Shown here: positions 1-64,000 of the stretch, in pieces | Numbering within the stretch: the stretch's first letter is position 1 | Layout of the letters: each line of letters starts with the position of its first letter | NCBI GenBank assembly: GCA_965247115.1 | Contig: CBDFGR010000002.1 | Coordinates: forward strand, 1,600,001-1,664,000 | DNA length: 64,000 nucleotides | Direction of reading: 5' to 3' | Origin: Myxococcota bacterium | GTDB lineage: Bacteria; Myxococcota_A; UBA9160; SZUA-336 | Translations under genes and position numbers: made by a program | The notes under the pieces: generated by a model | What the model saw: the letters and a program-made list of their open reading frames with translations, nothing else | Database searches by the model: none | What the model was told of the DNA's origin: nothing

Positions 1-66
1 GCGAACACGCGAACCATCCAGACCTCGAGCGACCTGCTGTCGAGCCTGGTCGGTCTGGGACAGTAA
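1..66 (+). CDS. flgE: Flagellar hook/basal-body protein C-terminus (partial, 5' end outside window), probably FlgE
   Basis: Frame 1 reads ANTRTIQTSSDLLSSLVGLGQ*, resembling the hook/rod C-terminal ANx(R/K)xIxTxDxxL motif; lies directly upstream of fliL. Confidence 0.6.
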   Translation, partial: ANTRTIQTSSDLLSSLVGLGQ

Positions 67-84
67 TCGTTGAGGACATGAGAC

Positions 85-696
85 ATGGCAGAAGAAGAGG
101 CGACGCCTGAGGTAGAGGAGCCAGAAGCATCCCCCTCCGCTCGGAGGGGGGCCTTCGTGCTCGGCGCCGGTCTGGTGGTGGCACTCGCTGTCACCGCGAC
201 GGGGATCCTGGTCTTCTGGCCGGACGCCGAGGAGGGTCAGGAGACCGGGCGCGCAGCGACGGAGCCGCCTGCGGCCTCGGCCGAGGTCGCAGCAGCAACG
301 GAGGGGATCGACTACGAGGCCGAGCTCGGTGTCGTCCTGCCGCTCGCGTTCGTGGCCGCAGCAGGAGAGGAAGCGGGTGGCAAGAGCAACCACATCGGCA
401 AGATCGTCCCACTCGATTCCTTCGTCGTGAACATCAGTGATCGCGAGCGCGACCGCTACCTCAAGCTCAAGACCGAGCTGGAGCTCTCCATGCCGGAGCT
501 CTCCGACGAGCTCGATCAACGCATGCCTCAGATTCGGGATCTGATCATCAGCTTGCTGGGAAGCAAGTCCTTCGAGGAGGTCCGCACGATCGAGGGGAAG
601 AACTTCCTCCGCGAGGAGATCCTGCTGCGGATCAACTCGCTGCTGGTCTCGGGCAAGGTCAAGCGCGTGTTCTTTACGGAGTTTGTCGTTCAGTGA
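85..696 (+). CDS. fliL: Flagellar basal body-associated protein FliL
   Basis: N-terminal TM helix; FVVNI, RYLK, MPQIRD, GKNFLREEI, VFFTEFVVQ motifs. Confidence 0.93.
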   Translation: MAEEEATPEVEEPEASPSARRGAFVLGAGLVVALAVTATGILVFWPDAEEGQETGRAATEPPAASAEVAAATEGIDYEAELGVVLPLAFVAAAGEEAGGKSNHIGKIVPLDSFVVNISDRERDRYLKLKTELELSMPELSDELDQRMPQIRDLIISLLGSKSFEEVRTIEGKNFLREEILLRINSLLVSGKVKRVFFTEFVVQ

Positions 697-1850
697 CAGA
701 ACGCATTCTAGAACAAGAAGAGATCGATCAGCTCCTTCAGGCTGTAATCGACGGGAAGGTCCCGACGTCCCGGGGATCCCTCGTCCCGCTCCTGAATGCC
801 ACTCCCATGGACTTCTCCGATCCGGGCTGGAGCCAGGATCGCATCATCCGGCGGCGCCTCCCGGTGCTCGACCTGGTCTTCGATCGGCTGGGCCCACTTG
901 TCCAGGTGACACTGACGAAGAGCCTGCGCTTCCCGATCCGCGCCGAGTCCTTCGGTGTAGAGCTCAAGAAGTTCGGCGATTTCCGAAAGGACTTCGAGTC
1001 CCAGGCGTGCCTGTTCGAGGTCATGCGCCTGGATCCGCTGCGCGGCTACTCCGTCATGGTCTTCCCGACCAACATCCTCTACGCCCTGATCGATGCGCTG
1101 ATGGGCGGGCTCGGCGTGGGCGAGCCAGTGGATCGGGAGGTGTCGGACATCGAGGCGAGCCTGCTCGAGAAGCCTCACCTGGAGACGCTACGCGACCTGG
1201 AGAACGCGTGGAGGCCCTGGTTCCCGCTGAGCGTCGAGCACGTCCGGGCCGATCGCAACGTCCGCGTGTTCAGCACGATCGGGGACGAGGAGGTCTGCCA
1301 CATCGGCAAGATCGTCATCGCGGGCGACGTCTTGCCCTCTTCCCCGATCTACTTCGTGCTTCCCTACGCCGGCCTGGAGCCACTGATCGAGGCGACGGCC
1401 GGCCGTGCGGGAGAGGAGAACGATCCCAACTGGCGCGTGAACCTGGAGCACAACGTTCAGGAGACGAAAGCCCGTGTCTCCGCGGTGCTGGGAACGACCA
1501 AGCTCTCGACTTCGAAAATCCACGCGCTCGCGGAGGGAGACGTTGTTGAGCTGGACCGGCGAGTCGATGAAGACATCGATCTCCTCGTCGAAGGCGAGAA
1601 TGTGTACAAGGCGCGTATGGGTCGCAGCCGCGGCAACTACGCGGCCCGGGTCACGACCCGACGCATGATCAAGCGCGAATTCGTCGACCGCACTTCGGGA
1701 CAGAAGCTGGTTCGCACGGGTCTGATTACGAGCGAGCAGCTCGCCGTCGCCCAGGTGGACGAGCGGATCAATCGCAAGCTCCTGCTCGATTCCATCGTCA
1801 GTCGCGGATGGGTCGAGCGAAGGGTTCTCGAGGCCGCTCTACAGAGCTGA
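693..1850 (+). CDS. fliM: Flagellar motor switch protein FliM with extra C-terminal MshEN-like extension
   Basis: N-terminal ILEQEEIDQLL (CheY-binding-like), middle domain with LMGGLG, SpoA domain, then about 50 extra residues; position between fliL and fliN. Confidence 0.9.
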   Translation: MTERILEQEEIDQLLQAVIDGKVPTSRGSLVPLLNATPMDFSDPGWSQDRIIRRRLPVLDLVFDRLGPLVQVTLTKSLRFPIRAESFGVELKKFGDFRKDFESQACLFEVMRLDPLRGYSVMVFPTNILYALIDALMGGLGVGEPVDREVSDIEASLLEKPHLETLRDLENAWRPWFPLSVEHVRADRNVRVFSTIGDEEVCHIGKIVIAGDVLPSSPIYFVLPYAGLEPLIEATAGRAGEENDPNWRVNLEHNVQETKARVSAVLGTTKLSTSKIHALAEGDVVELDRRVDEDIDLLVEGENVYKARMGRSRGNYAARVTTRRMIKREFVDRTSGQKLVRTGLITSEQLAVAQVDERINRKLLLDSIVSRGWVERRVLEAALQS

Positions 1851-1860
1851 GGAGGAAGGC

Positions 1861-2151
1861 GTGCCGGAGGCAACCACCGATGCCAAAGGGGAAGAGGGAT
1901 TTGAGCTGCTACTGGACGTTCCGCTCCAGGTCTCGGTGCAGCTCGGCGAGACGCAGATGCGGATTCAGGACCTGCTCGAGCTCGGCCAGGGCTCCGTCGT
2001 CGATCTCGACCGCCTTGCCGGAGAGCCCGTCGACATCCTCGTGAACGGACATCCCATCGCGCTCGGAGAGATCGTGGTCGTGAACGAGCGCTACGCAGTG
2101 CGTGTCGTCTCGGTCAACAACCCGGCGGAGCGCCTCGAGTCCCTGAAATGA
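1861..2151 (+). CDS. fliN: Flagellar motor switch protein FliN
   Basis: LLDVPLQVSVQLG...GSVVDLDRLAGEPVDILVNG...GEIVVVNERYAVRV. Confidence 0.95.
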   Translation: MPEATTDAKGEEGFELLLDVPLQVSVQLGETQMRIQDLLELGQGSVVDLDRLAGEPVDILVNGHPIALGEIVVVNERYAVRVVSVNNPAERLESLK

Positions 2152-2624
2152 AGCGCGCGCTCGCTCTCGTGCTCACGCACGCCGCGTTGGTCATAGGCGC
2201 GACGGCCGCTTCTGCGGCCCCCGGGGAGGACGCAGCGGCTCGGAACCCGAGCGTCGACTCCTTCCCCACGCCCATGGTCGCGCCGCTCACAAAGATGGGG
2301 CTCGCGTTGGCGGCCATCAGCGCGCTCAGCGGCGGTCTGGCGCTGTGGTCGAGGCGCAGGCGACAGACCCTCGGCGGCGCCGACGCGAACATCCGGATCC
2401 TCGCGAATCGCAGCCTCTCCAACCGTCACCAGATCTTGCTCCTGGACGTGGGCGGGCACCGCCTGCTCGTCGGCACGGGCGGAGACGCAGTGACCTTCCT
2501 CGCGGACCTGACGGAGACCGAGCTCTTCTCGGGCAAGCTGGATCGACACCTGCCCAGGGCGGAGTCAACGCCCGAGCCCGACTTCCTCGAGAAGATCGGA
2601 AAGTTCGAGGGACTCGATGCGTAG
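2148..2624 (+). CDS. fliO: Flagellar biosynthesis protein FliO
   Basis: TM segment followed by IRILANRSL...LLLDVGGHRLLVG; between fliN and fliP. Confidence 0.8.
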   Translation: MKRALALVLTHAALVIGATAASAAPGEDAAARNPSVDSFPTPMVAPLTKMGLALAAISALSGGLALWSRRRRQTLGGADANIRILANRSLSNRHQILLLDVGGHRLLVGTGGDAVTFLADLTETELFSGKLDRHLPRAESTPEPDFLEKIGKFEGLDA

Positions 2625-3390
2625 GAGCTGGAGATGGGCCGCGCTGGCCTGCTTCGGCATCGCGGCCGTCCTGCTCGCCAGCACGTCCGTCGCGAACGCA
2701 CAGCAGAGCGGCATCCTCGGCGATGCACTCGCGGACCTCGAAGCACTCACGGAGAATCCGGAGAAGCTCACGCCGGCCTTCCGCCTGGCGATCCTGATGA
2801 CGCTGCTCTCTCTCGCACCCGCGCTTGTGATGATGCTGACCTGCTTCGTGCGAATCGTGATCGTTCTCACCCTGCTCCGTCAGGCGATCGGCATCCAGAC
2901 TGTCCCCCCGACGCAGGTGCTGGTTGCGCTAGCGCTGTTCCTCACCATGTTCGTCATGCAGGGCACCTTCACCAAAGCGTACTCCGAGGGGGTCGGCCCC
3001 TTCCTGCGCGGCGAGATCGACGACACGACAGCCTTTGAAGCTTCCGTCGGGCCCTTTCGCGAGTACATGCTGCGGCAGACACGCGACCAAGACCTGCTCC
3101 TCTTCGAGGAGATCTCGGACAAGCCCCTGCCGGAGGATCCCTCCGAGCTCGGCATCGCCACGCTCACACCCGCATACATGCTGAGTGAGCTGCGAACGGC
3201 CTTCATGATCGGCTTCATGTTGTTCTTGCCGTTTCTCGTGATCGACATGGTCGTCGCGTCGACGTTGTTGTCTATGGGCATGATCGTCGTACCCCCGATC
3301 ATGATCTCGCTCCCCCTCAAGCTGATGATCTTCGTGCTCGTCGATGGTTGGAACCTGGTCGTTGGGGCACTGGTCAGGGGGTTGACATGA
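2617..3390 (+). CDS. fliP: Flagellar export gate protein FliP
   Basis: LTCFVRIVIVL, PPTQVL, PAYMLSELRTAF, SLPLKLMIFVLVDGW motifs. Confidence 0.96.
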   Translation: MRRSWRWAALACFGIAAVLLASTSVANAQQSGILGDALADLEALTENPEKLTPAFRLAILMTLLSLAPALVMMLTCFVRIVIVLTLLRQAIGIQTVPPTQVLVALALFLTMFVMQGTFTKAYSEGVGPFLRGEIDDTTAFEASVGPFREYMLRQTRDQDLLLFEEISDKPLPEDPSELGIATLTPAYMLSELRTAFMIGFMLFLPFLVIDMVVASTLLSMGMIVVPPIMISLPLKLMIFVLVDGWNLVVGALVRGLT

Positions 3391-3662
3391 GCATGGACCT
3401 GGTTGTCGAGCTCTATCGAGAAATGCTGCGAACCGCGGCGTTCGTTGCCACGCCGATCCTCGGCACCGCGATGTTCATCGGGCTGGGCGTTTCGCTCTTA
3501 CAGACCATCACGAGCATCAACGAGCAGACACTCACGTTCGTGCCAAAGATCGCCGGCATCGCGATCGTCGTGGGAGTCACCCTGCCCTGGCTCCTCACCC
3601 AGCTCATGACCTTCCTCACGCTGATTCTCTCGCACGCACCCGGACTGGTGATCGGGCCCTAG
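3387..3662 (+). CDS. fliQ: Flagellar export gate protein FliQ
   Basis: GLGVSLLQTITSINEQTLTFVPK; ATG at 3387 overlaps the fliP stop (ATGA). Confidence 0.94.
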   Translation: MSMDLVVELYREMLRTAAFVATPILGTAMFIGLGVSLLQTITSINEQTLTFVPKIAGIAIVVGVTLPWLLTQLMTFLTLILSHAPGLVIGP

Positions 3663-4937
3663 CAGGCTGCTGAAAAACTCCTCATCGAAGGGTACCTTGG
3701 GAGCGAGCCCCAAAGGGGGAGGCGTGAGAGGACAGGGGACGCTTCAGGGCGGGATGTTCAGCTACGTGTCGCTGGAGTCGCGGATTCCGGATGATCATCC
3801 GCTTCGAGCGATGCGGCGCATGGTCGACACGGCGCTGCAGCGGCTATCGCCGCGCTTCGACGCGATCTACGCCAGAGGCGTAGGGCGCCCGTCCGTGCCC
3901 CCGGAGCAGCTGCTGCGCGCCCTGCTGCTGCAGGTGCTCTACACCATCCGGAGCGAGCGGCAGCTGGTGGAGCAGCTGGAGTACAACCTGCTGTATCGCT
4001 GGTTCGTGGGTCTGGAGCTTGACGAGGTGGTGTTCAGCGCCACGGTGTTCACGAAGAACCGAGACCGGCTGCTCAAGGGCGAGATTGCCGAGCACTTCTT
4101 CGACGCAGTGCTGGAGCAGGCCGAGACCGAGGGATGGGTGTCGTTGGAGCACTTCACGGTAGACGGGACGCTGATCGAGGCGTGGGCGAGCCAGAAGAGC
4201 TTCGTACGGAAGGACGAGGAACGGAGAGACGACGATGACCCGGGCAACCCGACGGTGAACTTCCGAGGCGAGAAGCGGAGCAACCAGACGCATGCGTCGA
4301 CGACGGATCCCGACGCACGACTCGCCGGTATGAGAGGCCAAGGCGCCCGACTCGCGTACCAGGGACACGTGGTGACGGAGAACCGGAACGGCTTGGTGGT
4401 CGCGGCGAAGCTCACGCAGGCGTCGGGATATGCGGAGCGCGAAGCGGCGCTCGAGATGGTGGAAGGTCTGGGAGGCGGGCGTCGGAGGACATTGGGCGGA
4501 GACAAGGGCTTCGACACGAAGGGGTTCGTGGAAGAGCTTCGAGAGTTGGGCGTGACCCCACACGTGGCGCAGAACACGACGAATCGACGCAGCGCGATCG
4601 ACGGGCGGACGACGCGCCACCGGGGCTACGAACTGAGTCAGCGTTTTCGCAAACGGGTGGAAGAGGTCTTCGGCTGGATGAAGACCGTGGGGCTGATGCG
4701 CAAGACCCGACACCGCGGCACGGATCGGGTCGGCTGGGTCTTCACCTTCACGGCCGCAGCCTACAACCTGATCCGGATCCGCAAGCTGCTGGAGGCCACG
4801 TAGGTCATGTGCGAAACCGCCCCGCGATCAGCGGAGCCCAAGACCGGTTCGAACCGGGAATCGCGCCCCGCCCCTCGGCCGGTGAACCCCCTCGTCGGAA
4901 GGACCACCCCTCAACCAGTCACTTTCTCCGCAGCCTG
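3663..4937 (+). mobile_element. IS5-family insertion sequence, 1275 bp, CTAG target-site duplication
   Basis: Left end CAGGCTGCTGAAAAACT vs right end (revcomp) CAGGCTGCGGAGAAAGT, 14/17 match; CTAG at 3659-3662 and 4938-4941; single transposase ORF. Confidence 0.92.
3724..4803 (+). CDS. IS5-family DDE transposase (DUF772-type N-terminus)
   Basis: MFSYVSLESRIPDDHPLR, GRPSVPPE, VDGTLIEAWAS, GGDKGFD, RKRVEEVFGWMK; GTG at 3724 chosen as likely start. Confidence 0.92.
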   Translation: MRGQGTLQGGMFSYVSLESRIPDDHPLRAMRRMVDTALQRLSPRFDAIYARGVGRPSVPPEQLLRALLLQVLYTIRSERQLVEQLEYNLLYRWFVGLELDEVVFSATVFTKNRDRLLKGEIAEHFFDAVLEQAETEGWVSLEHFTVDGTLIEAWASQKSFVRKDEERRDDDDPGNPTVNFRGEKRSNQTHASTTDPDARLAGMRGQGARLAYQGHVVTENRNGLVVAAKLTQASGYAEREAALEMVEGLGGGRRRTLGGDKGFDTKGFVEELRELGVTPHVAQNTTNRRSAIDGRTTRHRGYELSQRFRKRVEEVFGWMKTVGLMRKTRHRGTDRVGWVFTFTAAAYNLIRIRKLLEAT

Positions 4938-4973
4938 CTAGGAGCGCTCGCGCGAAAGCTTCAGGAATAGAGG

Positions 4974-7754
4974 CTACGGCGAGCGAGTGAAGGGGGCCGC
5001 GTGATGGTAGGCGCGCTCGTAGACCCTGCGCACGTCCACCAGGTCGAGGTCGGTCGGCGGAACCGTACTGTCCGCGTCCGCGAAGAAGTGACCGAGGAGC
5101 TCGAGCACGCGCGGTGTGAGCGAGGACCCGACGCGCAGTCCGCGCGCCGTGGTCAGAGCCTGGGCCAGAGTGGGCGAGTCCGGGTCCTCGTGCTGCCACT
5201 CCGCAAAGAGCGTTGCGCAGAGCCCGGCGCGGTGGGCGCAGGTTTCGCCCAGGATGCTCAGTCGCGCGGCGTCCGGGAGGCTGCCGCCCCAGCGCTCCCG
5301 GTAGCGGCGCAGCAGCGAGTTGCTGGCGCCGGTCGCCCTGACTTCCGCTGTGAGCCTGACGGGCAGGAGCGCGCGGCCCTCGGGAGCGAAGAAGGCGCGC
5401 GCGGCCCTGTGGCTGAGAATGGGATGGGCGATGGTGTGGACCTCGTCGGGCAGGTCGGCCGCGTGCACGACGGAGAGCGGCAAGAGCTCGTGTGCGAGCA
5501 GCTCGGGGAGCGAGTCGATCTGGACGCGGTGAAAGGCCGCGGCGAAGCCGTTTGACCAGCGCTTCTCGAGCTCGTCGAGGTCGATGCGGACGTTCGCGGC
5601 ACGGAAGCCCAGGATCATGAGATCGCCGCGCTGCGAGTACCAGACCCCCACCTGCTCGAAGACCTCACTGAACGTCCGCAGCACCACGCCGACGGTGCGG
5701 GAGTCCGTTTCGTAGGTGTGGAACCACTGCAGGTAGACGCCCTCCGGTGAGAGGCGCGCCCGCGCGGCCTCCAGGAACTCCAGGCTGAAGAGCATCTCGA
5801 CGCCCGTCACCCAGGGGTTGCTCGGCTCGGAGACGATCACGTCGTAGTGTCCCTCGCTGCGGAGCAGCGCGCGGTAGGCGTCGCCGACGATGATGCGTGT
5901 CTTGGGACTCGCGGCAGCACGCTCGTAAGACTCGAAGTACTGAGCGGCCTCCATCACGCCGGTGGAGATCTCCGCAACGCGCACCTCTCGGATCGAGGGG
6001 AGGGAAGTCAGCTCCGCGACGCTCACGCCAGTTCCGTAGCCGACGACGAAGGCGCGTTCGGGCTTTGGGGTCAGGAGCGCTGGCAAGAGCGACGCCATCG
6101 ACATGGTGAGGTAGTCGCCGGGCACGTTGCCGTCCGACTTGCCGTTATTGATGATGGCGGTCACAGGCACACCGCTCGAATCCGGGTAGCGGAAGACCGC
6201 GACGGACGTGGACGGGTCGTCGTTGTAGTAGGCGATGTAGTCGCCGCTGCGCAGCTTGCGGTACTCGGCGAAGAACGTTTCCGCTCCCTCTCTCGAGTAG
6301 GGCAGCGGCTCGCGGTGTCTGAACAGTCCCGCAGATAGCTTGTAAGGGGACCACGCCGGCTGAAGTCCTACGGCAAGGAGCGCGAGGCAGAGGCCGACGA
6401 GCCCGACCGTTCGGCCTCGGGGCGAAACCCGCGCGCAGAGGAGCACGGCGCCGATCGCCAGTGCCATCGTGGCCAGCCAGTAGACCTGATGCAGGTCCAG
6501 CCAGAAGAGCAGGGCGTAGCCGCCGAGCAACGCGCCGAGCAAGGAGCCGAACGTGTTCCAGCTGTAGAGACTGCCGGCCGCGCTCCCGAGCTGTCCCGCC
6601 TCCCTGCGCAGCTGGTGGAAGAGCAGCGGGAGCGTGGCGCCGGACAGGGCGAGGGGCACCAGGAACACGCCGAGAATGGCGCCAAAGACGGCCAGGTGGA
6701 ACGGAAAGAAGTTCGCGTCCTGGTTGCTGAAGCTGGAGCGCAGCAAGTGTCCCCAGTAGGGTGCGTCCTCGATCACCGGGTAGAGCGCCAGCAGGATCGC
6801 GACGAGCAGCCACTGCGAGACCGGGAGCAGTGCCGGAGGGATGCGGCGCAGCGCGGACACCGCGAAGCTGCCGAGCGCGATGCAAAGCACGAAGCACGCG
6901 ACGATCATCGAGAAGGTGAACTGCGAGGCGCCGAGGGCCAGCGCGCCCACACGATTCAGGATGGTCTGGATCGTCATCATGGCAAAGCCAGACAGCAGCG
7001 CGACGCTCGCGCAGACTGTTGCCGGGTGGCGCAGGTGGAGCGCGCCGGCGGGTGCTGGCTCGGACGCGGACTCGGGAGGCGACTCGGACTCCGGCTCGAG
7101 CGCCGAACCCAGGAAGCCGAAGATCCCGCCCGCTCCCAGGTTCACCAGCGCCATCGTCAGCATCACCCCGCCGAGGCCGAGCCACGGAATCAGGAAGAAG
7201 CTCGCGCACAGCGCGCCGGCAAACGCTCCGGCCGTGTTGAATCCGTACACGAAAGCGTGTAGTCGCGTGGAGTCCTCCAGGCTTCGCGCCAGCGACTGGG
7301 TGAGCAGCGGGATGGTCCCGCCCATGAGCACTGACGGCGGGCCGACGAGCAGGGTGCAGAGCCCCGCGTCAATCCCGAAGGCCAGTCCCGGCGACCCGTG
7401 CGGGATCCAGAGCGAGAGCTTCTGGATGCCGAGGAAGAGCAGCGGGAAGCAGAGCGCGTAGACGCCGATCCCGGCTTCGATCATCCCGTAGAGGAGCAAG
7501 AGCCGGGCAGGGCTACCGCCGGAGCAGCTGCGCTGGATACGCCGCCGTGCGACCCGACCAAAGAGCGCGTAGCCCACGGCCAGACCGCCCAGAAAGATAC
7601 CGAGCACCGTAGCCGTGGCCTCGCTGTCGGAGCCGAGCAGGGCGGCGAGGTACTTCTGCCACGTGACCTCGTAGACCAGGCCGGTGAAGCCGGTCAGCAG
7701 GGTCAGGAAGAGAGCAACCCTCCGAACCGTTCCCGAGCTCTCGACTGACGACAT
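4974..7754 (-). CDS. Fused multi-TM membrane domain / spermidine synthase-like SAM-dependent transferase
   Basis: Many TM helices (GFTGLVYEVTW, YGFNTAGA) followed by VVGYGTGVS, VAEIS, GDA, YDVIVSEPSNPW. Confidence 0.85.
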   Translation of the reverse strand: MSSVESSGTVRRVALFLTLLTGFTGLVYEVTWQKYLAALLGSDSEATATVLGIFLGGLAVGYALFGRVARRRIQRSCSGGSPARLLLLYGMIEAGIGVYALCFPLLFLGIQKLSLWIPHGSPGLAFGIDAGLCTLLVGPPSVLMGGTIPLLTQSLARSLEDSTRLHAFVYGFNTAGAFAGALCASFFLIPWLGLGGVMLTMALVNLGAGGIFGFLGSALEPESESPPESASEPAPAGALHLRHPATVCASVALLSGFAMMTIQTILNRVGALALGASQFTFSMIVACFVLCIALGSFAVSALRRIPPALLPVSQWLLVAILLALYPVIEDAPYWGHLLRSSFSNQDANFFPFHLAVFGAILGVFLVPLALSGATLPLLFHQLRREAGQLGSAAGSLYSWNTFGSLLGALLGGYALLFWLDLHQVYWLATMALAIGAVLLCARVSPRGRTVGLVGLCLALLAVGLQPAWSPYKLSAGLFRHREPLPYSREGAETFFAEYRKLRSGDYIAYYNDDPSTSVAVFRYPDSSGVPVTAIINNGKSDGNVPGDYLTMSMASLLPALLTPKPERAFVVGYGTGVSVAELTSLPSIREVRVAEISTGVMEAAQYFESYERAAASPKTRIIVGDAYRALLRSEGHYDVIVSEPSNPWVTGVEMLFSLEFLEAARARLSPEGVYLQWFHTYETDSRTVGVVLRTFSEVFEQVGVWYSQRGDLMILGFRAANVRIDLDELEKRWSNGFAAAFHRVQIDSLPELLAHELLPLSVVHAADLPDEVHTIAHPILSHRAARAFFAPEGRALLPVRLTAEVRATGASNSLLRRYRERWGGSLPDAARLSILGETCAHRAGLCATLFAEWQHEDPDSPTLAQALTTARGLRVGSSLTPRVLELLGHFFADADSTVPPTDLDLVDVRRVYERAYHHAAPFTRSP

Positions 7755-7832
7755 CCCGTCTCCCCGTGGCTCCTGGACCGCCATCGGAGAGATCGCCCCC
7801 GACATGTACAACGCTGGCGACGCTGACGCTCA

Positions 7833-8029
7833 GGGACCCGCAAGGCGCAAGCCGCGCCGATGGCGCGGCACGCAGTGAGCCGAAGGCGAACGAAGAGCGG
7901 GTGGTGCGCGACCGCTCGCGCTCCGGGACCCGCAAGGCGCAAGCCGCGCCGATGGCGCGGTACGCAGTGAGCCGAAGGCGAACGGAGAGCGGGTGGCGCG
8001 CGACCGCTCGCGCGCCGGGGACCCGCAAG
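7833..8029. repeat. Tandem ~92-bp REP-like repeat (family A), two full units plus start of a third
   Basis: GGGACCCGCAAG recurs at 7833, 7925 and 8018; units are near-identical with internal hairpins. Confidence 0.9.
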
Positions 8030-8072
8030 ACAGGCAGCTGATAGACTCGCCCCCAACCAGAGGAGCGCTGCG

Positions 8073-8933
8073 ATGGAGCTGGGAGCCGTCTTTCCTCAGA
8101 GCGAGATCGGGAACGATCCCTCTGCGATCCGCGACTTTGCGCAGGCGGCGGAGTCGCTCGGCTTCACGCACCTCCTCATCTACGACCACGTGCTGGGGGC
8201 AGAACGCGATCGCCCAGGTGGCTTTACCGGTCCCTACGACATGGACACACCCTTTCACGAGCCTTTCGTCACGCTCGGCTTCCTCTCCGCGGTGACGAGC
8301 ACGATCGAGTTCTGCACTGCAGTATTGATCCTCCCGCAGCGTCAGGCGGCGCTCGTAGCGAAGCAGGCCGCCGAGCTGGACGTGTTGTCCGGCGGGCGCT
8401 TTCGCCTGGGGATCGGGACCGGCTGGAATCAGGTGGAGTACGAGGCCCTGAACGAGAACTTCCACGATCGCGGCAAGCGGCAGGAAGAGCAGGTCACGCT
8501 CATGCGGACGCTCTGGGACAAGGACGTCTTCAGCTTCGAAGGACGCTGGCATACCGTGACCCGAGCAGGCATCAACCCGCGACCCGCGCGCCCGATCCCG
8601 ATCTGGTTCGGAGGTAGCGCGGACGTCCTGCTGCGGCGGACCGCGCGCATGGGCGATGGCTGGATCCCGCTCATGGGACCGAACGACGAGGCCAAGACCG
8701 CGCTCGGCACGCTGCGCGGGTACCTCGAGGCAGAGGGTCGCGGCGCGTCGTCCTTCGGTATTCAAGCGCAAGCCCAGGCACGAGGCGGCAACCCCGAGCG
8801 CTGGTCCCGGCACGCCGAGGCGTGGCGCGATCTAGGCGCGACTCACCTCGCTATCGCCACCATGAACGCGGGCTTCGCGTCCCCCGGCGACCACATCGAC
8901 GCCATTCGCCGCTACAGGGAAGCAGTCAGCTAG
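8073..8933 (+). CDS. LLM-class (luciferase-like) F420-dependent oxidoreductase
   Basis: AESLGFTHLLIYDHV, LILPQRQ, LDVLSGGRFRLGIGTGWN, PIPIWFGG, GDGW. Confidence 0.88.
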   Translation: MELGAVFPQSEIGNDPSAIRDFAQAAESLGFTHLLIYDHVLGAERDRPGGFTGPYDMDTPFHEPFVTLGFLSAVTSTIEFCTAVLILPQRQAALVAKQAAELDVLSGGRFRLGIGTGWNQVEYEALNENFHDRGKRQEEQVTLMRTLWDKDVFSFEGRWHTVTRAGINPRPARPIPIWFGGSADVLLRRTARMGDGWIPLMGPNDEAKTALGTLRGYLEAEGRGASSFGIQAQAQARGGNPERWSRHAEAWRDLGATHLAIATMNAGFASPGDHIDAIRRYREAVS

Positions 8934-8942
8934 AGAGCGACG

Positions 8943-9887
8943 TTAGCGGGCCAGCTCGGCCATCAGTGAGAAGAGCTCGACCGTGTTGGGGCGCGCGGTG
9001 TCGTCGCCGAACTCCCTGTAGAGCGTGTGCACGTTCACCGCGATGCGCTCCCCATCCGTCCAGGCGCTGTAGTCGTCGAGCGCGATGTCGCGGGCAGCAT
9101 CCGCCGCCGACAGCCCGGCCTCGTAACGGGCCCGCGCCTCGTCGCGGATGTAGACCAGGTACTCGCGCATCGCGAGCACGCCGTCTCGATCCGTGATCGG
9201 ACCATGCCCCGGCACGATCGCCTCGGCGTCCATCTCCACGATCATGTCGCAGGCCCGGATCCAGTTCCCGACGGGGCCCTCCCAGATGACGGGTGTTCCG
9301 TTGATGAAGAGGATGTCCCCGGTATAGACGACGCGGTCCGAAGGAACGTGCACCAGCACGTCTCCCCGCGTGTGCGCTGGACCGACGTCGATCAGCCGAA
9401 CCTCCTTGGACCCCACGCGCCGCGTGACACTGCCCTCGAAGGTCTCGGTGGGAGGTGCGAAGGCGTTCTCGCTCCAGTCGAAGGGCGCAAAGATCCGCGC
9501 GAGAAACTCTCCCGCGGCACCCATCTCGCTGGCCCGGCCGACGAGCTGTCCCATGCGATCGGGTGCCAGCTCAGCCATCTCCTCGGCACTCGCCCGCGAC
9601 GCGATGATCGTCCCCGCCTCCGCAAGCCGGTTCCCGTAGCAATGGTCCCCGTTCGCGTGCGTGTTCACGAGGGCATCGATCCGCTGCGCCGCCGGACTCG
9701 CCTTGCGCATGCTCTTGAGCATCTCCCGGGTCAGCTTCGCATCAAACAGCGTATCGACGAGCAGCGACTCCCCCCCGTCGGTAATCAGCCCCGCATTGCT
9801 CCACCCCCACGACCCGTCAGGCTGCAGGTAGGCAAAGTCCCCGTTTCCGATCTCTTGCAATCCCTTCGAAAACGCCCAGTCACTCAT
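8943..9887 (-). CDS. MBL-fold metallo-hydrolase (cyclase-like)
   Basis: NTHANGDH motif, AHTRGD, TGDILF, VPGHG. Confidence 0.88.
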   Translation of the reverse strand: MSDWAFSKGLQEIGNGDFAYLQPDGSWGWSNAGLITDGGESLLVDTLFDAKLTREMLKSMRKASPAAQRIDALVNTHANGDHCYGNRLAEAGTIIASRASAEEMAELAPDRMGQLVGRASEMGAAGEFLARIFAPFDWSENAFAPPTETFEGSVTRRVGSKEVRLIDVGPAHTRGDVLVHVPSDRVVYTGDILFINGTPVIWEGPVGNWIRACDMIVEMDAEAIVPGHGPITDRDGVLAMREYLVYIRDEARARYEAGLSAADAARDIALDDYSAWTDGERIAVNVHTLYREFGDDTARPNTVELFSLMAELAR

Positions 9888-9940
9888 GAGGAGACCCTAC
9901 CATGGCCCTCCGACTCCGAGCACACTAGAAACAAACCCCC

Positions 9941-10029
9941 GCATCCGAACTTGGGGACGGTCCTTAATCCGAACTTAAGCCTCGGTGACTAGGAAGTTCG
10001 GATTAAGGACCGTCCCTAAGTTCGGGTGC
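9941..10029. repeat. REP-like inverted repeat pair (family B, GGGGACGGTCCT core)
   Basis: 36-bp arms 9941-9976 and 9994-10029 with 2 mismatches; core recurs near 14749, 36600, 36652 and 56074. Confidence 0.9.
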
Positions 10030-10080
10030 CGTTTGGCACTGAGGCGTGGGATGGTCCCGTCGCCCCGACGGGGTAAGTTC

Positions 10081-10611
10081 CTAGTCGACGAAGGGCCACA
10101 GCAGGCGCTGGCTTCCTGCGTCCATCGACTCCGGGTCGCGGATGTAGAAGAGGTCTCCTGCTACGTCGCGGATGATCAGGCCTCCGCCCGGGACCTCGCG
10201 GGGCCACTCGTCTCGTGGTGTCTGGAAGGAGCGCGGGCCGTGGAACGTGTGGACCTTCCAGTTGCGGATCTCGATCTCCTCGTCGATCGAGAGCAGCTCC
10301 TCGATCTCGAGCACGAAGCCGGCCTCGGCCAAAGCGAGCTCCAGCGCCTGCCGGGACTCCGCGTCGAGCTCTCCCATCTCAGTGATCAGTGCGACCTCCT
10401 CCTCGTCGTCCCTGAGCGAGACGTAGCGGGTCGGTTCGGACCACGGGAAGCAGCGGCAGACAACGACCGGCCGGGGCTCCCCGCGACCGTGCGCCCAGAG
10501 TCTCCCGTCGTCGCGCCGCTCGAGGCGCAGTGCGGGCGCGGCGCCTCGCGTGCGCCGCATCCGATCTATGGGGGGAGTTTTCCTCTTTGCCTTCTCTTCC
10601 GCTCTCAGCAT
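10081..10611 (-). CDS. DUF1854-like protein
   Basis: RCFPWSEPTRYVSL, WKVHTFHGPRSF, LIIRDVAGDLFYIRD; ATG 10611 preceded by GGAGGA; follows the ABC transporter. Confidence 0.75.
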   Translation of the reverse strand: MLRAEEKAKRKTPPIDRMRRTRGAAPALRLERRDDGRLWAHGRGEPRPVVVCRCFPWSEPTRYVSLRDDEEEVALITEMGELDAESRQALELALAEAGFVLEIEELLSIDEEIEIRNWKVHTFHGPRSFQTPRDEWPREVPGGGLIIRDVAGDLFYIRDPESMDAGSQRLLWPFVD

Positions 10612-10630
10612 TCTGTGTTCCTCCGTGCGC

Positions 10631-12916
10631 TCAGACGTCTTCATGAAGCTCGATCTGCATCCGGTGCAGTCGTGTGTAGATTCCCTTGTCGTTTGCCAGC
10701 AGCTCAGCGTGCGTCCCGCACTCGACAATCTTGCCCTCGTCGATCACGATCAGCCTGTCTGCGCGCTTGAGCGTCGAAAGGCGGTGCGCGATCGCGAATG
10801 TCGTGCGCCCAGCGACGAGCCTCGACAGCGCGTCCTGGATCTTCCACTCCGTCTCCGTGTCGACGCTGCTCGTGGCCTCGTCCAGGATCAAGATGCGCGG
10901 GTTGTGCAGGATGGCCCGCGCGATCGAGATCCGTTGGCGCTCCCCACCAGACAGCGTCTGGCCGCGTTCACCGACCAGCGTGTCGTAGCCGTGGGCCAGC
11001 TTGCAGATGAAGTCGTGGGCGTTCGCGGCCCGAGCGGCCTCTACGACTTGATCCACCGTCGCCGTGGGCTCTGCGTAGCGAATGTTCTCGAGGATGGTTC
11101 CGAAGAACAGGTAGGGGTCCTGCAGAACCATTCCCATCTGCTCGCGGTAGCTCCCGCTGTCCAGGTCGCGGATGTCCACCCCGTCGATCCGCACGGTCCC
11201 GCTCGTAGCGTCGTAGAAGCGAGCGATCAGGTTCACGACGGTCGTCTTGCCACCCCCCGAAGGCCCTACGAGACCGATCATCTCTCCGAGCTTGGCCTCG
11301 AAGCTGATGCCCTTCAGCACCTGCCGCACTCCGTCGTACGCGAAGGTGACGTTCTCGAAGCTCACGTCCCCTTGCAGCGGGCGGAGCACCAGCGGGTTCT
11401 CCGCGTCGCGGACCTCCGGTCGAGTGTCCAGCACCTCGAACACGCGGTGGGCGGAGCTCGTCGCGCGGTTCATGATCCTGGCCATCTGCCCGAAAATCTC
11501 GATGGGCGCGCCGAACATGGTCATGTAGAGCAGGAAGGACACGAAGGTCCCTGCGCTCAGCGATGGGCCGCTCGTCTCGGCTCCGACCAGGCGGGGAACC
11601 GCGAAGACCCAGACCGTCACCACCATGGCGTGTACGGCGAGCGTCAGCACGGGCCAGAACGAGGTCCAGACACCGTGGATCCGATTGAACTCCTTCACCA
11701 CCTCGTAGTTGCGGTGACCGAAGCGCCGCTTCTCGCGCTCCTCCTGGTTGAAGGCCTTGACCACGCGCATGCCAGGGATGGTGTCCGAGAGGACGTCGGT
11801 CACGCTCGACCACTTTCTCCAGGCACGCAGGAACATCTCGTTCATGCGCTGGCCGTGACGGAAGATGCCCCAGCACAGCAGCGGCACGGGCAGGGTCATG
11901 ATCAGGCCGAGCTTCCAGTCCAGGTAGATCAGCACGCTCGAGAGCCCGACCAAGGTGACGCCGGCGAGCGAGACGTCCACCACGCCGAGGGCGAGGAACT
12001 CCCAGAGCCGGTCCGTGTCGTTGGTGACCCGGGTGATCAGGCTTCCCGTCTTCTTGCGCGAGAAGAAGCTGAGCGAGAGCGACTGCAGGTGCTCGTAGAG
12101 GTCCGTGCGTAGATCGCGGGCCACGAACTCGCCGAGCACCGCCATCAGGCGCAGGCGCACCCAGTTGCAGAGCTGGCGCAGCAGGTACACGAAGGCCAGC
12201 CCGGCCACCGCGATCCAGGCGATCATCGCCGCTCGCTCCACGCCGAGCGCGCCCGACTGGGCGGGGGCGATCACCGAGTCGATCAGGTAGCCGCTGATGT
12301 AAGGCGGTATGAGCACGCAGACCGTGAGCAGGGTGGTCGCCGTCATCCCCAGGGCGAAGTCCCGCCGGTACGGGTAGAGGTAGGCCAGCAGCCGCCACAG
12401 AACCGCGCTGCGCCTGTGCGCGACGAGCGCCTGTGCGTCGCGGATGGGCCGGGCCAGACTCTCGACGTACTCCCGGTCGGGATCGGGCGTGGGGATCTCC
12501 ACGCCCTCGAGCTGACGCTCGATCACGAACGAGATGTTCTCGATGGCCTTCCGCTGCCGCTGCGTGTAGCGCAACACCGCTAGCGCGGGCTCGCCCGGTC
12601 TGCCCATGATCGAGAGCACGTTGCAGCTGAGTCCGGGGGTCTCGGTCAGGTCGCGGATCTGACTGCGCGGATAGCTCTGGATCTCGGGCTCCCCGCCGGC
12701 AACGGGCTGCCGGGCGATGGCCAGGTGCTCCTTCCCCAATGCGAGCCAGATCCGCGCGAGTCGCATCGACGGGTCCAGGTCGGCCATGGCGTACAGCTGC
12801 ACGGGCGCGCCGTCCCAGCGCCTCTCGATCGCGCGCCGCAACTCTAGGGGCAGCAGCGTCGGCTGGTCGGTGTACCGAGCGACGATTTCCAGGTCGGAGT
12901 CTTTTGTCTCGATCAT
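10631..12916 (-). CDS. ABC transporter, fused permease/ATP-binding protein with N-terminal extra domain
   Basis: TM domain; Walker A GPSGGGKT, LSGGERQR, LILDEATS, IAHRLST. Confidence 0.93.
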   Translation of the reverse strand: MIETKDSDLEIVARYTDQPTLLPLELRRAIERRWDGAPVQLYAMADLDPSMRLARIWLALGKEHLAIARQPVAGGEPEIQSYPRSQIRDLTETPGLSCNVLSIMGRPGEPALAVLRYTQRQRKAIENISFVIERQLEGVEIPTPDPDREYVESLARPIRDAQALVAHRRSAVLWRLLAYLYPYRRDFALGMTATTLLTVCVLIPPYISGYLIDSVIAPAQSGALGVERAAMIAWIAVAGLAFVYLLRQLCNWVRLRLMAVLGEFVARDLRTDLYEHLQSLSLSFFSRKKTGSLITRVTNDTDRLWEFLALGVVDVSLAGVTLVGLSSVLIYLDWKLGLIMTLPVPLLCWGIFRHGQRMNEMFLRAWRKWSSVTDVLSDTIPGMRVVKAFNQEEREKRRFGHRNYEVVKEFNRIHGVWTSFWPVLTLAVHAMVVTVWVFAVPRLVGAETSGPSLSAGTFVSFLLYMTMFGAPIEIFGQMARIMNRATSSAHRVFEVLDTRPEVRDAENPLVLRPLQGDVSFENVTFAYDGVRQVLKGISFEAKLGEMIGLVGPSGGGKTTVVNLIARFYDATSGTVRIDGVDIRDLDSGSYREQMGMVLQDPYLFFGTILENIRYAEPTATVDQVVEAARAANAHDFICKLAHGYDTLVGERGQTLSGGERQRISIARAILHNPRILILDEATSSVDTETEWKIQDALSRLVAGRTTFAIAHRLSTLKRADRLIVIDEGKIVECGTHAELLANDKGIYTRLHRMQIELHEDV

Positions 12917-12967
12917 CTGTGGAGTCTCTCCACGCTCTCGGCAGCGCTGGCCCAATTGAGTTCGCGC

Positions 12968-13008
12968 AAAAGAAAAGGCCTCTCGGAGTCATGCACACCC
13001 GAAAGGCC
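12968..13008 (-). terminator. Intrinsic-terminator-like hairpin in the 5' leader of the ABC transporter
   Basis: Minus strand GGCCTTTCGG-loop-CCGAGAGGCC followed by TTTTCTTTT, about 50 nt upstream of ATG 12916. Confidence 0.55.
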
Positions 13009-13339
13009 GGTTCTCCACGGTTCTGGAACTCGGGTCCTCTAGGGTGCCCCCTTCTGTTCGTCAGCGGCGCCGCGCGGCCCCGACGAGCTCGAGCGGTTTT
13101 TCGCCTTCCCGATCCGCCAGGGGACGGACGGCCACGGCCCCTCCAGCAGCATCTCGAAGAGAGAGTCGCTCCGGGGCACAGCTGTGCCGAAGAGAGCGTG
13201 CATGCGGGTCACCGGAAGGTCTGGAATCTCATGATCTGTCCCGAGTGAGCCGGGCAATGTACAGGTTCGCTTCTGGCCGTCAACCAGCTGACGCGGGGCG
13301 GCTGGTGTTCCCCGGTGTCAGGCCTAGAATCGGGCTTCC

Positions 13340-14548
13340 GTGAGGGGGTCGATCACGCTAGAGGGGATCCGCGCGGCGGCGCTGGCCATCCAGGGGACCG
13401 TCGCCCGCACCCCTGCCGCATGCTCCGTCACCCTGTCGGAGCTCACGGGCGCCGAGCTGATCCTCAAATTCGAGAACTTGCAGTTCACCGGCTCCTTCAA
13501 AGAGCGCGGAGCTCTCGTCAAGCTGCTCGCTCTGCCTCCCGAGGTTCGCGAGGCTGGCGTGCTCGCCATATCGCGCGGCAACCACGCGCTTGCGGTCGCC
13601 TATCACGGACAGCGGCTCGGCGTGCCAGTCACGATCGTGATGCCGCGACACACCCCCAACGTGAAGGTCGAGCACACCCGCCGGTTCGGGGCCGAGGTGG
13701 TCCTGCACGGCGAGGGACTCGCGGAAGTGAGCGAGTTTGCGCTTGCGCTGGTGCGCGAGCGCAAGCTGACCCTGATTCACCCCTACGACGATCCCGACGT
13801 GATCCGTGGACAGGGAACCATCGCGCTGGAGCTGCTCGAGGCTTTTCCTGAGCTCGATGTGCTGGTCGTCCCGGTTGGTGGCGGCGGGCTCATCGCGGGG
13901 AACGCCGTCGCGGCGAAGGGGATTCGTCCGGAGATCGAGATCCTGGGCGTGCAGGCAGCGCGTTTCCCCGCCATGAAGCAGCGCCTTGCGGGCGAGCCGG
14001 TCGAGTGTGGGAACGCCACCCTCGCAGACGGCATCGCTGTGCACCAGCCCGGTGAGCTGACCCTGCCGCTGGTGCGTACCCTCGTGAGCGAGATCCTGCT
14101 CGTCGAGGAAGATGCGTTGGAGGAGGCGGTATTGCTCCTGCTCGAGATCGAGAAGACGGTCGTCGAGGGAGCGGGGGCCGCAGGGCTGGCTGCTGTGCTG
14201 CGCAATCCGCAGCGCTTCCGTGGCAAGCGGGTCGGCCTGATCCTGAGCGGGGGGAACATCGATCTGCTGCCGCTGTCTTCGGTAATCCAGCGCGGGCTGG
14301 TCCGGACCGGGCGCCTGGTCCGCATCCGTGTGGAAGTGCCGGACGTTCCGGGGGGGCTCGCCGATATGACCCGCGTAATCGGGGACGCAGGGGGCGGCAT
14401 CGTGGACGTGGTACACCAGCGGGCGTTCACGCAACTCTCGCTCGAGTCCGCCGAGGTGGATCTGGCGATCCAGGCTCGGGGGTTGGAGCATGTGAGGGAG
14501 ATTCTCGAGGCTCTGCGGTCGGAGGGATACGCGGCGGTTTCGGTTTGA
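13340..14548 (+). CDS. ilvA: Threonine ammonia-lyase (PLP) with C-terminal ACT domain
   Basis: KFENLQFTGSFKERGA, SRGNHA, VPVGGGGL, LSGGNID, ACT-like VPDVPGGL. Confidence 0.9.
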   Translation: MRGSITLEGIRAAALAIQGTVARTPAACSVTLSELTGAELILKFENLQFTGSFKERGALVKLLALPPEVREAGVLAISRGNHALAVAYHGQRLGVPVTIVMPRHTPNVKVEHTRRFGAEVVLHGEGLAEVSEFALALVRERKLTLIHPYDDPDVIRGQGTIALELLEAFPELDVLVVPVGGGGLIAGNAVAAKGIRPEIEILGVQAARFPAMKQRLAGEPVECGNATLADGIAVHQPGELTLPLVRTLVSEILLVEEDALEEAVLLLLEIEKTVVEGAGAAGLAAVLRNPQRFRGKRVGLILSGGNIDLLPLSSVIQRGLVRTGRLVRIRVEVPDVPGGLADMTRVIGDAGGGIVDVVHQRAFTQLSLESAEVDLAIQARGLEHVREILEALRSEGYAAVSV

Positions 14549-14594
14549 GCCTGGTCTGAGTGTATGCCTGGTTTGAGTCTATGTAGGGGAGGTC

Positions 14595-14712
14595 GGTCGG
14601 AGGTCGGGAGCGTCCCCGCCGGATCTCGCTACTCAGCTGAGCCTGCGTCGAGCACGCCTCGGGCACCGCTACACGATCCGGCGGGGACGCTCCCGACCTC
14701 CGACCTCCTTGC
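14595..14712. repeat. Long hairpin element (family C, copy 1)
   Basis: Perfect 31-bp IR (14595-14625 / 14675-14705), 49-nt loop, trailing TCCTTGC. Confidence 0.9.
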
Positions 14713-14748
14713 CCGAACGTTTCCGAGCCGTCGTCGGGGGGGTATAGG

Positions 14749-14774
14749 TTGGGGACGGTCCTCAATCCGAACTT
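14749..14774. repeat. Single family-B REP-like copy
   Basis: TTGGGGACGGTCCTCAATCCGAACTT matches the 9951-9976 arm with 1 mismatch. Confidence 0.85.
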
Positions 14775-16402
14775 TTTGGGTCCTCGGGGGGATCTGACCA
14801 GCCCAGGGCGTGGGTGATGGCATGGTAGATGTAGGTCTGTTCTTGGACGCCTTGAAAGAGGGGGGATCCGGGGCCGCCGGCGTAGATGGGGACGTCCTCT
14901 CCCGAGTGGGTCTCTGCCAGAAGTGGGAATGTGGTCTCCTGCATATAGCGGGGATCGGCGGTATCGACCTCGGATAGGTCGGGACGGCCGTCTGTGATGC
15001 CTTCTACCTGGTTGGGGAGGTGCGGGAACCACTTCGGACCGGCAGGCTGGGCCTGGGTGGCGCCTGTGTAGCCCGGGCCGTTCGCGTAGGAGAGCGTGGT
15101 GTAGGGCTGGCCGAGGGCGTCGCGCTCCAGGCGTGCGGGGTTGCGAGCCAGGCCGAGGATATCGTTGCCCCGGCCGGGGTAGCCCGAGATGCTCATGGTG
15201 TGGCCATGGTCTGCGGTCACCACAATCAGCGTCTCCTTCGGATCGGTCAGCTCGAGTGCTGCGCGCACGGCGTTCGAGAGCTCGATCGTCTCGTCCAGCG
15301 CGCGGTACGCGTTGTTGAAGTGGTGGCCGTGGTCGATGCGGCCTGCCTCGACCATCAGGAAGAAGCCCTTGGGATTCTGGGACAGGGTCCGAAGGGCGTG
15401 CATCGTCATCTCCGTCAGAGATGGCTCGCCTCCGCGGTCCGAGCTCCGATCCGCCTCGAAGCGCATGTGCTCGGACTCGAACAGGCCGAGCAGGTGCGGG
15501 GTCGCCTCCGGCTTCCTGGCCAGGAGCTGCGCGCGGGTCCAGACATAGGAGTCGGGGCCGAAGCGAGCACGCCACTCCTCTGTGAGGTCGCGCCGGTCGG
15601 TTCGGAAGCCGACCCGCAGCGGGTCCTCCGGGTCCCGGATCTCCGCGGGCAGAAAGTGAGAGCGGCCGCCACCGAGCACCACCTCGATCCCGTCTCCCCG
15701 GTCGAACTCGATCAGCTGGCGGGCAATATCCGGGAACCCTGCTGTGCGGGCCGCGGAGGAGAGCCGGCCGTCGCTCTCCCAGTTTCGGTCCGGCACGTGC
15801 GCATAGCAGGCTGCCGGGGTTGCATGGGTGATGTTCGCGGTCGAGACGACACCGGTGGAGAGACCCCGCTCCTCCGCCTCCTCGAGCAGGGTCGGCACGC
15901 GCCCGGTCTCCACGCTGGAGTGGTCACCCCGCAGCACCCGATCGTCGACGCCGAGGACCCCCATCTTTGTCTTCACACCGGAGACCATGGCTGTCATCGT
16001 GCCGGCCGAGTCGGGCACCTGCATGTCTGTGTTGTAGGTCTTCGAGAGGGCTGTATAGGGCAGCCGCTCAAAGGCCAGCAGGTTCTCCTCGCCCGTCTGT
16101 CCGCGCCGCTGCCCCTCGAGAATCCGGGCTGCCGTGACGGTCGGGATGCTCATGCCGTCCCCTACGAACAGAATCACGTTCCTGGCTCGCTCGTTCGCCG
16201 CGGCTCCGACCCGCTGCTGGGCGCGCTGGACCGCCTCGCGGCCCTCTCGGAACCAGGGGTTTCCGAGCCTCGGGTCGGGGGGCTCGCGGGCGCTCGTCGC
16301 GCCCCACGCAATCAGGGCAGCCAGACAGAGCGCGATCGCGCGCCCTCCCGAGGCCCGCTCCATCCGCTTCCGGTCCCGGCGAAGTCGCATTTCGGGAAGC
16401 AT
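14762..16402 (-). CDS. phoA: Alkaline phosphatase (PhoA family), secreted; exact start uncertain
   Basis: NVILFVGDGM, PDSAGT, THATPA, FFLMVEAGRIDHGHH, VTADHGH, THSGEDV. Confidence 0.9.
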   Translation of the reverse strand: MLPEMRLRRDRKRMERASGGRAIALCLAALIAWGATSAREPPDPRLGNPWFREGREAVQRAQQRVGAAANERARNVILFVGDGMSIPTVTAARILEGQRRGQTGEENLLAFERLPYTALSKTYNTDMQVPDSAGTMTAMVSGVKTKMGVLGVDDRVLRGDHSSVETGRVPTLLEEAEERGLSTGVVSTANITHATPAACYAHVPDRNWESDGRLSSAARTAGFPDIARQLIEFDRGDGIEVVLGGGRSHFLPAEIRDPEDPLRVGFRTDRRDLTEEWRARFGPDSYVWTRAQLLARKPEATPHLLGLFESEHMRFEADRSSDRGGEPSLTEMTMHALRTLSQNPKGFFLMVEAGRIDHGHHFNNAYRALDETIELSNAVRAALELTDPKETLIVVTADHGHTMSISGYPGRGNDILGLARNPARLERDALGQPYTTLSYANGPGYTGATQAQPAGPKWFPHLPNQVEGITDGRPDLSEVDTADPRYMQETTFPLLAETHSGEDVPIYAGGPGSPLFQGVQEQTYIYHAITHALGWSDPPEDPKSSD

Positions 16403-16446
16403 ACCCGGCGATCGGGGAGCTGGCGGACTGTGCGCAGGAGGAGCCG

Positions 16447-16938
16447 CTATTCCAGACAGTACCTGGCGACCAGAGCGCAGCGCGAGTCGGCGTTCAGGCC
16501 CTGGTGGCTGCGCCCCCTGGCCTCGAAACCGCGCACCACGTCGTCGCCCACCTCGAACTTGAGCAGGCAGTAGCCCGGAGCGATTTTCGTGGTCGTCGGA
16601 TTCACCCGGAATTCTCGCTCGCGATTCCGGTGCGTATCGCGTAGGGTCGGGTCGTTCGTCTCGCCGCGGGGGCGACCCAGGACCGGTGATCCAGTTCGAG
16701 CCCCGGCAACATCGACGGATTCCATCTCGCCCATCGGCGGCTCGAGCCGACGCACGTACACCCAGAGGCCGTGGAGGTCGCTTTCGTAATCCAAGTCCTC
16801 AGGGGGGCCCATACAGTTGATGATGTCACGACCACTGAGCCCTAGGACGCCGGTTCGGACCCGGTCCGACCGCTGCGTGTAGGTCTCGCCGCAGGCGGAG
16901 AGGATCAAAAAGAAAATGAGAATCACCGGTGCCCGCAA
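16447..16938 (-). CDS. Hypothetical lipoprotein
   Basis: Hydrophobic signal ending in lipobox LSAC; IINCMGPP. Confidence 0.65.
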   Translation of the reverse strand: MRAPVILIFFLILSACGETYTQRSDRVRTGVLGLSGRDIINCMGPPEDLDYESDLHGLWVYVRRLEPPMGEMESVDVAGARTGSPVLGRPRGETNDPTLRDTHRNREREFRVNPTTTKIAPGYCLLKFEVGDDVVRGFEARGRSHQGLNADSRCALVARYCLE

Positions 16939-17034
16939 CCCCTGACCCTCCGCGAAGAATGGTAGGATGAGGCCGACCTACGGAGAGCATGCCCGGTCGC
17001 GAACTGCTCTGCCAGAAAAACTGCGACGCCAGAA

Positions 17035-17868
17035 ATGGGAGATAGAACGGAAGTGAGAACCCATAGCTTTCGCCGGAAGGCCCCCCTAGCGCTGGTTGCG
17101 GGTGTCTTGATTCTCGGCGCGCAGACGACGGCCGGATCCGACCAGCTGGACCAGGTCCTGGAGATTGGAGAAGGCACTCAGGTGGCGGCTGCAAAGTCGC
17201 AGGAGCGGATCGATAAGCTGGCCACCGACACGGACAAGCTCCTCGGGGAGTATCGAACCGTGAACGAGCAGATCGACCAGCTCCGAAACTACAACGGTCA
17301 GTTGCGAACGCTGCTCGCGTCGCAGAACGAGGAGATCGCCTCGCTCAGCAGCCAGATCGAGGAAGTCACCGTCGTGGAGCGCCAGATCATGCCGCTGATG
17401 AACCGCATGATCGTCGCTCTCGAGGACTTCGTGGAGCGGGACGTTCCCTTCCTCGTCGAGGAGCGGGCGGACCGGGTCGAGAACCTGCTCGCGCTCATGA
17501 GTCGGGCCGACGTGACGGTCGCCGAGAAGTATCGGCGCCTGGTCGAGGCGTATCAGATCGAGAACGAGTACGGGCGCACGATCGAGTCGTACCGTGGCGA
17601 GCTCCAGATCGGCGACGGCCCGCTGCGGACTGTCGACTTCCTGCGTTTTGGTCGCGTCGTGTTGATCTACACCACTCTCGACGGCAGCGAGGCCGGCGTC
17701 TGGGACGGCGGCACGAACTCGTGGGGGGAGCTTGACGGCAGCTATCGGACAGCGGTCCGCGAGGGACTGCGCATCGCGCAGCAGCAGTCGGCCCCTGATC
17801 TCGTGGTTCTTCCCGTACAGGCCCCGCAAACCGTAGGGTCCGGATCGACCGCGCAGGTGTCGCGATGA
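17035..17868 (+). CDS. DUF3450-like TonB-system periplasmic coiled-coil protein
   Basis: IMPLMNRM, DVPFLVEER, EKYRRLVEAYQIENEYGRTI, VDFLRFGRV; first gene of the TonB cluster. Confidence 0.85.
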   Translation: MGDRTEVRTHSFRRKAPLALVAGVLILGAQTTAGSDQLDQVLEIGEGTQVAAAKSQERIDKLATDTDKLLGEYRTVNEQIDQLRNYNGQLRTLLASQNEEIASLSSQIEEVTVVERQIMPLMNRMIVALEDFVERDVPFLVEERADRVENLLALMSRADVTVAEKYRRLVEAYQIENEYGRTIESYRGELQIGDGPLRTVDFLRFGRVVLIYTTLDGSEAGVWDGGTNSWGELDGSYRTAVREGLRIAQQQSAPDLVVLPVQAPQTVGSGSTAQVSR

Positions 17869-19214
17869 ACTCGCTGAAACTGATCGCAGTAGCACTGGTC
17901 GCGACTTTGCTCAGCCCGGGCCCCCTCGGTGCTCAGGAGTCGCTCGACGAGCTCCTCGAGAAGGTGAGGACAAGCCGGATCGAGAACCAGGCCATCAACA
18001 AGCAGCGCGAGGCCGAGTTTCGCTCCCAGAAGTCCGAGCAGCAGCGCTTGCTGCGCGAGGCCCAGGGCACGCGAGACCGGCTCGAGCGGCGCAGCACGGA
18101 GCTCGAGGCGAGCTTCAACGAGAACGAGATCCGGATCACTCAGCTCGGGGAGCAGCTGAGGAATCGCCTCGGCAACTTGGGCGAGCTGTTCGGCGTGGTG
18201 CGCCAGGTCGCAGGCGACACACGAGGAGTGCTCGACGGGTCGCTCGCGACGGCGCAGTTCCCCGGACGAGCAGAGCCTATGGCCGAGCTTGCCGAGAGCA
18301 AGGTGCTGCCGTCGATCACCGAGCTGGAAGGCTTGTGGTTCGCACTTCTGGAGGAGATGGTCGAGTCCGGCAAGGTCGTCCGTTTCAACACCACCGTCGT
18401 GCTGCCCGATGGCGAGCAAGTCACTAAGGATGTGGTCCGCGTGGGCGTCTTCAATGCCATTTCGGACGGGAAGTTCCTGCGCTACCTGCCGGAGACCGGC
18501 AAGCTGACGGAGCTGGCGCGGCAGCCCGCAGCGCGTTATCGGGGTGCGGCCGCGGATCTCGAGGGAGCCACGAGCGGCCTGGTCGCGATGGCGGTCGATC
18601 CCTCGCGCGGCTCGATCCTGGCGTTGCTCGTCCAGAGTCCGACGTACATCGAGCGCGTCCAGCAGGGCGGCGTGATCGGCTACATCACGATCACTCTCGG
18701 TCTGATCGGGCTCGGGATCGTCGTGATCCGCTTCTACACTCTGTTCAGCGTCCGTGGCAAGATGATCTCGCAGATGAGCTCGGACAAGGCGGATCCTGGC
18801 AATCCGCTGGGCCGGGTGATGCAGGTCTACGAGGAATACGGCACTGCGGACACCGAGACGCTCGAGCTCAAGCTCGACGAGTCCATCTTGAAGGACGCGC
18901 CAAAGCTGGAGCAGGGCCTCACGACCGTGAAGGTGCTCTCGATCATCGCCCCGCTTCTGGGCCTGCTCGGAACTGTCACCGGGATGATCCTGACGTTCCA
19001 GCAGATCACCCTGTTCGGAACGGGCGACCCGAAGATGATGGCGGGCGGCATCTCGCAGGCACTCGTCACCACCATGCTGGGTCTGACCGTGGCCATCCCG
19101 CTCACGCTCTTGCACAGCTGGCTGCGTGACCGAAGCAAGTCGCTGATCCAGATCCTGGAGGAGGAGAGCGCGGGCATGGTCGCGCGTCGAGCCGAGGCGG
19201 AGCACGCCGAGTGA
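17865..19214 (+). CDS. Large MotA/TolQ/ExbB-family protein (TtpC-like)
   Basis: Periplasmic coiled coil, VDPSRG, APLLGLLGTVTGMI, MMAGGISQALVTT. Confidence 0.9.
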   Translation: MNSLKLIAVALVATLLSPGPLGAQESLDELLEKVRTSRIENQAINKQREAEFRSQKSEQQRLLREAQGTRDRLERRSTELEASFNENEIRITQLGEQLRNRLGNLGELFGVVRQVAGDTRGVLDGSLATAQFPGRAEPMAELAESKVLPSITELEGLWFALLEEMVESGKVVRFNTTVVLPDGEQVTKDVVRVGVFNAISDGKFLRYLPETGKLTELARQPAARYRGAAADLEGATSGLVAMAVDPSRGSILALLVQSPTYIERVQQGGVIGYITITLGLIGLGIVVIRFYTLFSVRGKMISQMSSDKADPGNPLGRVMQVYEEYGTADTETLELKLDESILKDAPKLEQGLTTVKVLSIIAPLLGLLGTVTGMILTFQQITLFGTGDPKMMAGGISQALVTTMLGLTVAIPLTLLHSWLRDRSKSLIQILEEESAGMVARRAEAEHAE

Positions 19215-19750
19215 CAGCACTCTTAGATCAGTGGGTTGCGGTCCAGGACTTCATGGGCCGGGGCGGTCAAGTCCTGATCGGGATCGCGTTCCTGACCTTC
19301 TGGTTGTGGACTCTGATCATCGAGCGCTTCTGGTACATGCGCACGAGCCATCCCCTTGAGCTCGAGCGGGTCCTTGGAATCTGGGACACACGCAGCGAGC
19401 GGTCCTCCTGGTACGCGCACCAGATCCGCAGGGCGCTGATCTCCGAGGTCTCAGCCAAGGCCCACCGCCAGGTCAGCATGATCCAGGCGCTCGTGGCGCT
19501 CTGTCCGCTGCTCGGACTGCTTGGTACAGTTACCGGCATGATCGAGGTGTTCGACGTGATGGCGATCACCGGCAGCAGCAACGCCCGCGCCATGGCGTCG
19601 GGGGTGTCGAAGGCGACAATCCCCACCATGGCCGGGATGGTCGTCGCGCTGTCCGGTCTCTACTTCAGCGTGCGCCTCAAACAGTGGGCCGACGACGAGG
19701 AGGAGCGCACGGCCGACCTCCTCACGCACGAGACGGTGATCCATGGCTAG
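19211..19750 (+). CDS. exbB: MotA/TolQ/ExbB proton channel protein
   Basis: CPLLGLLGTVTGMIEVF, MASGVSKATIPTMAG. Confidence 0.88.
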   Translation: MTALLDQWVAVQDFMGRGGQVLIGIAFLTFWLWTLIIERFWYMRTSHPLELERVLGIWDTRSERSSWYAHQIRRALISEVSAKAHRQVSMIQALVALCPLLGLLGTVTGMIEVFDVMAITGSSNARAMASGVSKATIPTMAGMVVALSGLYFSVRLKQWADDEEERTADLLTHETVIHG

Positions 19751-20153
19751 GCGCCGCCGGAGCCAGTCTGGCGAGGAAGAGGCGATCCAGCTCACCCCGA
19801 TGCTGGACGTCGTCTTCATCATGCTCATCTTCTTCATCGTGACCGCTTCGTTCGTGAAGGAGTCCGGGATTCAGGTGACCCGGCCGAACGCAGAGTCGGC
19901 CGAGCGAAAGATACGGGCCAGCATCCTGATCGCGATCTCGAGGACCGGAGAGATCTGGATCGAGAAAAAGCGCGTCGACGTGCGAGCCGTGCGCACGAGC
20001 GTCGAGCGACTGCTGGCCGAGAATCCGAAGGGATCGGTCGTGATTCAGGCCGACCAAAGGTCCCATAACGGCGTCTTCGTCAAGGTCATGGATCAGGCCA
20101 GGTTGGCGGGGGCAGCGGAGATCGCGATTGCGGCCAGGGAGGGTCCGTCATGA
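19743..20153 (+). CDS. exbD: Biopolymer transport protein ExbD
   Basis: LTPMLDVVFIMLIFFIVT, VVIQAD. Confidence 0.92.
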   Translation: MARRRRSQSGEEEAIQLTPMLDVVFIMLIFFIVTASFVKESGIQVTRPNAESAERKIRASILIAISRTGEIWIEKKRVDVRAVRTSVERLLAENPKGSVVIQADQRSHNGVFVKVMDQARLAGAAEIAIAAREGPS

Positions 20154-20764
20154 TCCAGCGTTACTCGAGTTCGGTCGTTCTTGGCGGAATTGCGACCCTC
20201 GCGCTCTTCTTCCTGATGCAGTCCCTGATCGCCTACGGTTCGGCAGGAGTCCAGGACGAGGTGCTCGGTACCGTCATCGACTTCGTCATGGTGAATAACG
20301 AGTCGGAGACGCAGGCCAAGAGGCGGCGGCCGCCTCGCAAGCTGCAAGAGGAAAAGCCCCCTGAGCCGCCAGACATCGAGCTGAACCGGGCGCGCAAGCC
20401 CCAGTCGCAGAATCAGGGTCAGGGCTTCGGCGACTTCGACTTCGGAGAGCTGCAGGGCGGTCCGCATCTGGGCGGCGCCCCCACCGATGGGGACATTCTG
20501 CCTCTGGTCCGGATCGAGCCCCGCTATCCGGCGCGAGCGCTGCAGCGCGAAATAGAGGGCTGGGTGCTGCTCGAGTTCTCGATTTCCCCCGCCGGAACCG
20601 TCATCAATCCGTTCGTGGTGGATTCAGAGCCCCCGCGCACCTTCGACCGGGCCGCACTGAGGGCGGTGGCGCGCTGGAAGTACAAGCCCAAGGTGGAGGA
20701 CGGCCTCACGGTCACCCGCCACGGCGTCCAGGTCGTACTCACGTTCGAGCTCGAAGAGGATTGA
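20150..20764 (+). CDS. tonB: Energy transducer TonB
   Basis: N-terminal TM, Pro-rich linker, PRYPARA...IEGWV...FDRAALRAVARWKYKP. Confidence 0.9.
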   Translation: MIQRYSSSVVLGGIATLALFFLMQSLIAYGSAGVQDEVLGTVIDFVMVNNESETQAKRRRPPRKLQEEKPPEPPDIELNRARKPQSQNQGQGFGDFDFGELQGGPHLGGAPTDGDILPLVRIEPRYPARALQREIEGWVLLEFSISPAGTVINPFVVDSEPPRTFDRAALRAVARWKYKPKVEDGLTVTRHGVQVVLTFELEED

Positions 20765-20779
20765 ACAGGAGGTGCCGTC

Positions 20780-22078
20780 GTGCATCCGAGACTTTCCTAC
20801 TTTCTCGCTGTAGTCACCGCCTTCGCACTCTCTTCCCCGCTACTCCTCGTACCGGGCCCTGATGGAGTTGTCTGGGCAGAGAAGAAAGAGTCGCGCAAGC
20901 CGCCCGAGACGAGAAAGGTCCAGGCGGTGCGCGAATGGGCCTTCAAGCGCCTCGGAGCCGCGCAGGATGCACTGACCGTCGACGACTACGTGACGGCTGA
21001 GGAGCAGCTGGAGGAGATGCAGAAGTCGACGCGGCTCAACACGCACGAGGTCGCGCTCATGCACCAGACCTGGGCCTACCTCCACTCCGAGCGGGACAAC
21101 TACCCAGACGCGATCAAGGAGTTCGAGGCGGCCATCGCCACCGGGGGGCTCCCGCTCTCGGTTGAGCTCAGCGTGCTCTACAACATCGCCCAGCTCTATA
21201 TCGTGACCGAGCAGTACCGGGAGGGCATCGCGAAGCTGCAAGAGTGGTTCAGACTCACCGAGCAGCCGACCGCGGCCGCCTACGTCCTGCTCGCTAACGG
21301 CTACGTACAGCTCGATGACTATGCGAGCGCCCTGCCGCACGCGAAGAAGGGCGTAGCGATGTCGGTCAACAACCCCAGGGAGAGCTGGGTGCGCTTGCTG
21401 CTCGCTCTGCACTTCCAGCTCGAGCAATACAGAGAGGCCGCGGACATCCTGGAAACGCTCGTGACCCTGTGGCCGAAGAAGTCGTACTGGATGCAGCTGT
21501 CCTCTATCTACGCGACCATCGGTGAGGACCACAAGTCGCTGACGGTCATGCAGATAGCCTACGGCGAGAACTACCTGACCGAGAGCAGGGAGATCGTGCG
21601 GCTGGCGCAGCTCTATCTCTACCATGAGATCCCCTACCGGGGGGCGAAGGTGCTCGAGAAGGGCTTCGAGGACGAGCTGGTCGAGGAGAACGAGAAGAAC
21701 TTCGAGCTGCTCGCCAACAGCTGGATCCACGCCCAGGAGCTCGACCAGGCGCTCCCGCCCCTCGGACGCGCGGCGGATCTGTCAGAGGACGGCAATCTCT
21801 ATATGCGCATCGGCCAGATTCACGTGGAGGCCGAGGACTGGAAGAAGGCCGCGGGATCCCTCGGCACGGCAATCGACAAGGGCGAGCTGGACCGCCCAGG
21901 CCTGGCGAACCTGTTGCTCGGCATTGCGCACTTCAACGGAGGCAAGTACACCGCCGCCAAGCGATCCTTTACCCGCGCCTCGAAATACGAGAAGACTCGG
22001 AAGAGCGCGCGCCAGTGGATGCGCCACGTCGACCAGGCGCGCCCTCCCTGGACAGGGGCGCGGAAGGCACCGAAGTAG
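20780..22078 (+). CDS. Tetratricopeptide repeat protein (TonB-cluster associated)
   Basis: Signal peptide, repeated TPR-like helices, IPYRGAKVL; last gene of the cluster. Confidence 0.8.
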   Translation: MHPRLSYFLAVVTAFALSSPLLLVPGPDGVVWAEKKESRKPPETRKVQAVREWAFKRLGAAQDALTVDDYVTAEEQLEEMQKSTRLNTHEVALMHQTWAYLHSERDNYPDAIKEFEAAIATGGLPLSVELSVLYNIAQLYIVTEQYREGIAKLQEWFRLTEQPTAAAYVLLANGYVQLDDYASALPHAKKGVAMSVNNPRESWVRLLLALHFQLEQYREAADILETLVTLWPKKSYWMQLSSIYATIGEDHKSLTVMQIAYGENYLTESREIVRLAQLYLYHEIPYRGAKVLEKGFEDELVEENEKNFELLANSWIHAQELDQALPPLGRAADLSEDGNLYMRIGQIHVEAEDWKKAAGSLGTAIDKGELDRPGLANLLLGIAHFNGGKYTAAKRSFTRASKYEKTRKSARQWMRHVDQARPPWTGARKAPK

Positions 22079-22168
22079 CTTCTGCGCGCTGACGCAAATT
22101 CGCGCGTATCCCTAAAGCCAGACAGCTGATCTGCCGATTCCTCTGGGGTCCCCCCCGGAGGGAACGGC

Positions 22169-23425
22169 GTGATGCAGGTCTTCCGTTCGAGTTCGCTCGC
22201 CGCCTGTCTGCTCCTCTGCGTCTGTGCGAATCCCGGCGACGTGGCCTTCCAGCGTGGGGAGTACCGCCTGGCGGCCGAGCAGGGCCATCCCGAGGCCCAG
22301 TGGCTCGTAGGAGTCGCCTATGCCGGCGGGCTTGGCGTCGAGCGGGATGCAAAGGCGGCACTGCGCTGGTTTCACGCCGCGGCGGAGGCAGGCCACCCTG
22401 CCGCTCAGCACGAGCTCGGCCTCGCCTACCAGGAGGGAGTGCTCGTCCCGCGCAGCATGCTCGAGGCGGCTCGCTGGTTCCGGGCAGGTGCCGAGGCGGG
22501 CCACCCTGGCGCTCAGTTCGTCTACGGAGCCCTCTGTCTGGAAGGACGCTGGGTGACGTTGGGTCCGCGTCACGGGGCGCGCTGGATCACCCGGGCAGCC
22601 GAGTCCGGCCACCCCGGGGCCCAGGCCGCGCTCGCGTACCTGTACCACCGTGGAATCGGCGTAGGGTCCAAGAGCGACGAGAAGGCCAACGAGTGGCTGA
22701 AGAAGGCGGCAGAGCAGGGTGATGTCCCCAGCCAGAGCGGCCTGGGTACCGCGTACGCGCTGGGCTGGGGAGTGGAACGGGATCCTGAACGCGCCGTGCA
22801 CTGGTGGCGGCTTGCCGCCAACGCCGGAGACGTGACCGCGCAGGCCAACCTCGGCTCCATGTACGCGCAGGGCAGCGGGGTGGAGCGGGACGTAGAGAAG
22901 GCACTGCACTGGCTGTTCCGCGCCGCAGCTTCCGGCAGTACAGACGCCCAGTTTCACCTGGGCCTGATCTACCTGAGCGGCGACCAGGTCCTCATGGACC
23001 TGTCGCTGGCACTGAACTTCTTTCTGGCTGCGTCGGCGCAGGATCACGCGGGAGCGGAGAACGCGCTGGGAGCGATGTATGCCGGGGGTCGCGGGCTGGA
23101 GCAGAACCTGAAGCTGGCAGCGCACTGGTTCCGACGCGCTGCCGAGCGGGGGCACGCGCGGGCACAGGTGAACCTGGGGACCTTCTATGCGAACGGTCTG
23201 GGGGCGCCGCAGAATGACGCACGGGCCGCGCACTGGTTCCGGCTCGCGGCAGAGCAGGGGGAGCCTGTTGCGCAGCAGAGGCTGGCGGAGATGTATTTGG
23301 AGGGGCGTGGCGTCGAGAAGGATGATGGAGAGGCGCAGCGCTGGCGGCGGTTGGCTGAGGAGAATGGTTCGGGGGAGGATCCGCCTGCTTCGATGATCGA
23401 GGTGCCGGGGGTTTCTGGTAGGTAA
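22169..23425 (+). CDS. Sel1-like repeat protein
   Basis: About ten 36-aa repeats of AQxxLGxxYxxGxGV...AxxWFxxAAEQG. Confidence 0.9.
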   Translation: MMQVFRSSSLAACLLLCVCANPGDVAFQRGEYRLAAEQGHPEAQWLVGVAYAGGLGVERDAKAALRWFHAAAEAGHPAAQHELGLAYQEGVLVPRSMLEAARWFRAGAEAGHPGAQFVYGALCLEGRWVTLGPRHGARWITRAAESGHPGAQAALAYLYHRGIGVGSKSDEKANEWLKKAAEQGDVPSQSGLGTAYALGWGVERDPERAVHWWRLAANAGDVTAQANLGSMYAQGSGVERDVEKALHWLFRAAASGSTDAQFHLGLIYLSGDQVLMDLSLALNFFLAASAQDHAGAENALGAMYAGGRGLEQNLKLAAHWFRRAAERGHARAQVNLGTFYANGLGAPQNDARAAHWFRLAAEQGEPVAQQRLAEMYLEGRGVEKDDGEAQRWRRLAEENGSGEDPPASMIEVPGVSGR

Positions 23426-23429
23426 AGCC

Positions 23430-23549
23430 GTCGGCGGGCGGGACACTTCCCCCGCGTGACCTCGCTACTCAGCTCCGCCAGCGTCTCCTATGCCTCGGAC
23501 ACCGCTACACGGTCTCGCGGGGGAAGTGTCCCGCCCGCCGACTCCTTGC
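23430..23549. repeat. Long hairpin element (family C, copy 2)
   Basis: 32-bp IR with 1 mismatch (23430-23461 / 23511-23542); 49-nt loop 40/49 identical to copy 1; trailing TCCTTGC. Confidence 0.9.
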
Positions 23550-23600
23550 TCCGCGTTGCGTTGGTGGAGCTGCGTCCCTGTGTGGGTTGTGGGTGTGGAG

Positions 23601-24083
23601 TTAGGGGATGCGGGTGAGGGTGGTGATGGTGAAGGGGTGGGGGTGGTGGTTGTCGGGTTTGAAGTGTTTGCTGGCGGTTTCTTTCCACTCTGAGAGGTCG
23701 AAGTCCGGGAAGTAGGTGTCGCCTTCGATGTTGGCGTGGACTCTCGTGAGGTAGAGGACGTCGGCGAGGGGGAGGGCTTCCGTGTAGAGGGTGGCGCCTC
23801 CGATGATGATCCTCTCGGACCTGGTCGCTGCTTCGAGGGCTGCCTCTAGGCTGGGGGCGGATTTGCAGCCCTTTGCTACCAGGTGCGGGTTGCTCGTGAC
23901 GATGAGGTTTTCGCGGTCGGGGAGTTTGCGGGCGATGGATTGGTGGGTCTTGCGGCCCATGATGACGGTCTTGCCGAGGGTGGTTCTCTTGAAGTGGGCG
24001 AGGTCGCGGGGGAGGTGCCAGGGGAGGCCGCCCTGTGCTCCGATCACGCGGTTGCTGGCCACTGCGGCAATCAGCGAGATCAG
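23601..24083 (-). CDS. folA: Dihydrofolate reductase (probable CUG start)
   Basis: ISLIAAVASNRVIG, LPWHLPRDLAHFK, IMGRKT, IIGGA, GDTYFP; conserved N-terminus begins at CTG 24083 after AGGAG. Confidence 0.92.
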   Translation of the reverse strand: MISLIAAVASNRVIGAQGGLPWHLPRDLAHFKRTTLGKTVIMGRKTHQSIARKLPDRENLIVTSNPHLVAKGCKSAPSLEAALEAATRSERIIIGGATLYTEALPLADVLYLTRVHANIEGDTYFPDFDLSEWKETASKHFKPDNHHPHPFTITTLTRIP

Positions 24084-24091
24084 AGGGGCTC

Positions 24092-24886
24092 CTAGACGGC
24101 GATCGGCGCCTGGATCAGCGGGTGGCTCTTGTAGCCGGCGAGGTGAATGTCTTCGTAGCGGAAGTCGAAAATCGAGCGCACTCCAGGCTTGAGCTCGAGG
24201 CGGGGCAGCTCGTAGGGCGTACGGGCCAGCTGAGTGTCCGCCTGTGCGAGGTGGTTCGTGTAGAGGTGCACGTCGCCGAACGTGTGAACGAAGTCACCGG
24301 GCTCGAGGTTCGAGACGTGAGCAATCATGTGGGTGAGCAGCGCGTACGAGGCGATGTTGAAGGGAACGCCGAGGAAAACGTCGGCGGAGCGCTGGTACAG
24401 CTGGCACGAGAGCTTGCCCTCGGACACGTAGAACTGGAACAGCGCATGGCAGGGGGGTAGGGCCATGCTCGGCAGCTCGGCCACGTTCCAGGCGCTCACG
24501 ACGAGGCGCCTGGAGATGGGATTTCGAGCGATCTCGTCTATGACCCAGCTGATCTGGTCGACGGTCTTCCCGTCGGCACTGCGCCAGGAGCGCCACTGGG
24601 CACCGTAGATGGGACCGAGCTCGTCGTTGGCATCTGCCCACTCGTCCCAGATGCCCACGTCGTTCTCGTGCAGGTAACGGAGATTTGTATCCCCGCGCAG
24701 AAACCAGAGCAGCTCGTGGAAAACGGACTTGAGCTGCAGCTTCTTCGTCGTCACCGCCGGGAAGCCGCGCGCTAGATCGAAGCGCAGCTGGCGGCCGAAC
24801 ACGCTCAGCGTTCCCGTCCCCGTCCGGTCCGCCTTCGCAGTGCCGTTGTGGCGGACGTCTCTCAGCAAGTCCAGGTACGGCTTCAC
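24092..24886 (-). CDS. thyA: Thymidylate synthase
   Basis: [41 protein letters not shown]. Confidence 0.98.
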
Positions 24887-24945
24887 GCTGCCCTCCGTTC
24901 ACTCAAAGTACCAATCGAGTCGCTCCCTCTGCTACCCTCGCCGAC

Positions 24946-25560
24946 GTGTCGATTCTGCTGATTCGCCACGGCGAGACGGAGCTGAACGCGACACGCGTGG
25001 TCCAGCCACCGGACACACCTCTGAACGAGCGAGGCATCGCACAGGCGGACTGCCTCGCCCGCCGCCTGCTCTCGTTCGGGATCGCGCACATCCTGACCAG
25101 CGACCAGACCCGCGCGAAGATGACGGCGGAGTGTGTGCTGGCCGCGACCGGCGCGACGCTGAGCCTTGATCCGGGCCTGTGTGAGCGGAACTTTGGAGAC
25201 ATCCGCGGCACTCCGTACTCCGAGCTCAAAGAGGACATCTTCGCGCCGGGCTACATGCCTCCCGGCGGTGAGCTCTGGAGTGTCTTCGATGCTCGAGTGG
25301 ATGCCGCGTGGGATCGCGTGACCGCACGGGCGCGCCTCGTACAGGGCAACCTCGCCGTGGTCACTCACGGCCTGGTCTGTCGCTCTCTCGCCGCTCGCAA
25401 GCTCGAGCTCCCGGAGTCGGTCGCGCAGCCGCAGCGCTGGGGCAACACCGGGCTCACGATCGTGGATGGAGGACCTCCCTGGACAGTGCAACTTCTCAAC
25501 TGCACGGCCCATCTGGAGCCCGAATTCGCGGACGACATCAGGGGCACATCGGGACTCTAG
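24946..25560 (+). CDS. Histidine phosphatase family protein
   Basis: LLIRHGET, ERNFG, VVTHG. Confidence 0.88.
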   Translation: MSILLIRHGETELNATRVVQPPDTPLNERGIAQADCLARRLLSFGIAHILTSDQTRAKMTAECVLAATGATLSLDPGLCERNFGDIRGTPYSELKEDIFAPGYMPPGGELWSVFDARVDAAWDRVTARARLVQGNLAVVTHGLVCRSLAARKLELPESVAQPQRWGNTGLTIVDGGPPWTVQLLNCTAHLEPEFADDIRGTSGL

Positions 25561-25707
25561 GCTCATCCGCCTCGGAATCTGTTCGTTGGTTGTCTTCCCC
25601 CACATGGTACAGGAGCCAGGTTGGGGGCCGGTAACGGGGGTTCCGAGGCGATTTTGCGCTGCTTTTGGGCTAAATCCGCGAGTTGGATGAGATTTTCCGA
25701 TTAGTGA

Positions 25708-25736
25708 TTGACGTCCGTTGGTCAACGTGCTATAAT
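25708..25736 (+). promoter_or_regulatory. Near-consensus sigma70 promoter
   Basis: TTGACG-17 bp-TATAAT with extended -10 TGn; TTGAC-N8-GTCAA inverted repeat overlaps the -35 box. Confidence 0.7.
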
Positions 25737-25757
25737 GCTCGCGCTTATTTCGAACCA

Positions 25758-25780
25758 GCCCGCCTTTCGGCGGGTTTTTT
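25758..25780 (+). terminator. Intrinsic terminator
   Basis: GCCCGCC-TTTC-GGCGGGT followed by a T-run. Confidence 0.75.
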
Positions 25781-25836
25781 GTTGCTCCGATATTTCGCTT
25801 TTCCTCGGAACTAGGTACTTAGCGCACAGGCCAGTT

Positions 25837-26478
25837 CTACCAGCGTGCGGGTTTTGTGAGCGCGCGGCCTCCTGGTAGCACCAGTGGATCGGGGAACTGG
25901 TGCTGGAGATAGCGAGGGGACTTAAGCTTGAACGTGTGTCCCGGGATCAGCTTTTGGAGTTCTTGGTTCTGTCTTGCGAAGGGGAATGCGAAGAAGATCG
26001 ATTTCTCAGGATAGAGAGCTTGGGCAGTCCGCACGGCAGGGGCTAGATCCGTGTCGCCAGTCACCAGCACTGCGATATCACATTGGTCTGCATCGAAGAT
26101 CTCAAGAAGCCTGCAGGCGATTGCTACATCGGTTTCCTTTTCTTCGTATGCAGGTCTCTTCTGCTTGCAGACGTTGCACCACACTTCCTTGAACTTGAAC
26201 CGCCCAAGCTCGACACGCACACCCGTGGATTTGAGCGCTTCAATATATAGTTGGTGTCGCGCGGTCGAACCCGGTCGATAGTGGTCTCTGTGGTCAGCGA
26301 GCGCTGAGAAGTAGTAGATCCTCTCAAGGGTCGCAGTTCGTCCGATCACGGGGAGACACGACTCGAGCAACGATCTGAGATTCAGCCACCGCGTGGATGG
26401 ATGCTGAGGCAACCTCCGCTCGATCTCCTTGGCGGAGTGATAGACGTTGAAGCCGTCAACGAGGAAGACGGTCCGCAC
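25837..26478 (-). CDS. NYN-domain (LabA/DUF88, PIN-like) predicted ribonuclease
   Basis: FLVDGFNVYH, EEKETDVAIA, VLVTGDTDLAPA acidic catalytic motifs; CxxC insert. Confidence 0.9.
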   Translation of the reverse strand: MRTVFLVDGFNVYHSAKEIERRLPQHPSTRWLNLRSLLESCLPVIGRTATLERIYYFSALADHRDHYRPGSTARHQLYIEALKSTGVRVELGRFKFKEVWCNVCKQKRPAYEEKETDVAIACRLLEIFDADQCDIAVLVTGDTDLAPAVRTAQALYPEKSIFFAFPFARQNQELQKLIPGHTFKLKSPRYLQHQFPDPLVLPGGRALTKPARW

Positions 26479-26497
26479 GCTAGCCCCTTAAATCGAG

Positions 26498-26553
26498 AAA
26501 CCCCCCAGGCCTTAGCCTGAGGGGGACCAGCGCGCCCGTAGGCCCGGCTGGGG
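26498..26553 (-). ncRNA. Candidate structured RNA in the NYN 5' region
   Basis: Minus-strand CCCCAGCCGGGCCUACGGGCGCGCUGGUCCCCCUCAGGCUAAGGCCUGGGGGGUUU: a cUACGg-capped hairpin and a 10-bp hairpin, downstream of TTGACT and an AT-rich -10 region. Confidence 0.5.
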
Positions 26554-26609
26554 ATGATGTATATTACTTATCGTCCCAACGCTGCGGAAGTCAAGTGGGG
26601 ATTTCACCG

Positions 26610-26647
26610 AACTCTGCTAAACGGGTGATCACCCGTTTAGCAGAGTT
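26610..26647. repeat. Perfect 38-bp palindrome with no spacer
   Basis: AACTCTGCTAAACGGGTGATCACCCGTTTAGCAGAGTT is its own reverse complement. Confidence 0.95.
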
Positions 26648-26720
26648 TCCCTTATTGTTCAAGGACGGTCTACTCTTCCAATGTATTCAGTACGTTATGG
26701 TCGCAAGCTTCCGCTTATCG

Positions 26721-27725
26721 CTACTCCAAAGGGGATGATCCCGGCAGAGATCTGACTGGCTCTCGGTATCGGAGCCGCTTCCCCTCTCCCCGCTGGATCG
26801 CGCGCACGGTCCGCGCCCCATCGTCCAGCCCTCGCGTGTTGTAGCGGTATTCGAACTCGCTCACGTAGCGGTGCAAGTGCTTCTTGCTCACGCTGTGGAA
26901 GGTCCCGTACATGCCCCGCTTGATGAGCGAGAAGAAGCCCTCAATGGTGTTCGTGTGAACGTCTCCCCGGACGTACTCGCGGGCTCCGTGCTTCACCGTC
27001 TTGTGCCCGCCCATGAACTCCATTCCCACGTAGTCGTAGGACCGCTCCTCATCCGTCATGACTCGGGCGCTGCGATCCACGAATCGCCGCAGATTCCCCA
27101 TGAGGTTGTCCTTGGTGACGCGATCAATGACCTGGGTGCGAACCTCGCCCCCGCGCTCAACCACGGCAAACACGGGCGTCTTGAGCGTGGCGCGCCCGGT
27201 AATGCGCTTGCCTGGGAGGTTGCTGCGGCCCTTGTAGCGCGGCTTGCCACCGACGTAGGTCTCATCGGCTTCGACCGTGCCCGTCAGCTTCCCTCGGGGC
27301 GTCTTGGGCATGGGAGCCATTGCCCAGCGGATGCGGTGCATGAGGAACAGAGCGCTCTTGTAGCTCAGGCCAGTCTCGCGCTGGATCTGGAGCGCGCTGA
27401 CACCTTTCTTAGAGCTGCACGCGCGCCAGAAAGCGTGACACCAGATCCGAAGCGGGATCCGGGAGTCTTCGAAGATGGTCCCTATCCGTACAGTGAATTG
27501 GCGCTTACAGCCCTGGCAGCGCCACAGGAACCGCTTGTTCCGGCCCCCCTCGCGATCCTGCATCTGGTAGACGCTGGTATCACCGCAGCGGGGGCAAGCC
27601 GGGCTCTCGCCCCACCGCTGTCGCTCGACGAACTCCACGGCCGCGAGTTCGTGCCGGCATGCTTCAGGAATCTGAGCGAGCAGCCCGGAACGGGCACCTC
27701 CGACCTTGCCTTGACCCTTTGCCAT
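26721..27725 (-). CDS. IS1595-family (ISXO2-like) transposase
   Basis: Zn ribbon CPRC/CQGC, HTH (KGVSALQIQRETG), VEADETYVGG, VMTDE, HTNTIEGFF, HLHRYVSEFEYRYN. Confidence 0.93.
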   Translation of the reverse strand: MAKGQGKVGGARSGLLAQIPEACRHELAAVEFVERQRWGESPACPRCGDTSVYQMQDREGGRNKRFLWRCQGCKRQFTVRIGTIFEDSRIPLRIWCHAFWRACSSKKGVSALQIQRETGLSYKSALFLMHRIRWAMAPMPKTPRGKLTGTVEADETYVGGKPRYKGRSNLPGKRITGRATLKTPVFAVVERGGEVRTQVIDRVTKDNLMGNLRRFVDRSARVMTDEERSYDYVGMEFMGGHKTVKHGAREYVRGDVHTNTIEGFFSLIKRGMYGTFHSVSKKHLHRYVSEFEYRYNTRGLDDGARTVRAIQRGEGKRLRYREPVRSLPGSSPLE

Positions 27726-27731
27726 GTGAGT

Positions 27732-27760
27732 ATTGTAGTAAGTTCAATTGGTTGCGTCAA
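27732..27760 (-). promoter_or_regulatory. Leaderless sigma70 promoter of the IS1595 transposase
   Basis: Minus strand TTGACG-17 bp-TACAAT, 6 nt before ATG 27725. Confidence 0.65.
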
Positions 27761-27872
27761 GTAATAAGATATTCAGGGTGAGGCCACGACTTAAGAGCAT
27801 TAAGCCCGTAACACGCGAAAAACTGGCGTATTGACGCCAGGGAACCGATAATACGGCCGAGTCTTAACCGGG

Positions 27873-27959
27873 TCCCCCGGGAGGGGCTCGAACCCTCAAG
27901 ACGCGGATAGCGTCGCCCGGTTCCAGACCGGGTGCGTTTGCCAATTCCGCCACCGGGGG
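27873..27959 (-). tRNA. Atypical class-II tRNA-like gene, anticodon UGG (Pro) on a Leu-type body; CCA not encoded
   Basis: Acceptor CCCCCGG/CCGGGGG plus A73; D arm GCG-GAAUUGGCAAA-CGC; anticodon stem CCCGG/CCGGG with loop UCUGGAA; variable arm GACGC-UAUCC-GCGUC; T arm GAGGG-UUCGAGC-CCCUC. Confidence 0.85.
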
Positions 27960-28063
27960 GTGTCCTAGGCGGATCCGGGGAACGGAGAGGTGGGTGGCCA
28001 ACCTGAGCCTCTTCGCCCCCGGACCCTTGGGATCAGGGACGACTAGACGCCCCTAGCGGTATT

Positions 28064-28534
28064 TCATAGGCGAGTTTCCTCCTCGTGTTGCTCCACTATC
28101 TGAGACTGGATGAGTGGTCCTCCCTCCAGCGTCGTGATCGCTTCGTTGATGCGTGATCTGGGGAACCACCACCTACCGTCGCTTCGCTTCTGCGAGTCGT
28201 AGACCTGCCGAACAGGGATTCCGATCTGGTGGAGGCGCTTTTGGACTAAGGCCATCGCCGACCCGGTGCCCTTGGCGCTCTTCATGTGGAATCGCTCGGC
28301 CATTTCAGAAGCTGAAGTACCTCTCAGCCCAGCTTCGGAGATGAACCTCAACGTTTCCACAGCCTTGTGCATGGAGTCCCCAGACCTCGGAGCTGATCCA
28401 TTTCCTCTGGGCTTCGGAGTATCGGAGGTCGTCCTACTCTGGGTGGACTCCCCATACTTGCGAATCAGACGATCGAGGTCCGCCTCCGTCTCGCAGTGGA
28501 CGGAGAGCCCTCGGATCGTCACTCTGTATCCCAT
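28064..28534 (-). CDS. Hypothetical protein, possibly with an HTH (IS cargo)
   Basis: 156-aa ORF with G-rich RBS; TSASEMAERFHMKS segment is HTH-like; no family recognised. Confidence 0.55.
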   Translation of the reverse strand: MGYRVTIRGLSVHCETEADLDRLIRKYGESTQSRTTSDTPKPRGNGSAPRSGDSMHKAVETLRFISEAGLRGTSASEMAERFHMKSAKGTGSAMALVQKRLHQIGIPVRQVYDSQKRSDGRWWFPRSRINEAITTLEGGPLIQSQIVEQHEEETRL

Positions 28535-28655
28535 GACTCTTCCCCCCCCTGGGCATCGACGGCGCGCGTGTCGCCGACGGTCCTTAGGCTTTAGCACGAG
28601 AGTCTGATGTGGCGCAACATCTGACTAGTGATCTGATACCCCATCCGGAGGTTTT

Positions 28656-28829
28656 GTGGCGCACAGAAAGAAGAGACCAGGCCCAGACCCAGAGCGAGTG
28701 AAGATCGAAGGCGACTGGGAGGAAGCCGTGGGAGAAGCGCTGAAGAAGCCGCGACCCGAGGACGGCTGGCCCAAGCCCGAGAAGGGCCAGGACGAGAAAG
28801 AGCCCGAGGAAGACTCCTCGGACTCCTGA
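28656..28829 (+). CDS. Small 57-aa protein, not in the ORF track
   Basis: GGAGG RBS then GTG; MAHRKKRPGPDPERVKIEGDWEEAVGEALKKPRPEDGWPKPEKGQDEKEPEEDSSDS; ends about 40 bp before the right IR. Confidence 0.65.
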   Translation: MAHRKKRPGPDPERVKIEGDWEEAVGEALKKPRPEDGWPKPEKGQDEKEPEEDSSDS

Positions 28830-28910
28830 TTTTTCCGTGGCCTAGCGGTGCGGGGGATGATCCTAGCGCTTGTGCGCTAAGTCCATACTTCCGCTTTTCC
28901 TTCGTTTTGA

Positions 28911-30497
28911 TCACAGCCGCAAGTCTCGCCTGATCTCCCTGGCGGCGTTCCTGCCGCTCGCCCCCATCACGCCCCCACCCGGGTGAGTCGCGGATCCGCA
29001 GAGATACAGGGAGTCGATTGGGCTGCGATAGCGAGCCCAGCCCGGGGCCGGTCGCATGAAGAACAGCCGGTCTGGCGTCATGGCGCCGTGGAAGATGTTT
29101 CCCCCGGTCAGGCCGAAGATTCGCTCGACGTCCGGGGCGACCAGCGTCTCCTCGTGCTCTATCGAGTCGGAGAAGCCCGGCGCGACGGCTTCGATTTCTG
29201 CCACGATCCGGTCGCGCATCTGCGTGCGAACGGCTGCCCAGCCCGGGTCGTCCGACGCTCTGGCGGGCGCGTACTGGGCGAACACAGAGGCCACGTGGTG
29301 CCCGGGGGGCGCGAGCGAGTCGTCGAGCACGGAGGGAATCGTGAGCTCGACCATGGGCTGCTCGGAGACCGTGCCCGCACGCGCCTGCTCGAAGGCGCGC
29401 TCGATCCCATCGAGGTCACCCGGTCCAATGTGCACGGTTCCGGCGAGCGGCACAGGGTCGCGGTCGCGGCAACGGAAGCGCGGAAGCTCGCGCAGAGCCA
29501 GGTTCATCTTGACGACGGGGCTGCGGTAGTCGATTTGGCCCAGCGAGCGCGCGAACTCCTCTGGTAGGAGCGTCGGCTCGTCGAGCAGTGCGAAGGTTCG
29601 TTCGAGGTCCGCGCCCGAGACGATGGCATCTGCCTCGACCTCCTCCCCGTCGGAGAGCACCACGCCCACGGCCGACTGGCGTCTCGTGCGAATCCGCACC
29701 ACCTCCGCTCCGGTTCGGAGCGTAACCCCGGCGGCTCTGGCCGCGGCTGCGAGCGCGTCGGCCAGCCCTCCCATGCCACCTCGTACGTAGGCCCAGACGC
29801 CGCGCGTACCGGATACCGACCCCATCACGTGATGGAACAGGACGTAGCCCGTGCCCGGGGTCGACGGTGACGCGAATGCGCCGATCACCGCGTCGGTCGC
29901 GAGCGTGACCCGAAGCGCCTCGGCCTCGAAGTACTCCTCGAGCAGCTCCCGTGCGGGACCCAGCAGGAGTCGAGCCGCCCTTGGCAGGTCGCTGCGGAGT
30001 GCGAGGGCCGCCCTTCCTGAGAGCCACCACGCCTCGAGATCCCGAAGCCGCCGAGGTGGCCACTCGGGCGGGGGAACATCCAGGGTCGGCTCAAGGGCGG
30101 CGGCGACCCGCTCGAGCAGTGCCTCGTAGCGCGGGAACACCACGGCGTCCCGAGTCGAGAAGCGGGCGATCTCCTCCAGGTTCTGTGCCCGGTCCGCGCC
30201 CAACACAAGAGAGCGTTCCTGGGGCAGCAGCGTCAGCGAGGAAGGTCTGCGAGGCAGGAGCTTCAGCCCGAACTGGTGCAGCTTCAGCTCCCTCACGATG
30301 CGCGGTCTGAAGAGCGACAGGACGTAGGCTGCACGGGAGACCCGGTAGCCGGGCCAGATCTCCTCGGTCACGCAGGCGCCACCCATGACGTGGCGACGCT
30401 CCAGGAGCGTCACCCGCGCACCTGCACGTGCCAGGTAGGTCGCGCAGATCAGCCCGTTATGACCACCGCCCAGAACCACGATATGGCGCTGACCCAT
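28911..30497 (-). CDS. Phytoene dehydrogenase-like NAD(P)/FAD-dependent oxidoreductase
   Basis: IVVLGGGHNGL, GGACVTEE, GGMG, GGNIFHG, LYLCGSATHPGGGVMG; start trimmed to ATG 30497. Confidence 0.88.
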   Translation of the reverse strand: MGQRHIVVLGGGHNGLICATYLARAGARVTLLERRHVMGGACVTEEIWPGYRVSRAAYVLSLFRPRIVRELKLHQFGLKLLPRRPSSLTLLPQERSLVLGADRAQNLEEIARFSTRDAVVFPRYEALLERVAAALEPTLDVPPPEWPPRRLRDLEAWWLSGRAALALRSDLPRAARLLLGPARELLEEYFEAEALRVTLATDAVIGAFASPSTPGTGYVLFHHVMGSVSGTRGVWAYVRGGMGGLADALAAAARAAGVTLRTGAEVVRIRTRRQSAVGVVLSDGEEVEADAIVSGADLERTFALLDEPTLLPEEFARSLGQIDYRSPVVKMNLALRELPRFRCRDRDPVPLAGTVHIGPGDLDGIERAFEQARAGTVSEQPMVELTIPSVLDDSLAPPGHHVASVFAQYAPARASDDPGWAAVRTQMRDRIVAEIEAVAPGFSDSIEHEETLVAPDVERIFGLTGGNIFHGAMTPDRLFFMRPAPGWARYRSPIDSLYLCGSATHPGGGVMGASGRNAAREIRRDLRL

Positions 30498-30519
30498 GTG
30501 GCCGGATCTCGGGTCAGCT

Positions 30520-33114
30520 TCAGTCGAGCCTGGGGGGCCGGCCCGAGCTGCCAGTCTCCAAGCCGCCAGAGCTGACTTCTTCGGGGGTAGAACCCTCGCG
30601 GAAAGGCTGGAACACGGCGTTCTCGTCGCCCGGCTGCGCGAGCAGGCCGGTGGCCTCGTCGATGCGGGCGAACACCACTCCGTCTGGGACCGAGAAGTCC
30701 TCCACACCCCAGCCTTCGAGGGCGCGCTGCATGTACTCGAGAAAGATCGGGCTCGCGGCGCGGGAGCCCGTCTCATTCTTGCCGAGATCTGCGGCGCTGT
30801 CGTAGCCGACCCAGACTCCCGTCGCGATCTGCGGGGTGTAGCCGATGAACCAGGCGTCGAACAGGTTGTTTGTCGTTCCGGTCTTGCCGGCAACGGGGCG
30901 CCCCAGCGCGCGCACGCGACGCCCCGTCCCCTGCTCAACGACGGCCCGCAACATGTCGGTCATCAGGTAGGCGGTGACGGGATCGAGACTGTGGCCCGGA
31001 GGAAGTGGTGCGGGCTGCTCATCTAGCAGCACGACCTCGCGGATTTCGCCCATGACCCGCTCGAGGTCGTCCTGCTCATAGAAGGGCTCCTCGTCTTCGA
31101 GATCGAACTCCCCCTCTTCTCCCTCCGGATCCTCGAGGCTCGCCAGGAGTGGTACGTTCTCCTCGAGCAGCTCCCCGTCACGATCGCGGATCTCGACGAT
31201 GAAAATCGGGTCGATCCGGCGTCCGCCCGTCGCAAAGGCGGTGTAGGCGCGCACCAGCTCACCGAGTGTCACCTCGCTGTTGCCTAGTGCCAGCCCCAGG
31301 TTGGCTTCGAGCGGAGAGCGGATGCCGAGCCGCACGGCCATCTCGTGAACGGGTGCCAGCCCGATGTCTCTCAGGAGCTTGATCGTCGCAATATTGCGCG
31401 ACTTGGCGAGCGCCTGGCGCAAGGGGATGGGCCCATAGAACGTGTCCGAGTAGTTCTGGGGCTTCCACTGGAACCCGCTGTCCTCGTCGACGTACACGAT
31501 CGGCGTGTCGTACACGATGGTTGCGGGCGTGTAGCCGTGTTCGAGGGCGGCCGCGTAGATGATGGCCTTGAATGCGGAGCCGGGCTGGCGTCGCGACTGC
31601 AGCGCGCGGTTGAACTGGCTGCGTTCATAGTCGTAGCCCCCGATCATGGCGAGCAGGTACTTCGTCTGCAGATCGATCGATACCAGCGAGCCCTCGGCTC
31701 GAGGCTCCTGGTAGAGATCGAAGATCGGGATCGGCTCCGGCTCGGCAACCTCGACGCCATCGAAGAGGTCTCCCAGCACCTCGTCCGCGGGGTCCGCGGG
31801 CACCGGCGTCGAGTCCACCTCGCCGGGCCTCTCGCCCACCTTCTCCAGCCAGACGAGATCGCCTACATGGAGGGCCTGGCTCACACGCTTGACCCGGGGG
31901 ATGATGCCGTCGAGCGATGTGTCGGGGATGCGTGCCCAATTCAGGTCTTCCAGGTCGAGGACAGTCTCGCGGCGAGGTCCGACGGCCAGCCGCACCTCGT
32001 TGGCCTCGTCGTCGACGTGCATGACCAGCGCCCGCCATAGCTTCGTGCTGGAGCTCGGTCGTTGCTCGTTCTCCGCTCCGAGCTGTGCAAGGAGCTCTGC
32101 CCACTCGTCGCGGGGAACGTTGCGGATCGGTCCCCGGTACCCCGAGCGCCGATCGTGGGCGCGCAGTCCGCTTCGGACGGCGTAGTAAGAATCGCGCTGA
32201 CGTGTCGGATCGAGCGTGGTCTTCACGTCGAGCCCGCCGGTGTACAGCGTGTCAGAGCCATAGCGCTGCACGAGGTAGCGGCGCACCTCCTCGACGAAAT
32301 AGGCGGAGGCAATCGCGGTCTCATCGCGCATTGGCTGACGGAACTCGAGCTGTACCGTGAGGGCTCCCGCTCGCTCGGCGGGGCTGATGAAGCCGTCCTC
32401 CTCCATGCGACGGAGCACGAAGCGCTGGCGCTTGAAGGCGTTCTCAGTGCTGTTTCGTGGCGTGTACTTCGATGGCGCCGGGACGAGGCCCGCAATCAGC
32501 GCGCTCTCGGGCAGTGTGAGCTCTCTGGCCGACTTGCCGAAGTACGTGTGCGCCGCCGCTTCGATCCCGTAGGCACCGGAGCCCAGGTAGATCTGATTCA
32601 GGTACAGATAGAGGATCTCGTTTTTGTTCAGTGCCCGCTCGATGCGCATGGCCAGGACCATGTCCTTGAGCTTGCGGACGTAGTTGCGATCCGAGCTCAG
32701 GAGAAAGGTCTTCGCCACCTGTTGCGTGATCGTGCTGCCGCCCTGGCGCACTTCCCCTGCCCGCAGGTTGGTGATAGCGGCGCGCAGGATCCCCGAGTAG
32801 TCGAGGCCTTCGTGGTCGTAGAAGGAGCTGTCCTCCGAGGCGATGAAGGCCTGCACCACGTGGCCGGGAACGTCCTCGATCGAAACGACGATGCGACGCT
32901 CCTTCGCGAAGGACGCGATCTCGCTGCCGTCGACGGCGCGGACGCGGGTGATCAGGTTCGGGCGGTAGTCCCGCAGCGTGTTGATCTCGGGCAGGTCGCG
33001 CAGGATGAAGGCATAGAAGACGGCCGCGGCTGCCACACTGCCGAGGACCGCGAGAAACGCGAGTGCGAGCAGAACGTGTGCGAGGCGTTTCAAGGCGTAC
33101 TTCCTCGGTGGCAA
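30520..33114 (-). CDS. mrcA: Penicillin-binding protein 1A (transglycosylase/transpeptidase)
   Basis: SEDSSFYDHEG, GGSTITQQVAK, RQPGSAFK, SRN, GKTGTT. Confidence 0.94.
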   Translation of the reverse strand: MPPRKYALKRLAHVLLALAFLAVLGSVAAAAVFYAFILRDLPEINTLRDYRPNLITRVRAVDGSEIASFAKERRIVVSIEDVPGHVVQAFIASEDSSFYDHEGLDYSGILRAAITNLRAGEVRQGGSTITQQVAKTFLLSSDRNYVRKLKDMVLAMRIERALNKNEILYLYLNQIYLGSGAYGIEAAAHTYFGKSARELTLPESALIAGLVPAPSKYTPRNSTENAFKRQRFVLRRMEEDGFISPAERAGALTVQLEFRQPMRDETAIASAYFVEEVRRYLVQRYGSDTLYTGGLDVKTTLDPTRQRDSYYAVRSGLRAHDRRSGYRGPIRNVPRDEWAELLAQLGAENEQRPSSSTKLWRALVMHVDDEANEVRLAVGPRRETVLDLEDLNWARIPDTSLDGIIPRVKRVSQALHVGDLVWLEKVGERPGEVDSTPVPADPADEVLGDLFDGVEVAEPEPIPIFDLYQEPRAEGSLVSIDLQTKYLLAMIGGYDYERSQFNRALQSRRQPGSAFKAIIYAAALEHGYTPATIVYDTPIVYVDEDSGFQWKPQNYSDTFYGPIPLRQALAKSRNIATIKLLRDIGLAPVHEMAVRLGIRSPLEANLGLALGNSEVTLGELVRAYTAFATGGRRIDPIFIVEIRDRDGELLEENVPLLASLEDPEGEEGEFDLEDEEPFYEQDDLERVMGEIREVVLLDEQPAPLPPGHSLDPVTAYLMTDMLRAVVEQGTGRRVRALGRPVAGKTGTTNNLFDAWFIGYTPQIATGVWVGYDSAADLGKNETGSRAASPIFLEYMQRALEGWGVEDFSVPDGVVFARIDEATGLLAQPGDENAVFQPFREGSTPEEVSSGGLETGSSGRPPRLD

Positions 33115-33228
33115 GGCCCGAGCCGACCGAAGCTAGCCCAGCCCCAGAGTGCGCACAAACCTCGCTCCCGCGACCGCTGGCGAGTATTGATTCCCTGATA
33201 ATTCAACCACTTACAGTCTAGCAGGGGT

Positions 33229-33258
33229 TTGACAGCGGGGAGGCTCGGAACGTAGGAT
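33229..33258 (+). promoter_or_regulatory. Leaderless promoter of gshB
   Basis: TTGACA-18 bp-TAGGAT, 6 nt before ATG 33265; no SD. Confidence 0.6.
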
Positions 33259-33264
33259 CCGCCC

Positions 33265-34212
33265 ATGCGCCACCTATTTATCGTCGATCCGCTCGTCGGG
33301 TTGAACGTGGAGCAGGACACCAGCATCGTCTTGATGCGGGAGGCGACCCGACGGGGACACCAGGTCCTCGCCTGCGAGGTGGGCGACCTCAGCGTGGGGG
33401 ACGCTGCCGTACCGATGGCGTCCCGGGTCGACCTCGAGGTTCGCGAGGAGGAGGACTGGTATGACGCGGGCCCGCGGCGCGCTGAGGCTCTCTCGAGCTT
33501 CGACGTGGTTTGGATGCGGAAGGATCCGCCCTACGACATAGACTACTTCTTCGTCACGCACCTGCTGGGCCTGGTCTCGCCTCCCACTCTGGTCGTGAAC
33601 GATCCCATGGGGCTGCGCGAGGTCACCGAGAAGCTCTTCGTCCTGCGCTTTCCCGACATCACTCCCGAGAGCCTGATCAGCCGCAACGTCGCTGAGCTGG
33701 AGGCGTTTCGCGAGAAGCTCGGCGGCGAGATGATCATCAAGCCCCTCGGTGGTTGTGGCGGCGAGGGGGTGTTCCACCTGACACCTGGGGACCGCAACGC
33801 CAAGGCCATTCTCGAGCTGGGCACGCAGCACGGAACCACCTGCCAGATCGCTCAGTGCTACGTCCCAGAGATTCGCATGGGAGACAAGCGCGTCATCGTC
33901 GTCGAAGGAGAGCCGCTCGGAGCCGTCTTGCGTGTGCCGCGCGACGAGGAGTCCCGGGCCAACTTTCACGTCGGTGGCACGGCTCAGAAAGCGGAGGTCA
34001 CTGCGAACGATCGCGCTATCTGTGAGAGGATCGGCCCCGACCTGCGGCGGCTCGGAATCGTGCTCGCGGGCATCGATGTGATCGGGGAGTGGCTGACCGA
34101 GGTCAACGTGACCAGTCCCACCGGTATCCGAGAGATCAACGCTCTGGATGGTGTCGCGCTCGAGGCGAGCGTCCTCGACGCCGTGGAGCAGCGCATGAGA
34201 GGTCGCCGCTGA
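33265..34212 (+). CDS. gshB: Glutathione synthase
   Basis: [44 protein letters not shown]. Confidence 0.93.
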
Positions 34213-34235
34213 AACAGGCGCCCGAGGGGGAACAA

Positions 34236-35201
34236 GTGGGGGTAGATCCGGTATTGCTGCGTCACCAGTGCGACAGGACCGTCGCCGAGACCGACTTCCA
34301 AGGTCTCGGGGAACGCATTGTCGGCAAGGTCCGAGACTGCTATGTGGAGGCGGATCGGCGCACGATCGTGGCGACGGACCGCATCAGCGCCTTCGACGTG
34401 GTCATCGGGACGGTGCCATTCAAGGGTCAGGTGCTGAACCAGCTGGCGGCCTTCTGGTTCGAGAAGACCCGGGGGCTGGCTCCGAACCACCTGCTCGAGG
34501 TTCCCGATCCCTGTGTCTCGGTCGCGCGCGAATGTCAGCTGCTGCCCGTCGAGTTCGTCTACCGGGGCTATCTCACGGGGGTGTCGAAGACCTCGATCTG
34601 GATCGCGTACGAGCGGGGCGAGCGACGCTACTGCGGGCACGACCTTCCCGATGGGATGCGCAAACACCAACAGCTCCAGGAACCGCTCCTCACACCGACG
34701 ACCAAGGCGGAGCAGGGCGCCCACGACGCGCTGATCTCCCGTGAGGAGCTGATCGAGAGCGGGGTGATCTCGGCCGAGCACTACGACGCCGCGGCCGAGA
34801 TCGGCAGCCGACTGTTTGAATATGGCCAGAGCTGGGCTCGCAGTCGGGGGCTGATTCTCGTCGATACGAAGTACGAGATGGGTCTCGACGCTGCTGGAAA
34901 CGTCACCGTGATCGACGAGATTCACACGCCAGACTCGTCCCGCTACTGGTACGTGGAACGCTACGAGCAGGCAACCGCCGACGGGACGGATCCCCCCGCG
35001 CTGGACAAGGAGTACGTCCGACGCTGGCTGGATGAGCAGGGCTGGCGGGGCGAGGGCCGGCCTCCGAGATTGCCCGACGACGTGCGCTGCGAGGCCGCTC
35101 GACGCTACATCGAGGCGTACGAGCGCATCACCGGGCTCGAGTTCGAGCCGACGACGGAGGACCCCTCGGGGCGAATTCGGCGAAATCTCGGCCTGAGCTA
35201 G
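34236..35201 (+). CDS. purC: SAICAR synthetase
   Basis: [52 protein letters not shown]. Confidence 0.94.
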
Positions 35202-35366
35202 CGCTCCTCGGAGGAAACTTTTTTCCCCCGAAGTGACGTTTCAGGCCAAAAATGTTTGACAACCTGAAATTTCGTTGAATACCTTGTGCGTAGTTCCGAT
35301 TGACGGTGCAGTTCGTCGGTGAAGGTCTCGTCAGCTGGACACCGCGGAACAGACGGGGGGAAGACG

Positions 35367-35882
35367 ATGGCAACGAAGGTTGCTCGGACTGGTATCAAGC
35401 GCGAGTCGGGGTATCTCTATTTCCTCGACAAGAAGGGCGACGTCTCGCGCGTCGCAATGGCTCGTGGCGGCGGCCGTCAGCCAAAGCCGCGGCCTCAGAA
35501 GGTCGCCAAGGCCGGCGTTGATAGAGAAGAGGGTTTCCTCTACTTCATCGACAGAGCAGGCGACGTGTGCAAGACGAGGATGGCTCGTCGGGGAGGCGGA
35601 CGTCGGCGCAAGGCTGCTCGCAAGGCGGCACCGCGTCGCAAGAAGACCGCCGCTCGCCGGAAGAAGGCCACGCGTCGGAAGAAGACAACTGCTCGAAAGA
35701 AGAAGGCGGGAGCGCGACGCAAGAAGGCAGTGCGCCGGAAGGCACCGCGCAAGAAGGCGACACGTCGCAAGAAGGTGACACGTCGCAAGAAGGCGGTACG
35801 CAAGCGGACGACCGCGAGACGCAAGCCGGCGCGCCGGAAGGCGGCTCGCAAGACGACTCGCCGCAAGACGGCTCGCCGCTAG
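35367..35882 (+). CDS. Histone-like protein: two CC1-like domains plus a Lys/Arg-rich H1-like tail
   Basis: Duplicated KVA(R/K)xG(I/V)xRExG(Y/F)LYF(L/I)D(K/R)xGDV...MAR unit, then about 95 aa of RRKKA repeats. Confidence 0.75.
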   Translation: MATKVARTGIKRESGYLYFLDKKGDVSRVAMARGGGRQPKPRPQKVAKAGVDREEGFLYFIDRAGDVCKTRMARRGGGRRRKAARKAAPRRKKTAARRKKATRRKKTTARKKKAGARRKKAVRRKAPRKKATRRKKVTRRKKAVRKRTTARRKPARRKAARKTTRRKTARR

Positions 35883-35892
35883 CGCACTGCGT

Positions 35893-35973
35893 CTCAGGCG
35901 CACCTTGTGCGCCTGAGTTCAAGGCCGCAAGAAGGTTGGGCATAGGGCGGGGGTAGCATCCGCTACCCCCGCC
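35893..35973. terminator. Two tandem GC-rich hairpins downstream of the histone-like gene
   Basis: CTCAGGCGCAC/GTGCGCCTGAG (35893-35917) and GGCGGGGGTAGC/GCTACCCCCGCC (35946-35973); no clear U-tract. Confidence 0.45.
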
Positions 35974-36015
35974 GCCCGCTTTCGGGCCGCACCGAGATCG
36001 TATAGGCTCGGCTGC

Positions 36016-36537
36016 ATGGAGCGGCTGGCGACCACGACGTACGAGTCACCGCTCGGAGAGCTTCGCATCGCGGTCACCGAGACGGGAGTCGTCAGAATTG
36101 CCTTGCCGCGTGCTGCAGGCCGCGGCTTCGCGGGCTGGCTGGAGCGTGAGTTACCCCGCGCCGAGGCGCTGGACTGGCTTCCCCCTCTCGACAAGATCCG
36201 CCGCGAGCTCGACGAGTACTTTGCGGGCCAGCGTCGGAGCTTCCAAGTTCCGCTGGACCTGCGTGGCACTGACTTCCAGCTGGACGTGTGGCGTTCGCTT
36301 TGCGAGATCCCCTTCGGCGAGACCTCGAGCTACGGAGAGGTCGCACGCTCCATCATGCGGCCCAGAGCCGCCCGCCCCGTCGGTGCCGCCAGCGGCGCCA
36401 ACCCCCTACCCATCCTCGTCCCCTGCCACCGCGTCATCGCCAGCGGCGGCAAACTGGGCGGCTACAGCGGCGGCCTCGACCTAAAACGCAAACTCCTCGC
36501 CCTCGAAAAAGCCACCCTCCCGCGCGGACTGCTCTAG
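36016..36537 (+). CDS. ogt: Methylated-DNA--protein-cysteine methyltransferase
   Basis: GTDFQLDVW, IPFGETSSYG, NPLPILVPCHRVI. Confidence 0.94.
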   Translation: MERLATTTYESPLGELRIAVTETGVVRIALPRAAGRGFAGWLERELPRAEALDWLPPLDKIRRELDEYFAGQRRSFQVPLDLRGTDFQLDVWRSLCEIPFGETSSYGEVARSIMRPRAARPVGAASGANPLPILVPCHRVIASGGKLGGYSGGLDLKRKLLALEKATLPRGLL

Positions 36538-36539
36538 AG

Positions 36540-36685
36540 GTCTTGTGGGACCCGGCGCGCGAGCGGTCGCGCGCAACCCGCCTCCGCTCAGGGGCGAGAT
36601 ATAACTTGGGGACGGTCCTTTTCCATAACTTCGGGACCGGAGCGCCTGGCAGAAGTTATAAGTTGAGGACCGTCCCCAAGTTATA
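36540..36685. repeat. Composite REP-like cluster: one family-A unit (inverted) plus a family-B inverted pair
   Basis: 36540-36581 is the revcomp of the family-A 3' part; family-B arms at 36600-36632 and 36652-36685. Confidence 0.85.
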
Positions 36686-36697
36686 GAGCCTTGGCGG

Positions 36698-37891
36698 TCA
36701 GACTCTTTCTAGGGCCTGGTCGACGTCCGCGAGGAGATCGTCGGCGTCTTCGACGCCGCAGGAGAAGCGGACGAGGTTGTCCTCGATGCCGAGCTTCGCG
36801 CGTTCCTCGGGGGACTGATCCCAGTACGATACGACCGTTGGCTGCTCGACGAGGGATTCTGTTCCACCCAGGCTGGGCGCGATGTACGGGATGCGCAGCG
36901 CGTCGACGAACTTCGAGGCGCTCTCCAGGCTGCCACGCACCTGGAAGCTGACCACGCCGCCGTAGCCTGACATCTGCGCGACGGCTACCTCGTGGTCGGG
37001 ATGACTCGGCAATCCGGGGTAGTGAACGCGCTCCACTGTGTGATGCCGCTCGAGAAACGCCGCGAGCTTCTCGGCGTTGCGGTTCGCGCGCTGCACTCGC
37101 AGGTCCAGGGTCTTGATGCCGCGGAGCAGCATGTACGCGGCGTGGGGATCGATCACGCCGCCCATGATCCCGTGCAGCTCTCGGATCGGAGCGATGCGGC
37201 CCTCACTGCCGAGCAGCGCCCCTGCCATCACGTCGTTGTGCCCAGCGAGGTACTTGGTGCCCGAGTGGAGCACGAGGTCTGCGCCCAGCGAAAGGGCCTG
37301 CTGGTTGATGGGCGAGGCAAAGGTCGAGTCGATCACGACCAGGGTGCCCGCCGCGTGGCATAGCTCGGCGACCCGCGGGATGTCGACGACCCGCAGGTAG
37401 GGATTCGTAGGCGACTCCGAGAAGAAGAGCGTGGGACCTGCCTCGAGCGCTTGCTCGAGCCCTCCGAGGTCGGCCGGATCGATCACGGTCGCCTCGACTC
37501 CGAGCTTGGGGAGCACCGTCGCGATGAATTGCCGGGTGCGTCGGTAGCAGTCGAGGGTAGTCACGAGGCGCCCGTTCCGCGGCAAGAGTGCGAGGAGCAG
37601 GGTGGTCATCGAGTTCATGCCCGAGGCGGAGACCAGACAGGCCTCCGCGCCTTCGAGCTCCATCAGCTTCTGTTCTGCCGCGCGCACCGTGGGGTTGCCG
37701 TAGCGACCGTACTCGAAGCTGCTGCGGCGGCCCTCCTGGTAGTCGATCACCTCCTGGGTGTCGCGAAACCAGTAGGTAGCCGTCTGGACGATCGGGGTCG
37801 TCAGGGCATCCGAAACTCGGGGCCGGCCCTCGCGCTCGCCACCGTGGACGGCGCGGGTCGAGCTACCGGGGGGGTGCTTGGGCTTCGACAT
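36698..37891 (-). CDS. metB: Cystathionine gamma-synthase (PLP trans-sulfuration family)
   Basis: EYGRYGNPT, SESPTNP, DSTFASP, HSGTKYLAGHNDV, APSLGGTESL. Confidence 0.88.
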   Translation of the reverse strand: MSKPKHPPGSSTRAVHGGEREGRPRVSDALTTPIVQTATYWFRDTQEVIDYQEGRRSSFEYGRYGNPTVRAAEQKLMELEGAEACLVSASGMNSMTTLLLALLPRNGRLVTTLDCYRRTRQFIATVLPKLGVEATVIDPADLGGLEQALEAGPTLFFSESPTNPYLRVVDIPRVAELCHAAGTLVVIDSTFASPINQQALSLGADLVLHSGTKYLAGHNDVMAGALLGSEGRIAPIRELHGIMGGVIDPHAAYMLLRGIKTLDLRVQRANRNAEKLAAFLERHHTVERVHYPGLPSHPDHEVAVAQMSGYGGVVSFQVRGSLESASKFVDALRIPYIAPSLGGTESLVEQPTVVSYWDQSPEERAKLGIEDNLVRFSCGVEDADDLLADVDQALERV

Positions 37892-37928
37892 CTGGAGCGG
37901 CCGAGCTTACCTCCGCTCCGAGGGACGG

Positions 37929-38810
37929 TCAAACCTTCAGGGTGACGCGCACTTGCGTGATTCGGTCCAGGATCTCCCCGCACTCGGCCCGCCCCATCCG
38001 GAGCGCTCCTCGGCCCCTGCCCAGCTCCACGCTCGGCTGCTCGGAGCCGTGGAAGTCGCTGCCTCCGGTGGCCACCAGCCCCCACCGTCGGACCAGGCGC
38101 CGGATCCTTCGCGACTGGCCGGGATGCTGGCTCGGGTGCCAGACCTCGAGGGCGTCGAGTCCCGACGCTACCAGCTCCTCCACGAAGCTCTCCAGACCGC
38201 CAGGCGCGTCGATCCCGATCGACCGCAGCGGGTGCGCAAGCGAGGCGATGCCGCCAGCTGCGTGGATCAGGGAGATCGCACGCTCTGCCGTCAGGCCGGG
38301 CTGCACCACGAAGGCAGGGCGCCCCAGACGCAGGAAGCGCCCGAAGGCCTCGTTGGTGCTGGCGCACACGCCCGCCTCGACCAGGGCCCTGGCCACGTGG
38401 GGCCTTCCGAGCGAGCCCTCGCCTGCGATCTCCTCGAGCCTCTGGCGCGAAAGCTCGATCCCCAGCCCGCGCAGTCGCTCGAGAATCTCGAGCCCGCGCC
38501 GCGCGCGGGCGCGGCCCAGCTCGGATACGCACTTGCGCAGGGGCTCGTGCTGCGGATCGACGCCGAGCCCCAGGATGTGCATCTGTCGGCGACCCTCAGC
38601 CTCGATCACGGAGACCTCGATGCCCGGGATGACTCGCACCCCGAGCTCGCTGCCGCGCTCCGTGGCCTCGGCCACCCCCGCTACCTCGTCGTGGTCGGTC
38701 AGGGCGAACAGGTCGACTCCCGCCGCGTGGGCCCGCTCGGCGACGGCGCGCGGCGTGAGCGTGCCGTCGGAGAGCGTCGAGTGGACGTGGAAGTCGCCGC
38801 GGAAACTCAT
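37929..38810 (-). CDS. PHP-domain phosphoesterase
   Basis: DFHVHSTLSDG, ALTDHD, GRPHVA, LAHP, TGGSDFHG. Confidence 0.9.
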   Translation of the reverse strand: MSFRGDFHVHSTLSDGTLTPRAVAERAHAAGVDLFALTDHDEVAGVAEATERGSELGVRVIPGIEVSVIEAEGRRQMHILGLGVDPQHEPLRKCVSELGRARARRGLEILERLRGLGIELSRQRLEEIAGEGSLGRPHVARALVEAGVCASTNEAFGRFLRLGRPAFVVQPGLTAERAISLIHAAGGIASLAHPLRSIGIDAPGGLESFVEELVASGLDALEVWHPSQHPGQSRRIRRLVRRWGLVATGGSDFHGSEQPSVELGRGRGALRMGRAECGEILDRITQVRVTLKV

Positions 38811-38823
38811 ACCCGCCAGAACA

Positions 38824-39753
38824 CTAGACGTAGCTCGCGGACCAGTCCGCAAGCCGCCCCAGGAAGAGCTCAACCACGTCGTTGCTCTTGACCTCGTCTG
38901 CGTAGAGCACCTGAGGCCCATCGAGCTCCGGCCGCGCGCACATCCGGCCCCGCTCCGATCCCTCGCTGAAGGTCACGTCGATGACGTGTTTCTGGTAGCG
39001 GAAGAGCTCGCTGCAAGCGGCCGCCGCGATCGCGCAGGGATCGTGTAGCAGCGCCATGAGCTCACCCTGTACGGGTAGCTCCGCTCGCATCAGTCGCGAG
39101 AGCACCTCGGACAGGAAACGTCCCATGCGGCCAGACCCGAACGGGTCAGGAGGCAGTGCGTGCGCCCGCACCGCCACCGAGCGCGTCACGTCCAGCCCGA
39201 GCACGCGCACTGCCAGGCCCGACCCGAGGACGATCGAGGCCGCCTCGGGGTCGGCATAGCAGTTGAACTCGGCCGCACCGGTCACGTTTCCCTCGGACAG
39301 CGTCCCTCCCATCCAGACGATCTCGGCGGCTTCAAAGAGCGCCCGGTCCTGGCGCACCAGTCGCGCCAGGTTGGTAAGCGGCCCGATCGCCACGACCTGC
39401 TGCACTCCGCGCTCCACCAGGCTGTGGCGCAGGACTTCGGACGCATCGGGAAGCTCTCGCTGGTCCGCCGGCGGGAGATCGATGCCTCCGCGTCCGTCGT
39501 CGCCGTGGAACCTCTCTGCGGTCACGGCCGACAGCGACAGAGGTGCGCTCGCGCCGCGCCCGATCGGAATCTCGAGCCCTGCCAGCGCCAGAAAGCGCTG
39601 GAGGTTGTCGGTCACGACCTCCACGGAGGCATTCCCCGCGACGCTCGTGAGGCCCTCGACCCGGAGCTCCGGCGAGGCCAACGCGAAGGCGAGTGCGAGC
39701 AGGTCGTCGAGGCCGGGATCCGTGTCGACGTGGATGCGCCGAACCAGACTCAC
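38824..39753 (-). CDS. Nucleoside hydrolase (IU-NH family)
   Basis: DTDPGLDDLLAL, GPLTN, WMGG, AEFNCYADPEAA, LHDP; GTG overlaps the upstream stop. Confidence 0.9.
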   Translation of the reverse strand: MSLVRRIHVDTDPGLDDLLALAFALASPELRVEGLTSVAGNASVEVVTDNLQRFLALAGLEIPIGRGASAPLSLSAVTAERFHGDDGRGGIDLPPADQRELPDASEVLRHSLVERGVQQVVAIGPLTNLARLVRQDRALFEAAEIVWMGGTLSEGNVTGAAEFNCYADPEAASIVLGSGLAVRVLGLDVTRSVAVRAHALPPDPFGSGRMGRFLSEVLSRLMRAELPVQGELMALLHDPCAIAAAACSELFRYQKHVIDVTFSEGSERGRMCARPELDGPQVLYADEVKSNDVVELFLGRLADWSASYV

Positions 39754-40610
39754 GGCAGCTCGCGAGGGTACCCCGCCTCCTCGAGATGACCCTGGATGAC
39801 CAGCCGGTGGCGGCGTCGATACTCCGCCTCGGTGACGAAGCCCGAACGGCGTGCGGCGTCCAGCTCGTCGATCGCCCGCAGCTGGGCGTTGCTGAGCTCC
39901 TCTGGCGAGGGTAGCTCGAGTGCGATGCTCTCGAGCTCCTCCTCGCTCATCTCCATCAGGATGGTGCGCCGGCGAGTCTGCCCGAAGCGCGCGCGCAGAC
40001 TGACTGGCTTCGCGTAGTAGGAGCTGCGCCACTCCACTGCGACCCCGCGCGCTCCGTGTTGCAGCTGCGCCTCGCCCGGGACCAGGTGGAACGTGGCCCG
40101 CCCGCTCGGGACCTCGAGGGGGATCGTGTAGCTGCGGCCCTCGTGGGCCTTGTTGCCTTCGTGGGGGACGACCTCCTCGATCGCGAAGAACTCGACCACG
40201 AGCAGATCGCTCTGCAGTGAGGCGCGGAAGGACGTGACCCGCTCCTCGGTGAAGATGCTGAGCCTGCGGTCGCGGGAGTGGGCGGCCGCCACGATCTCGG
40301 CATCGGGGCCGGCCAGCTCGAATGCCCTGGAGAGACCCTCTGCGAGCTCGTAGACGTGCTCCGTGCGAATCGTCGGTTGGGCCGCCCCTGTGCCCGGCGT
40401 GTGCGAGAAGCTGGCCAGGATGTGGGCCAGCCGGACGTCCGCGATGATGGCCGGCTGATCGTAATTCCGCCGGACGAGCTCTCCCTTGACCTCCGTCTGG
40501 CGGATCTCGACGTGGACGAGGTCGTTCTTCACGACCTCCTGCCGGATTACCTTGGGGCCGCATGCGGCGAGAAAGATCGGCACCGCGAGGACGGCTGCGG
40601 GTACGCGCAT
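39750..40610 (-). CDS. Hypothetical lipoprotein with C-terminal SHOCT-like motif
   Basis: Lipobox LAAC; C-terminal LDAARRSGFVTEAEYRRR. Confidence 0.65.
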   Translation of the reverse strand: MRVPAAVLAVPIFLAACGPKVIRQEVVKNDLVHVEIRQTEVKGELVRRNYDQPAIIADVRLAHILASFSHTPGTGAAQPTIRTEHVYELAEGLSRAFELAGPDAEIVAAAHSRDRRLSIFTEERVTSFRASLQSDLLVVEFFAIEEVVPHEGNKAHEGRSYTIPLEVPSGRATFHLVPGEAQLQHGARGVAVEWRSSYYAKPVSLRARFGQTRRRTILMEMSEEELESIALELPSPEELSNAQLRAIDELDAARRSGFVTEAEYRRRHRLVIQGHLEEAGYPRELP

Positions 40611-40772
40611 GGCGGGAAGGTAGTGAATCCCCGGTGCTACTCGTATTCGCTCTTGAGCTGGCGCGTGACGAGCTCCTGGACCCACAGTCCCGAAGCTTCC
40701 CGCGCCCAGTACCGCGTAGCCGACGGGGTTCGAAGTCCGGCATGACGGGAGCACATGCGCCTCGTTGGCCCG

Positions 40773-40801
40773 TTGACAGTGAGCGGGCGGGCTCCTAGCA
40801 T
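40773..40801 (+). promoter_or_regulatory. Sigma70 promoter of the nuo operon
   Basis: TTGACA-17 bp-TAGCAT upstream of nuoA. Confidence 0.6.
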
Positions 40802-40844
40802 TCGGCCGCTTTTCCCCCCAAAAACAGGCGTTTCCGAGGGTGCG

Positions 40845-41198
40845 ATGAGCGAATATGCGGGTCTTGGCCTGTTCATGCTGCTGGGCGCTGGCTTCGTGCT
40901 GATGTTGCTGGTTCTGACGAGCATCCTCGGTCCAAAGCTCCGCTTCGCAGAGAAGCAGGAGCCCTTCGAGTGCGGTGAACACCAAATTGTGTCTCCGTAC
41001 CAGCGTTTCAACATCAAGTTCTACATGGTCGCTGTCTCGTTCATCATTTTCGACGTCGAAGTGGTCTTCCTCTACCCATGGGCGGTCGTATTCCGGGACC
41101 TGGGCTGGTACGGCTTCGTAGTGATGCTGCCGTTCCTTGGCGTGCTCGCGCTCGGTCTCGCCTACGAGTGGTTGAAGGGCGGTCTCGAGTGGGAGTAG
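40845..41198 (+). CDS. nuoA: NADH-quinone oxidoreductase subunit A
   Basis: PFECG, FYMVAVSFIIFDVEVVFLYPWA, YEWLKGGLEW. Confidence 0.96.
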   Translation: MSEYAGLGLFMLLGAGFVLMLLVLTSILGPKLRFAEKQEPFECGEHQIVSPYQRFNIKFYMVAVSFIIFDVEVVFLYPWAVVFRDLGWYGFVVMLPFLGVLALGLAYEWLKGGLEWE

Positions 41199-41202
41199 GG
41201 GC

Positions 41203-41664
41203 TTGAGGCCGGAGACCCGCGAGCAGATCGAGTCCCTGTTCGACAGCTATCCGCAGAAGCGCGGCGCTCTGCTCCCTGCAATCTATGCGCTGCAGGCCGA
41301 GAAGGGTCACGTCGACGCGGAGGGCGCGCGCGAGCTGGCCGAGCTCTTCGAGCTCCAGCCCGTGCAGGTCTGGGAGGTGCTCACCTTCTACAACATGTTC
41401 TACACGTCGCCACAGGGTCGACATCACGTCTACGTCTGCACGAATCTGCCCTGCAGCCTGCGCGGGGGTCGCAGCCTCTTGAAGGGGCTGGAGTCGCACC
41501 TCGGCGTTCGCGCCGGTCAGACGACGCCGGATGGACGAATCACCCTCGGTCACGAGGAGTGCCTTGGCTCGTGCGGAACGGCGCCTGTGCTGCGCATCGA
41601 CGGACGCTTCGTCGAGAGCGTCGATCTCGGAGCCGCCTGCGAAGTCGTGGACACCCTGGAGTAG
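41203..41664 (+). CDS. nuoE: NADH-quinone oxidoreductase subunit E
   Basis: TFYNMF, CTNLPC, ECLGSC 2Fe-2S ligands; TTG start. Confidence 0.94.
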   Translation: MRPETREQIESLFDSYPQKRGALLPAIYALQAEKGHVDAEGARELAELFELQPVQVWEVLTFYNMFYTSPQGRHHVYVCTNLPCSLRGGRSLLKGLESHLGVRAGQTTPDGRITLGHEECLGSCGTAPVLRIDGRFVESVDLGAACEVVDTLE

Positions 41665-41667
41665 CCG

Positions 41668-42960
41668 TTGCTCACCGAGCCCTACGTCAAGCACTACCTC
41701 TCAGAGCACTACGGCGACGCCGCGTATGGGACGCTCGCTGGTTTCGAGAGTCACGACGGCTTCGCCGGACTGCGCAAGGCCGTCGACATGGACCCCGCCG
41801 ACGTGGTCGAGCTCGTCAAGGATGCGGGCTTGCGGGGCCGCGGTGGGGCGGGCTTCTCCACTGGTCTGAAGTGGAGCTTCATGTCCGGCCCCAGCGAGCG
41901 CCCGAAGCTGCTGATCGCGAACGGTGACGAGTCCGAGCCCGGCTCGTTCAAGGACCGCCTCATCATGGAGCGGGGGCCGCTCCAGATCCTGGAAGGTATC
42001 CTGATTGCCGCCTGGGCCACCGGCGCAGAGCAGAGCTTCATCTACGTTCGCGGGGAGTCCGCGCTCGCCATCGAGCGTGTCCGGGCCGCCGTGGATGCGG
42101 CCCGGGAGGCTGACTACCTCGGGAGCAACATTCTCGGCAAGAAGGGCTTCGATCACGAGATCGTCGTCCACGTTGGCGCGGGCGCCTATATCTGTGGCGA
42201 CGAGACCGGGCTGCTCGAATCGCTCGAGGGGAAGAAGGGTCAGCCGCGCAAGAAGCCCCCCTTTCCCGCCCAGTTCGGCGCCTTCGGTCTGCCCTCGACG
42301 GTGAACAACGTGGAGACCTTCGCGCACGTCGGCTTCGTGCTAAACCGGGGAGCCGAGTGGTTCCGGAGCATCGGCACCGACAAGAGCCCTGGTACCACCC
42401 TCTTTGGAGTGTCGGGCCACGTCGAGCGGCCGGGCCTCTACGAGTTCCCGCTGGGGACGCCGCTACGCGAGCTGATCGAGCAGGCTGGTGGGGTGCGCGG
42501 GGGACGCGCGCTAAAGGGTGTCATGCCCGGCGGGATGTCGATGGCCATCCTGCCCCCGGCGGATCTCGACGTTGGCATGGCGGAGGAATTCCTGAGCGAG
42601 CGCAGCACCCATCTCGGTACGGGTGGGGTGATGGTCATGGATGAGACCGCCTGCATGGTGCGGGTCGGCTGCGTCGTCAGCAGCTTCTTCCGGGACGAGT
42701 CCTGCGGCCAGTGCACGCAGTGCCGCGAGGGCACGGGCTGGATCAACAAGATCTGCGAGCGCATCGAGGCTGGGCGCGGCGTTCCCGCGGATCTCGAGCT
42801 GCTCGACAGCGTCCCGGCCATGCTGGAAGGCCAGACGATCTGCGGCTTCTCCGACGCGGCCGCCTGGCCCATCCAGGGTTTGTTGCGCCACTTCCGGGAG
42901 GACTTCGAGGGGCACATCGCCGAGCACAAGTGCCCCTTTGCCGAGAGCTTCGAGCTGTAG
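41668..42960 (+). CDS. nuoF: NADH-quinone oxidoreductase subunit F
   Basis: GLRGRGGAGF, DESEPG, GAGAYICG, ESCGQCTQCREG. Confidence 0.96.
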   Translation: MLTEPYVKHYLSEHYGDAAYGTLAGFESHDGFAGLRKAVDMDPADVVELVKDAGLRGRGGAGFSTGLKWSFMSGPSERPKLLIANGDESEPGSFKDRLIMERGPLQILEGILIAAWATGAEQSFIYVRGESALAIERVRAAVDAAREADYLGSNILGKKGFDHEIVVHVGAGAYICGDETGLLESLEGKKGQPRKKPPFPAQFGAFGLPSTVNNVETFAHVGFVLNRGAEWFRSIGTDKSPGTTLFGVSGHVERPGLYEFPLGTPLRELIEQAGGVRGGRALKGVMPGGMSMAILPPADLDVGMAEEFLSERSTHLGTGGVMVMDETACMVRVGCVVSSFFRDESCGQCTQCREGTGWINKICERIEAGRGVPADLELLDSVPAMLEGQTICGFSDAAAWPIQGLLRHFREDFEGHIAEHKCPFAESFEL

Positions 42961-42962
42961 CG

Positions 42963-44477
42963 ATGCCCACCATCACGATCGACGAGGCGGAGTACGAGGT
43001 CGCGGAAGGCCGCACGATACTGCAAGCGATCGACGACCTTGGCCTCTTGATGAGCGGCGTCGATATCCCGCACTACTGCTGGCATCCCAAGCTGTCGATC
43101 GACGGCTCGTGCCGCATGTGCCAGGTGGAGATCGAGGGCAACCCCAAGCTCCAGATCGCCTGCAACACCCCTGTGCGGGACGGCATGGTTGTGCGAACGA
43201 AGAGCGAGTGGGTGAAAAAGGCACGCGAGGGGGTGCTCGAGCTCCTGCTGCTGAACCATCCGCTCGACTGTCCCATCTGCGATCAGGCGGGCGAGTGCTC
43301 GCTTCAGGATTACGCGTTCGACTACGGGATCGAAGGAGCCCGCACCATCGAGCCGCGCCGCCCGGCCAAGAAAGCCGTCGACCTCGGTCAAACGATCGTC
43401 TTCGACCAGGAGCGCTGCATCCTGTGTCGACGCTGCGTTCGTTTCTGCCAGGAGATTCCCGGCACCGGCGAGCTCGGCGTGTTCCAGCGCGGCGACGAGT
43501 CGGCCCTCGAGGTCTTTCCCGGTGCGCAGCTCGACAACGCCTACTCGATGAACGTGGCGGACATCTGCCCTGTCGGTGCGCTCACGACCAAGGACTTTCG
43601 TTTCAAGGTCCGCGTCTGGTTCCTGGACGACGTGGAGAGTGTCTGCGCGGGCTGCTCGAACGGGTGCAACATCTGGGCCTCGCGCTCGAACAACAAGGTC
43701 TATCGCTACCTGCCGCGCCGCAACGACTCCGTGAACGACACCTGGATGTGCGACGAAGGTCGACTCTCGTACCTGGCGATTGGCACGGAGCGCCTGAAGG
43801 AGCCCAGTCTGGGGGGGCAGCCGAGCGCGTACGATGCGGCGCTGGCCCGGGCTGGAGAGCTGCTCCGCGAGGCCAGGGAGTCCGGCGCGCGGATCGTCGG
43901 TGTTGCCTCGCCCTTCGCCGCGAACGAGGACCTGTTTGTGCTCCGTCAGCTGCTGGTGGAGCTGGGCGCAGAGCCGGCGGTCTACGCTGTCCCGAGCGGC
44001 GAGGCAGACGAGCTCCTGATCAAGGCGGACAAGGCTCCGAACGCGGCCGGTGCGGCGGCGCTCGGCTTCGAGCGGGGGGAGACGATCGGGAAGGCGGGCC
44101 TCGCGCTCGTGCTCGGCCACGCCGTTTCGGCGGACGCGTTCCGGGACACGGACGAGCTCGTCCTGATCGACACGCATCACTCAGAGCTCGAGTCGCTCGC
44201 CAGCGTGGTACTTCCCGCCAGACACGTGACCGAGAAGGCGGGGACCTTCACCAATCACGCGCGGCGCGTGCAGCGCTTTGCCCCGGTCGTGGAGCCCACC
44301 TGGGAGGCCTGGCCCGAGGGCAGCTTGCTGCAGCAGATCGCGAGCGCCGCCGGACTCGATGGCTGGAGCGAGCGCTACGACGTACGCGCCGTGTCGAGGC
44401 GACTCTCCGAGGAGATCGGCGCGTTTGACGGGATCCATCTGGACTCACTCGACGATCAGGGGCGCGAGCTGGCGTAG
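42963..44477 (+). CDS. nuoG: NADH-quinone oxidoreductase subunit G (short form)
   Basis: IPHYCWHP, GSCRMC, NHPLDCPICDQAGEC, RCILCRRCVRFC, CAGCSNGC. Confidence 0.92.
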   Translation: MPTITIDEAEYEVAEGRTILQAIDDLGLLMSGVDIPHYCWHPKLSIDGSCRMCQVEIEGNPKLQIACNTPVRDGMVVRTKSEWVKKAREGVLELLLLNHPLDCPICDQAGECSLQDYAFDYGIEGARTIEPRRPAKKAVDLGQTIVFDQERCILCRRCVRFCQEIPGTGELGVFQRGDESALEVFPGAQLDNAYSMNVADICPVGALTTKDFRFKVRVWFLDDVESVCAGCSNGCNIWASRSNNKVYRYLPRRNDSVNDTWMCDEGRLSYLAIGTERLKEPSLGGQPSAYDAALARAGELLREARESGARIVGVASPFAANEDLFVLRQLLVELGAEPAVYAVPSGEADELLIKADKAPNAAGAAALGFERGETIGKAGLALVLGHAVSADAFRDTDELVLIDTHHSELESLASVVLPARHVTEKAGTFTNHARRVQRFAPVVEPTWEAWPEGSLLQQIASAAGLDGWSERYDVRAVSRRLSEEIGAFDGIHLDSLDDQGRELA

Positions 44478-45635
44478 ATGGAGACCGCCACCGTCACGGT
44501 CGCGATCTTCCTCTTCGCGGTCATTGCACTCGCCTTCTCTCCCCTCATGACCTGGGTGGAGCGCAAGCAGAGCGCACTCATGCAGGACAGGATCGGGGCC
44601 AACCGCGCCGACATCTTCGGCGTGAAGGCGATCGGGCTGATCCATCCGCTCGCCGACGCGATCAAGATGATCACCAAGGAGGACATGATCCCGACCGGAG
44701 GAGACAGGCTCCTCCACACGATCAGCCCCTTTATCGCCGTCTTCCCCGCGGTCGTGAGCTTCGCGATCATTCCGTACGGGGGGAGCTACAACGCCTGGGG
44801 CGCCTCCTGGCAGCTCGTCGTGGCGGACCTCGACTACGGCGTGCTCTACATCTTCGCCATCGGGTCCATCGCGACCTACGGCTCCATGCTGGCCGGCTGG
44901 GCCGGCAACAACAACTGGGGAATCCTCGGCTCGATCCGCGTCTCCGCGCAGATGATCTCCTACGAGGTCGCGATGGGCGTCTCAGCGATCGGTATCTTCA
45001 TGATCTTCCACACGCTGCGGCTCACCGAGATGGGGCTCGCGCAGCAGGAGACCTTCCGCCTGCTCGGCTTCGTCGAGCACTTTGGCTGGGTCGGGCCGGG
45101 CACGGGCTGGGTCGATCTCGTGAAGCTGCCGATGTGGGGGATCCTCCTGCAGCCCCTCGGCTTCTTCATGTTCCTGACCGCGATCATGGCCGAGAACAAG
45201 CGCGCTCCCTTCGACACGCCAGAGGGTGAGAACGAGATTGTCGCCGGCTACTTCATCGAGTACAGCGGCATGAAGTTCGGCATCTTCATGTTGGGGGAGT
45301 GGATCGAGGTCGTCGTCATCGCCGGCCTCATGACGGCGATGTTCCTGGGTGGCTGGTCCATCCCATATCTGCCGGACACCCAGCTGATCGCCGGCCTGGG
45401 CAGCGTATTCGGGCCCAACATGGGCAACGTACTGGCGATGGTGATCCACGTAGGCGTGTTCTTCAGCAAGGTGATCGTGCTGATCTGGTTTCAGATGCTG
45501 CTGCGCTGGAGTCTGCCCCGCTTCCGCTACGACCAGGTCATGAACCTTGGCTGGAAGATCCTGCTGCCCCTGTCGCTCGCGAACATCGTAGTGACGGCCC
45601 TGGGTATCCTCCTCGTCGACGAGATCATCCACTGA
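44478..45635 (+). CDS. nuoH: NADH-quinone oxidoreductase subunit H
   Basis: ERK...QDRIG, ADAIK, AQMISYEV, RAPFD, EYSG, LPRFRYDQ. Confidence 0.95.
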   Translation: METATVTVAIFLFAVIALAFSPLMTWVERKQSALMQDRIGANRADIFGVKAIGLIHPLADAIKMITKEDMIPTGGDRLLHTISPFIAVFPAVVSFAIIPYGGSYNAWGASWQLVVADLDYGVLYIFAIGSIATYGSMLAGWAGNNNWGILGSIRVSAQMISYEVAMGVSAIGIFMIFHTLRLTEMGLAQQETFRLLGFVEHFGWVGPGTGWVDLVKLPMWGILLQPLGFFMFLTAIMAENKRAPFDTPEGENEIVAGYFIEYSGMKFGIFMLGEWIEVVVIAGLMTAMFLGGWSIPYLPDTQLIAGLGSVFGPNMGNVLAMVIHVGVFFSKVIVLIWFQMLLRWSLPRFRYDQVMNLGWKILLPLSLANIVVTALGILLVDEIIH

Positions 45636-46132
45636 TGGCCGACGCACTCTTCTGGATATTCTCTGCCGCCGCCGTCGCATCGGGGATTAGTGTGGTGGCC
45701 AACGTGCGGAACACTATTTACGCGGCCGTCAGCCTGGTCGTCGCCATGCTGGCGATCGCGGGCCTGTACTTCCTGCTCCTCGCTCAGTTCGTCGCGCTGA
45801 TCCAGATCATGGTGTACGCCGGCGCGATTGTTGTGCTGTTCCTCTTCGTCATCATGCTGCTGAACCTGCGCGGCGGCAACATGGGTGCGGAGTCGCAGCC
45901 GCTACTCAAGCTGATCGGTGCGGGGATGATCGGCCTCGCGACCCTTTATCTAGCGCGTCTACTGTCGAATCTTCACGCCCCGTGGTCCGAGGTGGGGGCC
46001 GAGTTTGGGACGACGCGTGCGGTGGCCCTGGCGCTCTACACCGACTACGTGCTCGCCTTCGAGATCGCAGGGGTGCTGCTCTACGCGGGGATCGTGGCGG
46101 CCGTAGTCATTGGCAAGCGGAGTCTCGACTGA
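45635..46132 (+). CDS. nuoJ: NADH-quinone oxidoreductase subunit J
   Basis: [26 protein letters not shown]. Confidence 0.94.
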
Positions 46133-46440
46133 TGGGCGAGATCGCGGCCTGGCAGTTCCAGACGGTCGCAGCCGCGCTGTTCATGATTGGCGCCCTCGGC
46201 GTGCTGGTGCGCCGCAACATCATCGTCATGTTCATGTGCATCGAGCTCATGCTCAACGCCGCGAACCTGTCCCTGGTGGCATTCAGTCGTGAGCTCAACG
46301 ACCACGCCGGGCAAATCTTCGTCTTCATGGTGATGGTCGTAGCCGCCGTGGAGGTGGCGGTCGGCCTGGCGATCATCATCAGCCTTGTGCGGAACCGGGA
46401 CACCGTGAACATCGAAGAAACCAGCCTGATGAAGTGGTAG
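46132..46440 (+). CDS. nuoK: NADH-quinone oxidoreductase subunit K
   Basis: [30 protein letters not shown]. Confidence 0.96.
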
Positions 46441-46445
46441 GGGTC

Positions 46446-48494
46446 ATGGGCGAGGACACGAGCGAGCTGTTGCGCTGGATTCCGCTGCTCCCGCTGCTCG
46501 CTGCGGTGCTGAGCGGGGTGTGGCTCGTCTTCGCCCCCCGCGACCTGCCGCGGAGGGTCGTCAGCGTACTGGCATGCGGTGCTCCGATCGCCTCGTTTCT
46601 GATCTCGTTCCGGGTCGTCTGGGAGCTGGCAACGAACGTGGATGGGCCGGATCGCTACCTGCTCGATCACGTCTACACGTGGGTCTCGGTACACCCCTTC
46701 CATGCGGAGCTCTCGTTTCTGCTGGATCCGCTGTCCGCGATCATGGTCCTGATCGTGACCGGTGTGGGATCGCTGATCCACGTCTACTCCATCGGCTACA
46801 TGGACGACGACGAGCGCGAGGATCGCGGCTACCAGCGCTTCTTCGTCTACTTGAACCTGTTCACCTTCGCGATGCTGATGCTGGTGCTCGGCGACAACCT
46901 GCTCGTGATGTTCGTGGGCTGGGAGGGCGTGGGCCTCTGCTCCTACCTGCTGATCGGGTTCTGGTATCTCGACGACCACAACGCCGCCTGCGGCCAGAAG
47001 GCATTCGTCGTCAATCGCATCGGCGACTTCGGCTTCCTGCTCGGGATCTTCCTGCTGTTCTGGACCTTCTTCGAGGCGGGCGTGCCGAGCATCGAATTTC
47101 GCGAGATGACCGCGAACGTGGCGGCCATCAGCGAGCGCTCCGTAGAAGTTCCGCAGTGGCTGGGGATGCTGGGGCTCGCGGTGCCGAGCTGGAAGCTCGT
47201 CACGCTGGCGGGAATCTGTCTCTTCGTCGGAGCCTGCGGAAAGTCGGCTCAGCTTCCACTCTACGTCTGGCTGCCCGACGCGATGGCGGGACCGACTCCC
47301 GTCTCCGCCCTCATCCACGCCGCCACCATGGTGACCGCCGGCGTCTACATGGTCTGCCGCATGTCTTTCCTCTATGCGGTCGCGCCAGGGGCGAGCGCCA
47401 CGGTCGCCTGGGTCGGAGGCTTGACGGCGCTCTTCGCGGCGACCATCGCTCTGGGCCAGAAGGACATCAAGAAGGTCTTGGCCTACTCCACCGTGAGCCA
47501 GCTCGGGTACATGTTCCTCGCGGCTGGCGTCATGTCGTACAGCGCGGCGATCTTTCATCTCGCGACGCACGCGTTCTTCAAGGCCTTGCTCTTCCTCGGT
47601 GCGGGCGCCGTGATCCTCGGAATGCACCACGAGCAGAGCACCGATCTGATGGGTGGGCTGCGCCGCCGCATGCCATGGACCCACGGCACCTTCCTGGTCG
47701 GCGTCCTGGCTATCGCCGGAACTCCCGGGTTCTCCGGCTACTTCTCCAAGGACGAGATTCTGCTCGGGGTCTACCTCGCGCACGACATCCCGGGCCACCT
47801 GACGCTCTGGGGGATCGGCGTGCTGACGGCGGGGTTGACCGCCCTCTACATGTTCCGGCTCTACTTCCTGACCTTCACCGGTCAGAACCGAGCCTCGCCC
47901 GAGGCCCGCAGCCACATCCGCGAGCAGCGAAACTGGATCCTGGTGCCGCTCGTGGTGCTGGCCGTTCTCTCGCTCTGCGGGGGCTGGCTGTCACTCCCGG
48001 ACATCTACGGGGAGTGGTTCGGAGTTCCCGAGTCGAACAGCCTCCATTACTTCCTGCAGCCGGTTGCCCCCTCCCCCGACCATGGCGACGTGAGCCACGC
48101 GCTCGAGTACTCCCTCGCGCTCGTGGCCGTGCTGAGTGCAGGAATTGGAGCCGCCCTTGCGGCGTACTTCTACTTCTACAGGTGCGATGTTCTCCCGCGC
48201 CTGGTCGAGCGCGTCGGGCCCGCGTACCGGCTGCTCGCGAACAAGTACTGGATCGACGAGCTCTACGACGCGGTCATCGTCAGACCCCTGGTCCGCTTCT
48301 CGGACACCTTCCTGTACCGCGTCGTGGACGCCCGGATCGTGGACCAGCTCGGTGTGAACGGCGTCGCCCACGTCGTACGGGGAACCGCCGATCGCGGCCT
48401 GAAGTTCCTGCAGACGGGAATGACCCAGACCTACGTGTTCGGCATGCTTGTCGGCTGCATCATTCTCGTCGCGTTTCTGCTGAGGGACCTCTGA
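46446..48494 (+). CDS. nuoL: NADH-quinone oxidoreductase subunit L
   Basis: GWEGVGLCSYLLIGFW, NRIGD, GKSAQLPLYVWLPDAMAGPTPVSALIHAATM, HAFFKALLF. Confidence 0.96.
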   Translation: MGEDTSELLRWIPLLPLLAAVLSGVWLVFAPRDLPRRVVSVLACGAPIASFLISFRVVWELATNVDGPDRYLLDHVYTWVSVHPFHAELSFLLDPLSAIMVLIVTGVGSLIHVYSIGYMDDDEREDRGYQRFFVYLNLFTFAMLMLVLGDNLLVMFVGWEGVGLCSYLLIGFWYLDDHNAACGQKAFVVNRIGDFGFLLGIFLLFWTFFEAGVPSIEFREMTANVAAISERSVEVPQWLGMLGLAVPSWKLVTLAGICLFVGACGKSAQLPLYVWLPDAMAGPTPVSALIHAATMVTAGVYMVCRMSFLYAVAPGASATVAWVGGLTALFAATIALGQKDIKKVLAYSTVSQLGYMFLAAGVMSYSAAIFHLATHAFFKALLFLGAGAVILGMHHEQSTDLMGGLRRRMPWTHGTFLVGVLAIAGTPGFSGYFSKDEILLGVYLAHDIPGHLTLWGIGVLTAGLTALYMFRLYFLTFTGQNRASPEARSHIREQRNWILVPLVVLAVLSLCGGWLSLPDIYGEWFGVPESNSLHYFLQPVAPSPDHGDVSHALEYSLALVAVLSAGIGAALAAYFYFYRCDVLPRLVERVGPAYRLLANKYWIDELYDAVIVRPLVRFSDTFLYRVVDARIVDQLGVNGVAHVVRGTADRGLKFLQTGMTQTYVFGMLVGCIILVAFLLRDL

Positions 48495-48495
48495 A

Positions 48496-50142
48496 GTGCC
48501 CTCCGCGCTGAGCCAGCTGATCGAGACCAACCTGCTCTCTACGCTGGTCTTCTTGCCGCTGGTGAGCGTCGCGGCGCTGCTCCTGCTTCAGCCGTGGGTG
48601 CGGCTCTCGGACCTCACCTGGAAGGTCGTTGCGTTCGTCACCTCTATCGTCGGCTTCGGCCTTTCGCTCGAGCTGTGGAGCCGTTTCGACGCCAGCCTGG
48701 GGAAGATCCAGCTCGTCGAGCACGTCGACTGGATCCCGGACTACGGGATCACGTACTACATGGGCGTCGACGGGATCAGTCTGTTCCTGGTCGTACTCAC
48801 GTGCTTCCTCTCGCCCGTCATCCTGCTCGCATCCTGGAACGAGATCACGAAGCGGGTGAAGGAGTACGTCTTCTTCATGCTCGCCCTGCAGACGGGGATG
48901 CTGGGCGCGTTCCTCGCGCTCAACATGTTCCTGTTTTACGTATTCTGGGAAGTGATGCTGATCCCGATGTACTTCGTGATCGGGATCTGGGGCGGCCCCC
49001 GCAGGCTCTATGCCACGATCAAGTTCTTCATCTACACCATGGTGGGCAGCCTGCTCATGCTCGTGGGCATCCTGGTGCTCGCGTATCTGCACTTCCAGCA
49101 GTTCGGCGTCTTGACGTTCGACTACTTCGGCGTCGAGGGTGCCACCGGAATCCTGGATACCATGATCCTCACCGATGGGGGCCCGTGGTGGCAGACGCAG
49201 CACTGGCTCTTTGCAGCCTTCGCACTGGCCTTCGCCATCAAGGTGCCGATGTTCCCGTTCCACACCTGGCTGCCCGATGCCCACGTCGAGGCGCCTACGC
49301 CGGGATCCGCCGTGCTCGCCGGCGTACTGCTCAAGCTCGGCAGCTACGGCTTCGTGCGCTACGCCCTGCCCCTTTTTCCGCAGGCCGTCCTGGATCTGTC
49401 CTTCTGGGTGATCGTGGGCTGCTGCATCGGCATCGTCTACGGCGCTCTCGTTGCCATGGTACAGACGGACGTGAAGAAGCTTGTCGCCTACTCGTCCGTG
49501 AGCCACATGGGCTTCGTGGTGCTCGGGACCTTTGCCTTGAATCCTCAGGGGCTGCAGGGGTCGATCCTGCAGATGATCAACCACGGCGTGTCGACGGGAG
49601 CCCTCTTCATCCTGGTCGGTATGCTCTACGAGCGGCGGCACGAGCGGGAGATCAGCGCCTTCGGCGGCCTCGCCCACGTGATGCCGGTCTACGCGAGCTT
49701 CTTCCTGCTCGCAACGCTGAGCTCGATCGGGTTGCCCGCGCTCAACGGGTTCGTCGGCGAGTTCCTGATCCTGCTGGGCGCATTCGCCACATCGCCATGG
49801 GCGGCCTTCGTCGCAACCACGGGGGTGATCCTGGCCGCCGTGTACATGCTGTGGATGGTACGCAGGGTCTTCTTCGGTCCCGTGGTTCACGAGATCAACC
49901 AGAGGCTGTCGGATCTGAGTCCCCGCGAGAAGCTCGTTGCTGTCGTTCTGGCGCTTCCGATGATCTGGATCGGTGTATACCCGGCTAGCTTCCTCGTACC
50001 GATGAACGCATCCGTTGAGCAGCTGCTGCGAACCATGGAGGAGCGAGGTGCGGACATCGCCGCGTACAACGGAGGCCACTCCTCGCTTGTGCGGATTGCT
50101 GCTCCCGAGGCTGCCGAGAGCATAGGATCGGGAGACGAGTGA
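48496..50142 (+). CDS. nuoM: NADH-quinone oxidoreductase subunit M
   Basis: FWEVMLIP, IKVPMFPFHTWLPDAHVEAP, AYSSVSHMG, GFVGEF. Confidence 0.96.
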   Translation: MPSALSQLIETNLLSTLVFLPLVSVAALLLLQPWVRLSDLTWKVVAFVTSIVGFGLSLELWSRFDASLGKIQLVEHVDWIPDYGITYYMGVDGISLFLVVLTCFLSPVILLASWNEITKRVKEYVFFMLALQTGMLGAFLALNMFLFYVFWEVMLIPMYFVIGIWGGPRRLYATIKFFIYTMVGSLLMLVGILVLAYLHFQQFGVLTFDYFGVEGATGILDTMILTDGGPWWQTQHWLFAAFALAFAIKVPMFPFHTWLPDAHVEAPTPGSAVLAGVLLKLGSYGFVRYALPLFPQAVLDLSFWVIVGCCIGIVYGALVAMVQTDVKKLVAYSSVSHMGFVVLGTFALNPQGLQGSILQMINHGVSTGALFILVGMLYERRHEREISAFGGLAHVMPVYASFFLLATLSSIGLPALNGFVGEFLILLGAFATSPWAAFVATTGVILAAVYMLWMVRRVFFGPVVHEINQRLSDLSPREKLVAVVLALPMIWIGVYPASFLVPMNASVEQLLRTMEERGADIAAYNGGHSSLVRIAAPEAAESIGSGDE

Positions 50143-51680
50143 TGTCGCCGGCCATCGAGCTCTCCGCCATCGTACCCATGATCGTGGTCGCCGCGGGCGT
50201 CTTGTTCCTACCTCTCGCTGAGGTGCTCCTGGCCCGTCGGAAGACGATTCTCGGCACTACACTCACGCGCGAGCTCCGCGGCAAGTACCTGGCCTCTGGA
50301 AGCGCGATCATTCTCGTGTACGCGCTCGTGCTGACGCTGAACACTGACGGTGCGTTGGCGTTGCCCTTCAACGCATCCTATCCGCTGATGGTGATGGACC
50401 GGGTGACACAGTTCCTGATCGCGGTGGTGCTGGTCGGAGCGACATTGACTGTGCTGGTGTCCAGCAAGTTCCTCGTGGATCTGGGGACGAGCTACGGTGA
50501 GTACTACGCGCTCGTGCTCTCGTCGGTAGTCGGCATGATGTTCCTGGTGGCCGCGACCGACCTCATGATGCTTTTCCTCTCCCTCGAGCTCATGAGCATT
50601 CCCGTGTACGCGCTGGCGGGGATCCGACGCTCGTCGCTTCGTTCGAACGAGTCGGCACTCAAGTACTTCCTGATCGGCTCGTTCGCATCGGCCATCCTGC
50701 TCTACGGCTCGGCACTCCTGTACGGCGCCACGGGCTCGCTCTCGATCTACGCGATCGGAGACGGCTTCGACCCGGAGAATCCCATGGCCATGCTAGGTGC
50801 GGGTCTGGTCCTGGCGGCCCTGGGCTTTAAGATCGCGTCCGTGCCGTTCCACCAGTGGGCGCCGGACGCCTACGAGGGTGCTCCCACGACCGTCAGCGCC
50901 TTCATGGCCACCGCGGTCAAGGTTGCGGCGTTCGGGGCGCTGCTGCGGATCGTCGGCATCGCCCTCCAACCGGCGGCAGACTCGATCTACACCATCATCT
51001 GGGTCCTCGCAGCGCTCTCGATGACCGTCGGGAACGTGATGGCGATCATCCAGCGCAACGCGAAGCGCATGCTTGCGTACTCGAGCGTCGCGCACGCGGG
51101 CTACCTCCTGGTCGGCGTCCTCGTCGGTGGAACGATGGGCCACTCGGCCGTGCTCTTCTATCTGCTCGTATACACGTTCATGACGATCGGTGCGTTCACC
51201 GTGGTCGCGATCCTGGCAAAGGACGGCGAGGAGTACGACCGCATCGACGACCTCGCGGGGCTCATCACCACCCGGCCCTTCCCGGCCGTGGTCATGGCGA
51301 TCTGCATGTTCTCGCTGGCTGGCATCCCGTTCACGGCCGGCTTCATGGGGAAGTTCCAGCTGTTCCTGGCCGCGATCGAACGCGGCACCCTCACCGCCGA
51401 CACCTCGCTGTACGCCATTGCGATCATCGGCGTGCTGAATAGCGGGATCTCCCTCGCCTACTACCTCCGGGTGCCGATGGTCATGTTCATGCAGCAGCCG
51501 CAGCGAGAGGCGCCCGCGCGGGGGCAGCTGACATTCTTCGAGTACGTTGTCCTCGGTTTGTGTGGAGCAGCGACCTTGCTGCTGGGGGTAGTTCCTCACG
51601 ATGTGTTCGTCATCGTTGGAGCTGCAGACGTGGACGTCCTGGCTCTGGCCAAGCAAGCAGCGGCGTCTCTAGCTAGGTAG
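50139..51680 (+). CDS. nuoN: NADH-quinone oxidoreductase subunit N
   Basis: ESALKYF, FKIASVPFHQWAPDAYEGAP, KRMLAYSSVAHAGY, SLAGIP. Confidence 0.95.
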   Translation: MMSPAIELSAIVPMIVVAAGVLFLPLAEVLLARRKTILGTTLTRELRGKYLASGSAIILVYALVLTLNTDGALALPFNASYPLMVMDRVTQFLIAVVLVGATLTVLVSSKFLVDLGTSYGEYYALVLSSVVGMMFLVAATDLMMLFLSLELMSIPVYALAGIRRSSLRSNESALKYFLIGSFASAILLYGSALLYGATGSLSIYAIGDGFDPENPMAMLGAGLVLAALGFKIASVPFHQWAPDAYEGAPTTVSAFMATAVKVAAFGALLRIVGIALQPAADSIYTIIWVLAALSMTVGNVMAIIQRNAKRMLAYSSVAHAGYLLVGVLVGGTMGHSAVLFYLLVYTFMTIGAFTVVAILAKDGEEYDRIDDLAGLITTRPFPAVVMAICMFSLAGIPFTAGFMGKFQLFLAAIERGTLTADTSLYAIAIIGVLNSGISLAYYLRVPMVMFMQQPQREAPARGQLTFFEYVVLGLCGAATLLLGVVPHDVFVIVGAADVDVLALAKQAAASLAR

Positions 51681-51684
51681 CGCC

Positions 51685-51935
51685 GTCGGAGGTCCGGAAA
51701 CGTCCCGGGCGGACTCCGCTCCTTGCGTGCACAGAGGAACTGCACGCCTCCGGCACCGCTACCACAGTCCGCCGGAGGACGTTCCCGACCTCCGACTCCT
51801 TGCCAAACCAGCACCCTGCAAGCGCCGCAGAGCGGCGCGCGCAGCGAAGGCCGGCGCGCGCAGCGCAAGCGCCGAAGGCCGAAGGCGAGCGAAGAGTGGG
51901 TGGCCGCGGACGCCCGCGGCCGGGTCCCACAAGAC
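51685..51935. repeat. Composite cluster: family-C hairpin (copy 3, 51685-51803) plus a family-A unit (about 51822-51935)
   Basis: Imperfect 31-nt arms around a 50-nt loop ending CACCGCTACCAC, then TCCTTGC; GCCGAAGGCGAGCGAAGAGTGGGTGG...GGGTCCCACAAGAC matches family A. Confidence 0.8.
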
Positions 51936-52954
51936 TAGCTCTTCAGGACCAGCTCCAGGGCGGCTCTGGCGGAGCGGGGTGGGGATTCGGCGAACCGTTT
52001 GATGTCGATGCCTTCGGCCTTGCCCATGGAGCCGTCTATGTAGCGGCGGTAGACGCCCTCGGTGATGGCGGCGCTGCGCCAGTAGGAGAGGGCTCGGTAG
52101 TAGTCGATGCGTGAGAGGTTGCGAGCAGAAGAGCGGGCGTAGCGCTCGATCAGGTCTTCGCGCGTTTGGAAGCCGCCGGCGGCTGTCGGGGTATTGTCTG
52201 CGCGGCCGTCCGCATCGCCGGGGGATACCCAGCTGTTGAGCAGGTAGCCCACGTCCGCCAGCGGGTCGCCGAGGGTGCAGAGCTCCCAGTCGAGCACTGC
52301 CTGGATTTTGGAACCTGTGATGATCATGTTGCCCAGGCGGTAGTCGCCGTGGGCGATGCTAGCGCCGATCTGCTCGGGCATGCGGCGCTCGAGCTCCCTG
52401 TGTGCTTCTTCCATCTCCGGGATCTCTCGGGTCTTGGAGTTCTCCCACTGCATGGACCAGCGGCGTAGCTGGCGGGCGATGTAGCCTTCCTTGCGGCCGA
52501 GGTCGCCCAGGCCGACGGCGTCCGGATTGACCTTGTGGAGGCTTACCAGCACGTCGACCACGTCGTTCCCGATCAGTACCCGATCTTCGGCCGCCAGTTT
52601 GGCGCCGTCGGCCGAGCTATAGGGGACCATGCCTTCGACGAATCCCATCACGTAGAACGGGGCATCGTTTACGGCAGGGTCTTCGCAGAGTCCCAGTATC
52701 GGAGGCACGGGGACGTCGGTGGGTCCCAGCGCCGACACGATCTTGTGCTCTCGTGCCATGTCGTGAGCGCTCTGGAGGATGCCGGCGAACGGCGGACGTC
52801 GCAGTACGAAGGCGCCTCCCTCGCTGTCCGTCACCTTGAAGGTCAGGTTCGAGTGCCCGCCCACCATCAGCTCGAAGTGGAGTGGCGGTCGCGCTTGGTG
52901 GACGTTCTCCTGGAACCACTCGGTCACGCTGTCCGCGCGAATACCCTCGACCAT
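51935..52954 (-). CDS. Phosphotransferase family protein (APH-like, ACAD10/11 N-terminal type)
   Basis: GGHSNLTF, VLRRPP, SAHDMARE, HGDYRLGN, VLDWELCTLGDPLAD. Confidence 0.9.
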   Translation of the reverse strand: MVEGIRADSVTEWFQENVHQARPPLHFELMVGGHSNLTFKVTDSEGGAFVLRRPPFAGILQSAHDMAREHKIVSALGPTDVPVPPILGLCEDPAVNDAPFYVMGFVEGMVPYSSADGAKLAAEDRVLIGNDVVDVLVSLHKVNPDAVGLGDLGRKEGYIARQLRRWSMQWENSKTREIPEMEEAHRELERRMPEQIGASIAHGDYRLGNMIITGSKIQAVLDWELCTLGDPLADVGYLLNSWVSPGDADGRADNTPTAAGGFQTREDLIERYARSSARNLSRIDYYRALSYWRSAAITEGVYRRYIDGSMGKAEGIDIKRFAESPPRSARAALELVLKS

Positions 52955-53098
52955 GGCGACGATTCTATACGACCCATGCGCAAAGGGGAGCAGCCTCTGA
53001 GCGGAGGTCCCGCAATGCAGACCCCGTGGATCTATGATGATCCCGAGGAGGAGTCATGCGAGCTGCAGTGACGCGCCCCGCGACGTGGAGACTGACAG

Positions 53099-54742
53099 GT
53101 GACGGTGCCTGAAGCCCCTGACCCCGCTGGGGGCGGAGCGCCGGCCGCAGCGCCGGTCGGTGGACGCTACGCAAAGTACGTCCTCGCGGTCCTGGTCCTC
53201 GTCTACATCTTCAACTTCATCGACCGGCAGATCCTCTCGATCCTGGCAGAGGAGATAAAGGCTGACATCGGGATTTCGGACGCTCAGCTCGGCTTCCTGT
53301 ATGGAACGGCCTTCGCGGTGTTCTACGCCGTGTTCGGGATCCCGCTCGGCAGGCTGGGTGACGTGTGGGTACGCAAGAGCCTGATCTCGATCGGCCTGGC
53401 CTTCTGGAGCGTGATGACCGCCCTCTCGGGTACGGCACGCAGCTTCCTCACGCTCGGCACGTACCGCATCGGTGTCGGCGTCGGCGAGGCGAGCGCGACG
53501 CCCGCGGCCTTCTCCATGCTCTCCGACTACTTTCCGCCGAGCCAGCGCGCGACGGCCCTCGCGGTCTACTCGAGTGGCGTCTACATCGGTGCTGGGATCG
53601 GCATCTTTCTCGGCGGCTGGATCGTCGATGCGTGGGCGGCAGCCTTTCCCGACGGGGACTCCCCGTTCGGCCTGCGCGGTTGGCAGGCCGCCTTCTTCGT
53701 GGTGGGTCTTCCTGGCGTCCTCATGGCGCTCTGGGTGGGGTCGCTGCGCGAGCCCATCCGCGGGCAGAGCGAGGGGATCACCGAGGCCACGCCGCATCCC
53801 CATCCGTTTCGCGAGCTGGCCCGGGAGCTTGCGGCGGTGCTGCCCCCGCTCACGTTGAGAACGCTGTGGCGGGCCGGGGTGGGACCTCGCGGCATGCTGA
53901 TCAACCTGGCCTTTGCAACCGCCCTCGCGGTCCTCGCCTGGCTGCTGGGCGACTTGCTCGGCTCACCCGAGCAGTGGATCGCTCTCGGGATCGGCGTGTA
54001 TGCCTCCTTCTCCTGGGCTCAGGGGCTCGCCCTACGCGATCCTCCCACCTTCGCCATGATCTTCAAGAGTCGTGCGTTGATCTACGCGAGCCTCGCGTTC
54101 CCCTCGATCGCGTTTGTCACCTACGGGCTGGGCTTCTGGGTTGCTCCCTTCTTTCTGCGCGTGCACGGTGTCAGCGCTGGCGAGGCCGGAACCTTTCTCG
54201 GGCTCGCGACCGCCCTTGGCGGCTGGCTGGGCGTTACCGCTGGCGGCTACCTGTCCGATGTCTTCAAGCGCCGGAGGGCGAACGCCCGGCTCTACATGGG
54301 CTACGCCACGGTGGTGCTATCGGTCCCGGTGGGCCTCTGGCTGCTCTCGACGGACAACCTCTACCTGGCCTACGCGCTCAATTTCGTGTTCGCGATCGTT
54401 TCCCCGCTCTGGATCGGTGGGGCTGCAACGCTTGTGAACGAGCTCGTCATGCCGCGCATGCGGGGTACCGCCTCTGCGTTCTACATCCTGATGATCACGT
54501 TCATCGGGCTCGCGCTAGGTCCCTACAGCATCGGTAAGCTGAGCGATGCCCTCGCTCAGGGGGGGATGGCGAGTGGTGAGGCGCTGCGCACGAGCATGAT
54601 GCTTGGGCTCGGACCCTTTGCGCTCACGCTGCTCTTCCTGTTGCTGGCCTCCCGACACGTCAAGGTCGAGGAGGACGGCCGCCTCGAGCGAGCGCTCGCG
54701 GCCGGTGAGCCGACCACGCCGATCGCGATCCCCGCGGAGTAA
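53099..54742 (+). CDS. MFS transporter (spinster-like)
   Basis: FNFIDRQIL, GRLGDVWVRK, RIGVGVGEA, LSDYFPP; about 12-14 TM segments. Confidence 0.9.
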   Translation: MTVPEAPDPAGGGAPAAAPVGGRYAKYVLAVLVLVYIFNFIDRQILSILAEEIKADIGISDAQLGFLYGTAFAVFYAVFGIPLGRLGDVWVRKSLISIGLAFWSVMTALSGTARSFLTLGTYRIGVGVGEASATPAAFSMLSDYFPPSQRATALAVYSSGVYIGAGIGIFLGGWIVDAWAAAFPDGDSPFGLRGWQAAFFVVGLPGVLMALWVGSLREPIRGQSEGITEATPHPHPFRELARELAAVLPPLTLRTLWRAGVGPRGMLINLAFATALAVLAWLLGDLLGSPEQWIALGIGVYASFSWAQGLALRDPPTFAMIFKSRALIYASLAFPSIAFVTYGLGFWVAPFFLRVHGVSAGEAGTFLGLATALGGWLGVTAGGYLSDVFKRRRANARLYMGYATVVLSVPVGLWLLSTDNLYLAYALNFVFAIVSPLWIGGAATLVNELVMPRMRGTASAFYILMITFIGLALGPYSIGKLSDALAQGGMASGEALRTSMMLGLGPFALTLLFLLLASRHVKVEEDGRLERALAAGEPTTPIAIPAE

Positions 54743-54814
54743 GACCGGCGCCGCTGAAGGCAGTCTCCGCGCCCGCCGATAGTGCGAACGTAGGCACCAG
54801 CAGGGGACACCCAC

Positions 54815-56074
54815 ATTCCCGAGGCGACACAAATCCTGCTTCGCACCCTGGTCGCCCTGAGCCTGGGAGCTCTGGTCGGGCTGGAGCGCCAGGTTGCCCA
54901 GGGCGAGAGCGGGGGAGAGAAGGACTTCCCCGGCGTGCGCACCCTGGCGTTCATGTCGCTGCTCGGTGCCCTGGCGGTGCTGCTGGGCCGACTCCTCCAT
55001 CCCTTGCTGGCGGTGGCCCTGTTCGCGGCAGGCTCGACGTTCCTGGTACTGCGCTATCGCTTCGACGCGTCGGAGCGCGGGGATCCCGGCTACACCACCG
55101 AGATCGCGAGCCTCTGCACGTTCGCAGTCGGCGCCCTCGCCCAGCTCGGTGAGCTGGGCGTTGCGGCCGCCATCACGATTCTCATGGTCGCCCTGCTGCG
55201 TTCCAAGCGGGTCATGCACGCGGCCGGTGAGCTGCTGTCGCCGAGGGATATGGAGGTGCTGATCCGCTTCCTGGTGATCGCCGGCATCGTCTTTCCGCTG
55301 TTGCCGGACCAGGCCGTGGATCCGTTCTACGAGGTCGTGCGGCCGCGCGACGTCTGGCGCATGGTGGTGCTGATCTCCGGACTGTCCTTTACGGGCTACG
55401 TATTGATGCGTGTGCGCGCCGGTCGTTCGGGATACCTGGTGACCGGGCTGTTGAGCGGCCTGGTCTCGAGCACCGCCGCCACGCTGGCCTACTCTCGCGC
55501 CGCGCGAGCCCAGACTCAGGCTCGTCACTTTGACGCGCTGATCGCATTCGCGGCCTCTGCCTCCTTCGTACGCATGGGGGTCCTGCTGGCCGTCGTCGCA
55601 CCGCGCACACTGCCGAGTGTGGTGTTGCCGTTTGGGGCGATGTTCGCGAGCGGGCTAGCGCTCGGCTTTCTGCGCCATCGCCCGGATGCGGGCGTGAGCG
55701 AGCAGGAGGGCTTCGGCAACCCGCTCACCATGCGGGTAGCCTTCGCGTTTGCCGCGCTCTACGCGCTCGTTCTACTCCTGCTGGCGTTTGCTCGCGATCA
55801 TTTCTCGGAGCTCGGCGTCTACGGGCTCTCAGCGGTCGTGGCCCTGGTCGGTGCAGATGCACCGAGCCTCTCGCTGGCGCGCCTGGCCAACGACGCCATC
55901 CTCCCCGTAGATAGCGCGGCCGTCGCCCTCGTCGTCGTCGCGATTGCTGCGACGCTCGGCAAGTTCCTCATCCTCCTCGTGGTGGGCCGCACGATCTCCC
56001 GCAGCGTCGCCTCCACACTCCTCGCCATCGCCGCCGTCGGCGCCGTCACCCTAGCCGCAACCCAGGCCCTCTAA
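54815..56074 (+). CDS. MgtC/SapB-family (DUF4010) membrane protein, probable AUU start
   Basis: LLRTLVALSLGALVGLER lies in frame upstream of the track's GTG; GVRT, GYTTEIA, GLVSSTAAT. Confidence 0.82.
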   Translation: MPEATQILLRTLVALSLGALVGLERQVAQGESGGEKDFPGVRTLAFMSLLGALAVLLGRLLHPLLAVALFAAGSTFLVLRYRFDASERGDPGYTTEIASLCTFAVGALAQLGELGVAAAITILMVALLRSKRVMHAAGELLSPRDMEVLIRFLVIAGIVFPLLPDQAVDPFYEVVRPRDVWRMVVLISGLSFTGYVLMRVRAGRSGYLVTGLLSGLVSSTAATLAYSRAARAQTQARHFDALIAFAASASFVRMGVLLAVVAPRTLPSVVLPFGAMFASGLALGFLRHRPDAGVSEQEGFGNPLTMRVAFAFAALYALVLLLLAFARDHFSELGVYGLSAVVALVGADAPSLSLARLANDAILPVDSAAVALVVVAIAATLGKFLILLVVGRTISRSVASTLLAIAAVGAVTLAATQAL

Positions 56075-56130
56075 AGTCGAACTTAAGGACCGTCCCTAAG
56101 TTCGCTTTCGAGGAAAGTTATAATTAAGGG
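56074..56130. repeat. Family-B REP-like copy plus partial copy
   Basis: TTAAGGACCGTCCCTAAGTTCG is identical to 10003-10024. Confidence 0.85.
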
Positions 56131-56143
56131 TCCTTCGGTGAGC

Positions 56144-58070
56144 TCAGCTCTCTGATTTGCGGAGGATGCGGATGTTGTCGCGGCGGATGGTGAGTTTTTC
56201 TGAGTCGAAGAACTCCATCAGCGGGACGGTGTGCTTGCGGCTCTGGCCGGTTAGGGTCTTGTAGCTGGCGGGGTTGATCTCGCCGTGCTGCTTCAGGAAG
56301 TCGACCACCTTCTCGCGCAGCGCCTCGAGCGGGGCGCGGTCGAAGTAGAGGTCCGACGAGACGCGCACGATGCGTTGCTCGCGCACGAGATGGTCGATGA
56401 CGGGCCGCAACGCTCTCGTGTCGGAGTCGAGCGAGCGTGCGAGCGCGTCGAGGTTGTCGGGGCCTAGCCCAGCGCTGGCGATGCGTTCGTAGACGCGCTC
56501 GGCCAGCTGCGGATCGGCGACGTGCGCACGGTGACGCGGGCTGCTGTGCCCACTCGGGCCGCTGCTCAACGCTCCGCTCTCGACGGCGGCGTCGAGTGCT
56601 GCGCGGACGGCCTCATCCGGGGCGTGGGAGGAGACGTTCGCGCGGATCGCCGCGAAACCGACCCAGGGATCGGTCGGCACCTTCTGGTGATGGGACTCGA
56701 CGGCGTCCACTACCAGGACCTGGAGCTCGTCGAAGGCCGTGTGATCCAGCCAGCGGCTGCCTCCGATCGCGACGCCCTTGATCCCCTCGAGCGAGCGTAG
56801 CTCCTGCAGCAGATCGTGCTCGAGTACCCCGCGGATCCCCGCCCTTCGCAGCCGGGCGGTGAGCGCCCCCGCCTGGTCCCCGGCTGCGGACAGCTGCAGG
56901 TCGGCCACCCTCTCGGACCGCGGGCGGCGGCCGCGCGCGGGCGCCGCATCGAGAATGCGTCCGCCGCCGATCGTCCAGCCACCGGACGGGATGCGGCTGA
57001 AGCCGCGCAGGATGAAGCGGTCCCCTTCGACCGCGACCAGCGGCAGATCGAAGCGCAGCTCTGCCAGTCCGCGCTCGCCGGGCTCGAGCGTGTCGCGCTC
57101 GAGGAGCAGCACGCGCGCACTGCGCTCGGACGTACCGACGTGCACGCTCACGCTGGCGCCGTTCCGGAGCGGAGGGAGCGTCGCGCAGCAGGACGAGCTC
57201 GACTCCCAGGCGCGGCCGATACGCCAGTCGTTCCGGCGTCGCGACGACGCTTCCTCGGGGAACAGCGGACAGCTCGATCCCCTGTAGGTTGATCGCGCAG
57301 CGCGAGCCGGGACCGACACGCTTCACCGACGCACCGTGCACCTGGAGCCCACGGATCCTGGCCTGGATCGGGCTCCGGCCCCGCTCGGAGAGCACGTCCA
57401 CGACCTGGTCCTCCTCGAGGCTCCCACCGCGCAGAGTCCCGGTCACGACCGTGCCGAAGCCCTTCATGCTGAAGACCCGGTCCACGGGGAGCCAGGCCGG
57501 GCCGTCTCGGAGCGTCGGTATCGCGCCGGCTCCGGAGACTTCGTCGAGGGTTGCGACCAGCTCGTCGAGCCCGGTGCCCTCCGTGGCGGAGGTCGAGACG
57601 ATCGGTGCGCCCTCGAGGTGGGTCCCGCGCAGCTCCTCCTCCACCTCGAGCCGTGCGAGCTCGGCGAGCTCGTCATCGATCGAGTCCACCTTGGTGAGAG
57701 CGACCACGCCGCGCTCGATCCCGAGCAGGTCACAGATGGCGAGGTGCTCGCGGCTCTGCGGCATCATGCCCTCGTCCGCCGCGACAGCGAACAGGACCAG
57801 GTCGATGCCCGTGGCCCCCGCCACCATGGTGCGCACCAGGCGCTCGTGTCCCGGTACGTCGACGATCCCGAGCACCCGACCCGAAGGGAGCGCGAGCTGC
57901 GCAAAGCCGAGCTCGATCGTGATCCCGCGCTCCTTCTCCTCGGGCAGGCGATCACAGTCCACACCGGTCAGGGCCTTCACGAGCGCGGTCTTGCCGTGGT
58001 CGATGTGACCTGCGCTGCCGAGGATCAGTCTGCTCTCGGAGCCGCTCTCCGACGTGGGTTCGTCAGCCAC
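56144..58070 (-). pseudogene. selB: Selenocysteine-specific elongation factor SelB, split by a frameshift near 57174-57176
   Basis: 5' ORF has [50 protein letters not shown]; 3' ORF has [23 protein letters not shown] and C-terminal winged helix SRKHTVPLMEFFD; the frames join at GAC GCT CCC T CCG CTC. Confidence 0.88.
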
Positions 58071-59331
58071 CGATCCGATCGAAGCCCGTGTAGGGTCTGA
58101 GTGCCTGGGGGATCACGATGGAGCCATCCGCTTGCTGGTGGTTCTCGAGCACGGCAATGATCCCGCGCGACATCGCGACGCCGGTTCCGTTCAAGAGATG
58201 ACAGAAACGAGGCTTGCCGGAGCCCGGGTCGCGGAAGCGCACGTTCAGCCGACGCGCCTGGTAGTCGGTGCAGTTCGACGTGCTGGTGACCTCGCCCCAG
58301 CCACCTCCCTCGCCGCGCATGGGCATCCACGCCTCGAGGTCGTACTTGCGAAACGCCGGCGCGCCGAGATCGCCCGTACAACAGTCGACGACCCGATAGG
58401 GAATCTCGAGCCGGGAAAAGAGCTCCTCCTCGAGCCCGACGATCTCCTCGTGCATGTCATCGGACTGCTCCGGCGTGGTGAAGGTGAACATCTCGACCTT
58501 CGTGAACTGGTGCACGCGATAGAGTCCACGGCTCGCGCGCCCGTGAGCGCCCGCCTCGGTGCGGAAGCAGTGCGAGAGCCCGCAGTAGCGGAGGGGTAGC
58601 CGCTCCGCGTCGAGGATCTCGTCTGCGTGAAGGCCCCCGAGCGTGATCTCGGCCGTGCCTACGAGAACCAGGTCGCTGTTCGCTATCGAGTACACCTGCG
58701 TCTCTTCGCCGCGCGGGTTGTAGCCGAATCCTGCGGCGATCTGCGAGCGCGCGAGGTCCGGAGTCTGCAGCAAGGTGAAGTTCCTGCCGCGCAGGAAGTC
58801 GAGCGTAAAGCGAACCAGCGCCTGCTCCAGCAGCACGAGCTCGTCCTTCAGGTAGTAGAACTTCTGGCCGGCGACCTTTGCACCCGACTCGAAGTCGAGG
58901 ATGTCGTGCAGCTCACCCAGCTCCACGTGGTCCTTCGGCTGGAAGTCGAAGGAGGGCGGGTCGCTCGAGCGGCGCAGCTCCCGGTTGTTCTCCTCGCCAG
59001 CTCCGACCGGCGCGTCGGGGTGCGCCATGTTGGGAACCAGAACGTGCAGCTCGCCTAGCTCCGTCAAGGCAGACTGCAGCCGTTGGTCGAGGTCCGCGCT
59101 CGTCTGCTTGAGCTCCTTGCCCCGCTCGCGCTCCTCCTCGGAGGGCTTCCGTCCCTTCATGGTCTTCGACAGCTCGTTGTGGCGCTCGCGTACGGACTGC
59201 TGCTCCGCGATCAGGCTGCGGCGCAGCTCGTCGAGCTCGACCAGTCGGTCCAGGTCGATCTCCAGATTGCGGTTGGCGCAGTTCTCGCGCACCGCCTCCA
59301 GGTTCTCGCGAATGAAGCGTAGATCCAGCAT
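58063..59331 (-). CDS. serS: Serine--tRNA ligase
   Basis: MLDLRFIREN coiled coil, GTAEI, CFRTEAG, GLYRVHQFTKVEMF, SNCTDYQARR, LNGT. Confidence 0.97.
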   Translation of the reverse strand: MLDLRFIRENLEAVRENCANRNLEIDLDRLVELDELRRSLIAEQQSVRERHNELSKTMKGRKPSEEERERGKELKQTSADLDQRLQSALTELGELHVLVPNMAHPDAPVGAGEENNRELRRSSDPPSFDFQPKDHVELGELHDILDFESGAKVAGQKFYYLKDELVLLEQALVRFTLDFLRGRNFTLLQTPDLARSQIAAGFGYNPRGEETQVYSIANSDLVLVGTAEITLGGLHADEILDAERLPLRYCGLSHCFRTEAGAHGRASRGLYRVHQFTKVEMFTFTTPEQSDDMHEEIVGLEEELFSRLEIPYRVVDCCTGDLGAPAFRKYDLEAWMPMRGEGGGWGEVTSTSNCTDYQARRLNVRFRDPGSGKPRFCHLLNGTGVAMSRGIIAVLENHQQADGSIVIPQALRPYTGFDRIGG

Positions 59332-59412
59332 CGAAAGTCCCGAGCATCTACACTAGCGCACTGCGGACCCCGTAAGCGCGCGCCGAGCTCACCAGCGCAA
59401 GGAGATGCTGCT

Positions 59413-59850
59413 GTGGAGAGAATACTCGTACCCGTGGACTTCTCGGCCCCCTCCGGTAGGGCACTCGAGCACGCCATCGATCTCGCGAAGACCTTCGGCG
59501 CAAGGATCGACCTGATCCACGTCTACCAGGTCCCGGTCGCCATCTCGGGACCCTACGCGGAGCCGCTGCCAGCCGCCTACAACGAGGGTGTCCGCAAGGC
59601 GGCGCAGTCGGAGCTGGACGAGTGGCTGGGGCGCGTCACCGCGGCAGGAATCTCCGCTGAGGCGCACCTGGTCGAAGGACCCGCGCCGACGGAGATCGTG
59701 GAGGCCGCCGACCGGCTGGGGTCTGACCAGATCGTGATCGGGACCCGCGGCCTGACAGGACTGAAGCACCTCATGCTCGGGAGCGTGGCCGAGCGCACGG
59801 TGCGACTGGCCCGCTGCCCGGTGACGACCGTGCCGGCGGAGGAGGACTAG
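59413..59850 (+). CDS. Universal stress protein
   Basis: ILVPVDFS, IVIGTRGLTG, LGSVAERTVRLARCPV. Confidence 0.93.
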   Translation: MERILVPVDFSAPSGRALEHAIDLAKTFGARIDLIHVYQVPVAISGPYAEPLPAAYNEGVRKAAQSELDEWLGRVTAAGISAEAHLVEGPAPTEIVEAADRLGSDQIVIGTRGLTGLKHLMLGSVAERTVRLARCPVTTVPAEED

Positions 59851-59861
59851 ACGGCCCCCGG

Positions 59862-61475
59862 ATGGCGTCGGGGGCGACGGAAGCGATCGAGCCGCTGCCG
59901 CCGGAGCTCCCCGCTGCCCTCACGCGCGCCTCTGCCTATCCCGAGGACTCCGGCGCACAGAGGGGCGTGGGTACCCTCCAGACGCACATCTCCCACCTGT
60001 TCCTGACCGCGGCGCGCGTGTACAAGCTGCGCAAGGCCGTGCGTCCCGGCTTCCTGGACTTCGGAACCCGCAAGGCGCGCAACATGGATGCGCTGCGCGA
60101 GATCGAGCTCAATCGCAGGCTGGCTCCCGACGTCTATCTGGGGCTGGCGCCCGTGTGGATCGACGGCGCGGCTGCGGTGCTGGGTCCTGTGTCGGAGCAG
60201 CTCTCCGCTGGGCGCGACGACACCGGCTCGCCAGAGCACTGCGTGGTCACGCGCCGGCTTCCGGACGGGCGAGATGCGCTGAGCCTGCTCCGCGGGGGTC
60301 TCCTCCTGGATCGACACATGGACGAGGTTGCCCGCTCGCTCTGCCGCTTCCACGAGCAGGTTCGGCTCGGGACGCCGGCGCCCTTCTCCGAGCAAGAGTG
60401 GCTCGGGCGCATCGAGCGGCGTGCCCTGGCGGCGATCCCCCCGCTGCCGGGTGGCGCCGAGCTGCGCGTCGCGGTTCGCTCCTTTCTCTCGGAGAACGCC
60501 GCGCGCTTCGAGACGCGCCGGCTCGCAGGCCGAGCAGTGGACGCTCACGGAGACCTGCACCTGGAGCACATCTGGTTCGAACCCGACGACGCGCGGCCTC
60601 TCTTCATCGACTGCCTGGAGTTCAGCGACGACCTGCGCCGGATCGACGCGGCCTCGGAGGTGGCGTTTCTCTCGATGGACCTCGAGTACCGCGAGCGTCA
60701 CGACCTTGGCGAGCGTTTTCTGCGCGGCTACGCCAGCGAGAGCGACGACTTCGATCTCTACGCAGTCGTCGACTTCTTCGCGAGCTATCGCGCAGCCGTG
60801 CGCTCGCTCGTGGCCGCCCTCGCCGCGGACGACGCCGGGCTGTCCGAGGAGCGGCGCCGGGGTGCCGCGGGGAGCGCCACGCGTCACCTCGCCCTGGCCG
60901 AGAAGCGGCTCGCGCATAAGGGCGTGGGAGAGCTGGTGCTCATGTGTGGCATCGTGGGCACCGGCAAGAGCTCGGCGGCCGAGGTCGCCGCCGAGGCGCT
61001 CGAGGGGGTCATGATCTCCTCGGACCGCGTGCGAAAGCGACTGTTCGGCCTTGCGCCCGACGAGCACACCCACCTCGGCGACTACGAGTGTATCTACACA
61101 CCGGAGCGTAGCGCGCGTGTATACCGCGGGCTGCTCGAGCGAGCAGAGCCAGTGATCGAATCCGGACGTAGCGCGATCCTGGACGCAGCTCACACGCGCT
61201 CCGCGGAGCGACAGGACGCGATCGAGTTCGCCCGCGCGCGGGAAATCTCGGTCCGCGTTCTCGAGACACGCTGCGCGGAAGAGACGACGCTCCAGCGACT
61301 CGGTCGACGAGAGCGAGCGGGGTCCGATCCCTCGGACGCTGGCCCCTCTTTCTACGCCCGGAGCGCCGCGGACTTCGAGCCCGTTCGGGCCGCGGACGGC
61401 GTGGACCATCTGCTCGTGCAAACGGACGAGGAGGATTGGCACGCCAGGCTGCGCGAGGCTCTCGCTGGCCCCTAG
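59862..61475 (+). CDS. Bifunctional APH-like kinase / P-loop (AAA_33-like) protein
   Basis: QTHISHLFL, HGDLHLEHI, IDCLEF, Walker A GIVGTGKS, SSDRVRK, SDA. Confidence 0.88.
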   Translation: MASGATEAIEPLPPELPAALTRASAYPEDSGAQRGVGTLQTHISHLFLTAARVYKLRKAVRPGFLDFGTRKARNMDALREIELNRRLAPDVYLGLAPVWIDGAAAVLGPVSEQLSAGRDDTGSPEHCVVTRRLPDGRDALSLLRGGLLLDRHMDEVARSLCRFHEQVRLGTPAPFSEQEWLGRIERRALAAIPPLPGGAELRVAVRSFLSENAARFETRRLAGRAVDAHGDLHLEHIWFEPDDARPLFIDCLEFSDDLRRIDAASEVAFLSMDLEYRERHDLGERFLRGYASESDDFDLYAVVDFFASYRAAVRSLVAALAADDAGLSEERRRGAAGSATRHLALAEKRLAHKGVGELVLMCGIVGTGKSSAAEVAAEALEGVMISSDRVRKRLFGLAPDEHTHLGDYECIYTPERSARVYRGLLERAEPVIESGRSAILDAAHTRSAERQDAIEFARAREISVRVLETRCAEETTLQRLGRRERAGSDPSDAGPSFYARSAADFEPVRAADGVDHLLVQTDEEDWHARLREALAGP

Positions 61476-62119
61476 CGGCTCGCGCTCTGCTGGCCCCCAA
61501 CCATAGGGACGAACGAGACGCCGCCGTGTGCGCTGCGCCTAACGGTTCCGTCGGCGTCCTTCTCGACGAGGACGAGCTCCTGGAAGGTCGAGCCCGTCGG
61601 CACCACGAGCCTTCCTCCCGCCGCAAGCTGCTCGATCAGCTCCTCTGGGATCTCGCGAGTTGCACAGGCGGCGATGATCGCGTCGAACGGTGCGGCTTCG
61701 GGCCAGCCTTCCTGACCATCGCCACAGCGGCAATGCACGTTGCCGTAGCTCTCGAGGGGAGCTCGTGCGGCCGCGGCGAGCTCGGGGATGAACTCGATCG
61801 TGTAGACCTCGGAGACGAGCTCGGCCAGCACCGCCGCTTGGTAGCCGGAGCCCGTGCCGACGTCGAGCGCGCGGCGAGTCTCGGGGGTCGTCGCCAGCTC
61901 CGTCATCAAGGCAACGATGTAGGGTTGACTGATCGTCTGCCCGTGCCCAATCGGGAGCGGTCGATCCTCGTATGCGAGATCGCGGAGGTCGGGAGGTACG
62001 AACAGGTCTCGAGGCACCTTCCGCAGCTCGGCCAGCACGCGGGGGTCGGAAATCCCGCGCGCCTCGAACTGCTCGCGCACCATCCGCTCGCGAAGGTCGG
62101 CGTACGAGCGCTCGCTCAG
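61472..62119 (-). CDS. pcm: Protein-L-isoaspartate O-methyltransferase (probable CUG start; first ATG at 62083)
   Basis: [52 protein letters not shown]. Confidence 0.93.
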
Positions 62120-64000
62120 AGCGCCACCCTCCGCAGCCGCAGCGCGTTGCTGATCACCGAGAGCGAGCTCAGGCTCATGGCCGCCGCTGCGATCATCGGG
62201 CTCAGCAGCAGCCCGATCAGCGGGTAGAGGACGCCCGCTGCGACGGGTACTCCGAGCGAGTTGTAGACGAAGGCAAGGAACAGGTTCTGCCGGATGTTGC
62301 GCATGGTCTGGCTGCTCAGCCGACGGGCGCGCACGATTCCGCGCAGATCGCCTCGGAGCAAGGTGACGCCCGCGCTCTCCATCGCCACGTCCGTTCCGCC
62401 CCCCATCGCAATGCCCACGTGCGCGCGTGCCAGAGCCGGCGCGTCGTTGATGCCGTCGCCGGCCATGGCCACCGTATGACCCTGCTGCTGGAGCTGCTCC
62501 ACGACCCGGGACTTCTGCTCGGGAAGCACGTTCGCGATCACCTCGTCGAGACCGAGGGTCGCCGCGACCGAGTTGGCAGTCGCCGCGTCGTCGCCCGTCA
62601 GCATCACGATGCGCAGACCCGCCGCGTGCAGCGCCTCGATCGCCTCACTTGTGGATTCCTTGAGCGGATCGGCCACCCCGAGCACGCCCACGAGCTGCCC
62701 GTCGACCGCGACGAACACGACGGTCTGTCCCAGCGCTCTCATACTCGAAGCGCGTTGCTCGAATTCGCCTGGCTCGACCCCGAGCTCGACAAGGAGCGCT
62801 CGGTTGCCGACCGCAACCAGATGCTCCTTCACGCTCCCGATCACGCCACGGCCGGTACGCGAGTCGAAGTCCTCGACCGGGTAGAGCTCGAGCTCCCGCT
62901 CGAGGGCAGCCCCTACGATGGAGCCGGCCAGGGGATGCTCGCTGCTTCTCTCCAGACTCGCAGCCAGCTCGAGCAAGGAGCCGACGTCCCAGCCGGAGGC
63001 GACCTCTGTCTGTACGAGCACCGGCCGCCCCTCCGTCAGGGTCCCCGTCTTGTCGATCACGAGCACGTCGACGTCGCGCAAGATCTCGATGGCCTCCGCG
63101 TTCTTGAACAGGACACCCGCGCCCGCGCCCCTGCCGCTCGCCACCATGATGGACATGGGCGTGGCCAGGCCGAGCGCACAGGGGCAGGCGATGATCAGGA
63201 CGGCGACGGCAATGATGAGGCCGTGCGCAAGGCGGGGCTCTGGCCCGACCGTGGCCCACACGGCGAACGCGAGCAGCGCGGCCGCGATCACAGCGGGGAC
63301 GAAGTAGCCGGCGACGACGTCGACCAGACGCTGGATCGGCGCCCGACTGCGCTGCGCCTCCGAGACCATCTGTACGATCCGGGCGAGCACGGTCTCGGAC
63401 CCGACCCGCTGCGCCTCGATGACGAGCGACCCACTCCCGTTGACGGTGGCTCCGGTCACCCCGTCGCCCTCACGCTTCGCGACGGGCAGCGGCTCCCCAG
63501 TGAGCATGGACTCGTCGACGCTGCTGCTCCCCTCAACCACGATGCCGTCTGTGGGAACCCGTTCGCCCGGCCGTACGCGGAGGCGATCGCCCACGCGAAC
63601 CTGGTCGAGCGCCACGTCGCGTTCTGTCCCGTCGGGGTCGAGCAGACGGCCCGTCTCTGGCGCGAGCCCGAGCAGGGCACGGATCGCCGCCCCCGTTCGA
63701 TGCCGTGCTCGTAGCTCGAGCACCTGACCGAGCAGGACCAGCGTGGTGATCACGGCGGCGGCCTCGAAGTAGACCGCGATCTCTCCACCTGGCCCGCGGA
63801 ACGATTCCGGGAAGCTCCCTGGAAGCAGCGTGGCGATGACGCTGTAGAGGTAGGCCGCGCCCGTTCCGAGGGCGATCAGCGTGAACATGTTCAGGTGGCG
63901 CGAGCGTAGCGAGGCCCAGCCGCGCGCAAAGAAGGGCCAGCCGCCCCAGAGCACGACGGGAGTCGCGAGAGCGAGCTCTGCCCAGAGCAGTACTCCCGGC
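62116..64000 (-). CDS. copA: Copper-translocating P1B-type ATPase (partial, 5' end outside window)
   Basis: [42 protein letters not shown] and MxxSS Cu(I) motifs. Confidence 0.93.

Follow-up and report, generated by a model that had tools for sequence, protein, structure and literature searches.

A 3,088-bp IS1595-family transposon of a Myxococcota bacterium carrying an NYN RNase gene with a conserved leader RNA and a tRNA of contradictory identity

Type III toxin-antitoxin loci of the ToxIN kind consist of a promoter, a small structured RNA, an intrinsic terminator and an endoribonuclease ORF that is made by read-through. The IS1595 family includes 'transporter IS' with passenger genes, according to Siguier, Gagnevin & Chandler (2009) as cited in PMC3129680 and PMC8101967. 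The candidate defence family HEC-09 is reported as embedded in Hma (helicase-methylase-ATPase) defence systems and as failing to protect E. coli from the phages with which it was challenged (bioRxiv 10.1101/2024.01.29.577857, Payne et al.); no mention of a leader RNA was found in the main-text passages searched there. Two groups of unusual tRNAs are also relevant: irregular Acidobacteria tRNAs with long variable arms, whose genes neighbour those of toxin-antitoxin systems or transposons (PMC5389517, Mukai et al. 2017), and the tRNAProX of Streptomyces and Kitasatospora, of which mistranslating species also lack U33, yet are active in E. coli (PMC10404621). The latter paper gives the E. coli ProRS determinants as G72, A73, G35 and G36.

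The window analysed here is a 64,000-nucleotide stretch of a Myxococcota genome. Like the transporter IS (PMC3129680, PMC8101967), the transposon within it has one transposase, in which a Zn ribbon at the N-terminus precedes the DDE_Tnp_IS1595 domain, inverted repeats (IRs), an 8-bp target site duplication (TSD) and genes other than those for transposition inside the IRs, but its cargo is RNA-centred, comprising a mismatched tRNA and a putatively leader-gated RNase. This RNase falls into HEC-09 by PADLOC HMM and is likewise a solitary MARF1-like NYN RNase; whereas HEC-09 was described within Hma systems, the window gene is not embedded in one and is an IS passenger lying between transposase and IR. 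The order of RNA, terminator and nuclease ORF is that of type III toxin-antitoxin loci in layout only; the window RNA is one two-hairpin unit without tandem repeats, unlike the tandem-repeat antitoxins of the ToxIN type, and the nuclease is NYN rather than ToxN, CptN or TenpN. The tRNA resembles the allo-tRNAs (PMC5389517) by its long variable arm, by an anticodon at odds with its identity features and by its position beside mobile or toxin-antitoxin-type genes in soil bacteria, but it has canonical 7/5 rather than 8/4 or 9/3 geometry and a Leu-type rather than Ser-type body, and lies inside a defined IS1595 element. With tRNAProX (PMC10404621) it shares a hybrid identity including the ProRS determinants G72 and A73 and a non-U33 loop; tRNAProX species combine a Pro body with non-Pro anticodons, whereas the window tRNA joins a Leu-type body to a Pro anticodon and G72/A73, and the window element has no dedicated synthetase gene.

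The transposon and its insertion site

The window element is one intact IS1595-family transposon, as demonstrated by its ends, its TSD and an empty site (Table 1). An earlier reading made from the letters of the window (the sequence-only reading) had described 23-bp IRs matching at 20/23, an exact 8-bp TSD bounding 3,088 bp and an IS1595 element with passengers; all of this held, and the IRs could be extended to 26 nt. The empty site that it proposed to look for was found in congener G002, where contig C31 aligned to both element flanks with 81-87% identity and had, at the insertion point, approximately 30 bp and a single TTTTTTCT in place of the element and duplication. Insertion had occurred just past a terminator. 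The IR core GGnAAnTAnnTACTT is common to at least eight related IS1595 elements, and a search of 61 related genomes with the element's IR pattern found it in two (four sites in its own genome and one in G002), while the reversed pattern, used as a control in the same search, gave 0 matches. Judged by the ISfinder consensus ends, the element ends may be ISNwi1/ISNha5-like, which would make this its putative subgroup.

Table 1. Positions of the features of the transposon within the window.
Feature	Position	Strand	Description
TSD, left copy	25798..25805	.	8 bp, CTTTTCCT; homologous single octamer at the G002 empty site
IS1595-family element	25806-28893		3,088 bp, between TSD copies
Left terminal IR	25806..25831	.	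26 nt, CGGAACTAGGTACTTAGCGCACAGGC; 22/26 complementary to right arm
NYN-domain RNase gene	25837..26478	-	213 aa, passenger; PF01936 1.9e-10; PADLOC HEC-09 4.3e-43
Conserved NYN leader RNA	26493..26579	-	covariance model R1, 60.2 bits, E 1.1e-13
Perfect palindrome	26610..26647	.	38 bp (19+19); fold z -7.7
IS1595-family transposase	26721..27725	-	334 aa; DDE_Tnp_IS1595 and Zn ribbon
Transposase promoter	27732..27760	-	TTGACG-17-TACAAT; promoter scan
Intrinsic-terminator-like hairpin and T run	27823..27840	-	directly past tRNA
Type-II tRNA	27871..27959	-	89 nt; ARAGORN Pro-UGG; Rfam tRNA 49.7 bits
Two hairpins	27963..28055	-	long one 27971-28026; between wHTH stop codon and tRNA
wHTH protein	28064..28534	-	156 aa, passenger; 94 relatives at E<=1e-3
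Imperfect palindrome	28601..28626	.	22/26; divergent region between wHTH gene and small ORF
Conserved small protein	28656..28829	+	57 aa; motif PGPDPERVKIEGDWEEAV...DGWPK; 4 relatives
Right terminal IR	28868..28893	.	26 nt; pairs with left arm
TSD, right copy	28894..28901	.	CTTTTCCT, identical to left copy

The transposase matched DDE_Tnp_IS1595 over the whole profile (PF12762, 7.5e-40, positions 1-153 of 153), the IS1595 zinc ribbon at its N-terminus (PF12760, 2.4e-10) and NF033547 (1.4e-54), and with the IRs and the 8-bp TSD the IS1595 family features are all present. Relatives within the phylum are 36-65% identical. Its gene is central, as had been noted (0.9 and 1.2 kb from the ends), at distances of 915 bp and 1,168 bp, and the window element differs from the relatives examined in this central position and in the inversion of the transposase relative to the small ORF. 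The -35 of the transposase promoter sits inside an 11-nt remnant (27753-27763, TACTTGACGCA) that exactly matches the inner IR half of two related elements, G019 and G026. On the other side of the transposase gene, between it and the NYN cassette, the 38-bp palindrome of the sequence-only reading proved to be perfect; it is predicted to be either an insulating hairpin/terminator or an operator, and comparable long palindromes lie upstream of NYN at loci L085 and L094.

The NYN gene and its leader RNA

The NYN gene recognized earlier in the element matched the HEC-09 profile (PDLC04163) at full length, over positions 3-202 of 203. At E<=1e-5 the protein has 1,789 relatives, and four conserved acidic residues, Asp 8, 117, 142 and 144, are invariant in 26 NYN sequences and are candidate active-site residues.

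The leader consists, in order, of a 5' AUCAUCC, a hairpin (P1), a terminator hairpin (P2) and a U-rich tail, and in the window it ends approximately 15 nt before the NYN GTG start. A hairpin of at least 9 bp was present within 100 nt upstream in 150 of 154 NYN loci, and the distance from terminator stem to start codon was 7-56 nt in 139 distinct leaders. In an alignment of 138 leaders 95.2% of cells pair, versus 81.7% in shuffles, and there were 337 double-change cells versus 96, a value that 0 of 500 shuffles reached; slid controls gave pairing of at most 58%. Compensatory changes were seen in 14 of the 16 pairs. For helix P2 these values partly reflect the choice of rows, each of which had to have a hairpin and a T run; helix P1 was not among the selection criteria. 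In the window's own genome, covariance model R1 matched the two NYN copies and nothing else, and it matched none of 150 further genomes of the phylum. A search of Rfam with the window leader gave no match at E<=1, and the best Rfam match for the leader of another NYN locus (L055) reached 18.5 bits, where the gathering score is 40. The structured leader of the sequence-only reading is genuinely conserved; it is a covarying two-hairpin RNA, widespread and previously uncatalogued.

At the sequence level, the NYN gene and its leader are a self-contained cassette, in which the leader RNA likely keeps the gene in check. In the mechanism that we propose, a promoter would yield a two-hairpin RNA of approximately 65-70 nt that stops at the intrinsic terminator 7-56 nt before the NYN start, the nuclease would be produced only through terminator read-through, and the leader would likely act as a brake on, or an antidote to, an RNase that could be harmful. 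No antiterminator was found for the leader, and a consensus promoter scan called no promoter for the window's own leader. The leader is a cleanly covarying motif on a widespread candidate defence nuclease that has no known trigger or control, and would offer a direct handle on HEC-09 regulation, whether by terminator read-through, an RNA antidote or autoregulation. The leader could also account for the absent phenotype of the cloned HEC-09 gene.

The tRNA and the neighbouring passengers

The odd tRNA of the sequence-only reading was borne out, its Rfam score comparing with a gathering score of 29. It has a Leu-type D arm, near-identical to that of the host tRNA-Leu genes, a long variable arm and the anticodon UGG (Pro), together with C1:G72, A73, C33, A37 and a 3' ACCC; CCA is not encoded. 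The cloverleaf is its minimum-free-energy fold, with four stems and the variable arm intact, a 7-bp acceptor stem and a 5-bp T stem. Of the traits of a canonical elongator tRNA it lacks U33, a CCA that is encoded or can be added, and agreement between anticodon and body identity. Among 401 genomes of the phylum, just two have a Leu-type D arm combined with UGG, each time inside an IS1595 element, and the host retains a normal tRNA-Pro(UGG). The long hairpin that had been noted also stood: the hairpin region has a z-score of -2.57, and one shuffle in 200 was equally stable.

The tRNA is predicted to read CCA/CCG and to carry leucine and/or proline, and C33 and the absent CCA may make it a poor or non-decoding tRNA. 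If leucine-charged, it would mean that a transposon ferries a built-in Pro-to-Leu mistranslation between genomes; if proline-charged, it would be an example of a re-assigned tRNA body. With either charging it would be a compact natural case for tRNA identity studies.

For the HTH-like ORF that had been noted, which has relatives as listed in Table 1, the ATG at 28534 is the more likely start. Its product has an N-terminal beta-beta-alpha unit, a linker and a C-terminal winged helix (model pLDDT 86.5 and family alignment); fold matches of the model were weak and to ArsR/MarR-type regulators (best E 0.01), and the protein is predicted to be a DNA-binding regulator. The palindrome in the divergent region is a possible operator. 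The 57-aa ORF, likewise upheld, is directed outward to the right IR and recurs, by HMM match, in the elements G019, G026, G249, G055 and C3:2511494, the last being in the window's own genome.

Cargo of related elements and origin of the combination

NYN loci were surveyed at 160 sites from many phyla, with neighbouring proteins compared for the first 80, among which no conserved neighbouring protein was found. IS1595 transposase matches lay near NYN at only 3 of the 160 loci; homologues of the wHTH protein or the small ORF were found near NYN at 0/160 (tblastn), as was a tRNA of the window's type in this arrangement, and some tRNA gene lay within 500 nt at 15. The co-occurrence of cargo expected by the sequence-only reading thus largely failed. 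All five elements listed above as sharing the small ORF have it without NYN, mismatched tRNAs occur without NYN in G138 (Leu-type, UGG) and G249 (Ser-type, CAA), and the wHTH family was not found in the other related elements examined. G138 is a complete relative of 2,690 bp with an 8-bp TSD (GTTCGATG), and so is L101, of 2,723 bp (GATCCACT), which carries transposase, leader and NYN without a tRNA. Among approximately 20 transposase relatives, searched with ARAGORN and, for 16 loci, with Rfam, only three elements clearly bear a tRNA (window, G138 and G249). Odd tRNAs therefore recur in related elements, and the window tRNA is no one-off capture. In G026, an R1-like RNA (36.1 bits) adjoins a degenerate UGG tRNA-like stretch without NYN, so leader-type RNA and tRNA may be linked independently of NYN.

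Because the passengers include a Leu-shaped tRNA with a Pro anticodon and an NYN gene with its own conserved leader, our preferred reading, with a probability of about two in three, is that the transposon inserted as a unit and that its cargo is a set of separable modules and not a single integrated system. These are best read as four: the 57-aa protein, the wHTH protein, the tRNA with its own terminator and the HEC-09-type NYN cassette. The sequence-only reading had instead proposed an integrated RNA-based toxin/antidote or anti-phage module, a single addiction or defence system in which NYN would attack an RNA of translation such as a host tRNA and the element tRNA and/or leader would be a resistant substitute or antidote. 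The HEC-09 match, the conserved leader and the recurring odd tRNAs lend that proposal partial support, and it is consistent with the adjacency of NYN, leader and tRNA in both copies in the genome, the unusual anticodon loop (C33, A37), the tRNA genes often adjoining NYN genes and the arrangement in G026. The integration itself is nevertheless improbable, since the parts rarely co-occur in the survey, tRNA-bearing relatives lack NYN and L101 has NYN without a tRNA, no link between the NYN enzyme and the tRNA was found in the loci compared, a normal host tRNA-Pro(UGG) is retained, and HEC-09 is reported not to have protected E. coli against the phages tried (bioRxiv 10.1101/2024.01.29.577857). 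It is also unlikely that the tRNA is a non-functional hitchhiker carried by chance, such as a tRNA-Leu pseudogene in decay or what is left of an old integration site. The replacement of the near-universal U33, the missing CCA, a C1:G72 pair atypical for a Leu-type body, the merely degenerate stretch in G026 and the many related elements without a tRNA would fit such decay, but the tRNA is intact in its stems and fold and has its own terminator, a similar Leu-type UGG tRNA is present in G138, whose transposase is just 42-44% identical, G249 shows a second kind of mismatch, and mistranslating tRNAProX species act in E. coli without U33 (PMC10404621).

The separable modules were probably brought together by fusion of an L101-like element of transposase, leader and NYN to that end of a related element which held small ORF, wHTH gene and tRNA. 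This would have left the transposase central, and its promoter with the decayed remains of an earlier IR. A tentative alternative, itself rather unlikely, is that the 1,152-bp transposase segment (approximately 26649-27800) is an IS that later inserted into an NYN-tRNA cassette with outer IRs but no transposase, of which the second genome copy, at C3, would be the ancestral transposase-free form. The C3 copy lacks exactly this segment, and its palindrome runs straight into the sequence downstream of the tRNA; the segment is as long as a simple IS1595, an IR-like remnant lies upstream of the transposase start, and the junction is 1 nt from a hairpin, much as the outer element landed just past a terminator. 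However, the segment ends have no inverted repeats, its flanks show only an imperfect 5/7 direct repeat (AGAGTTT/AGAGCAT) that a microhomology deletion would fit equally well, the C3 copy shows decay (NYN is frameshifted by a 32-nt deletion, the tRNA has gained a base and there are no IRs), and L101 shows the identical transposase-leader-NYN order within IRs.

A wider reading, which we regard as doubtful, is that HEC-09-type NYN genes are locked behind their leader and that IS1595 elements spread this cassette and anticodon-contradicting tRNAs, tampering with both RNA decay and decoding. In its details it would have a single-unit, type III toxin-antitoxin-like 'RNA-gated nuclease' in many phyla, and Pro codons read as Leu. 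For annotation, passenger-carrying IS1595 elements can conceal tRNA genes and small RNAs.

Boundaries, insertion site and gene order

The sequence-only reading had described a bounded IS1595 cargo element in the window, and this observation was confirmed by its IRs, its TSD, its cargo parts and an empty site in a related genome. The terminal arms are complementary at 22 of 26 positions, and CTTTTCCT is present on both flanks. Both flanks are matched in G002, a genome of the same genus, at 81% and 87% identity, and because a single TTTTTTCT and approximately 30 bp stand there in place of the 3,096 bp in the window, G002 carries the empty site. The IR pattern of the element is rare, being found in 2 of 61 related genomes, while a reversed control pattern was found in none. 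The G+C content of the element is 59.5%, versus 65.7% for the window. All of its genes other than the small ORF are on the minus strand.

Features of the element and its left flank, those of the minus strand in order of transcription
Feature	Window position	Strand	Remarks
Promoter-terminator unit	25708-25776		just left of the insertion
Element	25806-28893		3,088 bp
Terminal arms	25806-25831 / 28868-28893		
wHTH gene	28534-28064	-	first in transcription order
Two hairpins		-	between wHTH gene and tRNA
tRNA	27959-27871	-	own terminator 27840-27823
Transposase gene	27725-26721	-	preceded by its promoter
38-bp perfect palindrome			between transposase gene and NYN leader
NYN leader	26579-26493	-	
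NYN gene	26478-25837	-	last in transcription order
57-aa ORF	28656-28829	+	directed outward into right IR

The insertion occurred approximately 20 nt past a terminator hairpin. The unit to which this hairpin belongs has a strong promoter (TTGACG-17-TATAAT with TG) followed within approximately 20 nt by the terminator, such that its transcript would be only about 35 nt long. This unit is conserved in the congener G002, and its only match in Rfam is a weak, Trp-leader-like one of 22 bits.

Related elements and the history of the transposon

Relatives of the transposase, with 33-65% identity, were gathered from 401 genomes of the phylum and 225 genomes of the class. The IRs of this clade contain the core GGnAAnTAnnTACTT, which is also present in the outer IRs of the window element, and these IRs therefore fit the clade. 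The usual layout in the clade is IR, transposase, cargo, small ORF, IR; the window element departs from it in that its transposase lies in the middle and points the opposite way to the small ORF. Within the transposase promoter, 11 nt match exactly the inner half of the IR in the elements of G019 and G026. We infer that the element is a fusion of two related elements. Alternatively, an IS may later have been inserted into a cassette that had no transposase; around the transposase of the window, and around those of loci L010, L011 and L005, no convincing IRs were found that would form the ends of such an inner IS.

An HMM of the small ORF gave matches in G026 (5e-13), G019 (2.7e-9), G249 (0.01), G055 (0.014) and elsewhere in the window's own genome (C3:2511494, 0.028). 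The element of G138 is complete (2,690 bp, TSD GTTCGATG), and its transposase is 42-44% identical to that of the window. Another complete IS1595 element, of 2,723 bp with perfect 23-bp IRs and the TSD GATCCACT, is found in a Rubrobacteraceae MAG (L101, 3676-6398), where the order is transposase, leader, NYN, with an additional ORF of approximately 200 aa on the opposite strand. The related element in G026 (L256, 2970-6533) is 3,564 bp long. In G249, a related element whose right IR was not found (L240, 5018-8370) carries an RHH-type ORF and a PIN-like/DUF433-like gene pair, names which come from reading the sequences and not from a family scan.

Only one full copy of the element is present in its own genome. 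A decayed copy (G000:C3:768804-769846) retains the NYN gene, frameshifted by a 32-nt deletion, along with the leader, the palindrome and a tRNA with one extra C; missing from it are the wHTH gene, the IRs and the 1,152 bp that hold the transposase, and at its junction there is only an imperfect AGAGTTT/AGAGCAT repeat. The tail of an IS256-like transposase adjoins this copy. Two more left-end fragments are located on contig C2: the left IR together with a 3' portion of NYN, adjoining a DNA methylase gene (C2:767512-767833), and a solo left IR in the opposite orientation 6 kb away (C2:773887-773915). A tRNA-Sec gene is found in the same region, at C2:761830. The region is possibly an island in which the same element was rearranged long ago.

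Cargo modularity and the NYN leader RNA

The cargo is modular: it has four parts (the small ORF, the wHTH gene, the tRNA and the NYN gene with its leader), any of which is found in the absence of the other three. Since the parts occur separately, co-occurrence gives no support to the integrated RNA-based defence or addiction module that had been proposed from the sequence, although a module of this kind may still exist. The wHTH family has 94 relatives, and a search of the other collected loci, including the related elements, with its HMM found no member; BLASTP of the wHTH protein and the small ORF against the ORFs of G138 gave nothing significant (E about 1). In the model of the wHTH protein (pLDDT 86.5), a winged helix comes after a beta-beta-alpha unit. 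Structure and sequence searches gave only weak matches, among them fold matches to ArsR/MarR-type regulators, and its matches in the ESM Atlas are hypothetical proteins. The wHTH promoter region contains a 22/26 palindrome.

The NYN protein of the window is a full-length member of the PADLOC family HEC-09, and its family is large (1,789 matches, approximately 212 aa). Using 160 NYN loci from many phyla, a transposase match near NYN was found in only three, L101 among them, and no conserved neighbour protein was found across the first 80. A search of PDB sequences with the NYN profile returned nothing at E<=0.01. When tested in E. coli, HEC-09 did not protect against phages (bioRxiv 10.1101/2024.01.29.577857). 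A tRNA gene lies within 500 nt of NYN in 15 of the 160 loci (L054-L213), and the majority of these tRNAs are convergent, 58-110 nt beyond the NYN stop; this suggests that NYN cassettes occupy the edges of islands or insertion sites linked to tRNAs. On two metagenome contigs, odd ACU-anticodon tRNAs with 6-bp anticodon stems are found near NYN genes (L165, 1026-1107; L166, 1226-1300). Perfect palindromes with long arms of 26 bp and 19 bp are found approximately 115-180 nt upstream of NYN in L085 and L094, directly upstream of the NYN promoter/leader as is the palindrome of the window.

A hairpin of at least 9 bp is present within 100 nt upstream of NYN in 150 of 154 loci, and perfect stems of at least 8 bp are found upstream of NYN in 81/144 versus 13/105 in a control region. 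The leader consensus consists, in order, of AAUCAUCC, hairpin P1 (CCAG...CUGG), CC, the terminator hairpin P2 (CCCUCCGGG UUACGA CCCGGAGGG) and U6-8. Covariation is strong, with compensatory changes in 14 of 16 pairs. In the 138-row alignment, from which L160 and L207 were excluded despite passing the filter, the stretches extracted for them being short or offset, 95.2% of the cells are paired versus 81.7% after shuffling; none of 500 shuffles attained the observed values, and slid controls reached 58% at most. Rows were chosen by the presence of P2, and in the P1 helix, which was outside this selection, 94% of the cells are paired and all four pairs covary.

In the window's own genome, a covariance model of the leader (R1) matched the two NYN copies and nothing else, and it gave no match in 150 other genomes of the phylum. 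Its sole match on the distant NYN homologues L032-L037 was weak (19.6 bits) and on the wrong strand, and the leader has no match in Rfam 15. The G026 element, in which NYN is absent, carries an R1-like RNA (36.1 bits) that converges on a degenerate tRNA-like stretch with UGG. A -10 box precedes 77 of 126 leaders versus 39 of 126 shuffled ones, which is suggestive only. The NYN start codon lies 7-56 nt past the leader stem, a space too short for a separate promoter, and from this anatomy NYN expression would therefore depend on read-through of the terminator. No literature joining the NYN domain with type III toxin-antitoxin systems was found.

The element tRNA

The window tRNA forms a cloverleaf with a long variable arm and 7/5 acceptor/T stems, on account of which membership of the allo-tRNAs was rejected. 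Its D arm (GUGGCGGAAUUGGCAAACGCA) differs little from that of the host tRNA-Leu genes and its discriminator is A73, both Leu-type features, while the UGG anticodon and an acceptor beginning with C1:G72 are Pro-type. LeuRS recognises A73 along with tertiary features of the D arm and disregards the anticodon, and because determinants of both types coexist, the identity of this tRNA appears ambiguous between Leu and Pro. The E. coli ProRS determinants are stated in PMC10404621 as G72, A73, G35 and G36. Other deviations are C33, A37 and a 3' ACCC; the host also has a normal tRNA-Pro(UGG).

The combination of a Leu-type D arm with UGG was found in 2 of the 401 phylum genomes, both times inside these IS1595 elements (window and G138), and had no matches in viral contigs. 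The G138 tRNA is 93 nt long with U33, and has G1:C72 and A73 by reading of the sequence, where ARAGORN draws an 8-bp acceptor stem. The tRNA of the G249 element combines a Ser-type body with a CAA (Leu) anticodon, and the tRNA-like stretch in G026 is called by neither ARAGORN nor Rfam. In most of the remaining clade relatives no tRNA was seen, and the accessible literature on IS1595, tRNA and anticodon yielded no tRNA cargo.

The idea that the element decodes its own genes was not retained, the CCA-codon evidence being too weak to claim it. CCA accounts for 3/14 Pro codons in NYN, 2/13 in the transposase, 1/6 in the wHTH gene and 3/8 in the small ORF, with a background of 12%. In one alignment column, the transposases of the window and of G138 both use CCA, at a site that is Leu in distant homologues. 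In the conserved PGPDP motif of the small protein (window 28677-28692), all three prolines are encoded by CCA.

In G263 (L252, 1456-1544), an 89-nt tRNA combines a Leu-type D arm with a UGC (Ala) anticodon, and there is no IS1595 transposase within 1.5 kb of it. In the whole genome from which the window comes, ARAGORN did not find tRNA-Leu(UAA); its unusual calls there include a 90-nt 'Ala-GGC' (C3:504425), an 82-nt 'Ala-CGC' (C3:1231168) and two copies of tRNA-Ser(CGA) with altered 5' ends.

Follow-up and report, generated by a model that had tools for sequence, protein, structure and literature searches.

We identified a tRNA gene of hybrid identity on a small genomic island, in which a leucine-type class II body is combined with a proline anticodon (UGG) and a proline-type first base pair (C1:G72). 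In our preferred reading, to which we assign a probability of roughly 40%, leucine is the amino acid that the tRNA would likely receive if it is expressed, with proline as a possible second one, and CCN codons would be read only weakly. The gene was the only tRNA that ARAGORN detected in the window (the whole 64-kb stretch of DNA that was analyzed), where it was called as Pro(tgg) at positions 27871-27959 of the minus strand. It belongs to a repeated module that also encodes an NYN-domain RNase, and the copy of this module in the window is split by an insertion sequence (Table 1).

Table 1. Features of the tRNA-bearing island and its surroundings, with positions in the window
Feature	Position	Strand	Basis or remark
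Island, 3,125 nt	25786..28910	.	Absent from same-genus genome G002
Module of tRNA and NYN gene, ~1.1 kb without the insertion sequence	25805..28053	-	BLAST against own genome; end sequences
NYN-domain RNase gene, 213 aa, HEC-09 family, intact	25837..26478	-	Pfam, PADLOC, alignment
Two-hairpin leader RNA motif of HEC-09/NYN genes	26496..26557	-	Covariance model R1, 62 bits, sole match in the window
Perfect palindrome, 19+19 nt, beside the IS insertion point	26610..26647	.	Repeat search; imperfect in copy B
IS1595-family insertion sequence, ~1.15 kb	~26649..27799	-	Absent from copy B and from the Logan joint
IS1595 transposase ORF, 334 aa	26721..27725	-	Pfam, NCBIfam
Terminator-like hairpin and T-run, 32 nt after the tRNA	27823..27840	-	Terminator scan; same site in copy B
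Class II tRNA gene with tRNA-Leu-type body, 87 nt	27873..27959	-	ARAGORN, Rfam, MFE fold
Upstream part of the repeated tRNA unit, 94 nt	27960..28053	-	Holds a G+C-rich hairpin; boundary in common with copy B
ORF, 177 aa, no family match, single copy in the genome	28064..28597	-	Stops 10 nt short of the upstream end of the module; copy A only

Three descriptions of the gene converged on the same cloverleaf. A search of the whole window with Rfam returned a match to RF00005 at 27873-27959 (minus strand) that scored 49.7 bits, where the gathering score is 29 (E = 1.2e-07), and the alignment ran over positions 1 to 71, the full model. The minimum free energy (MFE) structure of the isolated 87 nt was likewise the cloverleaf (-43.8 kcal/mol, z = -1.88), with 10 of 200 shuffled sequences equally stable. 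The acceptor stem has 7 bp (CCCCCGG/CCGGGGG, which gives C1:G72), the D stem has 3 bp with G13 and A22 unpaired and U8 kept, and the anticodon stem consists of 5 bp that are G:C throughout. An 18-nt variable region, with a 5-bp stem and a 5-nt loop, leads to the T arm, whose 5-bp stem closes the loop UUCGAGC; U48 is present, and A73 is the discriminator. Watson-Crick pairing holds for all 25 stem pairs. The near-universal nucleotides of tRNAs are also kept (U8, A14, G18G19, A21, G53:C61, T54-T55-C56, and A58), with U33 as the sole departure: the anticodon loop reads U32 C33 U34 G35 G36 A37 A38 (UCUGGAA). An initial annotation of this DNA, made from the sequence alone, had described a fully paired 87-nt cloverleaf with a long variable arm, A15/U48, C1:G72, and A73, and ARAGORN, Rfam, and the MFE fold confirmed this description, as well as the D loop as it was written there and the loop U-C-UGG-A-A with C33 and A37. 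The tRNA is also oriented toward the transposase, as stated; its strand (minus) had not been given. A shifted register with the canonical loop CUGGAAC, which would be Ser-GGA-like, was rejected when a check by hand found that its stems do not pair.

The unusual loop could potentially reflect an error in the sequence, a concern that had been raised from the start. However, the same anticodon loop was found in a second copy of the tRNA (copy B) elsewhere in the window's own genome (G000, C3:769663-769752). Copies A and B differ at one position within the tRNA, where copy B has an extra C that enlarges its T loop to 8 nt, and at one position within 167 nt of flanking sequence. Both copies were reproduced by Logan contigs from three runs of one sample, and the contig of X1 record 3 matched window positions 26618-28700 with 0 differences. 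Since copy B and the contigs of all three runs show the loop, an assembly slip is excluded, although the runs were probably the source of the assembly itself and are not independent of it. Of the 52 predicted tRNAs of the genome, C33 occurs in three, namely the two copies described here and one dubious call; the other 49 have U33.

The gene had been described as lying inside an IS1595 element and as being carried by a transposon, and neither claim held. The transposase itself is clear (DDE_Tnp_IS1595, 7.5e-40, and Zn_ribbon_IS1595, 2.4e-10, in Pfam; transpos_IS1595, 1.4e-54, in NCBIfam), and the element consists of this ORF and short ends, fixed to within ~8 nt, that sit between the tRNA unit and the NYN unit. 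When we compared window positions 25000-29500 with the whole genome using BLAST, segments 25827-26648 and 27794-28053 were contiguous at C3:768804-769846, and an IS-less joint (26633 to 27800) was also present in Logan contigs. The tRNA starts ~73 nt outside the element. Because the tRNA and the NYN gene are direct neighbors in copy B, which lacks the transposase, IS1595 landed between them; it is a later insertion into the tRNA-NYN module and not the carrier of the tRNA. This correction of context matters as well. That the tRNA is nevertheless a passenger gene mobilized by the IS1595 transposase could be argued from its position, on the strand of the transposase ORF and ~150 nt upstream of it, but we regard this as close to negligible. 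Both copy B and the Logan contigs join the tRNA to the NYN unit without the element, four further IS1595-type transposase matches in the genome (34 to 55% identical) have no adjoining copy of the tRNA, and IS1595 transposases were found in none of the 128 NYN-homolog loci described below. The element is flanked by an imperfect 7-nt repeat (AGAGTTT/AGAGCAT); we did not find clean terminal inverted repeats or a target duplication, only a weak alignment of its ends.

The unit that recurs in the genome is the tRNA together with the NYN gene. We found two full copies, A in the window and B at C3:768804-769846, along with a truncated copy C (C2:767512-767833) that retains only the last 97 NYN codons and the left end. 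At three places the left boundary agrees to within 2 nt, two share the same right boundary, and the flanks differ in every copy. The right end falls at position 28053, and one 255-nt Logan contig spans 27800-28053. In the end sequences of all copies, there were no inverted repeats and no target duplication. Mobility of the module in the manner of an integron cassette or of IS200/IS605-like elements was considered, and no motif in the sequence supported it. An IS256-type transposase gene abuts the left end of copy B. On C2, next to another copy of this transposase gene, are the 29 nt that match this left end, with an overlap of 8 nt. The NYN gene of copy B is in two pieces and has a 32-nt deletion. 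The island that holds copy A is missing from the same-genus genome, in which ~30 nt separate the amine-oxidase gene from the thyA side, and its G+C content (0.54 to 0.62) is below that of its flanks (~0.66 to 0.70). A search of 40 relatives detected no tRNA unit and no NYN protein of this kind.

To place the tRNA among known sequences, we searched 400 genomes of one phylum, plasmid and phage collections, and viral contigs, the last of these with exact patterns. In a BLAST search with the 254-nt tRNA unit, the phylum genomes yielded only the two copies in G000, with weaker matches in 15 others. Nine of the weaker loci were checked: six were ordinary Leu tRNAs, two were Leu-like tRNAs with odd anticodon loops, and one contained no tRNA. 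One of the two odd tRNAs carries UGC and lies beside a serine recombinase gene (L142), and the other has the loop UUAAAAA (L137); both are from the same phylum, so this genome is not the only one with odd Leu-type tRNAs on accessory DNA. A pattern that requires the Leu-type D arm and G35G36 at canonical spacing matched both G000 copies and none of the 400 other genomes. With one mismatch allowed, the pattern matched 364 of 401 genomes and let A35 through; its D-arm part therefore detects ordinary Leu tRNAs. Two odd-looking matches of this relaxed pattern (G186 and G316) are not tRNAs, with neither an ARAGORN call nor an Rfam match. Against plasmids (72,556 records) and phages (50,697 records), the 254-nt unit gave one weak match each, to an ordinary tRNA-Leu, and two 22-nt pieces of the tRNA had 0 exact matches each in viral contigs. 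A run from another study (X5) contains 27987-28054 with 2 differences, and also a joint that skips 27905-27986. The nearest database matches of the tRNA were all Leu tRNAs. A bacterial tRNA with a Leu scaffold, a Pro anticodon, and a Pro-type first pair was found neither in our literature searches nor in the 400 phylum genomes. The tRNA is thus an orphan, with no relative in the phylum genomes or in the plasmid, phage, and viral collections searched.

The hybrid character of the tRNA is apparent from its identity elements. Among bacterial determinants listed in PMC9976931, those for tRNA-Leu are A73, A15:U48, G18G19, and A20a, with no element in the anticodon, and all four are present. The same list gives A73, G72, G15:C48, U17a, G49, G35, G36, and G37 for tRNA-Pro; five of these eight are present (A73, G72, G49, G35, and G36) and three are missing (G15:C48, U17a, and G37). 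The tRNA also carries C2:G71, an antideterminant against SerRS (PMC9976931). A chimera of leucine and proline identity, as initially suggested, was therefore borne out by the full set of listed Leu determinants and by most of those listed for Pro. Its departures from tRNA-Pro are A37, A15:U48, C33, the absence of nucleotide 17a, and a variable region of 18 nt that does not belong to class I. The host's own tRNA-Pro genes (GGG, UGG, and CGG) are canonical, and all three have U33, G37, and a length of 77 nt.

We then compared the tRNA with 11 Leu-type tRNAs, four from the host and seven from other genomes of the phylum. Identity was 52 to 66%, with the D arm and T arm conserved; relative to the host Leu tRNAs, a single base of the D arm and loop is different. 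In the acceptor stem, pairs 1:72, 4:69, and 5:68 are flipped from G:C to C:G relative to host tRNA-Leu(UAG), with both sides changed. The anticodon loop differs from every host Leu loop at no fewer than four of its seven positions, and no stem pair is broken. The combination of G35 and C1:G72 was shared by none of the four host Leu tRNAs and by none of five tRNAs with Leu anticodons from other genomes; the Leu tRNAs compared always have A35 and G1:C72. Hence, the tRNA resembles bacterial tRNA-Leu in its long variable arm, 3-bp D stem, A15:U48, G18G19, A20a, A73, and C2:G71, and differs from it in C1:G72, G35G36, C33, the lack of an encoded CCA, and its low overall identity. At least four changes in the loop, none in the stems or conserved tertiary nucleotides, and compensated flips in the acceptor together argue against neutral or random decay. 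Given this pattern, we regard the gene as shaped by selection in some mobile lineage rather than as a recent wreck. It would represent an old, separately evolving tRNA-Leu lineage on mobile DNA, the stems of which appear to have been kept paired by compensatory changes.

How such a tRNA would behave can be predicted from these features. In the genome, a single LeuRS and a single ProRS of bacterial type score above family cutoffs. By the same cutoffs there is no extra LeuRS or ProRS paralog, and the ORFs of the island contain no synthetase domain. Because LeuRS ignores the anticodon and all the listed Leu determinants are present, charging by LeuRS is predicted, and leucine is the default prediction for the amino acid carried. 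One point against a leucine-charged tRNA is C1:G72, which was absent from all Leu tRNAs compared. The single ProRS may also accept the tRNA, through G72, A73, G35, and G36. On the ribosome, the UGG anticodon would read CCA and CCG. With A37 following G36, no m1G37 is possible. Absence of m1G37 favors +1 slippage at CCN codons, and A37 in its place would be expected to have this effect here. At position 33, C is expected to lower decoding only modestly. A natural C33 is found in yeast tRNA-Leu(GAG), in which changing C33 to U has minor effects only (PMC13492127), and C33 alone is therefore not disqualifying. In Candida tRNA-Ser(CAG), which has G33, a nucleotide other than U at this position damps decoding (cited in PMC13492127). 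Insertion of leucine at proline codons should be harmful, which argues either for very low activity or for charging with proline. We looked for signs of recoding in the window's NYN protein, and none of its prolines fell at a conserved-leucine column in an alignment of 22 sequences.

A crude scan found no sigma-70-like promoter upstream of either copy of the tRNA; the same scan also misses the promoter of the NYN gene. The terminator-like hairpin (27840-27823) separates the tRNA from the downstream NYN gene. CCA is not encoded, the DNA reading A73-CC-C, in a genome where 46 of 52 predicted tRNAs encode it. A bona fide tRNA-Leu(UAG) is among the exceptions that lack CCA, so the cell must be able to add it. 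Meanwhile, the module is decaying in this host, as seen in the insertion of IS1595, the IS256 element, the 32-nt deletion in the NYN gene of copy B, and the extra base in the T loop of that copy. Together with the lack of a recognizable promoter, this decay means that any effect of the tRNA is probably small.

These observations bear on whether the gene does anything at all. It could be an inert, unexpressed relic, a member of the tRNA-Leu family that was brought in by mobile DNA and has lost its anticodon identity, with stems that are intact only because they are G+C rich and the lesion is young. The missing promoter and CCA, the decay of the module, and the orphan status of the tRNA are all consistent with this, and tRNA wrecks do occur in the genome, which holds two partial copies of tRNA-Ser(CGA). 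Yet a young lesion does not readily account for four or more changes in a 7-nt loop as opposed to none in 25 stem pairs and the conserved tertiary nucleotides, nor for three fully compensated acceptor flips relative to host tRNA-Leu(UAG), nor for a terminator-like hairpin after the gene. We therefore consider an inert relic rather unlikely. An inert tRNA would still illustrate cleanly how defense islands carry tRNA genes that then decay.

A different possibility is that the molecule is a true proline tRNA built on a class II scaffold. ProRS would charge it through C1:G72, A73, G35, and G36, CCN codons would be decoded correctly, and it would be an island-borne backup whose C33/A37 loop resists cleavage by an anticodon-loop nuclease. 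Evasion of nucleases by phage tRNAs with changes in the anticodon loop has been reported (PMC10264068, PMC11555353), and the neighboring gene encodes a PIN-like NYN RNase. The NGG anticodon and C1:G72 are independent Pro features that occur together on the Leu scaffold, and the host has a bacterial-type ProRS, a kind that uses G72 and A73. Set against these are the three missing Pro determinants, the expectation that LeuRS would compete because all Leu determinants remain, a long variable arm that may not fit ProRS, and a host that already has canonical tRNA-Pro genes for GGG, UGG, and CGG. Nor does such a tRNA occur at any of the 128 NYN loci. We find this explanation doubtful, somewhat more so than that of a relic. 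Less probable again is a mobile dual-identity tRNA that both LeuRS and ProRS charge and with which a defense-island module would recode or frameshift at CCN codons. Two forms of this idea are possible: a payload of dosed mistranslation or +1 slippage, or a nuclease-proof tRNA-Pro paired with the NYN RNase. If dual identity were true, this would be the first bacterial leucine-bodied tRNA to have evolved to read proline codons. If the tRNA is charged and used, it would represent either mobile Pro-to-Leu mistranslation or a Leu-to-Pro identity switch caught midway.

Natural tRNAs in which body and anticodon are mismatched show how the meaning of a codon can shift, and they are raw material for genetic-code engineering. 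Nematodes have Leu-charged tRNAs with Gly or Ile anticodons. These tRNAs and Candida tRNA-Ser(CAG) share with ours a class II body, a synthetase that ignores the anticodon, and a foreign anticodon. They differ in being eukaryotic, expressed, and experimentally charged, whereas charging of ours is a prediction, and the acceptor end of our tRNA also mimics that of tRNA-Pro. Streptomyces tRNA-ProX has a Pro body, a non-Pro anticodon, and a dedicated ProRSx; like ours, it occurs naturally in bacteria and combines identity elements for proline with a part that does not match them. In our case, the arrangement is reversed (Leu body, Pro anticodon), and the genome has only one ProRS and one LeuRS. 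Mukai et al. described allo-tRNAs, whose acceptor/T geometry is 8/4 or 9/3 and whose identity is that of serine (PMC5389517). Along with other irregular tRNAs in that study, they resemble our tRNA in being bacterial, in having a long arm and a mismatch of anticodon and body, and in their occurrence on mobile or accessory DNA, and some of the irregular tRNAs were judged not to be used in translation (PMC5389517). In contrast to allo-tRNAs, our tRNA has 7/5 geometry, A73, and a Leu-type D loop and elements. Thus, it would work like class II tRNAs with a foreign anticodon and is a member of none of these named families.

The NYN gene was duplicated together with the tRNA as one module. The protein matched Pfam NYN (1.9e-10) and PADLOC HEC-09 (4.3e-43, profile positions 3 to 202 of 203), and it keeps the invariant acidic motifs in an alignment. 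It is like HEC-09 in its full-length profile match and in being a single gene with its own promoter region. The preprint that defined HEC-09 describes it as a putative RNase, NYN/MARF1-like, and reports no protection against any phage of its panel (bioRxiv 10.1101/2024.01.29.577857). In the main text of that preprint, the word "tRNA" does not occur, and six passages on HEC-09 and NYN mention no upstream RNA (bioRxiv 10.1101/2024.01.29.577857). We found 1,791 relatives of the protein at E <= 0.001, the best of which were 75 to 76% identical, and assembled 128 NYN loci, 48 from genomes of many phyla and 80 from metagenomes. With ARAGORN, a class II body with a Pro anticodon was found in 0 of the 128 loci. 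Ten of the loci contained 11 tRNAs, mostly ordinary Ser, Met, Arg, Thr, Ala, and Gln tRNAs, and tRNA genes lay within ~500 nt of the NYN gene in roughly 6 of the 128. We read these neighbors as a reflection of defense genes in tRNA-linked hotspots and not as a functional link. After clustering 1,824 neighboring ORFs, we did not find a recurrent partner gene; the only groups were of 8 loci with several overlapping ORFs in common, which we read as one set of closely related genomes. A test of whether homologs of the tRNA lie in IS1595/NYN contexts had been proposed, and the 128 loci offered neither a comparable tRNA nor an IS1595 transposase. To judge from these loci, the tRNA is not part of a conserved NYN unit.

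What is conserved upstream of the NYN gene is another RNA. Across NYN loci, the gene is immediately preceded by a conserved promoter and a conserved RNA of 60 nt. This leader RNA begins with 5' UCAUCCCC, continues with a variable, covarying hairpin (P1), and then has a G+C-rich hairpin (P2) with a UNCG-type loop and a U-run. Compensatory changes were observed in 14 of the 16 predicted pairs in an alignment of 50 instances. A covariance model derived from this alignment detected the leader in 77 of the 95 NYN loci scanned, always on the strand of the gene, with the 50 seed sequences of the model among the matches. No Rfam 15 family corresponds to it. These findings weaken the initial suggestion that the tRNA could act as a decoy or antitoxin for the NYN nuclease. 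We consider it highly improbable that the tRNA is a nondecoding tRNA-like decoy, substrate, or RNA antitoxin of this RNase: the joint duplication of the two genes and the known occurrence of irregular tRNAs near toxin-antitoxin systems and transposon genes (PMC5389517) would fit such a role, but the NYN loci hold no comparable tRNA and no recurrent partner gene, the family has an upstream RNA of its own, and a terminator and a separate promoter stand between the tRNA and the NYN gene in the module. The leader RNA occurs across many phyla and is maybe the more useful lead. It may explain the control of HEC-09, a candidate defense gene. A small structured RNA, a terminator, and a nuclease gene form a layout that recalls type III toxin-antitoxin loci, a likeness that we offer as a lead only. 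At one locus (L028), the leader RNA is present three times in tandem.

Upstream of the NYN gene, which belongs to the HEC-09 family, we identified a conserved RNA motif that is also present 5' of NYN in fetched homologue loci within L008-L102. The motif carries UCAUCCCC on its 5' side, then a variable hairpin. The hairpin after that is G+C-rich, has a loop of the UNCG type and is accompanied by a U-run. In an alignment of 50 sequences, compensatory changes were found at 14 of 16 pairs. A covariance model built from this alignment (R1) matched the motif in 77 of the 95 NYN loci scanned, a count to be read with the model's own 50 seed sequences in mind. The window contains a single R1 match, and one locus (L028) carries three in tandem. 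We found no family in Rfam that matches the leader motif. The arrangement of leader RNA and NYN gene is reminiscent of type III toxin-antitoxin loci or of an attenuator.

Locations of the leader RNA and of other features in the window, its genome (G000; contigs C2 and C3), and other genomes of the phylum
Feature	Location	Strand	Remarks
Conserved RNA motif, ~60 nt	window 26496-26557	minus	Between promoter and start of HEC-09/NYN genes
Perfect palindrome, 19+19 nt, loop-free	window 26610-26647		Just 5' of NYN promoter
Strong promoter-like site, then terminator-like hairpin	window 25708-25776	plus	
Two identical ORFs, 434 aa each	G000:C3:767497-768803; C2:773916-775319		
HicB-type antitoxin-like ORF	G000:C2:766650-767078		Candidate (by eye); adjoins truncated module copy C
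Additional tRNA-Ser(cga) calls (n = 2)	G000:C3:688608-688692; G000:C3:2401143-2401229		
Leu-bodied tRNA, unexpected loop, UGC	L142 1488-1576 (G256)		
Leu-bodied tRNA, unexpected loop UUAAAAA	L137 1496-1582 (G161)		

The insertion point of IS1595 lies at the exact edge of the palindrome, whose version in copy B of the tRNA+NYN module is imperfect. Elsewhere in the window, the promoter-like site has 11/12 matches and a TG, with the terminator-like hairpin 20 nt further on. This stretch, which is kept in a same-genus genome (G002), may give rise to a very short transcript or mark where the neighboring operon ends.

The 434-aa ORFs resemble an IS256-type transposase, and one of them abuts the left end of copy B. 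The 29 nt lacking from that end were found beside the other ORF, with an overlap of 8 nt, which suggests that an IS mediated a rearrangement here or that the join arose in assembly. The HicB-like candidate is situated ~5 kb from a tRNA-Sec gene, in surroundings with many accessory genes.

Both additional tRNA-Ser(cga) calls have a 3' half identical to that of the canonical gene at C3:2329734 and a scrambled 5' half; they look like attachment-site remnants from integrated elements. Neither ARAGORN nor BLAST with a relative's gene as the query found tRNA-Leu(UAA) in G000. Because this assembly is 98% complete and in three contigs, the gene may fall in a gap.

Among the odd Leu-bodied tRNAs of other genomes, the one in L142 has a mismatched closing pair and is located ~900 nt from a serine-recombinase-like ORF. 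Finally, a contig from sequencing run X5, which belongs to a different study, covers 27987-28054 with two differences. Over window positions 27904-28054, its joint omits 27905-27986, or most of the 5' part of the Leu-bodied, Pro-anticodon tRNA, and the sequence may come from a relative carrying another tRNA body.
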